From: Candidatus Bathyarchaeota archaeon
GTDB taxonomy: Archaea; Thermoproteota; Bathyarchaeia; Bathyarchaeales; Bathycorpusculaceae
Reading direction: 5' to 3'
Length of the DNA stretch: 64,000 nucleotides
Assembly: GCA_963775685.1 (NCBI GenBank)
Contig: CAVZJV010000014.1
Location: 160,001-224,000, forward strand
Positions 1 through 64,000 of the stretch are shown piece by piece. Below the pieces are notes generated by a model. It searched no databases. It was not told the origin of the DNA and saw nothing but the letters and a program-made list of their open reading frames with translations. The translations under genes and the position numbers were made by a program. Within the stretch, counting starts at the first letter, position 1, and every line of letters starts with the position of its first letter.

Positions 1-235
1 AAAGACAATTTTCTATTAACATTTCATTTAGCAGAAATTGTCTTTCCCAACAGTCCCATTTGAGAAGAAAGAGGTTAAAGTGTTTACAGAATTATTTTGC
101 TCTTTTCTTTGGATAACAAACTATGTAGCCCTTTAACTTTACCTGATTAAACTCTTGCGGAAGAACACAGATTCAAACACGACGGTAGAGTTCAAACGAA
201 AGCTTTGTACTCGTTTAGTTCGTGATTTTTAAATT

Positions 236-553
236 TTAGCAAAAAACGCATTCTTTAGCGCTTTTTTCTTCAAACGAAAGTTTTTTATGCGTTTTGCTTG
301 GGTTTTTTCTTTGATTAGGGTCGAATATTGTTTGAAGTGGGTATAAATTGCTTGACGAAGAATCTTTTGATTTTTGGAATAATTTTGTCTTTTTTAACAA
401 AGCCAATGCTTCATCGTTTGTAATTCCAAAGGGAAGAAAATCATTGTGGAAACGTTCAAAATGCAGCTGTATCGTACCTACAGCATCGTATTCGTCATTG
501 AGAGTACCCAAATCATATCCACAAGGGCATATTACGTGAATTTTGTTTTTCAA
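236..553 (-). CDS. small putative zinc-binding protein (DUF1059-like CxC...H-x4-H)
   Basis: ICPCGY near the N-terminus and HFERFH downstream give a C2H2-type metal ligand set. Confidence 0.5.
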   Translation of the reverse strand: MKNKIHVICPCGYDLGTLNDEYDAVGTIQLHFERFHNDFLPFGITNDEALALLKKTKLFQKSKDSSSSNLYPLQTIFDPNQRKNPSKTHKKLSFEEKSAKECVFC

Positions 554-976
554 ATAAGGTTCCTTCAGTTTGGTTCTTCAATCTATAAACACTAAATTAG
601 AATATTAACTTCTGTTACTGATGTACCACAGTCACAAATTAAGTTATTACGAAGATTGAACCACTTTAGATATTGCTAAATTTTTTTTGTTCTTCTTGAA
701 AATTACGAAAAATGGAATCGCCTGTATTATTTAGTCAAAGTAGTTTTAGCATATTTTCTCCATAAAAAAGTGTTGTAAGGACGCAACAGACATAAAGGTC
801 GGGTGAGAATTTATTAAAATAGGCAAAGCTATTGCTTTAGAGTCTCAACAGTAACTTGCTTAATTTACCTAATTTGCTGAAACTGCACATCAGTTTGACT
901 TGAGGGTTCTTCGTTTCTCAAGGGTGAAAACAGAATTTTAGGGTAACAAAAAAACGGAAAGATGGGTTGATTTATA

Positions 977-2143
977 TTGACACAAAAACTTGTGTTAGAT
1001 AGTAGCGCAAAGCGTATCGCATATTTGAGCACTTACCCTCCGAGAGAATGCGGTGTTGCAAACTTCACAAAAGATCTAATTGATGCTATATGCGAATTAG
1101 ACGGGCTTAAGCCCTCGGTAATAGCGATAAACGAAAAAAACGCGATTTATAATTATGATCGTCGAGTCAAATGGACAATTGACCGTGACAATGCCAAGGA
1201 CTATGTTAAGGCAGCCGAATACGTTAACTCATCGAGCATTCAATTGGTAGTTATTCAGCATGAATTCGGTCTCTTCGGAGGCGACTACGGTGAGTACCTT
1301 AATTTCTTTCTAGAAAATGTCAAAAAACCAGTTATCCTCACGCTTCACACCGTTCAGCCTAATTTTGACCAAAAAGCGATCGAGGTCTTAAAATGCTTAG
1401 CTAAAAGGTGTGCAACATTTGTCGTAATTGCTCACGCAGCTATTGATATGCTAAAACAACAGGGTATACCTTACACGAAATGTGTTGCTATTCCACACGG
1501 TTGCCCAAGCATAGATTGCACAGATAACAAATCAATTAAAGAATCACTCGGCCTAAAGGGGCGTCTGGTTGCTTCCACATTCGGTCTAATAAGCAGCGGC
1601 AAGGGAATAGAATATGCAATCCAAGCGCTTCCCGAGGTTGTCAAAAAAGATCCCCGAATAATTTACCTCATAATTGGAGAAACTCATCCTGAAGTCAGAA
1701 AGCATGAGGGCGAAAAATACCGAAATGAACTAATTAGGCTCGTTAGTGATCTCGGATTGGAAGAACACGTTCGATTTACAAACAGATTTCTCACCAAACG
1801 CGAATTAATAAAATATCTTCAAGCAACTGACATTTACTTAACACCTTATATATCCCCTAACCAGATTAGCAGCGGCACCCTTACATATGCTCTTGGCGCA
1901 GGAAAAGCAGTGGTGTCTACTCCATATTACCATGCTATTGAAGTGTTGGCTAACGATAGAGGGTTACTCTGTAAATTTGAGGATTCTGCCTCAATTGCTG
2001 AAGGCATCATAAAGTTATTGGATGAAAACTTCCGCGATCAGGTACAAAAAAGAGCATACAAATACAGCAGACGCTTCCTCTGGAAAAACGTGGCAAGAAA
2101 ATACGTGAACCTAATTGAAAAAGTAATTAAGGATAACGAGTGA
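977..2143 (+). CDS. GT4 family glycosyltransferase
   Basis: STYPPRECGVA, QHEFGLFGG, FGLISSGKGIEY, SSGTLTYALGAGKAVVSTPY motifs of the GT-B/GT4 subfamily usually linked to GH130 genes. Confidence 0.9.
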   Translation: MTQKLVLDSSAKRIAYLSTYPPRECGVANFTKDLIDAICELDGLKPSVIAINEKNAIYNYDRRVKWTIDRDNAKDYVKAAEYVNSSSIQLVVIQHEFGLFGGDYGEYLNFFLENVKKPVILTLHTVQPNFDQKAIEVLKCLAKRCATFVVIAHAAIDMLKQQGIPYTKCVAIPHGCPSIDCTDNKSIKESLGLKGRLVASTFGLISSGKGIEYAIQALPEVVKKDPRIIYLIIGETHPEVRKHEGEKYRNELIRLVSDLGLEEHVRFTNRFLTKRELIKYLQATDIYLTPYISPNQISSGTLTYALGAGKAVVSTPYYHAIEVLANDRGLLCKFEDSASIAEGIIKLLDENFRDQVQKRAYKYSRRFLWKNVARKYVNLIEKVIKDNE

Positions 2144-2149
2144 TTACAA

Positions 2150-3217
2150 TTGACAAGTCTTCCAATAAAAATAGATTTTATTAGAGCATTAACAGACGAT
2201 GCAGGAATGTTCCAGCACGCCAAATATGCGACACCGAACAAAAAAGAAGGATACACAACAGATGATAACGCTAGAGCTCTGATTGCATGTACAAAATACT
2301 TCATGTTGTTTAATGATAAAACTGTACAGAAACTTATCGAAACCTACCTGAGCTTATTGTTTTACATGCAGAGAACTGATGGTAAAATGCACAATTACCT
2401 TAGCTATCATCGTAAATTTTTGGATGAAGTTGGTTCAGAGGATTGCATGGGGCGAACAATATGGGCTTCCGGATACTGCTTGGACTCAAACTTACCTGAA
2501 GAAACAAGACTTCTTTCTAAGGAAATTTTTGACAAAGCTTTCAAATGGTCTTCAAGCTTCACATCGCCAAGAGCTAAGGCATTCTCGATTATGGGCTTGT
2601 TTTACTATCAGAAAGCCTATCCAGAGGACCAAAATGTAAAAGTAAACATTAGAGCACTTGCTGATCAATTGATTATATTATTTGAATTGGAATCCTCAAT
2701 GGAGTGGGACTGGTTTGAACCTTACCTAACATACTCCAATGCGCGACTGCCCCATTCACTCTTTTTGGCTTATGAAGCAACCAGAGACGATAGATACCTC
2801 CAAGTAGCATTGAAATCCATGAAATTTCTAATTAATACTCAAACAGTGGAAAACATGTTTGTTCCTGTCGGGAATCGTGGCTGGTATAAACGAGGGTCTG
2901 AAAGAGCAATCTATGACCAACAATCCATCGAAGCCTCCTGTACTACCGAGGCAGCAATTGCCGCTTTTCGAAACACAGGCGAAGCGACCTATCTTAAGGT
3001 AGCCCAGGATGCTTTTGAATGGTTCTTGGGTGGAAACCTGCAGAGGCTAATTGTTTATAACCCGGAAAACGGTAGTTGCTGCGATGGCATAACCCCCCAA
3101 GGATTAAATCTGAACAAAGGTGCCGAATCCACTGTTGCTTACTTTCAAGCTCGCCTAAGCTTGGAAGATGTCAAAGCAATATTGAAACCCACCAAGATAA
3201 TCTCCGCACCTCTTTAA
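2150..3217 (+). CDS. six-hairpin glycosidase-like protein (counterpart of the C-terminal domain fused to GT4 in many bacteria)
   Basis: GMFQHAKY, GYTTDDNARAL, YDQQSIEA, WFLGGN, CCDG, NKGAEST motifs; starts 6 nt after the GT4 stop. Confidence 0.8.
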   Translation: MTSLPIKIDFIRALTDDAGMFQHAKYATPNKKEGYTTDDNARALIACTKYFMLFNDKTVQKLIETYLSLLFYMQRTDGKMHNYLSYHRKFLDEVGSEDCMGRTIWASGYCLDSNLPEETRLLSKEIFDKAFKWSSSFTSPRAKAFSIMGLFYYQKAYPEDQNVKVNIRALADQLIILFELESSMEWDWFEPYLTYSNARLPHSLFLAYEATRDDRYLQVALKSMKFLINTQTVENMFVPVGNRGWYKRGSERAIYDQQSIEASCTTEAAIAAFRNTGEATYLKVAQDAFEWFLGGNLQRLIVYNPENGSCCDGITPQGLNLNKGAESTVAYFQARLSLEDVKAILKPTKIISAPL

Positions 3218-3306
3218 CATAACTGTTAGAAAATTTTTTGACGCACAAAGACATTATTCTTGTTTATTAGTATGGATAATCAAATTGAAACTGGAGATAA
3301 GCTGAT

Positions 3307-3681
3307 ATGATGACTCGCGATTTAATGTTAAAAGAGGTAGTCACAACAAACGGAAGCGCCGTCATAAAGGAGGTAATTGAACTCCTTTTCAAAAGACACA
3401 TTGGATGCATAGTTGTTGTTAACGATTCTCAACAATGCATAGGCATATTCACCGAGCGAGACGCCATAAGAATCGTGGCGCAAGATTTGCCCTTAGACTC
3501 AACAATAGAAAAAGTAATGACTAAAAACCCTTTCACTATTAACGAAGACTCAACTTTTGAAGAAGCAAAAACCATAATCAGAACCCATCAAATTCGACAT
3601 CTACCTGTGATAGACACAGATGGAAAACTAGTAGGGCTCATATCTGTTAGGCACATATTAAATGAACTATGTAGACTATAA
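3307..3681 (+). CDS. CBS-domain pair protein
   Basis: Two CBS repeats (IGIFTERD; IRHLPVID..GKLVGLIS); GGAG RBS upstream. Confidence 0.9.
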   Translation: MMTRDLMLKEVVTTNGSAVIKEVIELLFKRHIGCIVVVNDSQQCIGIFTERDAIRIVAQDLPLDSTIEKVMTKNPFTINEDSTFEEAKTIIRTHQIRHLPVIDTDGKLVGLISVRHILNELCRL

Positions 3682-3712
3682 CTAAAAACACGCTACACCG
3701 AGGAAAAAACAA

Positions 3713-4606
3713 GTGAAACGGTATCCCCACAATCCTATACTTGAGCCGATAGGCACTCATGCTTGGGAATCCAGTTTAGTTTTCAACGCAGCAGCCTTTG
3801 CTGCTAACAATCGCGTCCACATTCTCTATCGAGCAATGGGCACGGATAATGTTTCACGCATAGGGTTGGCATCCTCTTCAGACGGCTACAACATTGATGA
3901 GCGTTTGCCTCTCCCAGTTTTCAGCCCATCAAGCGATATGGAAAGTCAAGGCTGCGAGGATCCCAGAGTCACCCAATTTGGTGATTCACTTATCATGGCT
4001 TATACAGCATACGGAAACCATTTTCAACATCAAGTCTACCAAATTGGAATAACATCCATAAACACAAACGATTTTCTTGCCCGAAGATGGAGGTGGGGCG
4101 AAAGGATTCTGGCTTTTCCTGGAATTCACAACAAAGACGCGGTTCTCTTCCCCGAGAAGTTTAACGGTGACTATGTTATGTTTCATAGGTTAGAACCTGA
4201 CCTCTGCATCGCCCGCTCTACTGACCTACGTCGCTGGTACGGCTTAAAGTACATTCTGGGACCGCGGGAAAAAGGCTGGGATTCCTGGAAAGTAGGCGCC
4301 GCTGGACCACCAATTTTAATAAATGAAGGGTGGCTTCTAATCTATCATGGGGTAAGCGTTGACAAAGTTTACTCTCTTGGTGCTGCTTTATTGGCTAAGG
4401 ATAACCCTGAGCAAGTTCTTTATCGTTCGGAAGAACCTTTTCTAACGCCTACAGAAGACTATGAACGATATGGAAAAGTTCCCAATGTAGTTTTCAGCTG
4501 CGGGCAAGTAATGATGGACGGTCAACTCTTAATCTACTACGGTGGCGCAGATAGTGCATTATGTGTTGCAAACGTTGAGCTTGCGGAACTTTTGCCAAAA
4601 AAATAG
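3713..4606 (+). CDS. GH130 family glycosidase / beta-mannoside phosphorylase
   Basis: NPIL, VFNAAA, GCEDPRV, NKDAVLFPEK, GWLLIYHGV, VPNVVFSCG, YYGGAD motifs. Confidence 0.9.
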   Translation: MKRYPHNPILEPIGTHAWESSLVFNAAAFAANNRVHILYRAMGTDNVSRIGLASSSDGYNIDERLPLPVFSPSSDMESQGCEDPRVTQFGDSLIMAYTAYGNHFQHQVYQIGITSINTNDFLARRWRWGERILAFPGIHNKDAVLFPEKFNGDYVMFHRLEPDLCIARSTDLRRWYGLKYILGPREKGWDSWKVGAAGPPILINEGWLLIYHGVSVDKVYSLGAALLAKDNPEQVLYRSEEPFLTPTEDYERYGKVPNVVFSCGQVMMDGQLLIYYGGADSALCVANVELAELLPKK

Positions 4607-4926
4607 TATATGGCAACTATGATTATCCATGGAACCTGAAATCGTACCTCTTAGTTTATTGGGTCACAAGTTCTGCTATTATAATAGAATACAAAAATTT
4701 GTTAGCCTGTTTCTTTGTATTTTAGTCGAAGTTCATCCATAACATTTACTCTGAAATTTTTTCAGACAAAAAGTTAAATGACTTTTATCATAATCAATTT
4801 AATTTTAACAACTCTAATTCAATCTAAATCGTTTTTTAAATAAACAGAAAAAAAGAAAAAGCGAAGGTTCTAGTTACAGCATGCATGTTTATGGTTCCTG
4901 TTAAATGATGTTTTGCCGCAACGAGT

Positions 4927-5352
4927 TTATGTGTTGTCTTCGGCTTTTATTTCTGTTTCAACTTTGACAGGTACTTGTTCCTTGTAGACAAACAGCACTG
5001 GGCAGCCTGCTTCAGTGCGGCGCCAAGCCGCTTCCACTAAGCCTTTGCGTGCATTCGACGTAATGTTGACTTTCATGGTGACTCCGCTTAACGTGGGTGA
5101 ATTAGGTGTTTTTTCCGCTTCAACCGCAATGTTGATGTTTCCGGGATCGATCTTGCTGTTTTTGCACACGTCCGCGTAGATAATAACGCCGCACCCGGCC
5201 AGAGCCATCAAAGCAAGCTCAAGAGGCGTGGGTCCAGCGTTTGTTCCTCCTGAAGCCTCAGATAAATCGCAGACAACACTGTGCCCTCTGCCGTTATCGG
5301 TTACTAAACGGACATTTTCAAGAAGTTTCGCATTTGCCTTTAGTTTTGCCAT
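4927..5352 (-). CDS. OsmC-like protein
   Basis: GGTNAGPTPLELALMALAGC and later CPV, the two conserved cysteines of OsmC/Ohr. Confidence 0.85.
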   Translation of the reverse strand: MAKLKANAKLLENVRLVTDNGRGHSVVCDLSEASGGTNAGPTPLELALMALAGCGVIIYADVCKNSKIDPGNINIAVEAEKTPNSPTLSGVTMKVNITSNARKGLVEAAWRRTEAGCPVLFVYKEQVPVKVETEIKAEDNT

Positions 5353-5489
5353 AAAATCACTAATTAAGAATTATGCCACTGTCAATTTAAGAATTCTGTT
5401 CCCAAAACTGACCAATGGAATCTACATAAATAATGTGAAGTGTTAAATAGCAAAAAAACCGTTTCAAAATAGCAAAGAGGCATCAATCT

Positions 5490-6554
5490 TTGAAAAACAA
5501 AGGTCCACTATTCATCATTCCTTGGCGATGCACATTTACCTGTAATAACGCCTGCGTCCACTGCACCTCAGCAGGAAAGCCAACAGCGCCAGACGAAGTT
5601 GGAACGAAAGACGCTAAGAAAATCGTTGACCAAGTGGCAGATTTTGGCGCAAGCTTCTTCGGAATCACAGGTGGACAACCGTTTCTACGTAAAGACCTCT
5701 TTGAAGTGCTCGATTACGCCACAGAAAAAGGCTTGTGTACCAGCATAATAACTGATGGGCGGCTTCTCGATGAGGAAGCGTTCAAAAAAATTGTAAAAAA
5801 TCAAACAAAAATTTCTGTGAGCATCGATGGCGCCGAGAAAACCAATGATGCCATACGGGGCAAAGGTGCATACAGAGCAGCCATTTCAGCCATTGAACGG
5901 TTTGCGAGAAAAAAATTACTGAACGTTCTGGTTTACACTTTTGCTAATGCCGGCAAAGTTACAAACGCCAACGAAGAAGACATTCGGCATGTTCTGGATT
6001 TAGCTAAGAAGTATGATGCCCGTTGGGTGGTTTTCCATGGCATGATTCCTTACAATAGCGACCCAGCTTGCCTTAAAGCCGACCTCACCCCCGCTCAGTA
6101 TGAGTGGGCATGCAACAAACTCTACGACCTATCCATAGAGTACAACGGCAAACCCGCCATCAACGTTTACATTCCTTTCTACTCAAGGGTAGCCAAACAA
6201 CGCGGAATGCCTGACTTTGACAACTGGTATACCAACTTCTTTTTGGGCAGATGCTTTTTTGGCAAATTCATGAGTGTGGCAGAGAACGGCGAGGTTATTC
6301 CCTGCAGCTACAATGACGCTTACCGCGTAGGGAACGTCAAAGACAAATCACTTGGAGAAATTTGGGCTGGAATGCAGAACAGCGATTTCTTCAACAACGT
6401 AAAAGACAAAAAAAACATCAAGGGCAAATGCGGTGTATGCGAATACAAAGAGATCTGCGGCGGCTGTCGGTCAGCCGCGTTTTTTTATACGAGTGACATC
6501 TTAAGTTCAGACCCAAGATGCGGGTACATCCCAAAAGTTTTAAGGGAAAAATAG
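5490..6554 (+). CDS. radical SAM/SPASM domain protein (NirJ/Ahb-like)
   Basis: CNNACVHC (CxxxCxxC), ITGGQPF, SIDG; SPASM cysteines CFFG..VIPC..CGVCEYKEICGGCR..C. Confidence 0.85.
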   Translation: MKNKGPLFIIPWRCTFTCNNACVHCTSAGKPTAPDEVGTKDAKKIVDQVADFGASFFGITGGQPFLRKDLFEVLDYATEKGLCTSIITDGRLLDEEAFKKIVKNQTKISVSIDGAEKTNDAIRGKGAYRAAISAIERFARKKLLNVLVYTFANAGKVTNANEEDIRHVLDLAKKYDARWVVFHGMIPYNSDPACLKADLTPAQYEWACNKLYDLSIEYNGKPAINVYIPFYSRVAKQRGMPDFDNWYTNFFLGRCFFGKFMSVAENGEVIPCSYNDAYRVGNVKDKSLGEIWAGMQNSDFFNNVKDKKNIKGKCGVCEYKEICGGCRSAAFFYTSDILSSDPRCGYIPKVLREK

Positions 6555-6656
6555 GCAATTTCAACTGTTTAAATCAAAATTTTGTGAACGAGAGCTGCGT
6601 GCACCAAAGTTGGGGAGATAGGGGTGAAGGGAATCGCTTGGGTGCACGTCACACAA

Positions 6657-6926
6657 CTATGGGCTTCTCAAATGTTGCCGAAAGAGGAAACCACAGGTTC
6701 GTCTGGATCTCTGGTAGTTCAACTGTGCTTTGGCTTTTGGGTATGGTAGCTTCTGCGAGCCTTTGCTTGTTATGAAGACCGAACCGCCGTTTTTGAGGTG
6801 CTCTTTAACTTGGCAGAAATCGACTTGTTTTGATTCTTGGACTTCAACGTCCTCGTTGGCGTCATTGTCAAGTAGCAAAACTTGAAAAACAGATGGCTTA
6901 ATTCTTTTCTTTAGTATAGCCGTCAT
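6657..6926 (-). CDS. hypothetical protein
   Basis: 89-aa ATG ORF with RBS-like AAGGAAG and protein-like composition. Confidence 0.55.
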   Translation of the reverse strand: MTAILKKRIKPSVFQVLLLDNDANEDVEVQESKQVDFCQVKEHLKNGGSVFITSKGSQKLPYPKAKAQLNYQRSRRTCGFLFRQHLRSP

Positions 6927-7020
6927 GACTAAATCTTCCTTTTTATTTGAGATTAAACCTATATTCCTTCAAAAAATGTTTAAAGCTATGTTGTTGCTAT
7001 GGCGCTACCACAAAGTACAT

Positions 7021-7677
7021 TTATTTCAATATAAAATTGAGAATTTGAGGGTCTTTTAGGTTTTCAACGATTAAATCTGGCTTAAGAACTGCAAGCTCTT
7101 GAGAAGAGTAAACGCCTGTTGTGACAGATATGCAACTCATGTTTGCGGCTTTGGCGGCTTTGACGCCGAAAATGGAATCCTCAAAAACCACGCAGTCCTG
7201 CGGCTTAGTGTTTAGTTTCTCGGCAGTTTTCAGAAAAATTTCTGGGTTAGGCTTAGAATGGGAAACTGCCTCTACTGTTAAAACTATATCAAAACAGTTC
7301 GCTAAATCGTTAATCTCAAGTAAATGCATAATGACCGCGCGATTATTCATCGATGCCAGACCAACCTTTACCTTGCCTTGTAGCGCCGTTAAAAGATCCT
7401 GGGTTCCCTCAAACAACTTTACCTCACTGGCTAATTGGATTTGCACTTTACTCTTCTGCTCAACAAGCTGTTTGACTACTTTTTCGTCAACACGTATATT
7501 TTCTTGGCGGAGAATTTCGCGGAAAGTCTCGGACGCGCCGATTCCGATTCTGCGTTCAATGTATTCAGTAGGGACTTCAAGGTGGATTTCTTTGAGTGCT
7601 TTTTGAAATGAAACCACAATTGCTTTTTTGGTGTCAGCAAGCGTGCCATCCCAATCGAAGATTGCTGCTTTAAACAT
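7021..7677 (-). CDS. HAD-superfamily phosphatase (beta-PGM/Gph-like)
   Basis: FDWDGTLAD motif I, KPNPEIF, VFEDSIFGV. Confidence 0.9.
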   Translation of the reverse strand: MFKAAIFDWDGTLADTKKAIVVSFQKALKEIHLEVPTEYIERRIGIGASETFREILRQENIRVDEKVVKQLVEQKSKVQIQLASEVKLFEGTQDLLTALQGKVKVGLASMNNRAVIMHLLEINDLANCFDIVLTVEAVSHSKPNPEIFLKTAEKLNTKPQDCVVFEDSIFGVKAAKAANMSCISVTTGVYSSQELAVLKPDLIVENLKDPQILNFILK

Positions 7678-7696
7678 GACGTTGCCTATTGTCAGG

Positions 7697-8506
7697 TTAA
7701 GCTAAGTTAAGTTTTTCTCGGATGGCTTGGCTTTTTTTGGTGGCTTCTTCGATAGCGAGTATCATGGCTGGGCGGATTTGAGATTTTTCAATTTGGTAGA
7801 TGGCTTCTATGGTGGTTCCTCCGGGCGTGGTGGTCATGTCTTTGATTTTTGCCGGCTCCTCGTTCAAGTCTATAACGAGTTTGCCTGTTCCCATCACGGT
7901 TTGGGCAGCGCATTTTAAAGCAATGTTTCTTGGTAACCCAACCTTGAGCCCTGCGTAGGTCAATGCTTCGATGATTATTGACATGTAACCTGGTCCACTG
8001 CCGCTAACCGCCGTGATTGCATCCATGTATTTTTCGTCCATTTCATCGCAGACACCCATCATGTTCAACAGCGTTTTGACTTTCTCTTTTTCTTCTGCTG
8101 TAACGTTTTCTCCGCAGCAATACGCTGTGTAAGCAGCCTGCACCATCGCTCCAAGATTGGGCATTATCCTAACAATCTTACATTCAACTGGGGCATTCTT
8201 CCTTAGAAAACTTAAAGGTACCGTTGCGGCAACGGAAATTAGGAGTTTGCCCTTGATTTCTTTGTTGATTTCCTTTAGAACCTTCTCGACATCACCAGGT
8301 TTCACGATAATGAAGACAATGTCGGCGTCTGCGGCGGATTTGCGGTTGTCTGAGGAAACTTTTACGCCCATCTTTTCTAAGTCGCTGAGTTTTTCTGGGG
8401 CAATGTCTACAGCTGTAATTTTGCCAGTGTATTTTCCTTTGAGTAGGCTTTTGATTATGGCGCTTCCCATCATGCCAGCGCCGATTACGGTGATTTTATC
8501 GTTCAT
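7697..8506 (-). CDS. proC: pyrroline-5-carboxylate reductase
   Basis: IGAGMMG Rossmann motif, RIMPN, AVSGSGPGY, TTPGGTT. Confidence 0.95.
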   Translation of the reverse strand: MNDKITVIGAGMMGSAIIKSLLKGKYTGKITAVDIAPEKLSDLEKMGVKVSSDNRKSAADADIVFIIVKPGDVEKVLKEINKEIKGKLLISVAATVPLSFLRKNAPVECKIVRIMPNLGAMVQAAYTAYCCGENVTAEEKEKVKTLLNMMGVCDEMDEKYMDAITAVSGSGPGYMSIIIEALTYAGLKVGLPRNIALKCAAQTVMGTGKLVIDLNEEPAKIKDMTTTPGGTTIEAIYQIEKSQIRPAMILAIEEATKKSQAIREKLNLA

Positions 8507-8573
8507 GGGTGTTCACTTTATCTTTTAGAAACACGGGTTTTGCTCTTTAAACTTTCGTAGTCAAATTTTGGGC

Positions 8574-9795
8574 TTATTTGGCCGTGACTAGTTCTCTGAG
8601 CGTTTTGTGCATTGCTAAGGCGGGGGCATTTGTTTTGATGCTTCTAGGGTTGAAGTGGGTTTGAACTGCTTGGAAGCCGCTGCGCTGAAGTGCCGCTATG
8701 AACGTTTGGTTTGATGGTGCTGGAAGCTTGAGTTTTCCGCTTAACTTGTCGATAACATAGTAAGTGGGAGGTTCTGTGGCTTCGGCTTTGGTTAGGGTTA
8801 GGAGTTTTGTTATTTTGGCGCTGTTTTTGAATGCGGTATTCTTGTTTTCATTTGATTATTTGGTCAATGAATGCGGGGTCAGAGATGCTGTCTATCCATA
8901 ATGGTCCTGCATGCTCCATTTTTGCGCCGCATTCAGGGCATTGGTTGTTTTTGCCAAAAATTTGGTGCGCAGTTTCTCGGTGTAGACAGCTAAAGCAATG
9001 GAGAATGTAGCCTGTTTTTTTGAGGCTTTCATCGGCTCTTTGGCACCCGTAGGCGATTTGTGCGTAGACTCGTATGTAGTGGTCGTTGCTGTGGCTGAAT
9101 AGGATTTGGATGCCAATGTCCTGTTTTGCCGCCAACGACGCCATACAACCCGCCAAAAGCCGCACGGCCAGTTCATGACAGTACTCCGTACGCATCGGTC
9201 TACCTCCATATTTTCGAACACAAGCCTTCGCATGAACCCCGCAAAGAGGCGCCAAATCTGTTGCAGTAACAGCCAATAATCCCTTGTTTTTTAGGGCTCT
9301 AAATGATGAATCCAAATAGGGAACAGGGGTACCAAATGGGTCGATGTCTACTATATCGAAGCGTTTTTTGGGTGAAGCGTTAATGCTTAGAACACAGTTA
9401 GCGTCTTGGTGCTTTAGTGTGATTTTGTCTTCCTGCTTGTTTAGTTCGATATTGTGTTTTGCCAGTTCACAGGCTATGGAGTTGATGTCGCTTAACAGCA
9501 CTTTGCTAACTCCCTCGATTTCGGCGGCGTATCGGATGCCGCGGATACCTTGGCTTGTGAAGGGTTCGCAGACGGTGACTTCATGGTTTACCACATGTTG
9601 GTAGGCTTTGAAGGCTAAAACGGATAAGTCGCGGTTGAATTCCATAACGGGGTTGTAGAAAACAGGAGCGCGGGAAGGTGCATAATCGCTGGGCACCACG
9701 CAAAAGGCTTTCAAGTCTGGCACTAAGACTTGGACTTTGCCTTCCTTTACTGTTACGCTTGGAAAATCAGCGACATAACTGGTTTTTTCTGCCAT
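8574..9795 (-). CDS. trm1: tRNA (guanine26-N2)-dimethyltransferase, one frameshift near 8850
   Basis: VFYNPVMEFNRD, GIRGIRY, DIDPFGTP, TATD, zinc-finger CxxC pairs; C-terminus continues in another frame (ENKNTAFK...THFNPRSIKTNAP...TAK*) to the stop at 8574. Confidence 0.9.
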
Positions 9796-9923
9796 AGTCT
9801 TCCACGATTACTGCTAAGAATTAAATTATATTGCTTAAAAACGTTCGATAAACAGATTTTAAAATGCGCGTCTATCAAGTGACATCAAAAACGATAAAGT
9901 CTAATTAAGCGGCATAAGAAAGC

Positions 9924-10612
9924 ATGAAATCGATCCAAACATTGGTTGCATTCACTTTAACTTTACTATTAGTTTCCTTGGCTGTCTCTGTTGCTGATGC
10001 ACAAAAACAGGCTTCCTCTTATGACTTGGGTGATAAAGCTCAGACTACGGCTGCTGATGGAAAATCAGCTTTTTTGTCTGCGACATAAAAGTCACTATAG
10101 AGACAGAGCCAAAAGGCGGTTGGGTTAGTGGCAAAAATTATCAAGTGAATTGGACTCTACGGCTTGATTGCGCGAACCCATACTTGGTAAATGGCCGCAG
10201 TTTCTTTGTTCGCTTTTATCTTCCCTCACCCGCCGTCACCAATCCAACGATTCCTGCAGTGATTATTGTTAACCAGACGGAGTTGAGCATAACAAAGAAA
10301 ACTGGAACGTTAAGTGCATTGTTCACTCCCACGGACACTTCTGATGGCTTCTTTATGAATCCTGAGTTTCCTTTTGCGGTGTACATTGACGGGAAAATGC
10401 CGGCGGAGAAGTATGGGTCAGGCGTTTGGTGTGGAGAGGTGGAGTTTCAACTAATATAATAGCCTGTGAAGTTCCGATGCAACATCATTCCCAATCCCAC
10501 ACCTTCATCTCAGTTCACATCGTTAAAGGTGACTTTTGTAGTCTCTATTGCATTATTGTTAGCGATTTTAGCGCTGGTAATAGTGAGAAAACGCAAAGTA
10601 TTCGTAAGCTGA
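9924..10612 (+). CDS. putative secreted, C-terminally anchored protein (frameshifted)
   Basis: Signal peptide MKSIQTLVAFTLTLLLVSLAVSVADA from 9924, middle part in ORF 10145-10459, hydrophobic TM plus RKRK tail ending at 10612 in another frame. Confidence 0.5.
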
Positions 10613-10674
10613 AACGAGCCCAAAAAGAATTTTATTGGCATGTTAGACTTATCTTACGGTGGATGTAAAAGGCG

Positions 10675-11214
10675 TTGATGAATAGAATTCTGCTTTTGAC
10701 TGGTGCTCCTGGCGTTGGAAAAACCACTGTGCTAACTAAAACAGTGGACGCTCTAAAAGTGAAAGGCGTTAGTGTGGGCGGTATGATAAGCCGAGAAGTT
10801 CGGGAAAACGGCGTACGTGTAGGCTTTGAAATCTTGGATCTAACCAGCGGCAAACATGGATGGCTGGCTCAGGTAAACGGGCAGATGGGGCCACAGGTGG
10901 GTAGGTACCATGTTAACCTTAACGACCTTGACAACATTGGCGTCGCAGCCATCTCGCTCGCTCTCGAAAAATACAGCGCTATAGTCATTGATGAAATTGG
11001 TCCTATGGAACTTTATTCGCTGAAGTTCAAACAAGCCGTAGCGCAAACGTTGGAGAGCAAAAAGCTGGTTTTGGCGGTTGTGCATGGAAAAGCCAAAGAC
11101 CCTTTGGTAACTCAGGTAAAGCGAAGAGTCGACGCGGAAATTTTTAACGTGACTTTTTCTAATAGAGAAAAACTGCTCGAGCAACTAATCCAAAAAGCAT
11201 TAGCTGCACTTTAA
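10675..11214 (+). CDS. nucleoside-triphosphatase (THEP1 family)
   Basis: LTGAPGVGKTT, RVGFEI, VGRYHV, IDEIGPMEL. Confidence 0.92.
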   Translation: MMNRILLLTGAPGVGKTTVLTKTVDALKVKGVSVGGMISREVRENGVRVGFEILDLTSGKHGWLAQVNGQMGPQVGRYHVNLNDLDNIGVAAISLALEKYSAIVIDEIGPMELYSLKFKQAVAQTLESKKLVLAVVHGKAKDPLVTQVKRRVDAEIFNVTFSNREKLLEQLIQKALAAL

Positions 11215-11345
11215 TCCCACTTATTCCTTTTAGCAGCTTACTCGGATTTGGGCTGTGCACAATTAAATTTTTTTTGGAATTAGTTTAAACCATTTTGGTT
11301 GGTTCGGGGCATTGGTGCAGTATGAAGAAAAGTTGATTCGAAAAT

Positions 11346-11678
11346 TTTTTGTTGCGTTAAGAGAACAACACCAGTTGTTTTGGCAAATAAAACTGGGTTT
11401 GTTTTGGTCTAGTTTTGTTGTTTAGGCTCGGAAAGGCTGCAGGTAAGGGTCTAAAAGAGTGCAATGGCTAAGGATGGCTAGAATTGGTAATTGCTCTTGC
11501 GTGTTCAGTAGGCTATCTATTGGGGGTTGAGGTGGCTTTTTATGGGCGTTGTTTTAGTCAACTGGAAAAGAAATGTTGTTTTGTAGAGTTTTGGGCTTGG
11601 TTTGGGGTGATTTTGTTTTGGGGTTTTGGTGTTTGCAGGTTGCGTCTGGATTCGTCACAGAACGTTACAAAAAGTCAA
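11346..11678. repeat. dispersed non-coding repeat, long copy (MITE-like)
   Basis: Blocks 11356-11377 and 11601-11678 match 26067-26088 and 26111-26202. Confidence 0.7.
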
Positions 11679-11940
11679 TGTGATAAATAGGACGAACAAC
11701 AATTTCCCTTTAACTAAGTGACCAGTTTGCATGAAATCAAAACGCGATAGATAGACTTAAAATTATTCAGATCTTTCGGATTTAACTCGCCTATCTATGG
11801 AAACACTATTTGAAAGGGTGAATTGGCTTTTTCTCAAACCATAACTAACAGAAACTTGGAAACACCAAGTTTAACTCAAAATTCCATGTAGTTTATACTT
11901 TATATAGTCTTTTAGCGTATTTTGCGTTACGGTAACTAAT

Positions 11941-14900
11941 TTGACTGCCCAAACCGAAGCCGACCAAAACCAGAGTTTGCCTACAACCTATTCTCCGCTT
12001 CAACTCGAAGCCGAAATCCGTGAATTCTGGATTAAAAATGATATACGCAACAAACTGGAGCTTACAGAGAAAACCGCCAAGGGCAAATTGGGTTATGTGG
12101 AAGGTCCACCCACACTAAACGGTATCCCACACATTGGGCATGCTCGTGGGCGAATCATGAAAGACATCCGTTACCGGTGGAAAACCATGGAGGGCTATTA
12201 CATGCCTTTTTGGGCAGGATGGGACTGCCAAGGTTTACCCGTGGAACTCGAAGTTGAAAAGCTTCTAGGCGTCCGTAACAAGCGGGAATCCATCGAGAAA
12301 TTCGGTATGGAACGTTTCATTGAGGAATGCAAAAAAGCCATCATGCGCTACCACCAAATGTGGCTTGAAGCGGACAGCAGGCTGGGAATTTCTATTAATC
12401 AAGAGAAAGCTTACTGGACCTACAAAGACTTGTACATTGAACGTGAATGGAAATATCTCAAGGCAGCATGGGACCAAAACCTCCTCGAAGAGGGCCACTA
12501 TGTTGTGGCTTATTGTCCCGGATGCCAAACTAGCCTCAGCAGTGCTGAAGTTGGTTATGAAGGTAGCTACAAAGAAGTCGAAGACCCTTCGCTTTACTTC
12601 AAGTTTAAGGTTGCTGGTAAGGAAAACGAGTTTTTTCTGGTTTGGACAACCATGCCTTTCACCGTAATAACCGACACCATGCTTGCAGTCAAGCCAAACG
12701 CGGAATATGTTAAGGTGAAGGTTGGCGAGGAAACATGGATAATGATGAAACAACGCGTTGAACCAGTCATAGCAGAGCTCGAAATAACCAACTACCAAAT
12801 CACTGAAACTATGACCGGTAAGAGTTTGGAAGGAACAGGCTACGAATACCCGCTTAAAGACATAATTCCCAAGCAAGCAGAACTCGAAACTAAACATCCA
12901 CTTGTGCATAAAGTCATCGGCGAAGAATTTGTGGACGTTGAAACAGCCACAGGGGTGGTCCATCTCTCACCTGGAAATGGCGAGGACGATTTTTGGGCTG
13001 CAAACCGCAGAGGAGTCCCCATTTTCGTTCCTTTCGATGATGAAGTCAAATTTACAAACGAAGCAGGCATTTTTACAGGGATTTTTGCAAGAGAAGCAGA
13101 TATGTTGGTGGTTGAGGAACTGCGTAACCGCAACGCGTTTGTGAAAGTTAAAAAAATCAAACATGAATACCCAACATGCTGGCGCAGCCACCACAAACTG
13201 GTTTGGCTAGCACGGAAAGAGTATTTTCTGCGAACCGATAAAATCAACCAAAAAGTGCTTGAGGCTGCACAGACCACCAAATATTTCTTTGAAGAACCCA
13301 AAAACCGTTTCTTAGGCTTCTTAAAAGAGGGCAAACCGTGGTGCATTAGCCGCGAACGCATCTGGGGAACACCCTTGCCCATGTGGACCTGCGAAAAATG
13401 CGAACACAAACGCCTAATCGCAAGCAAAAAAGAACTAATCGAAAACTCCCAAGAAGCCATCCCCGAAAACTTTGAGTTGCACAAGCCTTGGGTTGACCGA
13501 ATTACCTTAAAATGCGAAAAATGCAGTAGCACAATGCGCAGAGAAGATTTTGTTTTGGATACTTGGCATAACAGTGGCGCTTCGCCATATGCACGGTTTA
13601 CTGACGAGGAGTTTGAGAAGTTTGTGCCGACGGCTTTCTTGACAGAAGGAATTGATCAAACACGGGGTTGGGCAAACTCGCTACTGCTAGAATACGTGAT
13701 TTTGACAGGAAAATCCATTTCTCCCTACAGGGCTTTTCTATTTCAGGGGTTAACGCAGGATGCGAAGGGCAGAAAAATGAGTAAAAGCCTTGGAAACGTC
13801 ATTGAAACTAGCAAGCTTCTTGAGAAGAGCAGTGCGGATTTGTGTCGCTTTTACATGATGCGCAAATGCTCCCCTGTCGACTTCATGAGTTTCGATATGC
13901 AGGAACTAACACGAAGACCATACCAAGTTCTGTCAACGCTCTATCATTTAAGCCGGTTCTTTTTGCAGAACGCCACTTTCGACGAATTTAACCCTGAAAA
14001 ATACACGTTAGAATGGGCTTCTAAGACTGGTAAACTCGAAGCCGCAGACAAGTGGCTTTTGTCTAAGTTGCAGCAGAAAATCAAGGAATATACAAAGAAG
14101 CTTGAAACTTGCGAATTTAATGTTGCAGTGGGAATTTTGGAGGATTTCGTTATTGAAACGCTTAGCCGGCTCTATGTTCCAATGGTTCGCAAAGAACTCT
14201 GGACAGATGAACCTGAAACATTCGAGCGCAGACAAACCATCTATACTCTACTGCATCATACATTAAAAACAGTGACTTTGCTGTTTAACCCTGTAACGCC
14301 ATTTTTAAGTGAAGCACTTTTCCAAAAGGTTTACAGGCAACTGGAAGCAAATATGCCTGAATCCATCAATTTTGCAGGTTGGCCAACTCCAAACCAGCAA
14401 TTACGCAATAAACCTTTGGAAGAAGACTTTGATATTCTGCTAAAAGTTGTGTCAATTTCTTATGCGGCTCGTCAACAGGGCAAACTAAAACGTCGATGGC
14501 CACTAGCTCAAACAATCGTAGTTGCACCTGAAAAAACCCTACAAGCCCTAAAGAGCCTTGAAGCGCTATTCTTGGAGCAAACAAACGTAAAAGCTGTTGG
14601 CTATTCAGAATCCATTCCTGATTATGTTGGGGGCGAAAACTGGGTTTCGAGTCAAATAGACGATATAACAGTGTTCCTTAGTGGGCAACGCGACGATAAA
14701 CTGTTAGGCGAAGGCATTATGCGCGATCTGGCAAGACGTGTACAAGCGTTGCGTAAAGAAATGGGTTTGGTGCCGACGGAAATGCTGGTATCTGTGCATA
14801 TTGCTGGGCTGGATACTGAGGGCAAGGGTTTTTTGGAGCCGTACTTAGAAGAGATGGCTGGTTTGGTCAGAGCCAGAAAAGTCTATTTGCACACAAGCTC

Positions 14901-14970
14901 CAGTGAAGTTGAAGCAGATTGGCACGAATCCGAACTGGACGGCAAAAAAATCCAAATAAACATCCACTGA
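11941..14970 (+). CDS. ileS: isoleucine--tRNA ligase
   Basis: EGPPTLNGIPHIGH, GWDCQGLP, WTTMP, WCISRERIWGTPLP, EGIDQTRGW, KMSKS. Confidence 0.97.
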   Translation: MTAQTEADQNQSLPTTYSPLQLEAEIREFWIKNDIRNKLELTEKTAKGKLGYVEGPPTLNGIPHIGHARGRIMKDIRYRWKTMEGYYMPFWAGWDCQGLPVELEVEKLLGVRNKRESIEKFGMERFIEECKKAIMRYHQMWLEADSRLGISINQEKAYWTYKDLYIEREWKYLKAAWDQNLLEEGHYVVAYCPGCQTSLSSAEVGYEGSYKEVEDPSLYFKFKVAGKENEFFLVWTTMPFTVITDTMLAVKPNAEYVKVKVGEETWIMMKQRVEPVIAELEITNYQITETMTGKSLEGTGYEYPLKDIIPKQAELETKHPLVHKVIGEEFVDVETATGVVHLSPGNGEDDFWAANRRGVPIFVPFDDEVKFTNEAGIFTGIFAREADMLVVEELRNRNAFVKVKKIKHEYPTCWRSHHKLVWLARKEYFLRTDKINQKVLEAAQTTKYFFEEPKNRFLGFLKEGKPWCISRERIWGTPLPMWTCEKCEHKRLIASKKELIENSQEAIPENFELHKPWVDRITLKCEKCSSTMRREDFVLDTWHNSGASPYARFTDEEFEKFVPTAFLTEGIDQTRGWANSLLLEYVILTGKSISPYRAFLFQGLTQDAKGRKMSKSLGNVIETSKLLEKSSADLCRFYMMRKCSPVDFMSFDMQELTRRPYQVLSTLYHLSRFFLQNATFDEFNPEKYTLEWASKTGKLEAADKWLLSKLQQKIKEYTKKLETCEFNVAVGILEDFVIETLSRLYVPMVRKELWTDEPETFERRQTIYTLLHHTLKTVTLLFNPVTPFLSEALFQKVYRQLEANMPESINFAGWPTPNQQLRNKPLEEDFDILLKVVSISYAARQQGKLKRRWPLAQTIVVAPEKTLQALKSLEALFLEQTNVKAVGYSESIPDYVGGENWVSSQIDDITVFLSGQRDDKLLGEGIMRDLARRVQALRKEMGLVPTEMLVSVHIAGLDTEGKGFLEPYLEEMAGLVRARKVYLHTSSSEVEADWHESELDGKKIQINIH

Positions 14971-14980
14971 AGCGAAAAAT

Positions 14981-15157
14981 ATGGCACAAGAAACAAACAA
15001 CAACAAACACTACAAGTGCCCACACTGCGCCTGTATCTTTTCAACTCAGGCAGATTTGCAAAAGCACCTAACTGTCTTCGGCGACAGAAAAGAGCAACAT
15101 GAATATGACTACAAAAAAACGCATGGCCGACTCGAACATGGATACAACGATGAATGA
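14981..15157 (+). CDS. small C2H2-type zinc finger protein (58 aa, below the ORF track cutoff)
   Basis: MAQETNNNKHYKCPHCACIFSTQADLQKHL...; ATG 10 nt after the ileS stop. Confidence 0.7.
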   Translation: MAQETNNNKHYKCPHCACIFSTQADLQKHLTVFGDRKEQHEYDYKKTHGRLEHGYNDE

Positions 15158-15336
15158 GTCGTTTCGAAGTTAAAGCACTGATTTTTTAACATAAATGACT
15201 TGAAACTCGCCAATTACTGATATAGCCTCTTGAGTTTTTGCCTCTCGCAGTTCGCTTTAAAAGTTTGGTTTTTCAACTAACTGTGAAGTGCAACTTTTAT
15301 CTAAAACCAACCTAACATAAAGCCTGAAGTGTCTGT

Positions 15337-16522
15337 ATGGATAAGTTTCGATTAGCAGTCTTCAACACTCAGCCGCCTCATCTGTACTTTGGAGGCGTTG
15401 AGCGTCGCATAATGGAAACTGCCAAGCGGATGCAAAATCAAGCAGATATAACCGTTTACAGTGGCACTAAGGCAGGATTCAAAGAACCCGTCACCATCGA
15501 TGGGGTACGGTTTGTTCCATTCTATTCAACCGACAGAATCTTTCCATTAGATAACTGGTTTTTCAACCGAAGCCTAAACAAAAAAGCAAACACTATCAAT
15601 GCAGATGTTTATGAGGCCCATGCAGTAAGCGGCTACAGCTTTCCAAAAGCGCTAAAGAAACTTGGTATTAACAAGCCATTCGTACACACAATCCATGGCG
15701 TTCTCGCAGATGAATATGAGCGGCGAAGCAAGACGGTTACCCATCATTCAGGGGCAGGATTGCAAACTATTTTATGCATAGACTTGCCGAATTGGAAGAG
15801 AAAACTGCGCATGATGCAACATTAATTGTGACAATAAGCAATTATTCGCTAGAAAAAATCCAGAGACACTACAACATAGACAAAACTAAAGTTCGGATTA
15901 TTCCAAACGGTGTCGATGTGGAAAAATTCAAACCCATGGACGCTAAAGCCTCGCGGCAGCAATTTGGATTAGACAGTGACCCTTGTGTGCTATTTGTGGG
16001 TAGTTTGATTCCTCGAAAAGGCTTGCCTTTCTTGGTCGAAGCTGCCAAAAAAATAGTAAAGAACAAGCTGAAACCAAGTTCTTGATTGTCGGTGAGGGAC
16101 CACTGAAAAACCATTTAACTGATTCCCTTGAATCTGCCAATCTTTATGGCAACTTCAGGTTTCTGGGCAAAATCAAAGACGAAATGCTTCCTGCAGTTTA
16201 TAATTGCGCAGACGTGTTTGTTTTGCCGTCAATTCAGGAAGGGCAAGGAATAGTCTTGCTTGAAGCGCAAGCGTCGGGTAAGCCTGTTGTTGCTTTTGAT
16301 GTGGGAGGGGTCAACGAAGCTGTTCGCAACAATGAAACAGGGATTCTAGTTAAGCGGGGAAGCACTAACGAGCTGGCGGATGCGTTACTGAAACTATTAG
16401 GAGACAAGATTTTGCGCGAAAAAATAGGTGCAAATGGCCGCAGGTTTGTATCTGAAAACTTCACCTGGGACTTATGCGCTCAAAAAATGCTTAAAGTGTA
16501 TCATGAAGCATTGGCAAGTTGA
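15337..16522 (+). CDS. GT4 family glycosyltransferase, two frameshifts (~15725, ~16070)
   Basis: GGVERR, HTIHG, IPNGVD, FVGSLIPRKG, PSIQEGQGIVLLEAQASGKPVV split over three adjacent ORFs. Confidence 0.85.
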
Positions 16523-17037
16523 ACGTTAACTGATTTTGCCAACCGCCTAAAATCGTCATCACCCATCCACTCCGTCCAAAGATAACAACGGATTCTTTCC
16601 TCGCTTAAACCCAGCCGTCTTGCCTCTTGAATGCAGTAACGGTAAGCTTCAATTTCTGTAGGTCTATCAACGTAATCATATCGGGGGTCGAAGAGTTCTT
16701 TGCCTTCCATAAACTGTTTGACATGGCATAACTCATGGATTAAATCAAGGTAAATGTCGGTTTTGTCGCCGTTATTAAGGTAGCTTCTGCTTATCACAAG
16801 GTGCCCATCAGAGCCGTCAACGTACATGTAGCCCATAACCCAGCTAATTTCAACTGTTAATTTACTTAATACTTCCCTTGTTTTTTCTCCAAAAATGCCT
16901 TTTACAGCGTCAACTTCTTCCAAACCCTTGAAAAAATCTATGAAAGTTACTTTCTGGTTTCCAACCCCCAGTATATTAAAAGGAAGCTTTCTAAACAAAC
17001 GCAGAATTCTAAACACCGCAAACTCTATTGCCGTCAA
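16501..17037 (-). CDS. hypothetical zincin-like metalloprotein
   Basis: LIHELCHVKQ (HExxH) followed by PTEIEAY. Confidence 0.65.
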   Translation of the reverse strand: MTAIEFAVFRILRLFRKLPFNILGVGNQKVTFIDFFKGLEEVDAVKGIFGEKTREVLSKLTVEISWVMGYMYVDGSDGHLVISRSYLNNGDKTDIYLDLIHELCHVKQFMEGKELFDPRYDYVDRPTEIEAYRYCIQEARRLGLSEERIRCYLWTEWMGDDDFRRLAKSVNVQLANAS

Positions 17038-17051
17038 GTTGCAAGCCGCTC

Positions 17052-18413
17052 CTACCCGAAAGTTTGAAGGTACTCAAGCCTCATTCCTCGATGCGCCAGG
17101 TCTGGAAGGTTTTCTACGCTGCCTATACTTGCGTCGATGTTGCGGTGGATTGGGTGGCTCCATATTCCTTCGGGTGCAAGGTTAAACTGCAAAGGAACAT
17201 CAACTTTGACACCGTATTTTTCGCTTAAATTCTTAATTAATCTACCTTCCCGACAAGCTATACGACCAGAACGATAACTTTGTAGTAACTGCGGAGCTGC
17301 AAAAGCCCCGACCCCGTGCCAAACTGTCGCATCTTCGGGGGACCCAATCGAGTATAGAAAGAACTGGGGGGAAGACGGTGTTTCAGCAAAACTGTAGTTG
17401 GAGAGTTTTTCGCCGGGTACTGTGAAGGTGTCATCGCATACTGCAACAGATATATCCTCGGGATCCATGGCGTTGGGGTATAGTTGGGTGGTCTTGTATT
17501 TGACGACAGCTTCGAGTAATTTGCCGTTTTCAAAGTGTAGTTTACCTCGGGCTGCCCGTTTAGAGCCAAAGCCTTTCTTGGAATGCGGTACCGTCAAAAG
17601 GGTTGTGCGTTTTTTCATACTACGACCCATGCAGGTGTACGCTTCCTCGATAGACCCATAGTCTCGGTTACTCTCCTGAATTATGTAATGCAACAAGCCA
17701 TCTTTGGTCTCTGTCTGCAGAGTTGAAATCGGCATACGCAACGAATAAAGCGTGAGATCCATTCCAAAGAACACTGACAAATCTTGTATCTGGTTGTATT
17801 TGATGCAATCTACCAGGTCTAGGTATGAACCATTACTATCCTTGAGGCTTTCCGTTATGAGTGCGGCTTCTTTTTGGGATATTAAGCTACCTTTGTATTT
17901 TTTAAGATATGCTTCATCGATTTTAAGCTGGTCAGTTTTGACGTTGGCTGCTGGAAAAGCGCTCTGACCACTGTCCACGATTGATTGTTTGAGTGGATTC
18001 ATGGAGTAGCGGTCAGCCTCAACATCATCCGTGTTTAAGAGAAAAGGCACGATGTAACCTTGTGGGGGGTTCTTGAGCAATTCAGCAAGCGCAACTACGT
18101 CACCGTCATCGGGTTTATGCAAACCGTGCTCGTGGAAGTAGTTGGCGCAGGTTTCAAGCAACCGCGTTCCAATAATGCCTTGAACTTCTTCAACCGTCAA
18201 TTGTGGATTTGTATATTCAACCGAACCGCGCAAATAGAACCGTTCATCGGAGAAAGGAAAAGAAACTTTCTTCCCGTTAACACAGCGGAACAAAGTAACT
18301 CTGCGGTTACTATTCTGTCCTTTCGAAGCCGTGGCGCCCTCCACCAAAACCTTCACTGTCAAAAAAGAAGTATTCAAAAAATCCTCAAGCAAAAGCTTAC
18401 AGTAATCTTCCAT
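17052..18413 (-). CDS. conserved hypothetical protein (453 aa)
   Basis: Long intact ORF with GAGG RBS, tightly packed between neighbours; no family recognised. Confidence 0.75.
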   Translation of the reverse strand: MEDYCKLLLEDFLNTSFLTVKVLVEGATASKGQNSNRRVTLFRCVNGKKVSFPFSDERFYLRGSVEYTNPQLTVEEVQGIIGTRLLETCANYFHEHGLHKPDDGDVVALAELLKNPPQGYIVPFLLNTDDVEADRYSMNPLKQSIVDSGQSAFPAANVKTDQLKIDEAYLKKYKGSLISQKEAALITESLKDSNGSYLDLVDCIKYNQIQDLSVFFGMDLTLYSLRMPISTLQTETKDGLLHYIIQESNRDYGSIEEAYTCMGRSMKKRTTLLTVPHSKKGFGSKRAARGKLHFENGKLLEAVVKYKTTQLYPNAMDPEDISVAVCDDTFTVPGEKLSNYSFAETPSSPQFFLYSIGSPEDATVWHGVGAFAAPQLLQSYRSGRIACREGRLIKNLSEKYGVKVDVPLQFNLAPEGIWSHPIHRNIDASIGSVENLPDLAHRGMRLEYLQTFG

Positions 18414-18416
18414 AAA

Positions 18417-19257
18417 TTATCCTCGTTCTAAAGATTCAGCCAAGTATATACAATTTTTTATGACTTTTGGTCCAAAAAACATCCTAGACACATAGAAATC
18501 TTCTTTAAACCCTAAACTGCAGAACGCATCACAAAGAAAGCTCTCTTTTTTTGGAACCGCCGCATAAACGCTTCTCCCATTTACATTGGTTAGAACTGCT
18601 TTTACAAGTGAAATGGCAACATCATTTCTTGACGTTTGACAGATGAGTGGCCCTATCCATGCCATAGGTCTCATAAATCGTTGAAGCAACATAACCCGTG
18701 ACGCCATTGCTGTCTAAGACGTAGTAGCTTGCATTGTCTCCTTGAAGAACTATGGATTCAAGCAGTTTCTTTCTGTCTCCGCCAAAACATTGGCTGTCAA
18801 ACCTGTTTATCGATGGAAACTGCCGCTTTCCAATCGTTGGCAGCATTGCAGCATTGAGTGAACCAAAATATTTCGCGTTCAAAACAGAAAAATCCTCATC
18901 AAATTTGAAGCCTAAACATCCGTAGAAGTTGACAAGGTTTGGGTAAGCATAAAGTCCAATGGTCTCCACGCCTTTGGAACGCAGATAATCCTTTGCGTGG
19001 TTTACCAGCATGCTTCCGGCGCCTTTCTTTCGATATTCTAATTTAACAACAAGGTTTCCAAACCAACCAACTTTACCAAAACTGATGCATGTAGCTACGC
19101 CGACAGGTTTTTGGTCATCAAAGAGGACGAAGCAGCCTTCTGGCTCAAGCGACTTCATGAATTGGAAGTCTTCAGGCGCCATATTCCATTCCATGGTGTT
19201 AGCTAAGTTGGTTGCAAAAGAAAAATCCTGGGTGCGCATCGACTTAACTTTGAACAT
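18417..19257 (-). CDS. GNAT N-acetyltransferase (two-domain YitH-like), frameshift ~18680
   Basis: VGWFGNLVVKLEYRKKGAGS acetyl-CoA motif, FYGCLGF; second domain (WIGPL...LAESLERG) in ORF 18417-18707. Confidence 0.8.
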
Positions 19258-19440
19258 AGATATTTAACTTGTAGAGCGGTCTGGCAATTAAGTTTGCTTA
19301 TCAAAAATAAAATAGCCTAAAATTTTTAGGAAAGACTGAAGCAACAAAACCCTTAATTTTAGGATTGAACTCAAATAAGGATAACAGCTTTTTTCCGGCC
19401 ACATTGATGCTAGACGTTTTTATGATAAGGTGATTAGTGT

Positions 19441-20220
19441 TTGACTTCACTAATAAGAAAAGTTAGAAGACGCGTATTAGTTTTGTTGGTTGTCTGGATA
19501 GTGTTGCTTTTGGTTGTGTTATCCTTTTTAGATTCTCTTTTAACCATATTTAACAACAATCCCGAAGGTCAAACTTTCGTAAGCCTAAGTTGGGCGGGAT
19601 ATTCAGTTTCGCAAAGTTTCAACTCACAACGTAAAGTTACCGGTATCTCCGCTTCATGGACAGTGCCACAAGTTAACGCTTCAGGAATTGATGGTTTCTC
19701 TTCGGCTTGGATTGGAATCGGAGGTCAGAGCGATAAAACTTTGATTCAAGTGGGGACGGAACAGGATTCAGCAGGCGGACGAACGAGCTACTACGCTTGG
19801 TACGAAATGTTGCCTAACTTTTTAGTATCAATAAAAGAGCTAGCACTTTCTCCTGGAGACATCATAGATGCATCGCTTGCCTTGATTGATTCCAACGCAG
19901 ACGTGTGGAAAATAAAATTAAGCGATACAACAAAAGGGCAAACCTTCACTTTAGACGTTAATTACAAATCTTCGCTTGCTTCGGGCGAATGGATAGTGGA
20001 AAGACCCAGTATAAACAACCATATTAGCACTTTATGTGATTTTGGGAAAGTCCCCTTCAGCAACTGCCAGATAAGCCTAAACAATATTGAAGGCCCTATT
20101 GACAACTTTACGTATTCTAAAATACAAATGACAAACCAAGCGGCTCACCCTTTAGCTTCGGTCTCAATCCTTAATTCAGAAAACTCAAGCTTCACAATCA
20201 ACTATGTAGCGGATAGCTGA
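19441..20220 (+). CDS. G1 family glutamic peptidase (eqolisin-like), N-terminal membrane anchor
   Basis: SWAGY, SASWTVP, AWIGIGG, LIQVGTEQ (catalytic Q), AWYEM, GEWIVERP (catalytic E). Confidence 0.85.
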   Translation: MTSLIRKVRRRVLVLLVVWIVLLLVVLSFLDSLLTIFNNNPEGQTFVSLSWAGYSVSQSFNSQRKVTGISASWTVPQVNASGIDGFSSAWIGIGGQSDKTLIQVGTEQDSAGGRTSYYAWYEMLPNFLVSIKELALSPGDIIDASLALIDSNADVWKIKLSDTTKGQTFTLDVNYKSSLASGEWIVERPSINNHISTLCDFGKVPFSNCQISLNNIEGPIDNFTYSKIQMTNQAAHPLASVSILNSENSSFTINYVADS

Positions 20221-20229
20221 AAAAACAGG

Positions 20230-20751
20230 CTATTGGTCATCAGACATAGCCGCTGAAAGAGCCTCGGAGCTTTTCTGTATTTCTTTAGTAACAGTTGAAA
20301 GCAATTTAATACGGTTCTCTAGTTTGCGTTTTTGCATGCTGGTCAAACTCTTAAATTTAGGCAAAACGTCGCTTACAACTGTCATCATAAGGTCTCTGTT
20401 TTTTTCTTCACTTAAGTCTTTGAGTTCAACATGGTTGTCAACAAACTGAAGCACTAGGTGCCCTGTTGGGTCAACATGGGCTTGAACTACATCGCCAACT
20501 TGAGTAGGAAGAGCCAGTTGATTCACCGCTATCGAAGGCGCTAGAGGCTGCATTAGTTTAAAGAGGGATTTGAAGAATTGGGTAACCAAGATCTTTTCTT
20601 CCGAGCCCAGCTCGCTTATTTGGCCGATGTCGTCTGCCGTGCTTTTTAAAGATTCCACAAGCTCCTGAACTGAAATCTGCTTTTTCTTTTCAGCTTGAGC
20701 TGAAGCAGCTATTTCTGCGGGCTCGGGTTTAATTACGGCTTCTTGAGTCAA
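20230..20751 (-). CDS. hypothetical protein with coiled-coil segments
   Basis: 173-aa ORF with helical composition. Confidence 0.65.
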   Translation of the reverse strand: MTQEAVIKPEPAEIAASAQAEKKKQISVQELVESLKSTADDIGQISELGSEEKILVTQFFKSLFKLMQPLAPSIAVNQLALPTQVGDVVQAHVDPTGHLVLQFVDNHVELKDLSEEKNRDLMMTVVSDVLPKFKSLTSMQKRKLENRIKLLSTVTKEIQKSSEALSAAMSDDQ

Positions 20752-20919
20752 AGTTGATCGAATCTTGGTACCATTTTTAGGAGTAAAAGGTTTTGCATGT
20801 CACAAAAGCTACACACAAAAATTAGATTAAATAACTAACAAATATTACGATTTATACGGTTGAGAGCAAAAATAATTTAGAAAAAGGAGGAGAAAATCGA
20901 TTTTTCTAATTTTTATTTT

Positions 20920-21470
20920 CTAAGAAATTGTTGAGCAGCTTTGTTCTTGGTCTACGAATTCTTGGAGGTTCATTTTTGATTTTTTCAATAGGCCACAGCA
21001 AGTGGCGTTTCTTCTGTGACGGCAGCATTTGAATTTTTTCCATCGATTTCAGCGTTGTTCAAAATTTCTTTTGCTTCGACGACCACATTCGTAGTGACTT
21101 GTTCGGCAATTGCAGAAAAATTTTTGGATATTTCAGCCTTGCTGTGATGATGCTGTTTGCCTTAAATTGCTGATCAGACTTCTTCAGAGGCAGATGAGCT
21201 TTCTTCAGCAGCGCTGGCTACTTTCTCAATAGGTTTAGCGACTGAGATTAATGCGTCAAGTTTCCGGTCAACGCCTGTGGCAAGATTTTGTTAACTTTAT
21301 CAGTCATTTCACCCATTATTTAAGCTATTTTTCTTCAGATTCTTTTATTGCTCCTAACTACATTTACTACCTTCTGCTGCACCTGCATGTGATTGCTGTG
21401 TAATTTCTTGTTTGCGTGTCAAGCTTCTTTAATTTATTTCAAAGGTTATGGCGGATCCCGCAGCCGTTTT
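20920..21470 (-). pseudogene. methyl-accepting chemotaxis protein remnant
   Basis: Minus strand ~21260-21170 reads DALISVAKPIEKVASAAEESSSASEEV*SA, a methylation-helix pattern, among many stops; limits approximate. Confidence 0.55.
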
Positions 21471-21544
21471 CTCCTTTAAGTCGAAAGTAAATCGCGGTTA
21501 AAGGTGAGTAATGTAAATTATAAAACTGAGAAATCAAATGGGAT

Positions 21545-21740
21545 CAACTGTGCAATTTTAGGTACTTCCATCGAAATTGGTTACTGAAGAACTTCGGATA
21601 GTGAGGTGGCTGCGTGACCTACAACGGTGCTTTCCAGTTCAATGAAGTATGCCTAAATCGATTTATCGGTTACATAAAGAAGGATTAATATTGTCTATGT
21701 TGATTTTTTGGAGAGTTTCATCAATTTGTTGGTCATGGTT
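21545..21740 (-). pseudogene. cheC: CheC phosphatase remnant
   Basis: IELESTVVGHAATSLSEVLQ*PISMEVPKI, a degenerate form of CheC ELGNIGAGHAATSLS...I.VP. Confidence 0.6.
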
Positions 21741-21779
21741 TCCTTAATTTCTCCATTGAAGGGTTGGACAAGTGTTGTT

Positions 21780-22230
21780 CCTGAATTAACGTTACCTTGA
21801 ATGTTACTCTTTCCCCATAGTTTCCCCTACATCTTCGTCTATGAGCCTTATTTTGTGCTGAGTCAAAACAGCTCAAGTGCCTGAACGATTTAGGAGCCTA
21901 TGTCTATAAGCGTTGGCGAAACGCTTGTTGTGAGAAACATTTTGGTGTCGCCTGAGATTTTGGCTGAACGGCGAGTTTCCAAGCCAGTTATTTCTGTTAT
22001 TGCTTTTTTCAGGGCTGGAACTGCTGCGGGCGAATTTTGATGGAAGAGGTTTTTTTGGTCCATGGCTAGAGGTGTGGAAGCAATAATGTGAGCTAACACC
22101 CCCACATCTATGTATAGAATCATACACGCATATGCTAAGCATGATCCAAACATTTGTTGATAGCTCAAACAGGTTTGCTTTTCCACCTTCATTGCTGCCA
22201 TGTCCACTCGAACCACTTCCACTTGGGGAT
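21780..22230 (-). pseudogene. cheD: CheD deamidase remnant
   Basis: GSCLAYACMILY..VGVLAHI, AKISG..KMF, and in another frame IRLIDEDVGENYGERVTF. Confidence 0.7.
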
Positions 22231-22400
22231 ATGTGTGAGCATCTGATGTATGATAGGCTCTAACTGTTGGTAAGGAACTGCAGATTTCTCCATGCTCGGC
22301 ATGCTGTTTTGTATTCGTTGCCTACTTTTGGTTGGAGCAAATAGGTTTTCCTCAGTAGCAATTTGTGAGTACTTCAATTATTTTTAAGGTTGGAAAGGTT

Positions 22401-22718
22401 TTACCACGAAATCTTTGCACCCGATTTGATGACTTCAGCTATCAGTGCTTCCTGTCTCTTTGAACTGTGCATCACCCTCTTTGTAGCTAGGTTGGCTGTG
22501 ACGATTTGTTTTTGGTGCTTCGATGTCATCTTTACCTTTGGTCCAAGAGATATTTTATCTCCAATTAGGGCAAGGTCGGGTTGCGATTGGTGAAACTGTG
22601 CTATCGCGTCGTCGCCGTTTGTTGCTTTAGCAATTACTTCATGACCTGCTTGCAGCACGATTTTCTTGAATACTGCTCGCATGAACGAAGCGTTTTCAAC
22701 TATCATTATGGGGCCCAT
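22401..22718 (-). pseudogene. cheY: CheY response regulator remnant
   Basis: IMIVENASFMR...GHEVIAKATNGDDAI...QPDLALI; acidic pocket degenerate (EN for DD), C-terminus truncated. Confidence 0.7.
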
Positions 22719-23056
22719 TTTTTTTGTCTCTTGAAAGCTTGCGACATAATGTAAAAGCGTTCTGTAGACGCGTTAATGTACCACTGTGGAGTATAATAGC
22801 TAACTATTCGGTGTAAATGCGCGTTTTGATCGTTGATAGGGCGTTTTTGGAATTGTATGAGTAGCATTTGTTTGGCTTGTGGCTGATCATTATTTTGTGT
22901 ATGGAGTAATAATCAATAATACTTAATTAGCAAGTCCACGCACTCTAAAGCCTCAGAGGAGGCGCCAATACGAGCTACGGTCACCAGGGAATAAAAGAAA
23001 AAGAGGCAGCAAGTAGAATCCAAGAGGTATCCTCCCTAAAACAAGACAAATTCAAA

Positions 23057-23995
23057 GTGACAGTATCGCTTGACAAAGAACGCCCTATGTCTACCTCACC
23101 GTTATACAACAAATACAACATACAACGCTACGACCTTCACCCAAACTTCAGCTTCGCGCACCTGGACGAAATGATACCTAAAGGTACACCAGAATACCTT
23201 GATCATGGACTAAATTATGTGGAACGTATCGTACGTGCTCTTTTCTATTTTAAGCAATGCAGTTTGATTGGTCCTTCCGGCACCGGGAAAACTCACATAG
23301 TTTACCTTGTTGCTGAGTTGACTGGTTTGCCTATTTGGGAAGTTAACTGTGGTTTATCTACGTCTTCTTTTGACTTAATCGGTCGATTTATCGGTCTCGG
23401 CAAAGAGAACTGGGTCGACGGCTTGTTGACGCAGTGGTTAAGGAAGGGAGGCATTATGTATCTTGACGAAGCTAACATGATGAAGCAGGATGTGGCAACC
23501 CGGCTCAACCCAGTGCTAGACACACGAGGCCACTTAGTGCTTAACGAAAAAGACAGCGAAGTCATAGAGCGCCACAAATACGGCTACATGATAATCAGCA
23601 TGAACCCTGCTACCGCCGAGTTCTCAGGCACAAAACCACTTAACGCTGCTATGCGGCGTAGAATGGCTGTTTGGATTAACTTTGACTTCCTTAGCGTCGG
23701 CGAAACTATCTCTCCTCATGAAGTGGAGATGTTGCGTAAAAGAACCAAAGTTAGCCAGGACGTGGCCTACCAAATTATTCAAGCTGGTGCTGAGTTGAGG
23801 CGACAGTACAAAGCCGGCGATTTGCCGTATGGTCCATCGCTAGGTGATTTGATTAATTGGGCTACTTTGGTTTTTGATGGCAACACACCGATGGATGCTG
23901 CGGAAGAAACCATCATTGGTCTGACAAGCGACAACGTTGAAGTTCAATCAGATGTGCGTAGAATTCTTGAGGCAGTGTTTAATAAGCCGCAGTAA
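23057..23995 (+). CDS. MoxR-family AAA+ ATPase (CbbQ/NirQ/NorQ/GvpN-like)
   Basis: GPSGTGKT Walker A, WVDGLL, YLDEANM Walker B, SMNP, LNAAMRRRM. Confidence 0.88.
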   Translation: MTVSLDKERPMSTSPLYNKYNIQRYDLHPNFSFAHLDEMIPKGTPEYLDHGLNYVERIVRALFYFKQCSLIGPSGTGKTHIVYLVAELTGLPIWEVNCGLSTSSFDLIGRFIGLGKENWVDGLLTQWLRKGGIMYLDEANMMKQDVATRLNPVLDTRGHLVLNEKDSEVIERHKYGYMIISMNPATAEFSGTKPLNAAMRRRMAVWINFDFLSVGETISPHEVEMLRKRTKVSQDVAYQIIQAGAELRRQYKAGDLPYGPSLGDLINWATLVFDGNTPMDAAEETIIGLTSDNVEVQSDVRRILEAVFNKPQ

Positions 23996-24009
23996 CAGGA
24001 GCGGTTGCT

Positions 24010-25728
24010 TTGGGATTTATTGATTATGCTTGGATTGCTTCTCTGCAAAAAGACAACACTAAAGTTAAGATTCTACAAGACGAAACTTTAGAACAGCCTA
24101 TTTTGCTTGCCGATAACATTGGTTTTACCATCAAGCTTCCGATGGTTCAAATGTTAGACGAGGGGAAGAAGATACGGTATCTGGGACTCATGTTTACGGG
24201 TGATAGTGCGGGTAAGTCTAAGCTTGGACGAGTCTTTCGAGCATCAGTTATGCATCTAACTACGCATACTTTAGCGCCGTTTAGCAAAGACCGAATTGTT
24301 CCCAATCCCAACAATTCTATCGTGGAAACATATGCAAGATCATTAGTCAATGACGTGTACATCAACGCCTACATTCAAGCTTGGTATCCAGACAGGTTCT
24401 TTGACATATCTTACGCAAACTCGTTGGCATATCAAAAAATTAAGGCATCCGAGAGAATTTTTACACCTTCTACTAAACTTATGGCCGGTCTGCTTACCCA
24501 GCTAAACAATGGTGCAATTAAGGGTTCGCCTGGTGTAGATGAAGAGATGACCTTGAATCAGATCCACACTGATTTGTTAGCGCTTAAAGAACAATTTTTG
24601 ATGTCCATAGCCGGAGACGAAATGAAGCCAGATGAAGTTTTCGATGTAAAAGTGAAGGCGATAATTAGTTTGCTTGAGCCGTTTGGACCATTTTTGGAAG
24701 CACCATCGTTTAAACACACGGAAAATACAGGTCGATGTAGCATCTACAGTGATTTTGACACGTCGCAGGAGGATTTTGAGGGCTTGTTTGTTCAGTCGCT
24801 TATGGCTCTATGGGGGGACGTACCTTCTGTGGATCATATAGAGCAACTGTGGCGTCCTGAGCAAGAGGCAGAAGCTCTTCAAGCGTTCAATTCGGAGCAC
24901 TACCAAAAGCAAAGGGAAGAAAAGATTCTTGCTAAAATGCAACCGTATCTTGGATTTACCCGTTTTAAATCTGTTTCTTTTCCCGAAGAAGACTACACGC
25001 AGTATCTTCGGGCAAGGAGTTTGGTTCAAGGAGCAAGTCGGCGTCTTTTGGATATATTACGTTCTGCCTATAACTATCTTGATGAGGATCCACGCCAAGA
25101 GATGGGACAACTTGATTTGGCGGCAGTTATTCAGTCGTTGGCAGCCAACAAGCCTGCGACAGATGTATTTAATTTGGATGAGTATTTGCAGCCCAGTTTT
25201 GCATGGTCTTTGATTTTTGATGTTAGTAACAGTATGCAGGTGAGAGGTGAATATGGGCGTGCTTTGGCTATCGCGGTGGCTGAAGCAGCCAAAGAACTGA
25301 TGATGGATGCTACTTCTTGGTCTTTTTTTGCTTTCAGTGATAAACTCTATATCCTCAAAGACAGCTCAGAATCTTACTCTAAACGTGTAAAATCAAGAAT
25401 CGGCGGACTGCGGTTCAAAGGGCTCACCTACATTCCAGACGCGATAACGATTGGTGGAAAAATGTTGGCAAAACGATTTGAGGAGCAGCGGGTTTTGATT
25501 GTTATTTCTGATGGTTGGCCTTATGGTTACCCAAACATGCCAATAGCGTTAAAAGAATGTGTTGATGATTTGATCCGAAAAAACGTAATAGTAATTGGGA
25601 TTGGCGTGGAAACAAGCAGGATGGGCAATTTCTTTAATCTGCACAGCTCAATTTACACCCAAAAAGACCTCATTAACAAATTCGGCTCTGTATATTCTAA
25701 TGCTTCGGCAAAAGCGCTTGAGACTTAG
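24010..25728 (+). CDS. VWA-domain protein (CbbO/NorD-like partner)
   Basis: C-terminal MIDAS DVSNSM...GLTY...VISDGWP; GQLDL motif; 14 nt downstream of the AAA+ gene. Confidence 0.8.
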   Translation: MGFIDYAWIASLQKDNTKVKILQDETLEQPILLADNIGFTIKLPMVQMLDEGKKIRYLGLMFTGDSAGKSKLGRVFRASVMHLTTHTLAPFSKDRIVPNPNNSIVETYARSLVNDVYINAYIQAWYPDRFFDISYANSLAYQKIKASERIFTPSTKLMAGLLTQLNNGAIKGSPGVDEEMTLNQIHTDLLALKEQFLMSIAGDEMKPDEVFDVKVKAIISLLEPFGPFLEAPSFKHTENTGRCSIYSDFDTSQEDFEGLFVQSLMALWGDVPSVDHIEQLWRPEQEAEALQAFNSEHYQKQREEKILAKMQPYLGFTRFKSVSFPEEDYTQYLRARSLVQGASRRLLDILRSAYNYLDEDPRQEMGQLDLAAVIQSLAANKPATDVFNLDEYLQPSFAWSLIFDVSNSMQVRGEYGRALAIAVAEAAKELMMDATSWSFFAFSDKLYILKDSSESYSKRVKSRIGGLRFKGLTYIPDAITIGGKMLAKRFEEQRVLIVISDGWPYGYPNMPIALKECVDDLIRKNVIVIGIGVETSRMGNFFNLHSSIYTQKDLINKFGSVYSNASAKALET

Positions 25729-26060
25729 AATTAGGATAATTGCATTATTTTTATATAGTGGCTCAATGGGAGCCTGCGGTATCTTGGGTGGGTGAGGTGA
25801 ACCACAAAAAACAATGGTGGAGAAAGAATTTTGCCTAAAGTTACCTGAGCTGGCATACCCGAATGCACTCTATCACCATAGTATCTCCAAATTAGCTTTA
25901 TTTTTGCAACAATCGCCGTTCTCGAGATTCTAATTATTGAATAGTCAATAATTATTACTGCGATGACCCTAAAATGAGCCCACTTTAGAGAAATCACATA
26001 AACCTTTCAGCAAAAAGGCTTTAAACATAATTTTTGACTTTGATTCACCATAATAATTAA

Positions 26061-26202
26061 TTGTGGGTTAAAAGAACAACATCACTTGGAATTGCATAAT
26101 GGAAGCTCGTTTTGGGGTGCTTTTTTGTTTTGGGGGGTTTTGGTGTTTACAGGTTGCCTCTGGATAAGTCATATAACGTCCTATAACGTCACAAAAAGGC
26201 AA
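26061..26202. repeat. dispersed non-coding repeat, short (internally deleted) copy
   Basis: Matches both ends of 11346-11678. Confidence 0.7.
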
Positions 26203-26342
26203 ATTGTTTTAGTTTCTTTCAACAGAGCGAGAGACAAGGAGTGTCTCTCTATTAGTGCTGACCCCTTTCCATAATATAGGAAAAATATGGGTTTGAGGAA
26301 ACTTTATTGCCCTCGCTTGCTAACAAATATTGGAGACGAAAT

Positions 26343-26582
26343 ATGTTTTGTCCTTCTTGTGGTAAACAAAATAAGGATGGCACTTTATTTTGCGAATATT
26401 GTGGAAAATCCATGCAGAAAAACGCTCGCACTCCTCCCGCAACTCAAAGTTCCAAAAAAGCCCCAAACGCCGGTTTGTCATACAACGCCAAAAGGGGTAT
26501 ACTTACGGGAATTTTCATAATTGGGTTAGTCATAGTTGTTCTACTGATTTATTACCCAAACTTATTTCCATGGAACTGGTAA
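26343..26582 (+). CDS. zinc-ribbon membrane protein
   Basis: MFCPSCGKQNKDGTLFCEYCG plus C-terminal TM helix; GGAG RBS. Confidence 0.8.
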   Translation: MFCPSCGKQNKDGTLFCEYCGKSMQKNARTPPATQSSKKAPNAGLSYNAKRGILTGIFIIGLVIVVLLIYYPNLFPWNW

Positions 26583-26778
26583 ATCCCAAATTTTAGACCC
26601 TGATATTTCCAGCATTCGTGTATTTGAATTAATAATGTACTAAACGTTCTAAAGCTCGCCTTTAATCGGAGGACTTATGTTTTTTAACCCTTATGCAAAA
26701 TTTTGGCATGTAGGCCTTCTTCCGGTATGGTAATGTTTTAATTGTTAGTGGCTTCTAACCAGTAAACAGGTCTCCAAA

Positions 26779-28554
26779 TTGAGTAATGAAGCTAAATGTT
26801 CCAAACCACAGTGCGATAAGTTTGTTGCCATTAATGAGTTAGCTAAGCGTAGAGGTTTTTTTTGGTCGTCGTTTGAGATTTATGGTGGAAGTGGCGGCTT
26901 TGTCACTTATGGTCCCTTGGGCACACGGCTAAAGCAAAATGTTGAAGCTAAGCTCAGGGAGCTTTTTGTTAAGAAGATTGGGATTTACGAGATGGAATCC
27001 TCGGTTATTGCGCCGGGAAAAGTTTTTGAGGCTTCAGGTCACGTTGACCACTTCAAGGAGCCGATGGTTGAGTGCCAAAACTGCCACCAACGCTTCCGAG
27101 CTGACCATTTGCTCGAGGAAAAAGGCATAAGTTCCGCTGAAGCAGAGAAAATGACGTTTGAAGAGGTGGCACAAGAGCTTGAGCGGCATGGGGTTGTTTG
27201 TCCTGACTGCGGTGGTAAATTCGGCGAGCCACAACGATATTTAACCATGTTCCAAACCACTATAGGACCATACTCTGGTTCCGTTGGTTATGGTAGACCC
27301 GAAGCTGCACAGAACATCTTTGTTGAATTTAACAGGTTATTCACTACTGCAAGGGAACGATTACCCTTTGGTGCTATTCAAATAGGGCATGCGTTACGTA
27401 ACGAGATTTCGCCGCGCCAAGGATTAATCCGTTTACGTGAGTTCACAATTGCTGATTTAGAGTTCTTCTTTGACCCAGAAGAGCCATGTTGCGATAAGCT
27501 AGCTGAAGTAGAAAACGATGTTTTGCCTATTCTTTTATGCGAGACAAGGCTCAAAGAGTGCCAAGAAACTACTGACTTAACCGTCCGCCAAGCCTTAGAC
27601 CAAAAAGTAATCCGTTCCGAGTGGCAAGCGTTCTTCATGGCAATGGCAAAACGCCTACTCACAGAACTGGGTGTACCTGCAAGCAAACAACGTTTCATTG
27701 AAAAACTCACTTGGGAAAAAGCTCACTACAGTACTCAAAGTTTTGACCAAGAGGTGCTTGTTGACCGTTGGGGGTGGGTAGAGGTTTCTGGGCACGCTTA
27801 CCGCACTGACTTCGATTTGTCTTGTCACATGAAAGCCAGCGGTGTAGATATGACAGTTTACAAAGAATACGCTTTTCCTGTGGAGAAGGAGGAGCTTATA
27901 ATAAAGCCGATTATGGCTAAGATCGGGCCAGTCTACAAGGGAGATGCGGGAAAAGTCGCTACGGCACTTGCCATGGTTCCTGCTCAAGAAGTTGCAGATG
28001 AAATGGCGAAGAAAGGCAGTTATATGGCGGGCAATTATCAGGTTTTTCCTGAACAGGTGGATATTAGCCGCCAGAAAACCATTGTTCGTGGAACACGATT
28101 CGTGCCACACGTTGTGGAACCTAGCTTTGGCTCAGACAGATTGTTCTATGTAGCTTTAGAATACGCGTACAACTTGAAGGATGACCGCGTTGTTCTTAGT
28201 TTCCCACGAAGCATTGCACCCATCCAAGTTGGCGTGTATCCGTTGATGGGCAAAGATGGCTTAGACACTAAAGCCAAAGAAGTGCAGAAGATATTGACAT
28301 GTGATGGCTTTATGACTGAATATGATGAGACAGGCTCAATTGGCAGACGGTATGCAAGAGCTGACGAAGCAGGTGTCCAACTTGGCATAACCATCGACTA
28401 CGACACCTTAAACGACGATACAGTCACTATCCGCGACCGAGATAGTTGGCAGCAAATCCGAATCACAATCAAGGATTTACCTGAGCAATTGCATATATAC
28501 TTCGAAGGAAAACTAAACTTTGAACAATTGGGCAGCATTATCAAGGTTAAGTAG
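26779..28554 (+). CDS. glyS: glycine--tRNA ligase (alpha2, archaeal/eukaryotic type)
   Basis: RRGFFW, ASGHVDHF, RPEAAQ, RNEISPRQGLIRLREF, EPSFGSDR, GSIGRRYARADE. Confidence 0.97.
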   Translation: MSNEAKCSKPQCDKFVAINELAKRRGFFWSSFEIYGGSGGFVTYGPLGTRLKQNVEAKLRELFVKKIGIYEMESSVIAPGKVFEASGHVDHFKEPMVECQNCHQRFRADHLLEEKGISSAEAEKMTFEEVAQELERHGVVCPDCGGKFGEPQRYLTMFQTTIGPYSGSVGYGRPEAAQNIFVEFNRLFTTARERLPFGAIQIGHALRNEISPRQGLIRLREFTIADLEFFFDPEEPCCDKLAEVENDVLPILLCETRLKECQETTDLTVRQALDQKVIRSEWQAFFMAMAKRLLTELGVPASKQRFIEKLTWEKAHYSTQSFDQEVLVDRWGWVEVSGHAYRTDFDLSCHMKASGVDMTVYKEYAFPVEKEELIIKPIMAKIGPVYKGDAGKVATALAMVPAQEVADEMAKKGSYMAGNYQVFPEQVDISRQKTIVRGTRFVPHVVEPSFGSDRLFYVALEYAYNLKDDRVVLSFPRSIAPIQVGVYPLMGKDGLDTKAKEVQKILTCDGFMTEYDETGSIGRRYARADEAGVQLGITIDYDTLNDDTVTIRDRDSWQQIRITIKDLPEQLHIYFEGKLNFEQLGSIIKVK

Positions 28555-28610
28555 CTAGCTTTTTTAATGTACATACAAATAGTAACATTATAAATCAGCG
28601 AAGGGTATGG

Positions 28611-29282
28611 ATGGGGAAAGGTTTGGTACTTCCAGCAGAAACTGAAGAGCGCGTGAAGCGTCGAGCGTTAAATGCTTGTCAAGATAACTTACGTAAGGTT
28701 GTTGATGTTTCAAGAAAAATCCCGCAGCTTGTCGATTTTTTTGCGAGCGGAGACAAAGAAAACGCCCGAAAACTGTTTAGCGAAATCAAGACCGGCGAGG
28801 AGGAAGTTATCAAGGCAAGACGTATGGTGTCTCAGGAACTTGCAGAGATCGGTGCTATCTTGATAGCCCGAGAGGACTTCCTTAGGTTTACTAACTTGTC
28901 TAGTGAAATAGCTGACTTTTCTGAAGGAATCGCTTACTACCTTGTCGAAATTATGGAGCATAACTGGATCATATCCCCTGAAGTCAAAAAAGACCTTCTG
29001 AAACTCTCCCTTGCAGTGCTTGACTCAGTACTTAAACTCCGCGAAACCATGATGGTGCTAAACTATGGTCCCCAAAAAACTCTCGAACGTGCTAAGGATG
29101 TCGAAATTGCTGAGCGCATTGTTGACGACCTGTACCGTGCATTGACAATAAAAGTGTTAAATAGCAAATTCGAGGTACCAGTGCTTTTGCTCCTAAGAGA
29201 TGTTCTGCAGCTTTTGGAGAACTCCGCTGATAAAGCCGAAGATGCAGCTGACGCCGCACGAACCATCTCATTCATCATGTAG
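28611..29282 (+). CDS. DUF47/PhoU-like phosphate transport regulator
   Basis: REDFLRF, ERIVDDLYR, LENSADKAEDAAD helical repeats. Confidence 0.8.
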   Translation: MGKGLVLPAETEERVKRRALNACQDNLRKVVDVSRKIPQLVDFFASGDKENARKLFSEIKTGEEEVIKARRMVSQELAEIGAILIAREDFLRFTNLSSEIADFSEGIAYYLVEIMEHNWIISPEVKKDLLKLSLAVLDSVLKLRETMMVLNYGPQKTLERAKDVEIAERIVDDLYRALTIKVLNSKFEVPVLLLLRDVLQLLENSADKAEDAADAARTISFIM

Positions 29283-29295
29283 CCAGAGCGAGACG

Positions 29296-29850
29296 ATGCT
29301 GAAAACAAAGGTTGAACTCATCGAAAACTTTCTTGTTGTTTGGGACTCCACGGAAGGTTCCCAACTATACAAAACCGCCTACTATGGCAAACCCATCGGC
29401 ATCCCCAAGCCAAAGGTTCCCGAGTTTGATGTCCCACTTATTTTGGATTTGATGGAGGGCCTCTATCTTGTCGAGGATGAAAAAATTGAGGTCTACGAAA
29501 ACCCAGGTGACACCAAGGTTAGTCTTCGAAAGTTGCGTCAGAAAGCTAAGCAGCTATACGATGGATTTGAGGAAAAGTATGCTGTTTATCATGACCTGCG
29601 CGACAGCGGATTAATTGTTACGCCGGGAATCAAGTTCGGATGCGACTTTGCCGTCTACAAGTACGGTCCAGGCGTAGAACATGCACCCTACATGGTAACT
29701 GTTAAAAGAGCCGGCTCAGACATATCCGCCACCGAAATCGTCAAAAATGGCAGGTTAGCCACTACTGTGCGTAAACGTTTCATAATTGCCGTGCCCGACT
29801 TGGCTTCAAAAGATATAAAGTACTTGATTTTCAAATGGTTTAAAGCTTAG
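29296..29850 (+). CDS. endA: tRNA-intron endonuclease
   Basis: VYHDLRDSG..VTPGIKFGCDFAVY..GPG..HAPY..RLATTVRK with the Y/H/K catalytic triad. Confidence 0.9.
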   Translation: MLKTKVELIENFLVVWDSTEGSQLYKTAYYGKPIGIPKPKVPEFDVPLILDLMEGLYLVEDEKIEVYENPGDTKVSLRKLRQKAKQLYDGFEEKYAVYHDLRDSGLIVTPGIKFGCDFAVYKYGPGVEHAPYMVTVKRAGSDISATEIVKNGRLATTVRKRFIIAVPDLASKDIKYLIFKWFKA

Positions 29851-30413
29851 TTGACAGATATTCGTGATTTATAATTCTTTTATCTAGTCTAACGGTTACT
29901 TGATAGGGGTGGTAAGATTGGATGAATTAATCAACGCTTATAGAGGTTGGCGCGCTTTACCACGATTTTCTGTTTTCACATCAACGCGCCCAAAAACTCT
30001 ACAATGGACCAAGAGGAAACAACTTTCTTTTATAGTAAACCCTAAACTTTTTGACGTGATCATGGGACAATCAAGCCTTGACATTGAAAGCAGCCAAACC
30101 TTCGAAGAAGCAAATTGCTAAATTCTCCTTATTCCTCAGAAATGGCAAAATAATCAAGAGCCTTACCATAGGAGAGTTTGGCCAAGATCAACATAACCTC
30201 AGAGTCGAAGGCTGTTTTTTTGCTGGAAAATTCCAAAGTATAGTGAACACAAAAGACGTAACTTGCCCTGCACAGTTATCGCTATGTCGCTATTTAATAA
30301 ATTCAAAGGCAGAGCTGCAAAAGAAGCTGAGTCGATGTATTTTGCAGATGGGACTCAACCAATTTTAGAGCAGCAGACTTTTGACGTGTCTTTTTTGTTT
30401 TTACCGAATTTGG

Positions 30414-31721
30414 CTAGTTTGCAATTATAGTTTGGTTTTGGAATTCTCCGCGGATTATTTGGTGTGGGTAAATTTTTGTTGCAGCCAATGAGCAGCCTTC
30501 CTCGAGTATAACGTCATCAGCGATTACGCTGACTGCGGTGATTTTTGTGGGTTTATGGCAGCTTGAGTTAACCACAACGTGCCTGCCAATAATGCTGTCG
30601 TAGATTTCGCCGTTTTCGCCGACTATAACACGGTCCATGACAGCTGAGTTAGCTACAACTGCGTTCTTGCCTATCCGTGTGAAGTCGTCGATGCATGAAT
30701 TAACTATTCTTGCTCCATCTTCAATTTGGCAATGCCGCCCAATCAACACGGTACCTTCAATTTGAATTTTCTTTTGCTTAATTTTTTGTATAATTTCTTG
30801 TCGGCGTTTCTCCGAATCTGCGCTTTCACCCTGTACCCAAATGGGCGTTTCTTTGTTTAATCTGCCGCCAAAGTCGTTAAGAGTTGAAAATCCTCCACCA
30901 AGCAAATTCTTCATTGCTTCCAAGTAGCTCTTTGGGGTGCCTACATCAAACCAGCTTCCCTTGAGTGTGTAACCATAAACTGGACTCCCAGTTGAAATTA
31001 CATAGGGAATGAAGTCGTAGCCGAAGTCTAAGCGATTCTTTTCCTTGATGATTTGCTGAATGCCTTTTTCCTTGAAAATCTTGCGTACTTCAGGTGATAA
31101 TACATACAGGCCGGTGTTGGCAAGGTTGCTTGGGGCATCTTTGGGCTCAGGTTTTTCGACGAATCGTTGTATGCGGCCATCCTTGTCAATGTCTGCTATG
31201 CCTAAGCCCTCTACGTTCTCGACTTCTCGAAGCACGATGGTTAGGCAGGCGCCTTTTTCCTTGTGGAAATCAATCAGGTTCTTGACTTTTATATCAAAAA
31301 TGTTGTCGCCTTGCACTGCAAAGATTGGGTTGTTTAGTTCGTAGTATTCAATATTTATGCGAGCGGAGTCGGCACTGCCTAAATCAGGAAAGTTTGGTTG
31401 ATACTTGATGTGAATGCGGGGTTTGATGTTATACCGGGCCGAGAATCCAACTCCAGATTCGAAATAGTCGTAGAGGTCCCGGTAGTTGGTGTAGCCTTTG
31501 ACGCCGAAAATAAAGTTTCGTATTCCCTGGCTTGCCAGCGATAGAAGAGAGAATTCGACCAGTGGCCTGTTTAGCAAGCGCAGGCAGGCTTTGCTGGTTT
31601 CCGCTGTCAAGGGCAGAAGCCGCGTAGCTTTACCGCCGACGGGTATGATTACTCTGATTTTTTCAGGCGCATAGGTGTCTCCAACTAGGGGTGCGTATTT
31701 GTCGCTCAAATGCTTCATCAA
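30414..31721 (-). CDS. NDP-sugar pyrophosphorylase (mannose-1-P guanylyltransferase / GlgC-like)
   Basis: VGGKATRLLPLT, QGDN, FVEKP, DFGYDFIP, WFDVGT, C-terminal left-handed beta-helix. Confidence 0.88.
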   Translation of the reverse strand: MMKHLSDKYAPLVGDTYAPEKIRVIIPVGGKATRLLPLTAETSKACLRLLNRPLVEFSLLSLASQGIRNFIFGVKGYTNYRDLYDYFESGVGFSARYNIKPRIHIKYQPNFPDLGSADSARINIEYYELNNPIFAVQGDNIFDIKVKNLIDFHKEKGACLTIVLREVENVEGLGIADIDKDGRIQRFVEKPEPKDAPSNLANTGLYVLSPEVRKIFKEKGIQQIIKEKNRLDFGYDFIPYVISTGSPVYGYTLKGSWFDVGTPKSYLEAMKNLLGGGFSTLNDFGGRLNKETPIWVQGESADSEKRRQEIIQKIKQKKIQIEGTVLIGRHCQIEDGARIVNSCIDDFTRIGKNAVVANSAVMDRVIVGENGEIYDSIIGRHVVVNSSCHKPTKITAVSVIADDVILEEGCSLAATKIYPHQIIRGEFQNQTIIAN

Positions 31722-31984
31722 CAGCTTGTGCTACCTTGATAGGTTGTATGCATCCTTTTAAACTATTTCCAAAAGTTTGACTGAGTCAAAAAATTTATCC
31801 TTTTCGGTTGTATGATGTTTTCAATAAATCTATGTTCGGCCTTCATTGAGAAACTGATTAAGGCTAGGTGTTTTTGGTAACGATCAGATAGTCGATAGAT
31901 TTATAAGAAAACTATGTCTTAAGATTTCAGCGGATTTTAAAAAATTTATCCGCAAATCTTAAAAATAGGAGAGAAAAAAACAAA

Positions 31985-34885
31985 ATGCAAAACAAAAAAC
32001 AAACATTAGTTATCTCGATTGCAGCACTTTTAATAATTTCAATGGGAACATCAATGACACTTTTGCCCAATGCTTCGGCTCATGATCCCCCGTACGACAT
32101 TCCAACCTACGCCTATATTGTTGCGGCACCTTCCCCGATTGGGGTCGGTCAGACAGCACATGTTTACATGTGGCTTGACGCTGTTTACGGCGCCGCTGGA
32201 GGAAGAACTGCCATTGACCCTACGAACGGTTCTACTGCAAGCGCAGGTTTACTTTCAAACAACTACAGATTCCATAACTACAACCTAACTATAACGGCAC
32301 CCGATGGCACTGTAACCACCCAGATTTTTCCAATTATCTCTGACACAACATCGTCACAATACATCACAATGACACCCGACCAAACTGGCATATACACATT
32401 GAAATTCAATTTCCCAGGACAAACGTACGGTGAAAACGGTAACGGGTACGAGCAATCACCCCTAATTGGCGACCACTATCTAGATAGCTCTGCAACTACA
32501 ACCTTGACAGTTCAGCAAGACCCGATCCCTCCAGCAAAAACCAGCAATCCACTTCCACAAAACTACTGGGCACGCCCAATCTACGGTGAAAACACTGACT
32601 GGTGGACAATCTCGTCTAACTGGCTAGGATATGGTTCTCCCGCAGTAGGCGGATGGAGCAGCAGCGGAGGACAAGCTAACATGTACCATCAAGACGCTGT
32701 AGGATCCTTGACTTCACACGTTATGTGGACTCGCCCACTTCAATTTGGAGGAGTTGTAGGAGGAAACCAGTTCCAACCTGGAGGCTCAGACCCTAATTCA
32801 GATGCTTACGGAGTGGCATACTTCGAGGGTTCTTCATATGCACCAAGATTCTACTATCCGATAATAATGCAGGGAATACTCTACTACACTGAAACTGCAT
32901 CTTTCACAGGATCCCCGATTTTGGGTGGTAGCAGCACAGGACCAACCGTCGCTATTGACCTTCGCACAGGAAAACAACTCTGGAGCAATCAGTTTATACC
33001 CCAACTTTCATTTGGATACCTATACAATCTTTGGGACCCTGACCAACATGGTGTCTACCCCGCAGTCCTAGTTGCAGTTGTATCAGGCAACTGGAATTTG
33101 TACGATGCAAACACAGGACTTCCTTTATTCAACGTAACAGGCGTTCCAGGCTTCGGAGCAGTGACAGTAATGGGCCCAAGTGGTGAACACTTAAAGTACC
33201 AACTGACAAACTATGGCACATCTGTGAATCCCGCATACTATTTGACTGAATGGAATTCATCCAAACTGTGGCTCTACGACGTTAACCCATACACTGGCGG
33301 TGGAAGTTTATCACCATCCATCATTAATGCAAGCAACAGAGCCCTCATTCAACAACTGCCTCTTCCAATTACAGGTACAACTGGGACTCTACCAACAGGT
33401 CAAAGCACACCAGCACCTTATGGTTCTACATTGATTGTCAATGGAAACATCCCTATTAACAGCGAAACTCTCGGTTTGACAGGCAAATACGCACAAGCAA
33501 TTACCACTTATGACTGGAACATTTCGATGCCTTGGGCCAACACCATGACTCCAGCACCATCTATCATCGCAGTTAACTATGGTGATGTGATGCTTTGCAG
33601 AAGTGGCAATTTACCCACTGGTTTCGCAGCAACTGGAACAGGCACAAACCAAGATCCATACCAATACTTCACTGTCAACCTCAACGCATCTAAAGGCGAA
33701 ATCGGCAGTGTACTGTGGACAAAGACATATACTCCGCCAGCAGGCAACCTTACTGTCATAGCAGAACCAACTGATTTCATTAACCGTGTCTTTACCTTCA
33801 GCTACCAAGAAACTATGCAATGGGTGGGATACAACCTTGACACAGGCGAAAAGATGTGGGGTCCAACCGATTCTCAAGCAGCCTTTGACTACTATGGCAA
33901 CCCAGGACAACCAACACTATTAGGTGTAATTGCTTACGGCCACCTCTACGTCGCATCATTCTCAGGAATTACCTATGCTTACAACGTTTTAACTGGCAAT
34001 CTAGACTGGACATATGGAAACGGCGGCGAAGGAAACAGCACAAACGCAGGCTTCAACGTCTTCTACGGTGACTACCCAACCCAGATACAATCAATATCTA
34101 ACGGAGTAATATACGAAGCAACCAACGAACATACTGTACCTAATCCAATCTACAAAGGCGCAGTAGTAACCGCTCTCAACGCCACCACCGGGGAAGAGAT
34201 ATTTAAACTCTCAGACTACCCAAGTGAATGGGCAACCGCTGGAACTGCATGGGCAACAGCAGACGGTTTCTTAACAATGATGAACGGCTATGACCAACAA
34301 ATCTACTGCTTAGGCCGAGGACCAAGCCAACTAACTGTTACTGCCCCCGATTTAGCAGCAGCATCAGGACAAGCTGTAGTGATACGAGGAACAGTCACGG
34401 ACATAGCGGCAGGCACACAACAAAGCCAGCAAGCATCAAACTTCCCCAACGGCGTACCATTAGCATCTGACACAATCATGCAAGATTGGATGGGCTATGT
34501 TTATCAACAGATGGCATTCCCAACCAACTTTGAAGGCGTACCAGTAACTATATCGGTTGTCGACTCTAACGGCAATTTCCGAGACATCGGTATCGCAACC
34601 TCAACCTCAAGCGGCACATTCAGCCTAACATGGACACCTGACATTGCAGGCGACTACACAGTCATTGCAACTTTCGCAGGCAACAATGCTTATTGGCCAT
34701 CATCCATGATGACTTCCTTCAACGTCATGGAACCACACCCAACAGTTGCACCCACAGCAGCGCCACCTGCATCAAACACTGACACATACCTATTGGCTTC
34801 ATCAGCAGCAATAATCGTCGTCATCATCATAGTCGGCGCATTAGTAGTGCTAATGAATCGAAAAAGAACAATCCCCGTCGTCTAA
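31985..34885 (+). CDS. large cell-surface PQQ-like beta-propeller protein
   Basis: Signal peptide, AIDLRTGKQLW / YNLDTGEKMWG / ALNATTGEEIF repeats, Ig-like C-terminal domain, Pro/Thr linker, TM helix and RKR tail. Confidence 0.85.
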   Translation: MQNKKQTLVISIAALLIISMGTSMTLLPNASAHDPPYDIPTYAYIVAAPSPIGVGQTAHVYMWLDAVYGAAGGRTAIDPTNGSTASAGLLSNNYRFHNYNLTITAPDGTVTTQIFPIISDTTSSQYITMTPDQTGIYTLKFNFPGQTYGENGNGYEQSPLIGDHYLDSSATTTLTVQQDPIPPAKTSNPLPQNYWARPIYGENTDWWTISSNWLGYGSPAVGGWSSSGGQANMYHQDAVGSLTSHVMWTRPLQFGGVVGGNQFQPGGSDPNSDAYGVAYFEGSSYAPRFYYPIIMQGILYYTETASFTGSPILGGSSTGPTVAIDLRTGKQLWSNQFIPQLSFGYLYNLWDPDQHGVYPAVLVAVVSGNWNLYDANTGLPLFNVTGVPGFGAVTVMGPSGEHLKYQLTNYGTSVNPAYYLTEWNSSKLWLYDVNPYTGGGSLSPSIINASNRALIQQLPLPITGTTGTLPTGQSTPAPYGSTLIVNGNIPINSETLGLTGKYAQAITTYDWNISMPWANTMTPAPSIIAVNYGDVMLCRSGNLPTGFAATGTGTNQDPYQYFTVNLNASKGEIGSVLWTKTYTPPAGNLTVIAEPTDFINRVFTFSYQETMQWVGYNLDTGEKMWGPTDSQAAFDYYGNPGQPTLLGVIAYGHLYVASFSGITYAYNVLTGNLDWTYGNGGEGNSTNAGFNVFYGDYPTQIQSISNGVIYEATNEHTVPNPIYKGAVVTALNATTGEEIFKLSDYPSEWATAGTAWATADGFLTMMNGYDQQIYCLGRGPSQLTVTAPDLAAASGQAVVIRGTVTDIAAGTQQSQQASNFPNGVPLASDTIMQDWMGYVYQQMAFPTNFEGVPVTISVVDSNGNFRDIGIATSTSSGTFSLTWTPDIAGDYTVIATFAGNNAYWPSSMMTSFNVMEPHPTVAPTAAPPASNTDTYLLASSAAIIVVIIIVGALVVLMNRKRTIPVV

Positions 34886-34922
34886 GACAGGGAAAAACCA
34901 ATTTCTTTTTTCTTTTTTATTG

Positions 34923-35342
34923 TTAATTTTTGAGTGTTGGCAACCTTACTATATGTAGGCTTACTCCCAAAGCTATTAGTAGCAGAGCAACTTGCGCTAT
35001 GAAAATCTCGTCTAAAGCAAAAAAGGCAGAATAAATTATCCCAGTCCAAAGAACCGTCATCGCCAAGATTTTTGTTTTCAATGGAATCCCCCGTCCTTCT
35101 TGGTAATTTCTTATGTATTCTCCAAACCAACTGTTTCCCAGAAGCCACTTATGCATACGTTCTGAACTTCTTAAGTAGCAGGTGGCAGATAGCAGAAGGA
35201 AGGGAGTTGTTGGCAAAATGGGCAGAAATATTCCGATTGCACCTAAAGTAAGTGAAATTGTGCCTGCAACAAGTAACAATGCTCTGACTAGTTTGTGTTT
35301 CCTGTTCTTTTGTGCATTAATGTGCTCAATCGTGTTTTTCAT
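34923..35342 (-). CDS. YbaN/DUF454 membrane protein
   Basis: GIFLPILPTTPFLLLSATCYLRSS signature. Confidence 0.9.
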   Translation of the reverse strand: MKNTIEHINAQKNRKHKLVRALLLVAGTISLTLGAIGIFLPILPTTPFLLLSATCYLRSSERMHKWLLGNSWFGEYIRNYQEGRGIPLKTKILAMTVLWTGIIYSAFFALDEIFIAQVALLLIALGVSLHIVRLPTLKN

Positions 35343-35459
35343 CGCTGTCTCGTTGCTTTAAACGCTTATCGTTAATAAAAAACATGCGTTACTTTGTTTA
35401 TGGATGGAATTTTTATAACTAACCTCAACCAACATAGGTATCCTAAACGGTAGAGCAGC

Positions 35460-36308
35460 ATGGACAAACTTGGCGGCTTCATAAAGTTAATGCGACCAGT
35501 CAACTGCACAATGATGGGTTTAGCCGTCGTTGTAGGCGCTGTTCTTGCCTCTCCTCATTTGGACGACCTTAACTGGCAAAGCATCCTGTTCGGGTTCCTA
35601 ACTGGATTTACCTTCTGTGCAGCTGCCATGGTGATCAACGACTATTATGATCGCAAAATCGATGCCATTAACGAGCCCCAGCGCCCCATTCCAAGCGGTA
35701 CAATAAAGCCTCAAGAAGCTTTGATATTTGTCGGGTTTCTTGCTGCAGTTGGCTTTGTCTTTGCTGGATTGGTTAGTGTTCTATGTTTTGCTGTAGCAGC
35801 AGCGTCTTTGGTGATAACTGCAACTTACATTACTGTAGGCAAACGGAGTGGGTTGCCTGGAAACTTTTTAGTCAGCATTTGTGTTGCTATCCCTTTCATT
35901 TATGGTAGCATAACTGTCCTGGGAGCAGTTGGGTTAAATGTGCTGTTGTTTGCATTCATGGCTTTTCTCTCTAATACGGGCAGGGAAATAACCAAGGGGA
36001 TTGTGGATGTGAAGGGTGACAGCGCTGAAGGCGTTAAAACAATCGCAGTGAGGTTCGGAGAAAAGAATGCGGCTTTTGTGGCGGTGGTATTCTTTGTTTT
36101 TGCTGTTGCCTTAACGCCTGTTACGTGGTTTCTGGGGTTAGTTGGCGTATGGTTTATTCCATTTGTTTTAGTCACAGATATTGGGCTAATTGTGTGCTCG
36201 TTACTGTTGCTCTTGGATCATTCACGGGAAAAAGCACGAAAAATCAAGAAAGTTGTTCTGTATCTGTTCTTGATGGGTTTGCTCGCGTATATCTTTGGGG
36301 TTATTTAA
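35460..36308 (+). CDS. digeranylgeranylglyceryl phosphate synthase (UbiA family)
   Basis: MRPVNC, INDYYDRKIDAINEPQRPIPSG, REITKGIVDVKGD. Confidence 0.88.
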   Translation: MDKLGGFIKLMRPVNCTMMGLAVVVGAVLASPHLDDLNWQSILFGFLTGFTFCAAAMVINDYYDRKIDAINEPQRPIPSGTIKPQEALIFVGFLAAVGFVFAGLVSVLCFAVAAASLVITATYITVGKRSGLPGNFLVSICVAIPFIYGSITVLGAVGLNVLLFAFMAFLSNTGREITKGIVDVKGDSAEGVKTIAVRFGEKNAAFVAVVFFVFAVALTPVTWFLGLVGVWFIPFVLVTDIGLIVCSLLLLLDHSREKARKIKKVVLYLFLMGLLAYIFGVI

Positions 36309-36322
36309 ATACATGAAGGCAA

Positions 36323-37003
36323 TTAGGCATGTGTGGGTGAACCGCATTTCTTGCAAAATGAAGCTTTGTTTTTATTCTCAGCTCCGCAAGAACTGCAAAT
36401 TAACCCGGCGTAATTGTTAATTTCATCTTTTATTTTCATGCCGCAACGTTCGCAGAATAATGCGTCAGAGTCATTTTTTGAACCACAGTATTTACAGTTG
36501 AGAGTATTTGATTCTTCTTGGGGAGTCCTCAATCCTGAATTGCCTAATATTGAGGTTTTACCTTTCAGCATTTCGAAAGTTGGCAAGAAATCTAATAGTT
36601 GCATAAACTGTTCTTGATTTGGCGCAAATTTTGAAACACACTCTTCGCTTAAAATAATAAACTTTGGTTTCTTTCCTGAAATTAGTTTGACTTCTTCTAT
36701 TTCTTCGTATGTGTAAAAGCAGCTTTTTTTGCTGAGTTCTAGTTTTTTGTTAAGAGGTAAACTGTTGATTTCTTCTTCCATCTTTTGTCGGTTGATCTGT
36801 TTATCGTTGGTATTAGGCAAGGCGGTCGGTGCAATCCCATAGAGTGAAGAAGGATACCCATCTATATGCTCGAAACGACTGCTGTGTCCCATACAAACGA
36901 TTGCAATACGCTTGTCAGTAAAAACGACATCATACCGCGTGGGATTATCGAGCGGTAACAGAATATCCTTAATAACTCCAAGTTGGCGTTCAGAATCTGG
37001 CAT
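36323..37003 (-). CDS. double zinc-ribbon domain protein
   Basis: C-terminal CKYCG..FCERCG..CSSCG..FCKKCG. Confidence 0.75.
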   Translation of the reverse strand: MPDSERQLGVIKDILLPLDNPTRYDVVFTDKRIAIVCMGHSSRFEHIDGYPSSLYGIAPTALPNTNDKQINRQKMEEEINSLPLNKKLELSKKSCFYTYEEIEEVKLISGKKPKFIILSEECVSKFAPNQEQFMQLLDFLPTFEMLKGKTSILGNSGLRTPQEESNTLNCKYCGSKNDSDALFCERCGMKIKDEINNYAGLICSSCGAENKNKASFCKKCGSPTHA

Positions 37004-37238
37004 GGTTAAAAGCCTCAATACAATATTGCCTATTTACTTTTTTAAGCTTTATGAGATTGGACCATTAACTTACTCTTCTACTCTACTGACATCCGAAGGC
37101 TGGTGTATTGGACGTAACCCGGCTTTGGCTTAGTAATTTTCTACTACTTTCCCTCATTGTTATCCCTGATGTCTTGATACTGAATATCTAGTTATAAATT
37201 TTAAGGATTATCGTTCTATAAAATCAATTAAAAAACTG

Positions 37239-37362
37239 TTAGCATCCCTTTTTGAATTCATTTCCACATTTGTTACAACTGTAAACTTCCAAGCAGAAGT
37301 AAGAGTTCGCTATTTTTCTTTCTGGCTTAGATACACCATTTCCGCATTTGGGGCACAGGCAA
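37239..37362 (-). CDS. tiny CxxCG...CxxCG zinc-ribbon protein (start uncertain)
   Basis: CPKCGNGVSKPERKIANSYFCLEVYSCNKCGNEFKKGC*; no clean in-frame ATG. Confidence 0.55.
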
Positions 37363-37536
37363 GCACTGAGATACCTTTAAATCTAGAATATTTAGAAAAA
37401 TATGGTTTCTATAAAAAGTATTGTTGTCACAACGGAAAAAACAAAAGTTCGTTTTCTGGCTAAACTAAGTTTCAACGGTTCTTTCTTTGAACGTACCAAA
37501 GAGGTTATATGGTAAACCCCCAAATATACGCTATAC

Positions 37537-37765
37537 GTGACCTTCTTGGATAGACTTGAAGCAATGGCGATGCTAAAACAGTTGATGGATAGCGATTTAG
37601 TCGAACCTTCTTATGTTTCAATGGTTCAAGTAAAGCCTAACCAATTCCAGATTCAAATTAAGTGTGATTACAATAAGCAACAGATACACGAATTTTCAAA
37701 AAAAAAATGGCTTAACCATAACAGAAGATAAAGACCCAAAATACTTTGTTATCTTTAAACCATAG
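37537..37765 (+). CDS. small hypothetical protein, frameshift in the poly-A run at ~37700
   Basis: DRLEAMAMLKQLM...; continues NGLTITEDKDPKYFVIFKP* in another frame. Confidence 0.55.
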
Positions 37766-37820
37766 CTGTCCAACTCTAAGTGTGCAGGATGACTTTGAAT
37801 AGCTGTATTCTAAACTTTTC

Positions 37821-37944
37821 TTCGCAAGGTTTTCTTTCCCATACAAAACTGTCCGAAAAAAATTTTCGTTTAAATTTCTATGTTCGCAAGGTTTTCTTTC
37901 CCATACAAAACTATCCGAAAAAAACTTTCGGTTAAATTTCTATG
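37821..37944. repeat. 62-bp tandem duplication (2 copies, 3 mismatches)
   Basis: 37821-37882 vs 37883-37944: ttcgcaaggttttctttcccatacaaaact(g/a)tccgaaaaaaa(t/c)tttcg(t/g)ttaaatttctatg. Confidence 0.95.
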
Positions 37945-38023
37945 TATATATCTGTATATCAACAGATTGGTGATTTCCCCACCCTTGCCAATCAAACCCC
38001 TTTTTCTTTTTTTGGAGGCTTCT

Positions 38024-38224
38024 ATGTTAAGTGAAGCCGAGTTTACGGTTTCGGGTTTTAAATCGCGTAAGCATGAATACCGAGCCGACAAGGGTAAAAA
38101 ACATAGTTATCCAGAGCAGAGAGCAGCGCCCTATACGTATTGTAGTAAGAGGCGTTTAGGGAAGCGGAACGACAAAAACCAAATTCCTATTTACTATTAT
38201 TTACCGCGCGGAAGCTACGCTTAA
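38024..38224 (+). CDS. small basic hypothetical protein
   Basis: GGAGG RBS then ATG; RADKGKKH motif. Confidence 0.55.
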   Translation: MLSEAEFTVSGFKSRKHEYRADKGKKHSYPEQRAAPYTYCSKRRLGKRNDKNQIPIYYYLPRGSYA

Positions 38225-38246
38225 AGAAAAGGTTCGTGGATTTATC

Positions 38247-38558
38247 TCAGTCAAGAAGTCCTCTTTCCACTCTGTAATTACGACCTTTTTTCTTCTGCAT
38301 CTTCTTCTGTAACGGTCTCATAGGCGCTTTTTTGGATGCTTTAGATTCAACATAAAGATGTTCTCTTCCTTTAACAGCATCAAAATCGTATCCGGTTTTC
38401 CTAGTCGTTGTAGTGTAACCAGCCATAGCATATTTTACTTCATCAAGTTTCTGTTTGCCTAAACCAATTTCTCTATTTTGATTAACCCGAATCCTTTTTG
38501 CCACTTTGCTTGGGTTAGAGCGCTTCTTTTTTCTTCTTTTTTGAACCAAACAAATCAA
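38247..38558 (-). CDS. small PD-(D/E)xK nuclease-like protein
   Basis: AGY...TGYDFDAVKGREHLYVESKAS...RPLQK matches the D...ExK restriction-endonuclease fold (Hjc/VRR-Nuc-like). Confidence 0.7.
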   Translation of the reverse strand: MICLVQKRRKKKRSNPSKVAKRIRVNQNREIGLGKQKLDEVKYAMAGYTTTTRKTGYDFDAVKGREHLYVESKASKKAPMRPLQKKMQKKKGRNYRVERGLLD

Positions 38559-38766
38559 AGTCGATGCTCATAATAACGCTTCTATATCTTAGAGATTTTG
38601 TTTATAACTCTTGCTATTAAAAGGTCACTTGTAATCGAAAGAAGACTGAAAAAAAACTAAAAGCCTAATAATAGAACATACTCTCTTTTTCTTTTTTTGG
38701 AGGCTTTTTAGTTGTTTAGCGAATTAACCAAAGCTTAAGAGTGCTATCAGTAGACAACAGTTAACG

Positions 38767-39051
38767 GTGAATAAAATGGAACTGGGAAAGGAACTAGAAG
38801 AGTATGTTCGTTCTGTATGCACTAACATTCAAAATGGGATAACAGACGGGCTGATGCTTGATGGTGCGATAGAGTTTGAGTTAGCAGTTGTAAACACAAA
38901 AGAGGTTGGCGGGGGTTTGAAGCTATTTGTTTTGGATGCAAGAGGTGACTACAGCAAAGAGGAAATCAGTAAAATCAAGTTCAAAATCGCTAAAAAACCT
39001 CGACCCCCGAAAGTGGGGGGTGGGTCTGTGCCGAGTCTGTTCGATAGATAA
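38767..39051 (+). CDS. Trypco2-like small protein
   Basis: IEFELAVVNTKEVGGGLKLFVLDARG...SKIKFKI pattern. Confidence 0.6.
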   Translation: MNKMELGKELEEYVRSVCTNIQNGITDGLMLDGAIEFELAVVNTKEVGGGLKLFVLDARGDYSKEEISKIKFKIAKKPRPPKVGGGSVPSLFDR

Positions 39052-39061
39052 TTCTCTTCTT

Positions 39062-39195
39062 CTATTTTTCTAATTTAATGTCCATGAAGTCAATTTTCTT
39101 AGAAGTATTCTGTATTAGGATTATCCACTTGTTTTTGCCTTCAATTGTTATTCCACAGCTTCGCTTGGGGTTTTGCCGTCTAAGGCTTCATGCGG
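39062..39195 (-). pseudogene. C-terminal remnant of a DDE (IS6-like, archaeal) transposase
   Basis: PHEALDGKTPSEA/GITIEGKNKWIILIQNTSKK, resembling the RPHxxLxGKTPxEAxGIxIxGxNKWxxLIQNA tail of archaeal DDE transposases. Confidence 0.7.
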
Positions 39196-39334
39196 TCAAA
39201 GAAAGCGTATGTTTAGAAAAAGCAGCTCAACCGAAGGAAAACAAATAGACAATTGTTTAGATTGACTACTGCTATTGGAATTTATCCTTAAACCCTTCAA
39301 GCGGTAAAATGACTGTGAGGCTGAAGAGTAGAGA

Positions 39335-39511
39335 ATGAAGCCAAAAGTCACAAAGAAAAAACGTGCTAAAATCTTAATGACTGAATTGGAATTGGCAAAC
39401 AGTGCCTTACTAAATGAGCAGCTCTACAAGGACCTAGGCGCTTACAAGGAACATAAGAAACTGCAAAGACAAATTCATCAACGTCAAGGCTGGATGGAGT
39501 ACATCCGATAA
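39335..39511 (+). CDS. small basic hypothetical protein (58 aa)
   Basis: MKPKVTKKKRAKILMTELE...MEYIR*; stop overlaps the next ATG (TAATG). Confidence 0.55.
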   Translation: MKPKVTKKKRAKILMTELELANSALLNEQLYKDLGAYKEHKKLQRQIHQRQGWMEYIR

Positions 39512-39675
39512 TGAGACGCATTTTCTATGTTATGCGTCAATCCACAGTAACCCGATGCAACAACCCAGAATCCCCAGTTTGCCATGTCTTAATCAAAAAG
39601 GGCGACATAGTTTTTGTTTCTGCAACCGGAAAAATCAAGCATCAAACCTGCTATGAGAGGTGCCTTATTGACTAA
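39511..39675 (+). CDS. small zinc-finger-like protein (54 aa)
   Basis: RCNNPESPVCHVLIKKGD...KHQTCYERC; translationally coupled to both neighbours. Confidence 0.55.
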   Translation: MRRIFYVMRQSTVTRCNNPESPVCHVLIKKGDIVFVSATGKIKHQTCYERCLID

Positions 39676-39970
39676 CCCCGCAAACAAGTGGGCTAAACAC
39701 CGCAAACCCGATTTAATCCGTAAAGTTTTCCCTAGCAAACATGGCTGTCAACACCGAGGATGCAAAGAAAAACGCGTAAGCAAACTTCAATTCGCACACA
39801 CCAAACAAACCCCTTTAAGCCGCACAGGTCCACGCGGCAGAAAAGAAAAATTCGCAGACATCAACAAGCATCCAGAAGCCTACAAAGTTGAATGCCATAA
39901 ACACCATTTAACCGATAAAGCCCCTGCGAAACATGACGCAAGAATGCGGCGCTTAGGGAAGCGAAGGTGA
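39668..39970 (+). CDS. HNH-like endonuclease / zinc-binding basic protein
   Basis: GAGGTG RBS plus TTG; CQHRGC...LQFAH...KVECHKHH. Confidence 0.55.
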   Translation: MTNPANKWAKHRKPDLIRKVFPSKHGCQHRGCKEKRVSKLQFAHTKQTPLSRTGPRGRKEKFADINKHPEAYKVECHKHHLTDKAPAKHDARMRRLGKRR

Positions 39971-40043
39971 TTGTATGGCAAGACAAAAAATAAGAATTCA
40001 ACAAGCAAGAAAAAAGAAACCCTACTATTAAGGAGAAAACAAA

Positions 40044-40532
40044 ATGCGACCTCGAATAAGTCAAGATGAAGCGCAATACATTGTATCTCTACTAGATGTA
40101 AGTAGCTATGTTCTAACAGAAAAAGAAAAAGAGATAAATCGTTTATCAGTTGAGGTAAAGCAGCTTCGAGATATGATTTTATTAGACACATACAAAGCAA
40201 GCCAAGTTTTTAAAATCCGAGAGAAAAAAGAACGTCTAAAAAAATTGGAAATACTAAAGTTTAATCTCTATTCAAATATTGAACTTCACATAAAACTTAG
40301 AGAAAAATACCTGGCTATCGCAGAAAACAAACCCCATGACGGCCGCTATAAATCCTTGTCAACAAAAAAGCGTTTTAGATATACGGATTCTAAGTCTTTA
40401 ACTTCTTTAGCGTTGACTGATACCTCAATTAATGCAGAGGAAGAAAAACAAATCTCGGAATATTACGAGAAATATATTAGAGGTCATGTTCCAAACAAAA
40501 AGTTCTTGGGTGGAATAGGAGTTTTCAGATGA
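40044..40532 (+). CDS. hypothetical coiled-coil protein
   Basis: AGGAG RBS, 162-aa ORF. Confidence 0.65.
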   Translation: MRPRISQDEAQYIVSLLDVSSYVLTEKEKEINRLSVEVKQLRDMILLDTYKASQVFKIREKKERLKKLEILKFNLYSNIELHIKLREKYLAIAENKPHDGRYKSLSTKKRFRYTDSKSLTSLALTDTSINAEEEKQISEYYEKYIRGHVPNKKFLGGIGVFR

Positions 40533-40630
40533 AATTAATTAAAAGAATTAGCTTTAATTGTTTTTTATTATTTGGTAATTCAAAGTTAATTATCTATGGA
40601 AAAAAACTAATTAGGAGTAATTAGAAAAAA

Positions 40631-41338
40631 ATGCAGGAATACCATAGATTAAATGTTTATGATTATGTTAACGAGTTTTGCGGTTGGGCCGCCTTAGAAG
40701 AATTAACAAAGTACGCAGGTTCTCCAAGAAACGAATTATATCTATTAGGTTTGATTAAAACAAGTGGCAGAGCTACAGAGGTTTTATGCCTTGAAAAAGA
40801 AAACTTTAATGTTATTCCTAAAAAGAAATACATCTTAGTTCAAAACATGAAACTTGAAAAGCGGTGGCGCAAAGTAAAGCTGCAGGATGGTTCAAGCGTA
40901 AGAGAACACATGGAAGCAATAAGAAAACCTTTCCCAGTATTATTGAAAGAACCATTAAGTCAAGAGCTTTTAGAACATTTAGAAGCAAGCAAAGACGGTG
41001 GTTTATTTGTTAGCCCATACAAAGCGCATAAACCATTAACGCGAGATTGGGGCTATAAGCTGATACGAAGAATAAATGATGATATTCCAAGATCGCTGTT
41101 CAATCGGTTGGGCTTGAATATTACGTTTAGGGATAGAGTAACGCAGGCAGCTACAGCAGACATGATTCATTTATGGCAACATTGGTTTAGAAGTAAAAGA
41201 GCCAGCCAGCTAAGAGCCGAATATGATTTTAGTGAACCCGACTTAATGGAGTTCTTTGGTTGGCTTGACTATAAGACAGCTCTGCATTATAGCAAGTTGG
41301 GCGCGTCTAACTTAGCTAAAAAGATGCTAAAAGCCTAA
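40631..41338 (+). CDS. tyrosine recombinase (catalytic domain only)
   Basis: TSGRATE (R), K in LEKRW, HWFRSKRA (HxxR), FFGW, TALHYS (catalytic Y). Confidence 0.85.
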   Translation: MQEYHRLNVYDYVNEFCGWAALEELTKYAGSPRNELYLLGLIKTSGRATEVLCLEKENFNVIPKKKYILVQNMKLEKRWRKVKLQDGSSVREHMEAIRKPFPVLLKEPLSQELLEHLEASKDGGLFVSPYKAHKPLTRDWGYKLIRRINDDIPRSLFNRLGLNITFRDRVTQAATADMIHLWQHWFRSKRASQLRAEYDFSEPDLMEFFGWLDYKTALHYSKLGASNLAKKMLKA

Positions 41339-42034
41339 CCTTAGAAACCTTGTTTTCCTTGTTTTACTAGGGATAATTATTTAATCATACTAAATAGAGA
41401 TAGAATTAGGCTCTTTAAACTCTATTTAATGTTGATTATTCCATAGAGATGAAAGGAATAATTAACATGGTACTAAACCAAAAGGAGCGCAATCTATTCT
41501 TTATTTGTATCCTAATTAATTTATATACGTGGAAACCCCCGTTTTTTAAGGGTTTGCGGTACCAAAAATAAAAAAAAGATAGGTTTAATGCGGCTTCATT
41601 AAGCATACACGGCTTTGCGTAGCTTACTAACCACATACCTATAAGGCATGTCCAGCCATTCATAAACGCGGTGTACAAGCACCAAGATATAGATAAGTAC
41701 CTTAGCCCACTTTGACAGCACATGTTTAGAAGCTGGTAAGTTGAATAAGTTACAGCTACAATAACGCGCACTGTTAAAGTCTATGTGTTTATGATAGCCA
41801 AATCTACATCTATAAAAACGGTTGGCTTTAGTGCTAAGTTTCTCTTTACGCAGCCCTTACAGTTAACGCATACCCAATCTTGCTTCGCGCCGAACGGTCG
41901 ATCAGCGTCAGCTCCCCAATTAGCCTGTTTAAGCATCTCACTTGAAGATTGAGTTAATGTGCGAACCTCAAAAAACAACTTTGCAGCTTTGAGGGTATAT
42001 GGTTAAATTTAAAAAATCTCTTTAATATTGCTAA

Positions 42035-42550
42035 TCATTCTTTAGCAGCTTCCTTCTCTGCATCCAACATTATAACAAGCGCAAGTTTACCTTCACGCGG
42101 TTTTAGTCCGAAGAAAGCCTTTAGAAATCTTAGAGCAACACCGCTAAGTATAGCTTCGACCTTTTTCTCAAAAATCTCTCTAGGTTGATCGTGAGGGTTT
42201 GTTATGAAAGCAGCGACTAAAAATTTTCCATCAGTTTTATATTTATAAACCGGCTTAGGAATACTTTTGATAAATCTTATTGCTTCATACTTTCCAAGTT
42301 GTGTTTCAACATCTTTAGCATTTTCCGCTTTTATTCTATACCATTGGCTTCTTCTATCCCCAGCCTTATCAAAATGTTCAATTTTTCCTTGTGATTCTAA
42401 TAGCTTGACGTATTCTGCTTAGTCTGTTGGTTCCGATACGTGTAATCCTTCTCTTAATTGTTTGAAATTTAGCTCTTTACGCTTTGTGAGCAAAGATTGA
42501 AGTTTTAAAAGGTTATCGTTACGGTCATTTTTTGCCCAGATGTTTGTCAA
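42035..42550 (-). pseudogene. winged-helix (ArsR/MarR-like) regulator with in-frame TAA at ~42420
   Basis: AGGTGA RBS plus TTG; LNFKQLREGLHVSEPTD*AEYVKLLESQGKIEHFDKAGDRRSQWYRI; same frame either side of the stop (172 codons). Confidence 0.7.
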
Positions 42551-42616
42551 ATCATCACCTAAGTTACTTAACTTATCCTAAGCTATTATATATATTTTAT
42601 CACAATATTGTTAGCC

Positions 42617-42853
42617 ATGCCAATCTTAAGGAAAATATTGAATGTTGGCGATAGCCAAGCCGTAACACTTCCAAAGTCATGGCTACGGACCGCAGAAGAA
42701 GCAGAAGGAAAAAAAGCCATAGCCGTTGCAATGGAAGTTGACGGATCAATTACCCTAAACCCTGTTTTTGAAAAAGAACAAAAGGCTGGAGTGACCCCCC
42801 GAGAAGGAAACCACGCCAGCCAGCAACCCCGGAGGATTGCCAATAATGAATAA
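42617..42853 (+). CDS. AbrB/MazE/SpoVT-type DNA-binding protein
   Basis: LRKILNVGDSQAVTLPKSW...MEVDGSITLNP. Confidence 0.85.
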   Translation: MPILRKILNVGDSQAVTLPKSWLRTAEEAEGKKAIAVAMEVDGSITLNPVFEKEQKAGVTPREGNHASQQPRRIANNE

Positions 42854-43052
42854 TTCTTATTCTACACTTAAGAATTTTGCTACTACGCGACCAACAGCAA
42901 GCCGTTTTGTAATAGTAGCAAAAATCTATCTGAGCAACAGCAAAAAAACCGTCAAGATTCTTGACTTAGACGGTCGCCTTTTAGGCATCGCATTACGCAA
43001 CGAAATTTCTAGATCTTTTAGCTGGAAAAGTCAGCCATGTAAACGTAGTTAA
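42846..43052 (+). CDS. small hypothetical protein
   Basis: GGAGG RBS, overlaps the AbrB stop, lies in the replication operon. Confidence 0.55.
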   Translation: MNNSYSTLKNFATTRPTASRFVIVAKIYLSNSKKTVKILDLDGRLLGIALRNEISRSFSWKSQPCKRS

Positions 43053-43076
43053 ACCCCAACATGGAGCGCCAACACA

Positions 43077-44042
43077 ATGAACTCCGAGCTATTAAGCGCG
43101 ATCTACGCATATCACGACATAGGATTAGCCATTATTCCATTCTACATAAACAAAGAAGGAAAAAAACGACCAAACTTAGACGAAGGCGAAAAATGGGAGC
43201 AATGGCAAACACAGCCACAAACAAAAGCAGAATTAGAAAAGTACATACCCCGCATACTTGAAAAAGAATTATTCGGAATTGTCACCGGAACACCTATCCA
43301 AGTTGACGGAGAAACCTATTATTACCAAATCATAGACCGCGACATAAAAGACCCTGATTTAACCGAGGAAATCAAAGAGAAAAGCAAACAAGCCATAAAC
43401 TTAATGCGAACAACTAAAACCATAAGAACCCTCAGCGGCGGCGACCACTTAGATTATTATAGCCGAACCCAAAGCAAAGGCAAAAAACTAAACAAAGTAG
43501 GCATGGAATTTTTAGCTACCGGGAACTTGTGTGTAATGCCACCTAGTAAAGGCTATTCACTTGTCAACGATAATTTACCCGCTATCGTTGATAACGTCGA
43601 AGATATGTTTTTTGATTGTATAGAAAAAGCTGGACTAGCCACCCAACAATTAACCACAAAAACACTAAAAGCCTTAGAAACACCCAAAACCTACAGAAAA
43701 AAGAATTTGCGCCCATGCTTCTTAAAACTGATGGAAAAGGACCACCTAGAACACTTAGAAAAAGTTGCTTTAATTTATGAATTGTATTTTTGCGGCAGAA
43801 CCGACCAAGAAATAGCGGAGTTATTCCATGAACACCAAGCATGGGAACCAGCGCCAAGACACCATTACAACCAAATAGAAACAGACAAAGCAATACAAAC
43901 CACCTTAGACTATGCCAAAAAAGACTATTTCAGATATAAGAAAGAAACCTTAGCAGGCTTAGGGATATGTAGCGCAACTTGTGAATATATCCAAGAACCC
44001 GATTGCCGCGAAAAATCAAGAAACAGTCAACCGACAACATAA
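43077..44042 (+). CDS. bifunctional primase-polymerase (Prim-Pol) with PriL-like C-terminal domain
   Basis: IIPF..KKRP, FGIVTG, IDRD, TLSGGDHLDY, CVMPPS; then RPCF..HLEHLEK..G..EIAELF..GICSATC. Confidence 0.8.
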   Translation: MNSELLSAIYAYHDIGLAIIPFYINKEGKKRPNLDEGEKWEQWQTQPQTKAELEKYIPRILEKELFGIVTGTPIQVDGETYYYQIIDRDIKDPDLTEEIKEKSKQAINLMRTTKTIRTLSGGDHLDYYSRTQSKGKKLNKVGMEFLATGNLCVMPPSKGYSLVNDNLPAIVDNVEDMFFDCIEKAGLATQQLTTKTLKALETPKTYRKKNLRPCFLKLMEKDHLEHLEKVALIYELYFCGRTDQEIAELFHEHQAWEPAPRHHYNQIETDKAIQTTLDYAKKDYFRYKKETLAGLGICSATCEYIQEPDCREKSRNSQPTT

Positions 44043-45628
44043 ACCCAATAGCAGATATAGCCAAGATCATTGAGAAAAAATACAGTTTTGCAGTAGAAAA
44101 AAACACAGAGATCCTTTATGTATTTGACACCGAGCAAGGCATCTATACAAGTAAAACAGAGCCACTAATCAACACTGAAATCTGTATCTTACTGGATGAT
44201 GAAACCCGCGTTAAATACTTCAAAGATGTTGACAACTGGATAAGAAGCAACCCAAAAACGCCAAGAGTAGAATTTAATGCCGACACAAACATAATAGCAG
44301 TTAAAAACGGAATATTGCATTTAGACACCAAAACTTTAGAGCAAATTGGGCCGCAATTCTACCTAACAAACAAGATACCACACAACTTTAAACCAAACGC
44401 AGAATGTCAACCAATAAAAGACTTCTTAGCTGTATCAATGCCAAACGAGAAACACCGCCTACAACACCAAGAATTTTTAGGCAAAATCATAGGCAGAGAA
44501 AACCACCATTTCCACGAATACGGAATAATGCAAGGTGAGGGAAATAATGGCAAATCAGTCTTAATTGACATAGACACCTACTTTTTAGGAAAAGACAACA
44601 TAAGCAGCCAAACACTACAATCCTTAATTTATGACAAATTCGCAACTGCCAAACTAAAAGATAAATTTGCCAATTTTTGCGCAGACCTACCTAGTACAAT
44701 GCTTAAACACATGGGAACAATAAACATGATTGCAGCAGGCGACCGCATAACCTCACAAAACAAATATGGCGATCCGTTCGACTGGAAACCAAACTTAGGC
44801 ATGATGTTTAGCTGTAACGAAGCCCCAGCCATAGACCCCTCAGAGGACCACACAGGCACTTATAGACGCATCTTGATATGGGATTTCCCAGTGACGTTTA
44901 GCCCGAATGACCCCGACCCAACACACCGCGAAGATAAAATGCTTAGGGATAAGCTGATGAATGAAGATCTTTTGGAGGGCTATCTCAACTATGCTATCGA
45001 AGGCTTAGAACGCCTAAAAACACAAGAAGATTTTACCGCAAAGTTAGCACCACAAGAAACCCGAATAGCATACATTAAACGATCAAATAGCCCACAAGCC
45101 TTTATAATGGAATGTTGCCAAGACACCGACGACGAGAACGACATAGTATTTGCAGACGACCTTTTTAGAATGTATATAGCGTATTGCGTAGCCAAAAAAC
45201 TAACAAGACGAACCAAAGGAGAACTAACAAAAGCATTATACAACTATGCCCCAGGCGCGGAAAAAACAAAAGCTAAAAAAGACCCTGAAAATAAGCAATC
45301 CCCCAGAGTTTATGCGTTTAGATTCCTAAAAGTGCCTAACTTGGACAACTTGGACAACCACTTTTCAAAAGTATTAAAAAATAATTCTCAACAACAAAAA
45401 ATAAAAGTTTTAGAAAATGGTTGTCCATCTTATCCATCTGAGACAAAAAAATTGGCGCTAGGGGAAAACCGAACTTGTTTTCCTGAATGTAAAAACTATC
45501 ATCAAGCGGCTTGTGAAAAAGAGAATTATGGAATGTTACTACCTAACACTTCTATTTTTGGTTGTAAGAGTTTTGCAGCTCATAACGAAGAGAGGAGGTT
45601 TTCCAATAATGGAAGCCCAAACCGTTAA
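44003..45628 (+). CDS. D5/P4-type SF3 helicase (possibly fused to the upstream Prim-Pol via a frameshift)
   Basis: AVKNGIL D5_N motif, GEGNNGKS Walker A, KYGDPF, MFSCNEAP motif C, YRRILIWDFP. Confidence 0.9.
   Translation: MPRKIKKQSTDNINPIADIAKIIEKKYSFAVEKNTEILYVFDTEQGIYTSKTEPLINTEICILLDDETRVKYFKDVDNWIRSNPKTPRVEFNADTNIIAVKNGILHLDTKTLEQIGPQFYLTNKIPHNFKPNAECQPIKDFLAVSMPNEKHRLQHQEFLGKIIGRENHHFHEYGIMQGEGNNGKSVLIDIDTYFLGKDNISSQTLQSLIYDKFATAKLKDKFANFCADLPSTMLKHMGTINMIAAGDRITSQNKYGDPFDWKPNLGMMFSCNEAPAIDPSEDHTGTYRRILIWDFPVTFSPNDPDPTHREDKMLRDKLMNEDLLEGYLNYAIEGLERLKTQEDFTAKLAPQETRIAYIKRSNSPQAFIMECCQDTDDENDIVFADDLFRMYIAYCVAKKLTRRTKGELTKALYNYAPGAEKTKAKKDPENKQSPRVYAFRFLKVPNLDNLDNHFSKVLKNNSQQQKIKVLENGCPSYPSETKKLALGENRTCFPECKNYHQAACEKENYGMLLPNTSIFGCKSFAAHNEERRFSNNGSPNR
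45338..45440. other. putative replication origin (9-bp repeats in inverted arrangement around an A-rich spacer)
   Basis: aacttggac x2 then aaccacttttc ... gaaaatggttgtcca then tccatct x2. Confidence 0.5.
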
Positions 45629-46776
45629 GGTTGTTTGCCCCGAATGTGGCAGCAAGAGTTTTCAAAGATGGCTTTAGGGAAGCACCTTTAAACTCTGCTT
45701 CAATTGAGCCAATTCAACGCTACCGATGTGCAGATTACGGTCACCGCTGGAGCGAACACATTGTTTTAAATACTGTCAAAGCCAATAAAGAAACTAACCA
45801 TTTCAGCGCATCCGGAGCGAAAAAAATGGTTTCCATGCAAAAAACAAAAATTTGCATGGGTGAGGAAAGAACACCAACCGCTAACGAAATTAAAGCAGCC
45901 CCACATATTGAACGGTTAGCAACCCAACTATTCAACGATGGCAGAGACAAATTAACAATACGGAACTATCGCACATACTTATCGTATCTTTTAATCAACG
46001 GCGCAGACTTGTTTGATCCCGAAAGCACAAAAGCAGTCTTAGCAAAGCTACCTATGAAGAAAAACACAAAACGCCTAATCGTCAGCTTACTTAAAACCTG
46101 GTATGAATTCCACAATATAATGTGGAAAGCGCCAATATACAACCGAGACAACGAAATACCCTATATTCCAACTGAAGCAGAGTTAAATGAGCTTATAGCT
46201 GGATTAGGAAAAGTACTTGCTTGTTTCTGCTCAATTTTCAAAGATACAGGTGCAAGAAGTGGCGAGATTGCGCGGTTAACATTGAAAGACATTGACTTTA
46301 ACACGCATACTATCAACATCAAAGGTGAGAAACGCAGCAACGGCCGAATTCTACCACTGACAGAAAGAACCCTTTGCACGTTAACCAATCTGAAACGTAG
46401 AAAAGACGGAAAAATCTTTAGTAGCGTAGTAAGCCTAAGAAGCAACTTCAATATTTCACGGAATAAAATCGCGGAAAAAATCGGAAACCCCAACATCTTA
46501 AAGGTTCATTTCCATACTTTCAGACATTGGAAAGCAACAACTGAGCTTCATAACTACCATGACCGCGAGAGAGTACAAATAATACTAGGGCATAAAAGCG
46601 CAGATTCAACAGAAACTTATGTTCACATTGACAAAATGCTATATCTTAACTCAGGAACGGACCAGTTTGTTTGCAAGGTTGCTGATACCTTGGAAGAAGC
46701 GTTAAAGCTGATTGAAGTCGGCTATGAGTTTCACGTTGAGATGCAGGGGCATAAAATATTTCGGAAGCGGAAGTAA
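45609..46776 (+). CDS. tyrosine integrase with N-terminal zinc ribbon, frameshift ~45655
   Basis: GAGGAGG RBS plus ATG 45609 (MEAQTVKVVCPECGSK), VFKDGFR..QRYRC; TGARSGE, HTFRHW, LGHKS, TETYVH. Confidence 0.9.
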
Positions 46777-46880
46777 CATGCAGAAATTGCTAACATACCG
46801 ATTTTTACGTATATATATCTGCATGTTAACAAGTATTAAGTACTCCATGCCGCTGAATCAATATTCAAGAGGATATTTAC

Positions 46881-47528
46881 ATGTCTGAACGTTTCGCAAA
46901 GAAATGGGAACAAAAAAGAGAAGGGGACTCATTAAGTAAAACATTGCTTAACACAATCCAGCCGGCTCCAGCACTAAAAACCGCTTTAGACCATGCTTGC
47001 AGAAAACTAGACTTGCAAATCAACAAATTAGACCAAGCAAATGAACGCTTCACACAAAAAGACAAAGCCCTGTTCGCCAAAATCGTTGACGCCTACACTA
47101 AACATGATACTGCACATGCAAACATTTACTCAACCGAATTAGCTGAAATCCGAAAAATGTCAAAACTAATCATGAACGCAAGACTGGCACTAGACCAAGT
47201 AGCACTAAGAATACGTACAGTGTCAGAACTAGGCGATGTAGTAGCTGCACTAGGACCATGCGTTGGGGTTCTACGCAGCGTCAGCACAGGATTAGGCGGA
47301 GTTTTGCCCGAAGCAGAAGGCGAACTAGGCGACATCGGCAACATGCTAAGTGGTTTAATGCTCGAAGCAGGCTCAAGCGGCGGAATGTCACTCAACTTTG
47401 ACTCAGTAAACGAAGATGCCTCAAAAATTCTGTGCGAAGCAGCAACAGTAGCAGAGCAAAGAGTCAGTGCAAACTTCCCCGATCTACCCCCTGGAATGCC
47501 CGGAGCATCCAACAAATCAAAAGCTTAA
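46881..47528 (+). CDS. cdvB: ESCRT-III / Snf7-family cell division protein
   Basis: LDLQINKLD..DKALFAKIVDA..ANIYSTELAEIRK..LALDQVALRIRTVSELGD..EAATVAEQRV..FPDLP. Confidence 0.88.
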   Translation: MSERFAKKWEQKREGDSLSKTLLNTIQPAPALKTALDHACRKLDLQINKLDQANERFTQKDKALFAKIVDAYTKHDTAHANIYSTELAEIRKMSKLIMNARLALDQVALRIRTVSELGDVVAALGPCVGVLRSVSTGLGGVLPEAEGELGDIGNMLSGLMLEAGSSGGMSLNFDSVNEDASKILCEAATVAEQRVSANFPDLPPGMPGASNKSKA

Positions 47529-47797
47529 GCTTAAGGGTCCTTGCTTTGTGTTTTCGCAGAGGAATTCACTGCAATCAAAGCAGTGTGTCACGGCTTTGGT
47601 ATAAGCGCAGTTAAGCTTAAACAAACCTTCCCCTTTCATCATTTTTTATTTTTTAATTTTAAAATCTGAAAATTTATAGAGACCCTATTTCTTTTATAAA
47701 ATTCAATTTATGAATTATCTGATCTAAACATTGCTTAGTTGCTTAAAACATAAACTGTGCAATGTCGATTAAGTTGAAAGAACAACTGTTCTAATGA

Positions 47798-48292
47798 TTG
47801 GACTTATATTTACCCTACAAACTCATTAGGGCTGAGGTTACGCGGTTGAATGGGGACAGCGAAACAGAGCTTGAATACTCACTACGCGGCAAGGCCTGGA
47901 AGGTCTACTGGTTCCTGCTGAAAACAGGGAGCTCAGTTGGAGTCCGCGAAGTTCAGCGGGCTTTACATTTTAGCAGTCCCAGTATAGCTTTTCATCACCT
48001 TGAGCAGCTGCGGGAGTTGGGATTGGTTGAAAAGCAAAATGTCGGCGGCCACTACATATTGGTTGGCCAAGTAAAAATCGGCGTTCTACGCCATTATGTA
48101 AAGTTGGGCAAACTCTTGTTTCCACGTTTCTTCTTCTACGCCCTGTTCTCAAGTATATTCTACGCAGCTTATCTGCTGATAATCGTTCACAGTTTAAGCA
48201 GGGATAACCTGTACATCATTTCCTTTGGTGCCATAGTCTGCGCAGTTTTTTGGTATGAGGCTTATCGTGTGTGGGAAATGAGGCCATTCTAA
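47798..48292 (+). CDS. membrane-tethered winged-helix transcription regulator
   Basis: VYWFLLK..VGVREVQRALHFSSPSIAFHHLEQLRELGLVEK plus two C-terminal TM helices. Confidence 0.8.
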   Translation: MDLYLPYKLIRAEVTRLNGDSETELEYSLRGKAWKVYWFLLKTGSSVGVREVQRALHFSSPSIAFHHLEQLRELGLVEKQNVGGHYILVGQVKIGVLRHYVKLGKLLFPRFFFYALFSSIFYAAYLLIIVHSLSRDNLYIISFGAIVCAVFWYEAYRVWEMRPF

Positions 48293-48341
48293 ATGTTAGA
48301 ACAGGCTGTTCGTGGGCTTAGCATAAAATAGAAACTCGCCT

Positions 48342-50363
48342 ATGTATGTCAAGGAGATAAACAGTATGGTTCAGAAAGAAGTTAGAAAAAAAACTAAAAT
48401 TTACGGAACAGTAGCAGTGCTCTCAGCTATCGTGCTAGTTTCTATGGTTTATGCGTTCGGCACCTCCCCGACAATTTTGCCATTCAACCAACCGGTCACT
48501 GTTTCAGGCATGAAGACGTTTCCATCGATGGAGGTACTCCAAGATTACTTGAACACAACTTCGGTAAGTAGTCTACCAGAAATGTATTGGGGGCGTCCAA
48601 TGGTTACTACTTCATCGCCAACTGCGGCAGCACCGGGCATCTATGGAGTCAACAACGATTATTCCTCCACAAACATCCAAGTTGCAGGGGTAGATGAGGC
48701 TGACACGGTAAAAACAGACGGAAAATACATCTACACCATTTCTACAACTCAGAACAGCTTGTTTTATAATTCTGGATATGGTTCACAAACCAGTAACAAC
48801 GTATACATTATAAGTGCCGACCCGCAAAGCGCCAAAGTAATCTCAAGAATCACCCTTGATAATGACTTAAGCCCTGATGGGCTGTTCCTTAACCAAGATA
48901 GCACAAGACTCATCGTTATTTCAAGCAAATACCAATCATACTCTGCTGCCTCAAATGGTATCATGATTATGCCCTACTACAGCGATGTCTCAACATCCCT
49001 ATACGTGTATGACGTTTCAAACAAGGCATCTCCGGTTTTGGATAGAAACGTTACTGTTAGTGGAAGTTACTTTAATTCCCGCATGATAGGCAATTATATT
49101 TATGCAGTTACTAGCCAAAATGCCTACGTATTTAATGGTGCCGTGACAGTTCCAGCCGTTTACAAAGAAGGAATAGCTTATGCCGCTTCGCCCACAAGCA
49201 TCTACTACGCTGACATGAACCAATCCTACAGCTACTCATTCACCAGCTTCTATGGCATCGATGTGGCAGACAACCAACAGCAACCCACAAACATGACGGT
49301 TCTAATGAGCGGCGCAAGCACAATGTATGTTTCACCAGATAACATCTATGTGGCCTATCCAAACTGGGTTAACGGCAGCGATGTCACATCCATTTATAGA
49401 GTAAAAATCGACGGTTTACAATTGACTTTGGAAGCTCAAGGAGGTGTTCTAGGCTACACCATAAACCAGTATGCAATGGACGAATACAATGACAACCTGC
49501 GAATAGCAACCAACATGCAAAGAATAGACCCAGGCAAACCCTTTATGGGCACAGAACAAGGTACACAAGTCAACAATGTCTATGTGCTCAATCAGAACCT
49601 GTCTTTAGTAGGCAAATTGGAAGGGCTAGCGCAGGGCGAGAACCTCCATTCAGTCCGCTTTATGGGCGACAAATGCTACCTTGTAACTTTCATTAGAACC
49701 GACCCTTTGTTCGTCATCGACCTTAGTCAACCAACAAACCCCATAGTGCTAGGCGAACTCAAAATCCCCGGCTACAGCGACTACCTGCACCCCTATGACG
49801 AGACACATTTAATTGGAGTCGGCAAAGAAACCGTTGAAGCACAGGAACAAGATTTCGCTTGGTACCAAGGCATAAAGCTATCTCTCTTTGACGTAAGCAA
49901 CGTAAATAGCCCTATTCAGCTGGCAAATTTCACAATTGGCGACAGAGGCACAGACTCTCCAGTCTTAACAGAACCCAAAGCTTTCCTGTTTGATAAGACA
50001 AAAAATCTGCTGGTGATCCCAATAAGTTTGGCATTGGTGGATAACTCTACGCTTCAAGAGTTTCAAAAATATGGTCAATCGGCGGCGTCTGCTTATGGCA
50101 CAACGGTTTGGCAAGGCGCTTATGTCTTCAGCCTCTCCGTGGACGGCGGCTTTACTCTGAAAGGTACCATAACACATATAGACCCAATATTGCTAAACAG
50201 CGAGGGATACCTAATCGACAACGTAGATTACTGGAACACCCAAAACCAATGGATCACAAGGTCGTTCTACATTGGCAATACGATATACACAATATCCAAT
50301 GCAGAAGTCAAACTCAACAGCCTTACCGACATGACCCAAATTGCCCAAGTTAGCCTCCAATAA
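48342..50363 (+). CDS. secreted beta-propeller domain protein (Beta_propel family)
   Basis: YSSTNIQVAGVDEADTVKTDG, NQYAMDEY, SVRFMGD..YLVTF..TDPLFVIDLS, GELKIPGYSDYLHP. Confidence 0.9.
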   Translation: MYVKEINSMVQKEVRKKTKIYGTVAVLSAIVLVSMVYAFGTSPTILPFNQPVTVSGMKTFPSMEVLQDYLNTTSVSSLPEMYWGRPMVTTSSPTAAAPGIYGVNNDYSSTNIQVAGVDEADTVKTDGKYIYTISTTQNSLFYNSGYGSQTSNNVYIISADPQSAKVISRITLDNDLSPDGLFLNQDSTRLIVISSKYQSYSAASNGIMIMPYYSDVSTSLYVYDVSNKASPVLDRNVTVSGSYFNSRMIGNYIYAVTSQNAYVFNGAVTVPAVYKEGIAYAASPTSIYYADMNQSYSYSFTSFYGIDVADNQQQPTNMTVLMSGASTMYVSPDNIYVAYPNWVNGSDVTSIYRVKIDGLQLTLEAQGGVLGYTINQYAMDEYNDNLRIATNMQRIDPGKPFMGTEQGTQVNNVYVLNQNLSLVGKLEGLAQGENLHSVRFMGDKCYLVTFIRTDPLFVIDLSQPTNPIVLGELKIPGYSDYLHPYDETHLIGVGKETVEAQEQDFAWYQGIKLSLFDVSNVNSPIQLANFTIGDRGTDSPVLTEPKAFLFDKTKNLLVIPISLALVDNSTLQEFQKYGQSAASAYGTTVWQGAYVFSLSVDGGFTLKGTITHIDPILLNSEGYLIDNVDYWNTQNQWITRSFYIGNTIYTISNAEVKLNSLTDMTQIAQVSLQ

Positions 50364-50519
50364 CCTCTTCTTATTTTTTTATTGTTTATGGATAGTGCTT
50401 TTTATATCATTTATTCAACGCACATTAAATTAACTTTTTAAAAAACATATGCTTTGGGATGCCTATCCCTATTTAATATGTTGAAACAACTGCTCAATGA
50501 ATTTTTCATATAACTTTGT

Positions 50520-51707
50520 TTAGGTTATGGTTTGGTTCCAGTAGAAGACTTCAGTATAATTCTTCAGCAATGAAGCAATCACTTTCGGGTCGTCATAGAG
50601 AATGTCAAAGCGGGAACCATACTTGACCGGGAGAACTATGTTTGTGTCGCTGAAAATTTTTGAAGATAGTTCATCTGGCGGTTTTAAACCCCAGATGGTA
50701 TCGGTGGCTCTTCGGAAGCCAAATCCGTAGTCTTTAGGCACTATGTAGGCGACTTCAGCTTTGTTTGAGCCTAAACTGGCGGGGTTACTGTGGAGTGTTT
50801 TCCAGAATTTTTGCAGCGCCTCAAAATGCTCATCCTGTAAGGTGCCATATTGGTTGTTAACCGGGTATGTCGGATAACTAAAGACTATTCCATACTTGAC
50901 TCCAGCACTGTAAGCTAACGATAGATCAGCATAAAGTTCATTTCCAGATTCAAGGTATGGGGAATGATTGTATTTCCAGTCAATTATGGCACCCCAATCC
51001 CGGTCTGAAGCTTGGGCGGCTCCCCTATCAAGTGCTATGATGCGTTCTCTGCTTTCATTGCCGACAAACTCAGCGTAGATTGAGGTATAGTTTGAATTGT
51101 AGTCAAACCAGAATAGTCCGTAGTCTGAAGTTGAGAGGTTAACATGGCCTAAATTTTTGTAAAAGTTTACCATGTAACTTAGGTTACCCACGTAGTTGTC
51201 TGCTATGGCGCTGTAGCTTGCATCAGGGCTGATTACGGTCTCGTTGATTAGTTGCGATGGCGTGTTATCTATTTGGTTTCCTCCAGGTTCATCATACTTA
51301 TAGATTTCTAGGAGCCTATCGCCGTACCTATCTTTTGCTTCAAACATCCACTGAACAATGTTATAAGTGTAGTAATTTCCGCCCGTGAATAAAATGATAA
51401 AGTTCAGTTTAGAATTATTGTAGATGAAATCGCATGCCTCATTCAAAGCCGTCTGGTTGAAAGTCAAGCTCACATCACCCATCACTAACAAGTTCGTGTA
51501 ATCCTTAACTCTGTTTACTAAAGCTTGAATTTGGGATATCTGGAATTCTGCAGTTTGGTTGTTACCATAAGCGTATTCGACGCCTACGTAGAATGGCCTC
51601 CCCGGAGTTTGGGTTTGGTCACTGAACGCGTTTAGGGCTATAATTAGCGATAAGACAATAAGCACAATGAGAATAGAGGCGAATACGACGGGAAGTTTGC
51701 GGTTCAA
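50520..51707 (-). CDS. hypothetical secreted/membrane-anchored protein (possible TIM-barrel glycoside hydrolase-like)
   Basis: N-terminal TM, FYVGV, YDEPGG, SDYGLFWFDY, PYLESG. Confidence 0.7.
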   Translation of the reverse strand: MNRKLPVVFASILIVLIVLSLIIALNAFSDQTQTPGRPFYVGVEYAYGNNQTAEFQISQIQALVNRVKDYTNLLVMGDVSLTFNQTALNEACDFIYNNSKLNFIILFTGGNYYTYNIVQWMFEAKDRYGDRLLEIYKYDEPGGNQIDNTPSQLINETVISPDASYSAIADNYVGNLSYMVNFYKNLGHVNLSTSDYGLFWFDYNSNYTSIYAEFVGNESRERIIALDRGAAQASDRDWGAIIDWKYNHSPYLESGNELYADLSLAYSAGVKYGIVFSYPTYPVNNQYGTLQDEHFEALQKFWKTLHSNPASLGSNKAEVAYIVPKDYGFGFRRATDTIWGLKPPDELSSKIFSDTNIVLPVKYGSRFDILYDDPKVIASLLKNYTEVFYWNQTIT

Positions 51708-51805
51708 GTCTGCTCAACCAATCGGAAAATAATCATTAGAAATAGTATTTAACGTTTGAAGTACCGCTAAGGAAAACAGGGAATGAAACCAATGCTTTCA
51801 GGAAT

Positions 51806-52246
51806 TTATCTGTCGTAACGACCTATTAATTCGCCCTTAGCAAGAATGTGCCCCTGCATGGCTTTCTCAAGGTCTCTTTTACTTGATTTGACGCTTAAAC
51901 CTAATTCTGTATCCAACGCATAAACCTTAAAGAAGTATCTATGAGTGCCTGAAGGTGGACATGGACCAGTATAACCCAGTTGCATTGAGCTATTCAGCCC
52001 TTCAGTTCCTGGAACCGAGTGCTCAGCTATTTTGGTTGTTGAGGGCGGAATGTTCCAAACTACCCAGTGGTCGTATGTTCCGCTGGGAGCATCGGGGTCA
52101 TCTATAATCAGCACTAGACTTTTAGTTTCTTTAGGCGTGCCTTCAAGTGTTATAGGTGGATTGATGTCTTCTCCGTCACAACTGTATTTTTTGGGGATTA
52201 AGCTGTTAGGTTGAAACTCCGGGCTTTTAATTGTGAGTTCTTTCAT
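51806..52246 (-). CDS. YbhB/YbcL (PEBP) family protein
   Basis: DDPDAP, HWVVWNIP, YTGPCPPSGTHRYFFKVYALD. Confidence 0.93.
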   Translation of the reverse strand: MKELTIKSPEFQPNSLIPKKYSCDGEDINPPITLEGTPKETKSLVLIIDDPDAPSGTYDHWVVWNIPPSTTKIAEHSVPGTEGLNSSMQLGYTGPCPPSGTHRYFFKVYALDTELGLSVKSSKRDLEKAMQGHILAKGELIGRYDR

Positions 52247-52860
52247 AAAAATCCTCAAAAAACAATGTTTTGTCGGCTAGATAAAGTTGATGAATAATAA
52301 GTTGTTACAACAAACAATTTTTAAAGTCGCTAAAGTTGGAGGGTTGTTTTAGCTGGACGCGTGTATTTTTGCTCCGCGGGTTCTGTCCTTATTGCACGTC
52401 CATTTTATATTCCCTTAGCTTCAGGCGCTGAAAACTCTGATTTGAAGGTGGAGCAACATAGGTTTCAGGTCTTCTTTTGTTCTTCTTGGCAAACCAACCT
52501 TTCTAAATTACTTTACGATTTGCGGCTGCAATCTATCTGCAATTATCGAAATGTAATGAAGTATTATTAAAGTGGAATTTTGGTGTTTAGAGGTTTCTTC
52601 TGGTCATTTCTCTGCGTTCAATCTGCCGTCTTTGGAGCTGAAATAAACTTGACGGGAATTGACCCGTCGCATTTAAGGGGAAACATGCTGTCATCTAAGC
52701 GCGAACTGGCAGTAAAGAAAGGTAGTTATCGTCTTTTCTTCTAAGTTGTTCCTTTCCCTCATTAACCAAAGTAGATTAACACACGCAAGTTAACGTTGTC
52801 TAATTATTTGTCTTTAAAGTTGAATGTTTTGTAAGCAAAAATATGAAGGGCTGTTCATTT

Positions 52861-54558
52861 TTAGGTTTCAGCATTTCGTATGAGTTCTGCAGCGCTGTTG
52901 ACGTTTACCTTGTAGAAGACGGCTGATATAACGGCGGCGATTACTGCACTGATCCCCAGAGATATGATGAGGTTTAGGTTGCTTACTGGACCAGTGGCAA
53001 ACAAGCCTGAGAGAAGGGCGCCTATGACATACGGCAGTAGTGGCGCTATGATTGCTAACCCCGCAATGGAGCATACTCCTAAGCTTATGAGTGACCATTT
53101 TTGGCGAATCATCCTTGCCCTTCGACTTGCAGTGAAATCGGCGCCTTTAAAACCGATTGCAAGACCAATTGAACCTAAAGCGAGAACCAAAAGGAAACCT
53201 TCTATGAAACCAGTAATTATTACTCTAATTGATGGGTGGTAGAATACACTTCCAACTATCACGGTTAGAAGAAGAATAAGTACTGAGAGAGAGATGAGGA
53301 AGAACAACTTGCTTTTTACGAGGTTTTTGGGGGAAATGGGTGAAGCGTAGATTCTCCACACCGCTTGCCCTTCTTCCCCAATCAGCATGTTCCCCAGTGA
53401 CATAGCCATGATGGAAGCAGGCAACAGAAAGGTCATGCCTAAAAAGAGTAGGTTGATTTCACCCGGTGTGTTTGGGTTGCTTGTGATGCCTATTGATTGC
53501 ATTATTGGTATTATTATAAAGACGATAGGTACGATGAATATGCTGATGAGTTCTCGACGTCTGGTGAATGCTCGAGTGTCTTTGTTTATGAGTGCTACTT
53601 CTGCGCTTGAGAATCCAATTTTTCCCAGAATACCGATTTTTGGCGCGTAAATAGTGCCGCTTTTTTGAACAGTGATAGCTGGAGGCTCATATAATCCAAA
53701 ACGCTTGTTTAATGAGATGGCAAGATAGTAAATACCTGCTATGAATAATGACGATAAAGCAACAAACACGAATCCCTGAACGAATACACCACTCAAGAGG
53801 TAAAAGAGGGTAACGCCAAGCCAGACGAAGGGTATGAACCAAACGGTGTTTTGGGCTTGTGCTAAACCCTGCACGAAGGCAGCCGTCCCTTGCGTGAGGG
53901 AGAAATATATTATGTAGAATACCAGGAAAAACGCCAAGGTTCCGATGAATCTTACCCAGACAGCGGCTTTGCCGCTTGATTTGTAAACTGCACCTGTAAA
54001 GCGAACTTGGACGATACGTAGAATTTCTGTAGTGGAACTTGCCATAAACGCTGCGGCAAATAGCGCAAGCGTCGTTAACAATGCAGGCACGATTAAGCCG
54101 TTGAAAGCTGAGAAAGCAATAACTCCAGAGGCAAACGCTATCACTGTTGCAAGGGGAATTCCAAACAGATTAGCTAGAATCGAAGCTAACGTGTGTTCCT
54201 GCCATGTTAAAGGTAACCAGTACATTATTTGCCTAGTTGCTTTAACTCCTGCTAACTGGATTTGCTGCAGCATGGTTAGGACTACGCTTAAGATAAGAAT
54301 GAGTGTCGGCAAGGAAACAAAAAAGCTAAGGGCTGAGTTAGATAACGAAGGCAAACCGGGGACCTCGCCACTTGAGTAGATCGCCGACACTGCCCAATTA
54401 GCTAGTAAACCGCCGACAACGCCGATGATGGCTGCAACCCAATATGGCCAATAAGCCAGAATGCCGCTTTCGCGGTATCTCGTGGTTTTTACACCTCGAA
54501 TTAGCCTGCCTGATTTTCTTTCTACGCGTAACAGGTAGAGGACATTTTTCCAGTTCAT
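52861..54558 (-). CDS. ABC transporter permease (large multi-TM)
   Basis: Many TM helices; overlaps the upstream ATPase stop (ATGA). Confidence 0.8.
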   Translation of the reverse strand: MNWKNVLYLLRVERKSGRLIRGVKTTRYRESGILAYWPYWVAAIIGVVGGLLANWAVSAIYSSGEVPGLPSLSNSALSFFVSLPTLILILSVVLTMLQQIQLAGVKATRQIMYWLPLTWQEHTLASILANLFGIPLATVIAFASGVIAFSAFNGLIVPALLTTLALFAAAFMASSTTEILRIVQVRFTGAVYKSSGKAAVWVRFIGTLAFFLVFYIIYFSLTQGTAAFVQGLAQAQNTVWFIPFVWLGVTLFYLLSGVFVQGFVFVALSSLFIAGIYYLAISLNKRFGLYEPPAITVQKSGTIYAPKIGILGKIGFSSAEVALINKDTRAFTRRRELISIFIVPIVFIIIPIMQSIGITSNPNTPGEINLLFLGMTFLLPASIMAMSLGNMLIGEEGQAVWRIYASPISPKNLVKSKLFFLISLSVLILLLTVIVGSVFYHPSIRVIITGFIEGFLLVLALGSIGLAIGFKGADFTASRRARMIRQKWSLISLGVCSIAGLAIIAPLLPYVIGALLSGLFATGPVSNLNLIISLGISAVIAAVISAVFYKVNVNSAAELIRNAET

Positions 54559-55328
54559 TTCAGTAGTTCCTCAACAACAGGTTTTAGGTCGCCCGTTCCA
54601 GTGAGTTTGAGGAATATATCTTCTAAACCTGAACCCGGCAAACTTGCTTTTTCTCGGAGTTCGCCCATATTGCCTAAGGCTAAGATGTTCCCTTGATACA
54701 TTATGGCTATACGGTCACATACTGCTTCCGCGATTTCCAAAACATGTGTTGAGAGTATTGTGGTTACTCCTTGTGTTTTGAGTTGGTTAAGGTAGTCTTT
54801 GATTATTCTGGCGCTTCGAGGGTCAAGTGCGTTTAGGGGTTCGTCTAAAATTAGCAATTTAGGTTTGTGCAAAAAAGCAGAAATAAGGCTGATTTTCTTT
54901 TTCATGCCATCTGAGTAACTGTTTATCATGTCGCCTTCTCGGCCTTCGAGCTGGAGCGCTTTCAAGTATTCGGTTATACGTTTCTGCTTCTCAGTTGATG
55001 ATATGCCGTATATGTCGGCGATGAAGTCCAAGTATTCGAGTCCTGTCAAAAACTCGTAAACGTCAGGTGATTCAGGAACGTAGCCTACTTGCCTTTTAAT
55101 TGCGACGGGGTCTTTCTGTACATCTATGCCTAAGACGTTAACTGAGCCTGCAGTTGGCTGAAGCAAACCCAGCAACATCTTAAGGGTCGTGGATTTTCCC
55201 GAACCGTTAGGTCCCAAAAGCGCAAAGATTTCACCCGTGTTTATGGTTAGGTTCATGTTGTTTACAGCTACTATTTCGTTGTAGCGTTTGGTAACGCCAC
55301 GGATATCAACTGCATACGGACTGCTCAT
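54555..55328 (-). CDS. ABC transporter ATP-binding protein
   Basis: GPNGSGKST, YSDGMKKK, ILDEP, STH. Confidence 0.93.
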   Translation of the reverse strand: MSSPYAVDIRGVTKRYNEIVAVNNMNLTINTGEIFALLGPNGSGKSTTLKMLLGLLQPTAGSVNVLGIDVQKDPVAIKRQVGYVPESPDVYEFLTGLEYLDFIADIYGISSTEKQKRITEYLKALQLEGREGDMINSYSDGMKKKISLISAFLHKPKLLILDEPLNALDPRSARIIKDYLNQLKTQGVTTILSTHVLEIAEAVCDRIAIMYQGNILALGNMGELREKASLPGSGLEDIFLKLTGTGDLKPVVEELLK

Positions 55329-55737
55329 GTTATCGAAGCCCCAAATGCAAATAGAAAAGCCTCGATATTTAAGGTTAATGCGTAGGCTAAACGGGGTTTT
55401 AGTTATTTTTTTTTAAACAATTTTTTTCCAACGAAAAAAAAGAAAAAGGCGAAAAATTGATAAGAGACCTTTTAAAGCTATCTCTTTTTTCCGGTCCAAT
55501 GAGGATCTTAAAACTCTTCTATCCTCTCTTCGCAAACCAGGGTAAAGGCAAGGCGTTTGATTTGGTGATTTGCGGGCGAACACCTGACGTTCAAGACTGC
55601 ACAGTATCTGTAGTTTGTACAAAGGCGATGGTTTAGGCTTAATCGTAGAACTTCCAGCGCTATGGAGAATTGTTTGGATTGAGCCAAATAAACCTTAAAT
55701 CTTGCTTTCTTTCATTTGCTCAAGAGAAAAATCCAGA

Positions 55738-56727
55738 ATGACATTTGTAATTCAAACTCGCCAACTAACAAAAGTCTATAATTCGATCAAGGCAGTTGAT
55801 GACCTCAACATTAATGTTGAAACTGGCGAAATTTTCGGATTGCTTGGTCCAAACGGAGCAGGAAAAACAACAGCCATTTCTATGCTTTGCACTATTCTTA
55901 GGCCTTCTTCAGGGACAGCTACAGTGAGTGGATTTGATATTGTTCGGGAAGCCAACAAAGTTCGAAAATCCATAGGCATAGTTTTCCAGGAACCCAGTGT
56001 CGACGACCGCTTGACAGGCCGAGAAAACCTCTACATGCATGCAAACCTTTATGGTGTCCATGCTTCTGAGCAGAGAGAGCGTATAAATCATGTGTTAAAA
56101 CTCGTCGAACTTGAGGACCGGGCAGATACTTTGTTGCGCACCTACTCGGGCGGTATGCGTCGCAGGCTTGAGCTCGGTCGAGGCTTGATTCATTATCCTA
56201 AAGTGCTATTTTTAGATGAGCCAACGGTTGGATTAGACCCTCAAACAAGAGACCACATTTGGAAATACATTAAAGAACTAAAGGATGCTCAAGACATCAC
56301 CGTGGTTTTAACGACACATTACATGGATGAAGCAGATAGGCTCTCCGACCGCATTGCTATAATGGACCATGGCCAAATCATAGTTTTAGATTCACCATCA
56401 AAACTCAAGGAAACTCTCGAAGGCGACGTAATAATTGTAAGAGCAAACAACCTCAAAGAACTCTCAGAACTCATCAAGTCCTCATTAGGGCAAAATCAAA
56501 CCCAGATAATCGATGGGGCCTTGGAGATTACGGTTCGCAACGGAAAAGCAGTAATGCCCCGAATCATGGAGATAGCTACCCAAAACAACATTTACGTTGA
56601 GTCGTTACTTTTACGTGAACCAAACCTCGAAGACGTGTTCCTCCATTACACTGGCAAAACAATTCGTCACGACACAACCAGAGAACTGCATGGTTTTGCT
56701 GCAATCCAAAGGAGAGGAATAAAATGA
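55738..56727 (+). CDS. ABC transporter ATP-binding protein (DrrA-like)
   Basis: GPNGAGKTT, YSGGMRRRL, FLDEPTVGLDP, TTHYMDEA. Confidence 0.93.
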   Translation: MTFVIQTRQLTKVYNSIKAVDDLNINVETGEIFGLLGPNGAGKTTAISMLCTILRPSSGTATVSGFDIVREANKVRKSIGIVFQEPSVDDRLTGRENLYMHANLYGVHASEQRERINHVLKLVELEDRADTLLRTYSGGMRRRLELGRGLIHYPKVLFLDEPTVGLDPQTRDHIWKYIKELKDAQDITVVLTTHYMDEADRLSDRIAIMDHGQIIVLDSPSKLKETLEGDVIIVRANNLKELSELIKSSLGQNQTQIIDGALEITVRNGKAVMPRIMEIATQNNIYVESLLLREPNLEDVFLHYTGKTIRHDTTRELHGFAAIQRRGIK

Positions 56728-57497
56728 GTGAAATTCGCGGAATCTACACCCTTTGGCTTAGGGAGCTTAAGCGGTTCATGCGAGATAGGACACGGCTGAT
56801 TAGCATGTTCGTTCAACCATTGCTTTGGCTGCTAATATTTGGTGCAGGATTCGGTTTGCGGTTTACTATTCCAGGGTTAAGCTACCAGCAAGTGATTTTT
56901 CCAGGAATTATTGCGCAAACACTGCTTTTTACGTCCATGTTTATGGGCATAAGCGTTATTTGGGATAAAGAATTCGGGTTTATGAAAGAAATTCTTGTTT
57001 CTCCTGTCTCGCGCTTCAGCATTTTTCTGGGAAAAATGTTGGGCGATAGCTCGTCGGCATTTCTTCAAGGAATAATAGTTTTGTTCGTCGGAATCGCATT
57101 AGGTATATCGATTGACCCCATAACTTTCCTGTACGCGCTGCCAATTATGGTTTTAATTACGTTCGGTTTAGTCAGTATCGGCTTAACAATCGCCAGCTTC
57201 ATGGGAAGCTTGGAAAGTTTCGGAGCTATTCAGACCTTCATTAATTTGCCCTTGTTCTTTTTGAGCGGCGCATTGTTTCCCCTTAAGGGACCAGGAATAA
57301 ACCTTCCTAATTGGCTAACAACCGTCGCCGCATGGAACCCACTAACTTACGGTGTTGACGCTTTAAGAAGTTTAATTTTAGGCTCAGCATGGACGCCTCT
57401 TCAAATTCAGCCCGTATGGATGGACATAGGAATTATCGCATTGTTTGATGTAATAATGATCGCAGTTGGAACTTGGGCGTTCAGCAAAATGAAGTAA
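56724..57497 (+). CDS. ABC-2 type permease (DrrB-like)
   Basis: DKEFGFMKEILVSP, FFLSGALFP, NPLTYGVDALR. Confidence 0.92.
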   Translation: MSEIRGIYTLWLRELKRFMRDRTRLISMFVQPLLWLLIFGAGFGLRFTIPGLSYQQVIFPGIIAQTLLFTSMFMGISVIWDKEFGFMKEILVSPVSRFSIFLGKMLGDSSSAFLQGIIVLFVGIALGISIDPITFLYALPIMVLITFGLVSIGLTIASFMGSLESFGAIQTFINLPLFFLSGALFPLKGPGINLPNWLTTVAAWNPLTYGVDALRSLILGSAWTPLQIQPVWMDIGIIALFDVIMIAVGTWAFSKMK

Positions 57498-57561
57498 CGC
57501 ATTTTTTGGCGTTTTCTAACATTTATTTCAAATGAAAAGAAGCGGAAAGATGAAGAAATTC

Positions 57562-57846
57562 TCACTTATTGGTCATTTCATTGATTTGTTGCTCCATCGC
57601 ATGTCCACGGCAGAAAACAACGGCTTTTTTTACGCCTGGAACCGACTTTGCAGCGTCGCGTAAATCTGCTGAAAGCTTGAATGCGATAGGACAAAATGGG
57701 CTGGTGGGAACGAATTCAACGGTTACTGATCCCGGTTCGGTTTCCTTTACGCTTTGAATCATCTGCATTTCCTCGAAGCTTTGCCCTGTCTCGGGATCTA
57801 GCACTTTGCCAACTTCCACACGCACTTTATCTTCAAGTTCAGTCAT
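57562..57846 (-). CDS. DUF59/MIP18 Fe-S assembly protein
   Basis: VLDPETG, PTSPFCPIA. Confidence 0.85.
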   Translation of the reverse strand: MTELEDKVRVEVGKVLDPETGQSFEEMQMIQSVKETEPGSVTVEFVPTSPFCPIAFKLSADLRDAAKSVPGVKKAVVFCRGHAMEQQINEMTNK

Positions 57847-57936
57847 TTTTTAAACCTCTCAATACGTGAAAGAATAAGAAGATTAAAAGGCATATAAACC
57901 GATTGATAAAGTCAAAATGCCTTCAAGAGGCTCAAT

Positions 57937-58356
57937 ATGTCGTTCGATGAATCTTGCATATTCTGCAAAATAGTCAAAAGACAAGCATCTTCAAGCATCG
58001 TCTATGAGGACGAAGCAGTAATGGTTTTCCTTGACATAAGACCCTTAAACAAGGGACATACCCTTGTTATACCCAAAGCTCACTACGCAGACATCTTTGA
58101 TATCCCTGAAGAGTTGCTCAGCAAGATCCATAAGGCTTCAAAGCAAATTGCCCTCGCAGTCAAAAAAGCCACTGGTGCTGATGGCATCAGCATCATCCAG
58201 CAGAATGGTAAAGCTGCTGGGCAAGATATATTCCACATACATGTCCATGTAGTTCCGAGGTTTGAGGGGCAAAAACTGCCGCCTTTTAGTGAGCTTAAAG
58301 AAGTAGAAAGAGTTAAGTTAGATGTTATGGCAAAGATGATAAAACAGCATCTCTAA
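57937..58356 (+). CDS. HIT family hydrolase
   Basis: CIFCKI, GHTLVIPK, AGQDIFHIHVHVVPR. Confidence 0.95.
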   Translation: MSFDESCIFCKIVKRQASSSIVYEDEAVMVFLDIRPLNKGHTLVIPKAHYADIFDIPEELLSKIHKASKQIALAVKKATGADGISIIQQNGKAAGQDIFHIHVHVVPRFEGQKLPPFSELKEVERVKLDVMAKMIKQHL

Positions 58357-58417
58357 AAAGAAATCCTTGAATATATATTTTAAAAAGGGAGGGCGCCTGC
58401 AAGATTTTCAGGCTTTT

Positions 58418-58860
58418 TTATATTGGTTTTTCCGTGACCGCCATCTTGGGCATCAAAACTTTATCTATGGCGTGGCAAACGCTGTTATCCACGACTAAAT
58501 CTGGTTTAATTATGTTTGCACCCTTAACCTTCATGTTCCTATGCGATGCCAACTCTTCGAGTCTATCCTGAGTTCTCCACCTGAAACTGCCTGCAAATAC
58601 TCATGCTTAGCCAAATCAGATGCCATAAGCTTACCTTCAACCACATGAAAAGTTAAAACTTCTTTTAGTTTATCAGTGTTTTTAAGCAGCATGTTGAATT
58701 CGTTTTTGGGTATTTGAGCAAAAGCATCATCGGTTGGCGCAAAAACTGTGAATGGACCTGGACTTTTTAGGGTATCGACTAATCCTGCAGCCATTACAGC
58801 TTTCACAAGAGTGCTAAACATACCTGAGGCGATTGCGGTATCAATCTGGCTAAATTTCAC
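58418..58860 (-). CDS. fasciclin (FAS1) domain protein, frameshift ~58540
   Basis: FSTLVKAV.AAGLVDTL..PGPFTVFAPTDDAF, FHVV; tail KVKGANIIKPDL..NSVCHAIDKVLMP in another frame. Confidence 0.85.
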
Positions 58861-59059
58861 CTCCGCTATGCAAATTCTTGAAAAACCCTATTAATACAAA
58901 GAAACAAGACATACTATCAAAGTTGCTAAAACGTAAAAGCCAATTTGCGAACCCAATCCGGTATCTCATTTCGTATCTTGTTTGGTTTGTTTGTTAATTA
59001 CGTTGTTTGCTTTTTCAAGAATAGTTAAATTGGTTGTTGCTCCCGTTTAATCAACATCT

Positions 59060-60214
59060 TTGAGGTTGTTTAAGAAAAACATGGTTTTTCGACCAAAGGT
59101 AAAGTTGCACAGCATGACTTACATAATTATGGTTGCGGCAGTAGCATTTGCTGTTGCTTTGTTTGCGACGCCTGTCTTTTCGTTGTCTTCAAACCAGTGC
59201 AGTTCATGCCACGGCTCAACATACAATCAACAATTAGATATCTTGGAAGGCAACAGCCAAAATATACTCCCCTCGACAATAATGGTGGGGCAGACAGCAT
59301 CCGTTGCCGTGGCTATACAAAACATAAACAACGCTCCACCACTATACAATCAGTTTTCAAGCGTTACTGCAACACTAAGTTCTCAGAGTGGCCATTTTTC
59401 AGTCAGCAACCCAAACTTTAACATAGGCAAAATGCCCACAGGTACATCTATCGCAACTTGGCAAATAACAGGTGTTTCGCAAGGGTCTGATGTGTTCTTA
59501 ATTTCATCTTCCGCTAAAACTATCCATGAGAATCTTCATTTTTCAGACGTTTACTCACCTAGCCTATCGATAACCATCACTTTTAATCCCGATCTGACAC
59601 CTACCCCAACTCCAGCTCCAACAACAATTCCAACATCCACACCCATGCCTTCTCCAACCCCCCCGTCACCCTCCAACCCAACCGCCAAACATACGCCTAC
59701 ACAAACTCAAACACCAACACAACAACCCACAAACTCCCCATACACCCAAACCCCAACACCAACTTCAAACTCAAACCCATCTGCAACGCCAATTACCCAG
59801 TCGCCAAGTCCGACATCATACTCACATTCCCTTGACTCCCAGATGTTTTACATTCATCCACCAATAGCGATTTTCGGTTATGTGCTCATCTTTCTATTTG
59901 CGTTTCTTGTGCTAAAGAAAAACTACTTGGAAAGACGAATAACAAAGATAACGGGCATGGGGTTATGGCTCTTCACTCTACTTGGCTTACTCACTGGCAT
60001 GTTATGGGCACAACTTGCCTGGGGAAGCTACTGGTCGTGGGGCCTAAAAGAAACCCTGACACTGGTACTGTTCTTAACAGCATCCGTTGGGCAAGTTGCA
60101 TTCTTCGAAAAGAAATTCGACACTGCAAAATGGGTTGCGGTCTTCTGCTGTATACTAGTTATCATAACTGGGCTAAGCAGCTTTATCATCGCAGGACTCC
60201 ACTCTTACACCTAA
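59060..60214 (+). CDS. CxxCH-containing exported domain fused via Pro/Thr linker to a cytochrome c assembly (CcsA/CcmC-like) membrane domain
   Basis: Signal peptide, CSSCH (59198-59212), Pro/Thr linker, IHPP, WAQLAWGSYWSWGLKET, terminal GLHSY. Confidence 0.75.
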   Translation: MRLFKKNMVFRPKVKLHSMTYIIMVAAVAFAVALFATPVFSLSSNQCSSCHGSTYNQQLDILEGNSQNILPSTIMVGQTASVAVAIQNINNAPPLYNQFSSVTATLSSQSGHFSVSNPNFNIGKMPTGTSIATWQITGVSQGSDVFLISSSAKTIHENLHFSDVYSPSLSITITFNPDLTPTPTPAPTTIPTSTPMPSPTPPSPSNPTAKHTPTQTQTPTQQPTNSPYTQTPTPTSNSNPSATPITQSPSPTSYSHSLDSQMFYIHPPIAIFGYVLIFLFAFLVLKKNYLERRITKITGMGLWLFTLLGLLTGMLWAQLAWGSYWSWGLKETLTLVLFLTASVGQVAFFEKKFDTAKWVAVFCCILVIITGLSSFIIAGLHSYT

Positions 60215-60232
60215 AACCTATCCCTTTTTTTC

Positions 60233-61315
60233 TTAGGGGCTAAGCGCTGTTTGAGTGACACTTAGAATTATAAATTCTGCCGGTTTAGTTGCTGCCACAC
60301 CGACAAGAACGATCAATCGCCCGTCATCAATATCTGACTGGCTCATCGTTGTCCGATCACATTTGACAAAATACGCCTCTTGCGGGGAGCTGCCCATTAG
60401 CATGCCGTTTTTCCATGTTAGCATTAGAAAATTCTCGGTTAAGGCTTTCACTTTAGCCCAAGTCGCCTCGTTGTTTGGTTCAAAGATTGTCCATGTCCGT
60501 TCCCTTCTTGATTGAATGCTCAAGATAGATAAGCAGCCTGCGGAAACTGACGTATTTTGATAGGGGATCACTGGATAATGTCTTAGCACCCCAAACCCGG
60601 ATGCCTCTACCCTGAAAGCTGCGGAATGCAGTTGACGCCTTGGGGGATAAGGATGTCCTGTTGCCTGCTGCTCAATGTACACTCTATATCCACAGCGCCC
60701 TTGACTACCTCGTTTGCGGGTGCCTTTTGAACGCCTACTTCAAGGTCAGTTCTAGCATAGATTCCTGCAACATAGCCCCCTGGCGGAACTAGACAATATC
60801 TGTCCCGTTCCTGATTGTTTCACGTAAATCCATGGGTAGTATAACGCGGCAAAGGTTGATTCCTTTGGTTTAGTTATTCTTGAAGAGTTCTCGCCTTTGA
60901 CCGAATCTAAAATCGCAAACCGATACCTTAACGATTCACAATGCCCAATCAACAACTCCACAAGTCCAGGCGAGGCTTGGGTATTTGGAGAATAAATAAT
61001 TGAAACATCCTCAACTACTTCGAGCTTAGCAAGAGCACCCGCATAATCCGTGGCCGTTATTCTGCAAACGTAACATCTTTGACCACCATTGAGAAAGAAA
61101 CCCTCAATCGCATAAGGTAGATATTTGTCTTCGCCGAAATAGCCTCCAAATACCCTCTGATATTCAGCAAAACTAGTAACGAGTGTTGGCATTTTTGGTC
61201 CTGTTTCTGCTTCACCTAAAAACGCAGCGGTGCTTGTACTTACACCTTCGATTGGCTGAGGCTGAATCCTGATGTTTTGTACAAATACGCCTGGTTTTAT
61301 GGTGATGCGGCTCAT
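60233..61315 (-). CDS. contractile tail sheath protein (eCIS/Afp-like), about three frameshifts
   Basis: PGVFVQ..PIEGVSTSTAAFLG, FFLNGG, ALYYPW, VPPGGYVAGIYARTD..KAPANE, GIRVWGAKT, FEPNN, AYFVKCD, KPAEFI across frames. Confidence 0.85.
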
Positions 61316-61324
61316 TAGATAAGA

Positions 61325-61732
61325 TTATGTTGGGGGACGTTTTTGTGTATATTGGTATCGGCGGGGTTTGCCTATTCGGGTTAAGATGTTGTCTTTAACA
61401 AGGTCGACTAGGGCGTGAGCGACTGCGGTGCGGTCGTAGTGGAAGCCCTTGCGTGCGAGTTCAGTGTGGACATCATCTAATGCTCGAGGTTCGCTGAACC
61501 AGTTTTCTTCCCAGAGTTTTTGGATTACTCCTCGGCAGGTTTCGGCACGGGGAAGGGATGCATGGCGGTCTGTGGGTTGGGTGAGGTCGATGGCTTTTGA
61601 GTGTTCGGTGACGGTGGAGAGTATTTGGTTTACGGCGGTTTGGATTTGGTCGGGTTGAGCTTCGATTTCAAATTCTATGTCGCCGATTTTCATTTTTACG
61701 CGTATTGGTGGGCTTTGCGGGTTTTGTGTCAA
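61325..61732 (-). CDS. winged-helix DNA-binding protein
   Basis: WFSEPRALDDVHTELARKGFHYDRTAVAHALVDLVKDNILTRIGKPRRYQY; TTG start after GGTGA. Confidence 0.75.
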   Translation of the reverse strand: MTQNPQSPPIRVKMKIGDIEFEIEAQPDQIQTAVNQILSTVTEHSKAIDLTQPTDRHASLPRAETCRGVIQKLWEENWFSEPRALDDVHTELARKGFHYDRTAVAHALVDLVKDNILTRIGKPRRYQYTQKRPPT

Positions 61733-61825
61733 CTCTTCACCTATTGTATATTGTATTGTGCAAGATGCACATGCACAATACTTAAATATTTCACCAATAA
61801 AGATATTGAATATTGGTGAATCAAC

Positions 61826-62901
61826 GTGATTGAACAATATACAATTACTAACAAATATAACTTTCCACAACCAACAATCGACTCCATCCTTCCCCAACGC
61901 TTCTTCGAACAAAGCATCAAAACTCTACAACAAATCCAACACCACCCCCTCCAACTAAACCAGCAAATCCAACAACTAACTAACGAACAATACCCACCCA
62001 TCCTCCAACTAAAACCCATCCCAATCACGCTAAAACCAGACCACCAAGAAACCCTAGTCGCCGCAGTGGACACCTCAACAATAAAAATCGGCGAAACCCA
62101 AACTGGCATCATCGTTGCCGTAAGGGGTGCAACAACATGGAAACAAAACGGCTCTTACAAGTACACGCGCCTTGGGCCATTTATTTTTCACATAACTGAG
62201 GAAAACAAAAACCAACTCTGCAGTACACTCGAACACGCATATTTCAGCACAACATACGGTAGCAGTCACCAATCCGCGCCAAACATCATGCAGATGCCCA
62301 CGCGCCTTGCCAGTCTGCTGGAGCGTTGGCTGCAAACTATGCTTGCAAAAACCGATAAACCGTGGCGTCCTGCTCTTCGACGGGTCATCTAACGTGCGGT
62401 ACTCCTGAAACTCCCACTCAGCGCCTCAGAGAAATCCTTGGTTACGCAAGAAGAAATCAAAGCACGGTTCTGGCGTTTTCCAAAGCTACTACTCTTAGGG
62501 CTAATGGTTTGTTGATTACGGAGCAGCTTCCAAACCACGACCCGCCTTACCTGCTTGAAACCACAGGGTTGCATTCTAAGCCGCCTATGATGCTTATGGG
62601 CGATGTTTACGTTGCGAGGCTTAACAAGGCAAACTTGGCGTTCAGACTGGACGTTGACCGGGAAACACCTATTGAGCAGCGGCTGGATGCAATCCAGAAA
62701 CTTTTGGGCAACGACCTCTACACCCAAAGCTACCCTGAAACGTTGCGGCTTTCCCACATCCTTTGCACATTTACCGCCAACGAAGTTTTAGCAATCAAAC
62801 ACTTCATAACTCGAAAACACGGCATCCAAATCGTCAACCGACCCGACATGCACGAAGTCCTCTTCGGCTCCTATGGCTTTAAAGGAGAAAATTACTCATG
62901 A
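61826..62901 (+). CDS. nurA: NurA-family nuclease, frameshift ~62355
   Basis: VAAVDTS, LLFDGS (shifted frame), AFSK, FRLD, SYPETLRLSH; overlaps the helicase ATG. Confidence 0.75.
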
Positions 62902-64000
62902 AACTCTACAGAAAAGAAGGCAATGTGCTTGCAAGTCATCAGCTTCCCAACTGAATGCGCTGAAAAAGGCGACTACCTGCTGGTTGAAGATGCCGATGCA
63001 GCAAAGGCATTAATCGCCCAAGTAATCGATGTGCAATTTGCGGCTGTTCCCGGCGTTCTGGAGGAGCTTTTGCGGACGTTACCTGACGGCGGCGAATCGC
63101 TACAGGGCGAAGACATCGACCCCATGGAAATTGCGCCGCACATCACTTATATCCAAGACGCAAGCCTGCTCATCTGCAAAATCCGTGCTACTTTGGAAAA
63201 CGAAATGCTCAGCCCAAGCAGCAGTTGGCTCCCTTCCCGTTCGCAATCCACCATAAAAAAACTCTCCATACCCATGCTGATGAAACTGGCAAAAGTCGAC
63301 GGCAAATTGCCAATAACTTTAGGGTGGAACCAAAGACTCCTCACTTTTAACCATCGACGCCTCCTCAATCGACGGTACCTTAAACATCATAACGGGCAAG
63401 AAGGGCTGCGGCAAATCCCACCTCTCCAAACTCCTAATGGTTAACCTCGTCGGCTACAAAGCAACCGTCGTCATCTTCGACTTAAACGGCGAATATAGCA
63501 GCCTGGGCATGACCAACGATGGCAAACGCAACATGTACTACGACAAAATCCACACCCTCACTCCCAGCCAAAACTTCAAGGTGGCGCTTGAGCAGCTGCC
63601 ACTGAACACATTGATGGGCATACTTATAAACGCCTTGCATTTGCCGGGAACCTCTGCCCGGGAATTTCAGGCGACTATGGAAGATGCTTAAGGAGCAGGG
63701 AAAGCTGAACATGCAGAATTTGGGTGAGGCAATCCGTGATTTGAATTGTAATCAGCATGTGCGGGATGCGTTGGCTTCAGTTTTCATTCGTTTGCTAATT
63801 CTGGTTTTTTTACAGACTGCATCGGCGAAGCTACACTCTTGGATGAGAGTATCTTTAAAGCCAGAGACACAGGCGGCGCTATTGTGGTGAACCTCAAAAA
63901 TACCAGCAACATCGACCGTCAAATCGTCGTCGAATACGTCCTAGGTAAACTCGTCGATTCCCTCTCCAACTGGAAACTCAAAGCCGCCTTCCTCTTCGCC
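62898..64000 (+). CDS. herA: HerA-family ATPase/helicase (several frameshifts; truncated by the window end)
   Basis: N-terminal HAS-barrel-like region, NIITGKKGCGKSH Walker A (~63385-63420), VIFDLNGEY. Confidence 0.75.

Follow-up and report, generated by a model that had tools for sequence, protein, structure and literature searches.

A plasmid-like integrated element beside cdvB in a Bathyarchaeia genome carries a candidate short recombinase with an adjoining lox-like site

Next to the ESCRT-III gene cdvB of a Bathyarchaeia genome lies a block of genes that combines a replication module with two putative tyrosine recombinases, which raises the question of what kind of element it is and what its second recombinase does. 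Within the window (the whole 64-kb stretch of DNA that was analysed), all parts listed in a preliminary description of the block were found in place. We consider the block to be a site-specifically integrated, plasmid-like cryptic element of ~8,867 bp, with a probability of roughly 0.8.

The integration site and the ends of the element

The element is an 8.87-kb insertion (37945–46821) between a zinc-ribbon gene and cdvB. On its left, the host flank encodes a 231-aa double zinc-ribbon protein (36323–37018, minus strand; Pfam Zn_Ribbon_1/DZR), and on its right a CdvB1/B2-like ESCRT-III protein (46881–47528, plus strand; NCBIfam 8e-51, under the equivalog cut-off). A comparison of cdvB upstream regions, proposed in the preliminary description, found these two genes as direct neighbours ~180 bp apart in the close relatives G010 and G023, which represent empty sites, and no integrase within 1.5 kb upstream of cdvB in any of the 11 orthologous loci of the genus. 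The G+C content of the flanks was 0.42–0.47 versus 0.32–0.40 in the element interior. The helicase gene and the short recombinase gene of the element are each present as one copy in the genome and are patchy in the class, occurring in 28 and 15 of 401 genomes, respectively. The earlier claim of an integrated, self-replicating element is hence upheld, as the same locus is empty in relatives and a replication module is present. The proposed site, adjoining cdvB and not a tRNA, also holds, as no tRNA was detected in the entire window. Such a target is less unusual than was first implied, because 15 of 68 integration sites of Thaumarchaeota integrated elements are intergenic in the survey of PMC6563490.

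The sequence TATATATCTG occurs exactly at both ends, at 37945 and 46812, the second copy 36 nt past the integrase stop codon. On the left, attL (37944–37964, plus strand) comprises the exact core GTATATATCTG at 37944–37954, found once in the window versus 0.01 expected, and an imperfect repeat to 37964. The core of attR (46809–46831, plus strand), GTATATATATCTG at 46809–46821, starts 33 nt past the integrase stop codon and equals the attL core plus one extra TA. The direct repeat that was reported to set the borders is real, but short, with identity at 17 of 20 positions across 20 nt and an exact core of 10–11 nt. Flanking repeats in related elements measure 17 nt (L079) and 16 nt (L069), both ~48 nt past the integrase stop, and the one in L079 is formed by the 5′ end of tRNA-His. 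When aligned with the empty sites, left homology reaches as far as TATATATCTG and then diverges; on the right, homology begins at 46812, and the left copy corresponds to 37938–37954.

Outside the element, a variable stretch (37065–37820) with a 64-aa ORF (37537–37731) contains short segments which recur elsewhere in the host genome and in related genomes, those at 37098–37205, 37239–37355 and 37544–37765 having many matches in 33 of 60 genus genomes. Between this stretch and attL lies a 62-nt unit in two tandem copies (37821–37945; 95% match, score 229), each with a small hairpin, and the 3′ part of the unit resembles, by eye, the native G023 sequence on the left side of the TATA-like box of cdvB. 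Because the ~0.76 kb of the variable stretch is also missing from both empty sites, the left border rests on the end repeat together with this likeness to native upstream DNA.

The attR site overlaps the TATA-like box of cdvB, which is conserved in all 11 cdvB upstream regions. We propose that a circular form would recombine via an attP located just past the integrase gene and ahead of the gene that opens the left operon. This attP would resemble the cdvB promoter core, and integration would therefore rebuild the TATA-like box before cdvB at attR, while a copy of the host promoter core would be placed before the left operon of the element at attL.

Gene content and the kind of element

A classical, non-split Xer-like tyrosine integrase (45631–46776, plus strand; Pfam Phage_integrase, 5e-18) is encoded at the right end. 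Its description as a zinc-ribbon integrase was correct for the integrase but not for the N-terminal ribbon, which is degenerate in this copy (one of four cysteines kept, against CxxC...CxxC in 5 of 5 relatives). Upstream of it, a 321-aa PrimPol (archaeo-eukaryotic primase) domain protein (43077–44042, plus strand) matched Pfam Prim-Pol at E 4.5e-4, under the gathering score, and shares 32% identity across 225 aa with the PrimPol portion of the fused replicase of the related element L078, in an alignment that also pairs the D-x-D and H motifs. An SF3 helicase of P4/D5 type follows (44003–45628, plus strand; Pfam D5_N and DUF5906, phrog_864 at 4e-64), which scored 135 bits against TIGR01613 "P4 family primase C-term" (cut-off 108.7). 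Prim-Pol and helicase are thus both present as first reported, but in two overlapping frames (overlap 43985–44042, the helicase in the −1 frame relative to PrimPol), where L068, L078 and L081 have a single ORF of 888–964 aa. The replication module also includes a conserved 71-aa ORF just before the replicase (o71; 42837–43052, plus strand), whose homologues in L068 and L069 occupy the equivalent position.

The previously described divergent wHTH/AbrB switch exists as a gene pair, but its MarR-type wHTH member (42038–42550, minus strand; 171-codon frame) is broken by an in-frame TAA at 42419–42421. Seven uninterrupted homologues were found, six of which carry PF01047. The second member, separated by 57 bp, is an AbrB/MazE-like small regulator (42608–42853, plus strand; Pfam MazE/AbrB, E 9.5e-4) with a 54% identical homologue in L071. 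In our proposed mechanism this divergent pair would decide whether the element is carried silently or replicates.

The left arm opens with a 66-aa basic protein (38024–38224, plus strand), which matched no family and shares 62% identity across 55 aa with a frame from the far end of the L078 element. It is followed by a very basic 103-aa ORF (38247–38558, minus strand) of no credible family and a 94-aa ORF (38767–39051, plus strand) with a weak Trypco2 match (Pfam E 0.0018, under cut-off). The 118-aa Cys/His protein o118 (39614–39970, plus strand) is a conserved protein with 13 homologues, among which H62, C94 and H97 never vary and C45 and C50 are kept by 90% or more of the sequences; the elements L068, L069, L078 and L081 also have homologues. 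Its structural model (pLDDT 74) suggests it is possibly HNH-like, as the top four VIA matches were HNH-fold nucleases, a weak likeness given Z scores of 2.8–3.6 and Foldseek E >1. A 162-aa ORF beside the second recombinase gene (40044–40532, plus strand) is conserved in L071 and L081 and matched no family. No capsid, packaging, conjugation or defence families were found in Pfam, PHROG, NCBIfam or PADLOC scans, which agrees with the earlier report that capsid, packaging and conjugation genes could not be recognised; structural genes may still be hidden here, because most left-arm ORFs match no family.

Elements with the same gene order occur in Bathyarchaeia MAGs and metagenomes. L068 keeps the order of the short recombinase, o118, o71, replicase and integrase, and subsets of the genes are found in L069, L071, L078, L079, L080 and L081. 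A near-identical element forms a separate contig of 8,948 bp, close in size to the 8,867-bp circle that is predicted. Searches gave no near match among described plasmids and phages: the helicase, whose matches include four Sulfolobus records, is <31% identical to any record, plasmids included, and the short recombinase had no match. The suggested family is indeed a recurrent one within Bathyarchaeia.

The kind of element is nevertheless an ordinary one for archaea, where cryptic integrated elements (CIE) and integrative PrimPol plasmids are known. Thaumarchaeota CIE such as NitKor_MY1-E1 and NitAQ6f-E4 combine an integrase with a PrimPol-S3H replicon and have no structural genes (PMC6563490). 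In gene content, the present element resembles the CIE of that survey in its tyrosine integrase, PrimPol-S3H protein and wHTH-type regulators, and also in having no virus or conjugation hallmark genes, in its short att repeats (mostly <25 bp in CIE) and in a size inside the CIE range of 2.6–98 kb. It differs in host class, Bathyarchaeia instead of Thaumarchaeota, and in its second, short recombinase with its own palindrome, which is not among the CIE features taken from PMC6563490 for this comparison. As a small replicon with a PrimPol-plus-helicase replicase, it is also similar to pRN-type elements of Sulfolobales. These plasmids and hybrids (pSSVi, pXQ1, pSSVx) are small circular replicons with such a replicase, some of them integrative and some satellites of spindle-shaped viruses, and carry SSV-type integrases that are split on integration. 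Here, however, the integrase gene stays whole, and the Pfam scans gave no CopG-type RHH protein.

Alternatively, the element could be a virus satellite like P4, PICI or pSSVx/pSSVi, which would replicate by itself and borrow its capsid from a Bathyarchaeia helper virus. In this reading, packaging or helper hijacking would fall to its small basic proteins and to the HNH-like o118. An integrase, a divergent regulator pair and a primase-helicase without structural genes make up the layout of P4 and PICI, and the present element shares it, including a helicase above the TIGR01613 cut-off, although the P4 primase is not known to be of the archaeo-eukaryotic PrimPol type found here. Its size of ~9 kb, the possible HNH-like protein o118 and helicase relatives in archaeal viruses (e.g., 30.5% identity in a Nitrosopumilaceae spindle-shaped virus) would also fit. 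However, no capsid-redirecting, small-terminase or packaging-signal homologue was found in the Pfam, PHROG, NCBIfam and PADLOC scans (PHROG gave no Sid/Psu/Delta-like or small-terminase-like proteins), IMG/VR scans returned no relative of the short recombinase, o118 or helicase, and we know of no helper virus for this archaeal host. As integrative plasmids that are no satellites have this layout just as well (PMC6563490), we regard a satellite as improbable.

Somewhat more weight, though it remains doubtful, can be given to a dead remnant, i.e. a once-mobile element that has become fixed, is decaying and serves no purpose today other than what the host may have co-opted. Three defects in this copy, the interrupted MarR gene (intact in P0204, a 99% identical homologue), the replicase split into two frames and the loss of three of four zinc cysteines from the integrase, may mean that the element has stopped moving or replicating, and a poorly coding stretch of 1.2 kb (41339–42607) also fits decay. 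Judged from its genes, the copy may be crippled. However, the catalytic residues of both recombinases, the PrimPol motifs and the helicase Walker A motif (read from the sequence) are intact, and elements that look functional, such as CalSub-E1, can also have separate PrimPol and S3H genes, as reported in PMC6563490. Some defects could instead be assembly errors: the replicase frame change falls at a run of five A, the MarR defect looks, from the alignment with P0204, like a deletion paired with an insertion, and the other assembly of this element carries frame changes of its own, within o118, which makes indel errors of long-read assembly a live alternative.

A short recombinase and its palindromic site

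In addition to the Xer-like integrase, the element carries the second tyrosine recombinase that had been announced for it, the 235-aa rec1 (40631–41338, plus strand). It matched PHROG integrase families (3e-5 and 2e-4), and R47, K77, H184, R187, W211 and Y220 are invariant across 22 homologues. The best Foldseek matches of its AF2 model (pLDDT 85) were all tyrosine recombinases. A 40-bp palindrome with 17-nt inverted arms and the 6-nt spacer GAGATG lies 91 nt past the gene (41429–41468) and is a candidate core site for rec1. Such a site was found downstream of rec1 in nine of nine rec1 loci, 20–1214 nt from the stop codon, with arms matching at 13–16 of 17 positions in six of the nine and a conserved asymmetric spacer, GA-n-(A/T)-T-(G/T). 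It occurs once in the window and once in the 3.06 Mb genome, and was not found in L078, an element without rec1. The conserved palindrome beside the putative recombinase gene is what is new here.

The sites of Cre/loxP (P1), ResD/rfsF (F) and XerA/dif are likewise built from inverted arms that enclose a short, asymmetric spacer. The present arrangement, with a tyrosine recombinase gene beside a single 17-6-17 site, resembles these systems, including archaeal XerA/dif as presented in PMC8371274. It differs in that rec1 has no recognisable separate N-terminal DNA-binding (core-binding) domain and no Pfam match, and its fold matches are distant (TM ~0.45).

The preliminary description had offered three options for rec1: resolvase, invertase or part of a nested element. 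The first gains support from the conserved single-copy palindrome adjoining the gene, while each of the latter two needs a second site, and none was found in window or genome. It is still conceivable, though unlikely, that rec1 is not a resolvase. It could serve as a second integrase that uses the palindrome as attP and has a chromosomal target of its own, or it could be an invertase or belong, as recombinase, to a small element nested inside the larger one. At the same loci rec1 is far better conserved (60–81% identity) than helicase (26–49%) or integrase (30–35%), which fits a cassette moving between elements; its partner integrase in L081 comes from a different family and has a SAM-like domain at the N-terminus, and the orientation of the palindrome relative to rec1 is mixed (five loci one way, four the other). 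However, with a single copy of the palindrome in both element and genome, there is neither an inverted partner nor a pair of hybrid sites around a nested unit, and the chromosome of this host offers no similar sequence as a target; in most loci rec1 holds a constant place in the layout as the last left-arm gene before the regulators. The palindrome and rec1 are linked by association only, and the palindrome could instead serve as operator, terminator or origin element.

Overall, the preliminary interpretation is borne out in part, for an integrated replicon and a recurrent family, but not for the satellite reading or the invertase and nested-element options, and the general kind of element had already been described. 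In the resolvase reading, rec1 would act on the palindrome past its gene and most likely resolve multimers of the replicon, the task of Cre/loxP, ResD/rfsF and Xer/cer. This is the likeliest role because there is one site per element, and the single-site geometry, as seen in the sequences compared, points to a multimer-resolution module rather than an invertase or nested element. The element is notable mainly for a candidate recombinase accompanied by a lox-like DNA site of its own.

The insertion upstream of cdvB and its ends

The element, an integrated plasmid-like block of ~8.87 kb (37945–46821), lies directly upstream of a CdvB1/B2-like gene (cdvB; NCBIfam 8e-51), with its gene run (37.9–46.8 kb) mostly on the plus strand. 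Its left neighbour encodes a double zinc-ribbon protein and is itself preceded by a UbiA prenyltransferase gene. Orthologues of cdvB were identified in 40 relatives, and wider regions were compared for six of these. Empty sites at the same locus were present in genomes G010 and G023, where the zinc-ribbon gene and cdvB (91% identical) stand head to head ~180 bp apart, and no integrase was detected upstream of cdvB in any of 11 orthologous loci (about 1.5 kb either side). G+C content is 0.32–0.40 inside the element against 0.42–0.47 in the flanks. The preliminary description had proposed a mobile insertion at cdvB, a reading that vertical conservation of the block would have contradicted; the block was not kept at the cdvB loci of relatives, and the proposal stands. 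It had also reported no tRNA at either end, and indeed there is none anywhere in the 64 kb. From comparison of the loci, the spot upstream of cdvB appears to take up DNA repeatedly.

Elsewhere in the genus, UbiA abuts cdvB in G012 and G003, the zinc-ribbon gene being missing from both. The spacer between cdvB and UbiA or the zinc-ribbon gene varies across the genus, and in G001 an unrelated 1.1-kb stretch fills the gap upstream of cdvB (locus L025, 14252–15366).

The putative attachment repeat is short, with TATATATCTG (10 nt) exact at both ends (37945 and 46812) and 17 of 20 positions matching over 20 nt. For the 11-nt core GTATATATCTG, the window has a single occurrence where 0.01 would be expected, and the right end (attR, 46809–46831) reads as this core plus one extra TA. 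Homology to the empty sites resumes rightward at 46812, a left copy of the same sequence lies at 37938–37954 (attL, 37944–37964), and the repeat coincides with the points at which this homology stops and starts. The attR core begins at 46809, 33 nt past the integrase stop codon (36 nt for the exact 10-nt repeat), and the repeats flanking the related elements at locus L079 (17 nt) and L069 (16 nt) likewise lie ~48 nt past the integrase stop. The short repeat carries weight because of this position, at the break in homology, near the integrase stop and placed as in L079 and L069. The circle predicted from one att copy and the interior is 8,867 bp.

The repeat also coincides with a box conserved in all 11 cdvB upstream regions, ~60–70 nt before the start codon, which probably represents the promoter's TATA element. 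The 17-nt repeat flanking the L079 element is the 5′ end of tRNA-His; targets in the 5′ half of tRNA genes have a precedent in pTN3-like integrases, according to the relevant passages of PMC8371274. No flanking repeat of at least 11 nt was found around another related element, L078.

Two tandem 62-nt units (37821–37945; 95% match, with a small hairpin in each) abut attL in exact register. The 3′ part of these units resembles, by eye, the native G023 sequence to the left of the box, and the unit was found nowhere else among 61 genomes searched; the duplication may have arisen as a side effect when the element integrated or excised. Beyond it, a 0.76-kb stretch (37065–37820) is also absent from both empty sites. 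Three of its segments (37098–37205, 37239–37355 and 37544–37765) recur, at 68–93% identity, in many places both in the host genome and in 33 of the 60 genomes of the genus. A 64-aa ORF (37537–37731) is among the recurring segments, another segment covers what we read as a small Cys-rich minus-strand ORF, and a 107-nt recurring segment has no assignable ORF and no Rfam match. When 37060–46900 was compared with the whole genome (blastn-short), only this variable stretch (37.1–37.7 kb) matched and the element proper did not; Rfam returned only two chance-level matches over 36500–47500. We treat 37065–37820 as a putative separate variable region rather than as part of the element, and it is the weakest point of the left border.

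Gene content and related elements

Replication appears to be encoded by two adjacent genes. The putative PrimPol (321 aa) matches Pfam Prim-Pol at E 4.5e-4, below the gathering score, and its identification is backed by a related element's fused replicase, whose N-terminal part it matches at 32% identity across 225 aa with the D-x-D and H motifs aligned. The helicase (541 aa) carries D5_N and DUF5906 domains (Pfam), matches phrog_864 at 4e-64 and scores 135 bits against TIGR01613, “phage/plasmid primase, P4 family” (cut-off 108.7). Its 3′ region (45333–45445) contains a 44-nt imperfect inverted repeat (73% complementary) and a short tandem AACTTGGAC repeat.

The integrase (381 aa; 45631–46776, plus strand) matches Phage_integrase at 5e-18, and its nearest NCBIfam model is archaeal XerA at 95 bits, far below that model’s cut-off. 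Its ORF is uninterrupted and aligns with relatives over the entire length, and the complete catalytic set (R209, K234, H295, R298, H321 and Y330) is invariant in the alignment; three of the four zinc-ribbon cysteines, kept in all five relatives, are lost. Searching the host genome with this protein gave 15 matches, six with internal stops. Besides the element’s own copy, the eight strongest are 29–38% identical, and match positions include C14:1513577, 822993, 333949, 40578, 41642, 273439, 891208 and 376968 and C4:41. The host genome seems rich in other integrase-bearing elements; the helicase and rec1, a gene for a second, short tyrosine recombinase, are single-copy.

Divergent from the AbrB-like gene, across a 57-bp gap, runs a minus-strand frame of 171 codons that contains an in-frame TAA (42419–42421). 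On its own, the interrupted frame matched nothing in Pfam or the PDB, and BLASTP did not match it to the regulator of the related element L081. Its MarR identity comes from its homologues, seven of which are uninterrupted, six with a MarR domain. One intact protein (P0204), from an 8,948-bp contig, is 99% identical to it, and the same contig encodes P0044, which is the window’s o118 (39614–39970) read through several frame changes. Nearly the same element has thus been assembled twice, and each assembly shows indel-type defects that the other does not share. The defects may reflect decay or assembly error, between which we do not choose, and the same doubt applies to the split between PrimPol and helicase (frame change near 43985–44042), which falls at a run of five A.

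The o118 product is a conserved Cys/His protein whose model weakly resembles HNH nucleases (top four VIA matches Z 2.8–3.6; Foldseek E > 1). No match to o162 (40044–40532) was found in the ESM Atlas or Pfam, and no family was found in scans of the remaining left-arm ORFs. Scans of the ORFs against Pfam, PHROG, NCBIfam and PADLOC, in which several ORFs had no family at all, detected no capsid, virus, casposon, conjugation or insertion sequence hallmark families, in agreement with the earlier observation that no capsid, packaging or conjugation genes were recognisable. A promoter and terminator scan, built on bacterial models, was uninformative for an archaeon.

Scans with the rec1 alignment recovered eight metagenome loci and four genome loci, the latter all titled as Bathyarchaeota or Bathyarchaeia MAGs. 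An 11.3-kb contig (L068) encodes homologues of o118, rec1 and o71 (42837–43052 in the window), a fused 949-aa PrimPol-helicase and the zinc-ribbon integrase, in the same order as the window. Other loci share subsets of these genes: rec1, helicase and integrase in L079 and L080; o118, rec1, o71 and integrase in L069; and integrase, AbrB, o162 and rec1 in L071. The 8.9-kb contig L081 combines a fused 888-aa replicase, o118, rec1 and o162 with an integrase of another family, and L078 (genome G392) has a 66-aa first gene, of the type found at 38024–38224 in the window, o118, a fused 964-aa replicase and the integrase, with no rec1. Among 401 genomes of the class sampled, the helicase was found in 28, never above 35% full-length identity, and rec1 in 15. 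Pattern-based scans of IMG/VR (rec1 alignment, helicase and o118 alignment) found no relative, a result that is not proof of absence.

In L069 (5917–6741 and 17413–17607) and L079 (7695–8000), integrase fragments are present immediately beyond the flanking repeats, a pattern suggestive of either tandem integration or leftovers from elements that occupied the site before. Many rec1 and o118 homologues are on stand-alone contigs of ~8–12 kb (for example 8,147, 8,453, 8,807, 8,872, 8,948, 9,134, 9,500, 10,093, 11,328 and 11,517 bp). Their size, about that of one element, may point to free circles, or to assemblies that broke at att sites; terminal overlap was absent in L067, L068, L071, L075, L076, L077 and L081.

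The short recombinase and its candidate site

The rec1 product (235 aa; 40631–41338, plus strand) has no Pfam match and only weakly matches two PHROG integrase families (3e-5 and 2e-4). Its 42 homologues are 48–100% identical, and R47, K77, H184, R187, W211 and Y220, the tyrosine-recombinase catalytic residues, are invariant in an alignment of 22 sequences. The top 11 PDB matches listed by Foldseek for its AlphaFold model (pLDDT 85) are all tyrosine recombinases, including S. aureus integrase, Tn1549 Int, XerA and XerH (E 6e-4 to 1.6e-3, TM 0.43–0.49). PF00589 was detected in two of the 42 close homologues and in six of ten distant family members, with scores above the cut-off in four. Profile searching across 1.84 billion representatives yielded 524 clusters at E ≤1e-3 and 34 at ≤1e-30. 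The catalytic residues, the predicted fold and the distant PF00589 matches together argue that rec1 encodes a genuine tyrosine recombinase, short and divergent. An inverted repeat flanking the gene (40593–40616 and 41510–41533, 75% complementary) was judged to be due to chance.

Comparison of the DNA after rec1 in nine loci revealed one short stretch that matches in both orientations. In the window it is a 40-bp near-palindrome (41429–41468), 91 nt past the rec1 stop, with 17-nt arms around the spacer GAGATG, and a version of it lies 20–1214 nt downstream of rec1 in all nine loci. The arms match each other at 13–16 of 17 positions in six loci; those of the other three were judged by eye. Once oriented by the spacer, all nine sites read GA-n-(A/T)-T-(G/T) at their centre, five loci having the site one way relative to rec1 and four the other. 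When one mismatch was allowed, the half-site pattern recovered both arms with no mismatches and four other unpaired matches with one mismatch each in the 64 kb. The full arrangement has one copy in the 3.06-Mb genome and, among 90 stored loci, occurs only at rec1 loci.

A conserved asymmetric centre between symmetric arms is typical of tyrosine-recombinase core sites, and a terminator hairpin would not need such a centre. Its association with the gene makes the 40-bp site a putative rec1 target: an inverted-arm site with an asymmetric spacer, one per replicon, near a recombinase gene. The preliminary description had left rec1 as a resolvase, an invertase or part of a nested element. Both of the latter need two sites and no second was found in the 64 kb or the genome, so we reject them, while the presence of one conserved site per element, beside the gene, argues for multimer resolution and favours the resolvase.

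On the broadest reading, rec1 and its 17-6-17 site would form an uncharacterised, minimal and self-contained archaeal recombination system, in which a 235-aa enzyme consisting of the catalytic domain only acts on a lox-like target. The pair would be a conserved core module of undescribed Bathyarchaeia integrative plasmids, which have a separate zinc-ribbon integrase and enter the 5′ ends of tRNA genes or, in the present case, a TATA-like box in the promoter of a cell-division gene. We hold this reading tentatively, with a probability of roughly 0.4. The conserved module of rec1 and site is the element’s one fresh feature.

Affiliation and significance

Several known kinds of element resemble the insertion. 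In SSV-type elements attP lies within the integrase gene, which is split on integration, whereas here the integrase gene is whole. The layout is shared with P4-like satellites, and a satellite, P4-like or PICI-like, had been suggested on first inspection; no helper-capsid or packaging-redirecting family was found with Pfam or PHROG, though ORFs that match no family might include such genes, and beyond the shared layout nothing favours that suggestion. The combination of PrimPol and SF3 helicase recalls pRN-type integrative plasmids, and four Sulfolobus plasmid records match the helicase, all at <60% identity. The core genes of the pRN family include CopG (RHH) and PlrA; no RHH/CopG family was detected by Pfam in any ORF scanned.

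In layout the insertion matches the cryptic integrated elements of Thaumarchaeota. According to the sections of PMC6563490 that describe them, these combine an integrase with wHTH regulators and short att sites, and often encode a PrimPol-S3H replicase, which may be fused or split. Like them, the present element has an integrase and, in the ORF scans, none of the virus, casposon, conjugation or insertion sequence hallmarks whose absence delimits such elements in those sections. Intergenic integration also has a parallel there, at 15 of 68 sites (PMC6563490).

The literature found on mobile elements of Bathyarchaeia covers viruses only. Primase or PrimPol is not mentioned in the consulted passages of a survey of Bathyarchaeia viruses (PMC10541130), and our literature searches, whose scope was papers rather than the supplementary element lists of PMC6563490, PMC8371274 and PMC10541130, which could include relatives, returned none describing Bathyarchaeia PrimPol plasmids. 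The insertion is genuine: an integrated plasmid-like element whose kind is already known but whose family, in Bathyarchaeia, is undescribed. This bears out the earlier suggestion of a possibly undescribed family of integrative plasmids, rec1 having no BLAST-level relative in plasmid or phage collections.

Current ideas are not overturned by these results, the element being ordinary archaeal mobile DNA. Integration at the putative core of the cdvB promoter means that tRNA genes are not an obligatory target of this integrase family, and the pair of rec1 and site would, if it is active, provide a compact recombinase tool. Members of the Bathyarchaeia are abundant and for the most part uncultured, and a small replicon with mapped ends, replication genes and two recombination systems is a natural start for a vector in this group, as has been argued for the Thaumarchaeota elements in the corresponding part of PMC6563490.
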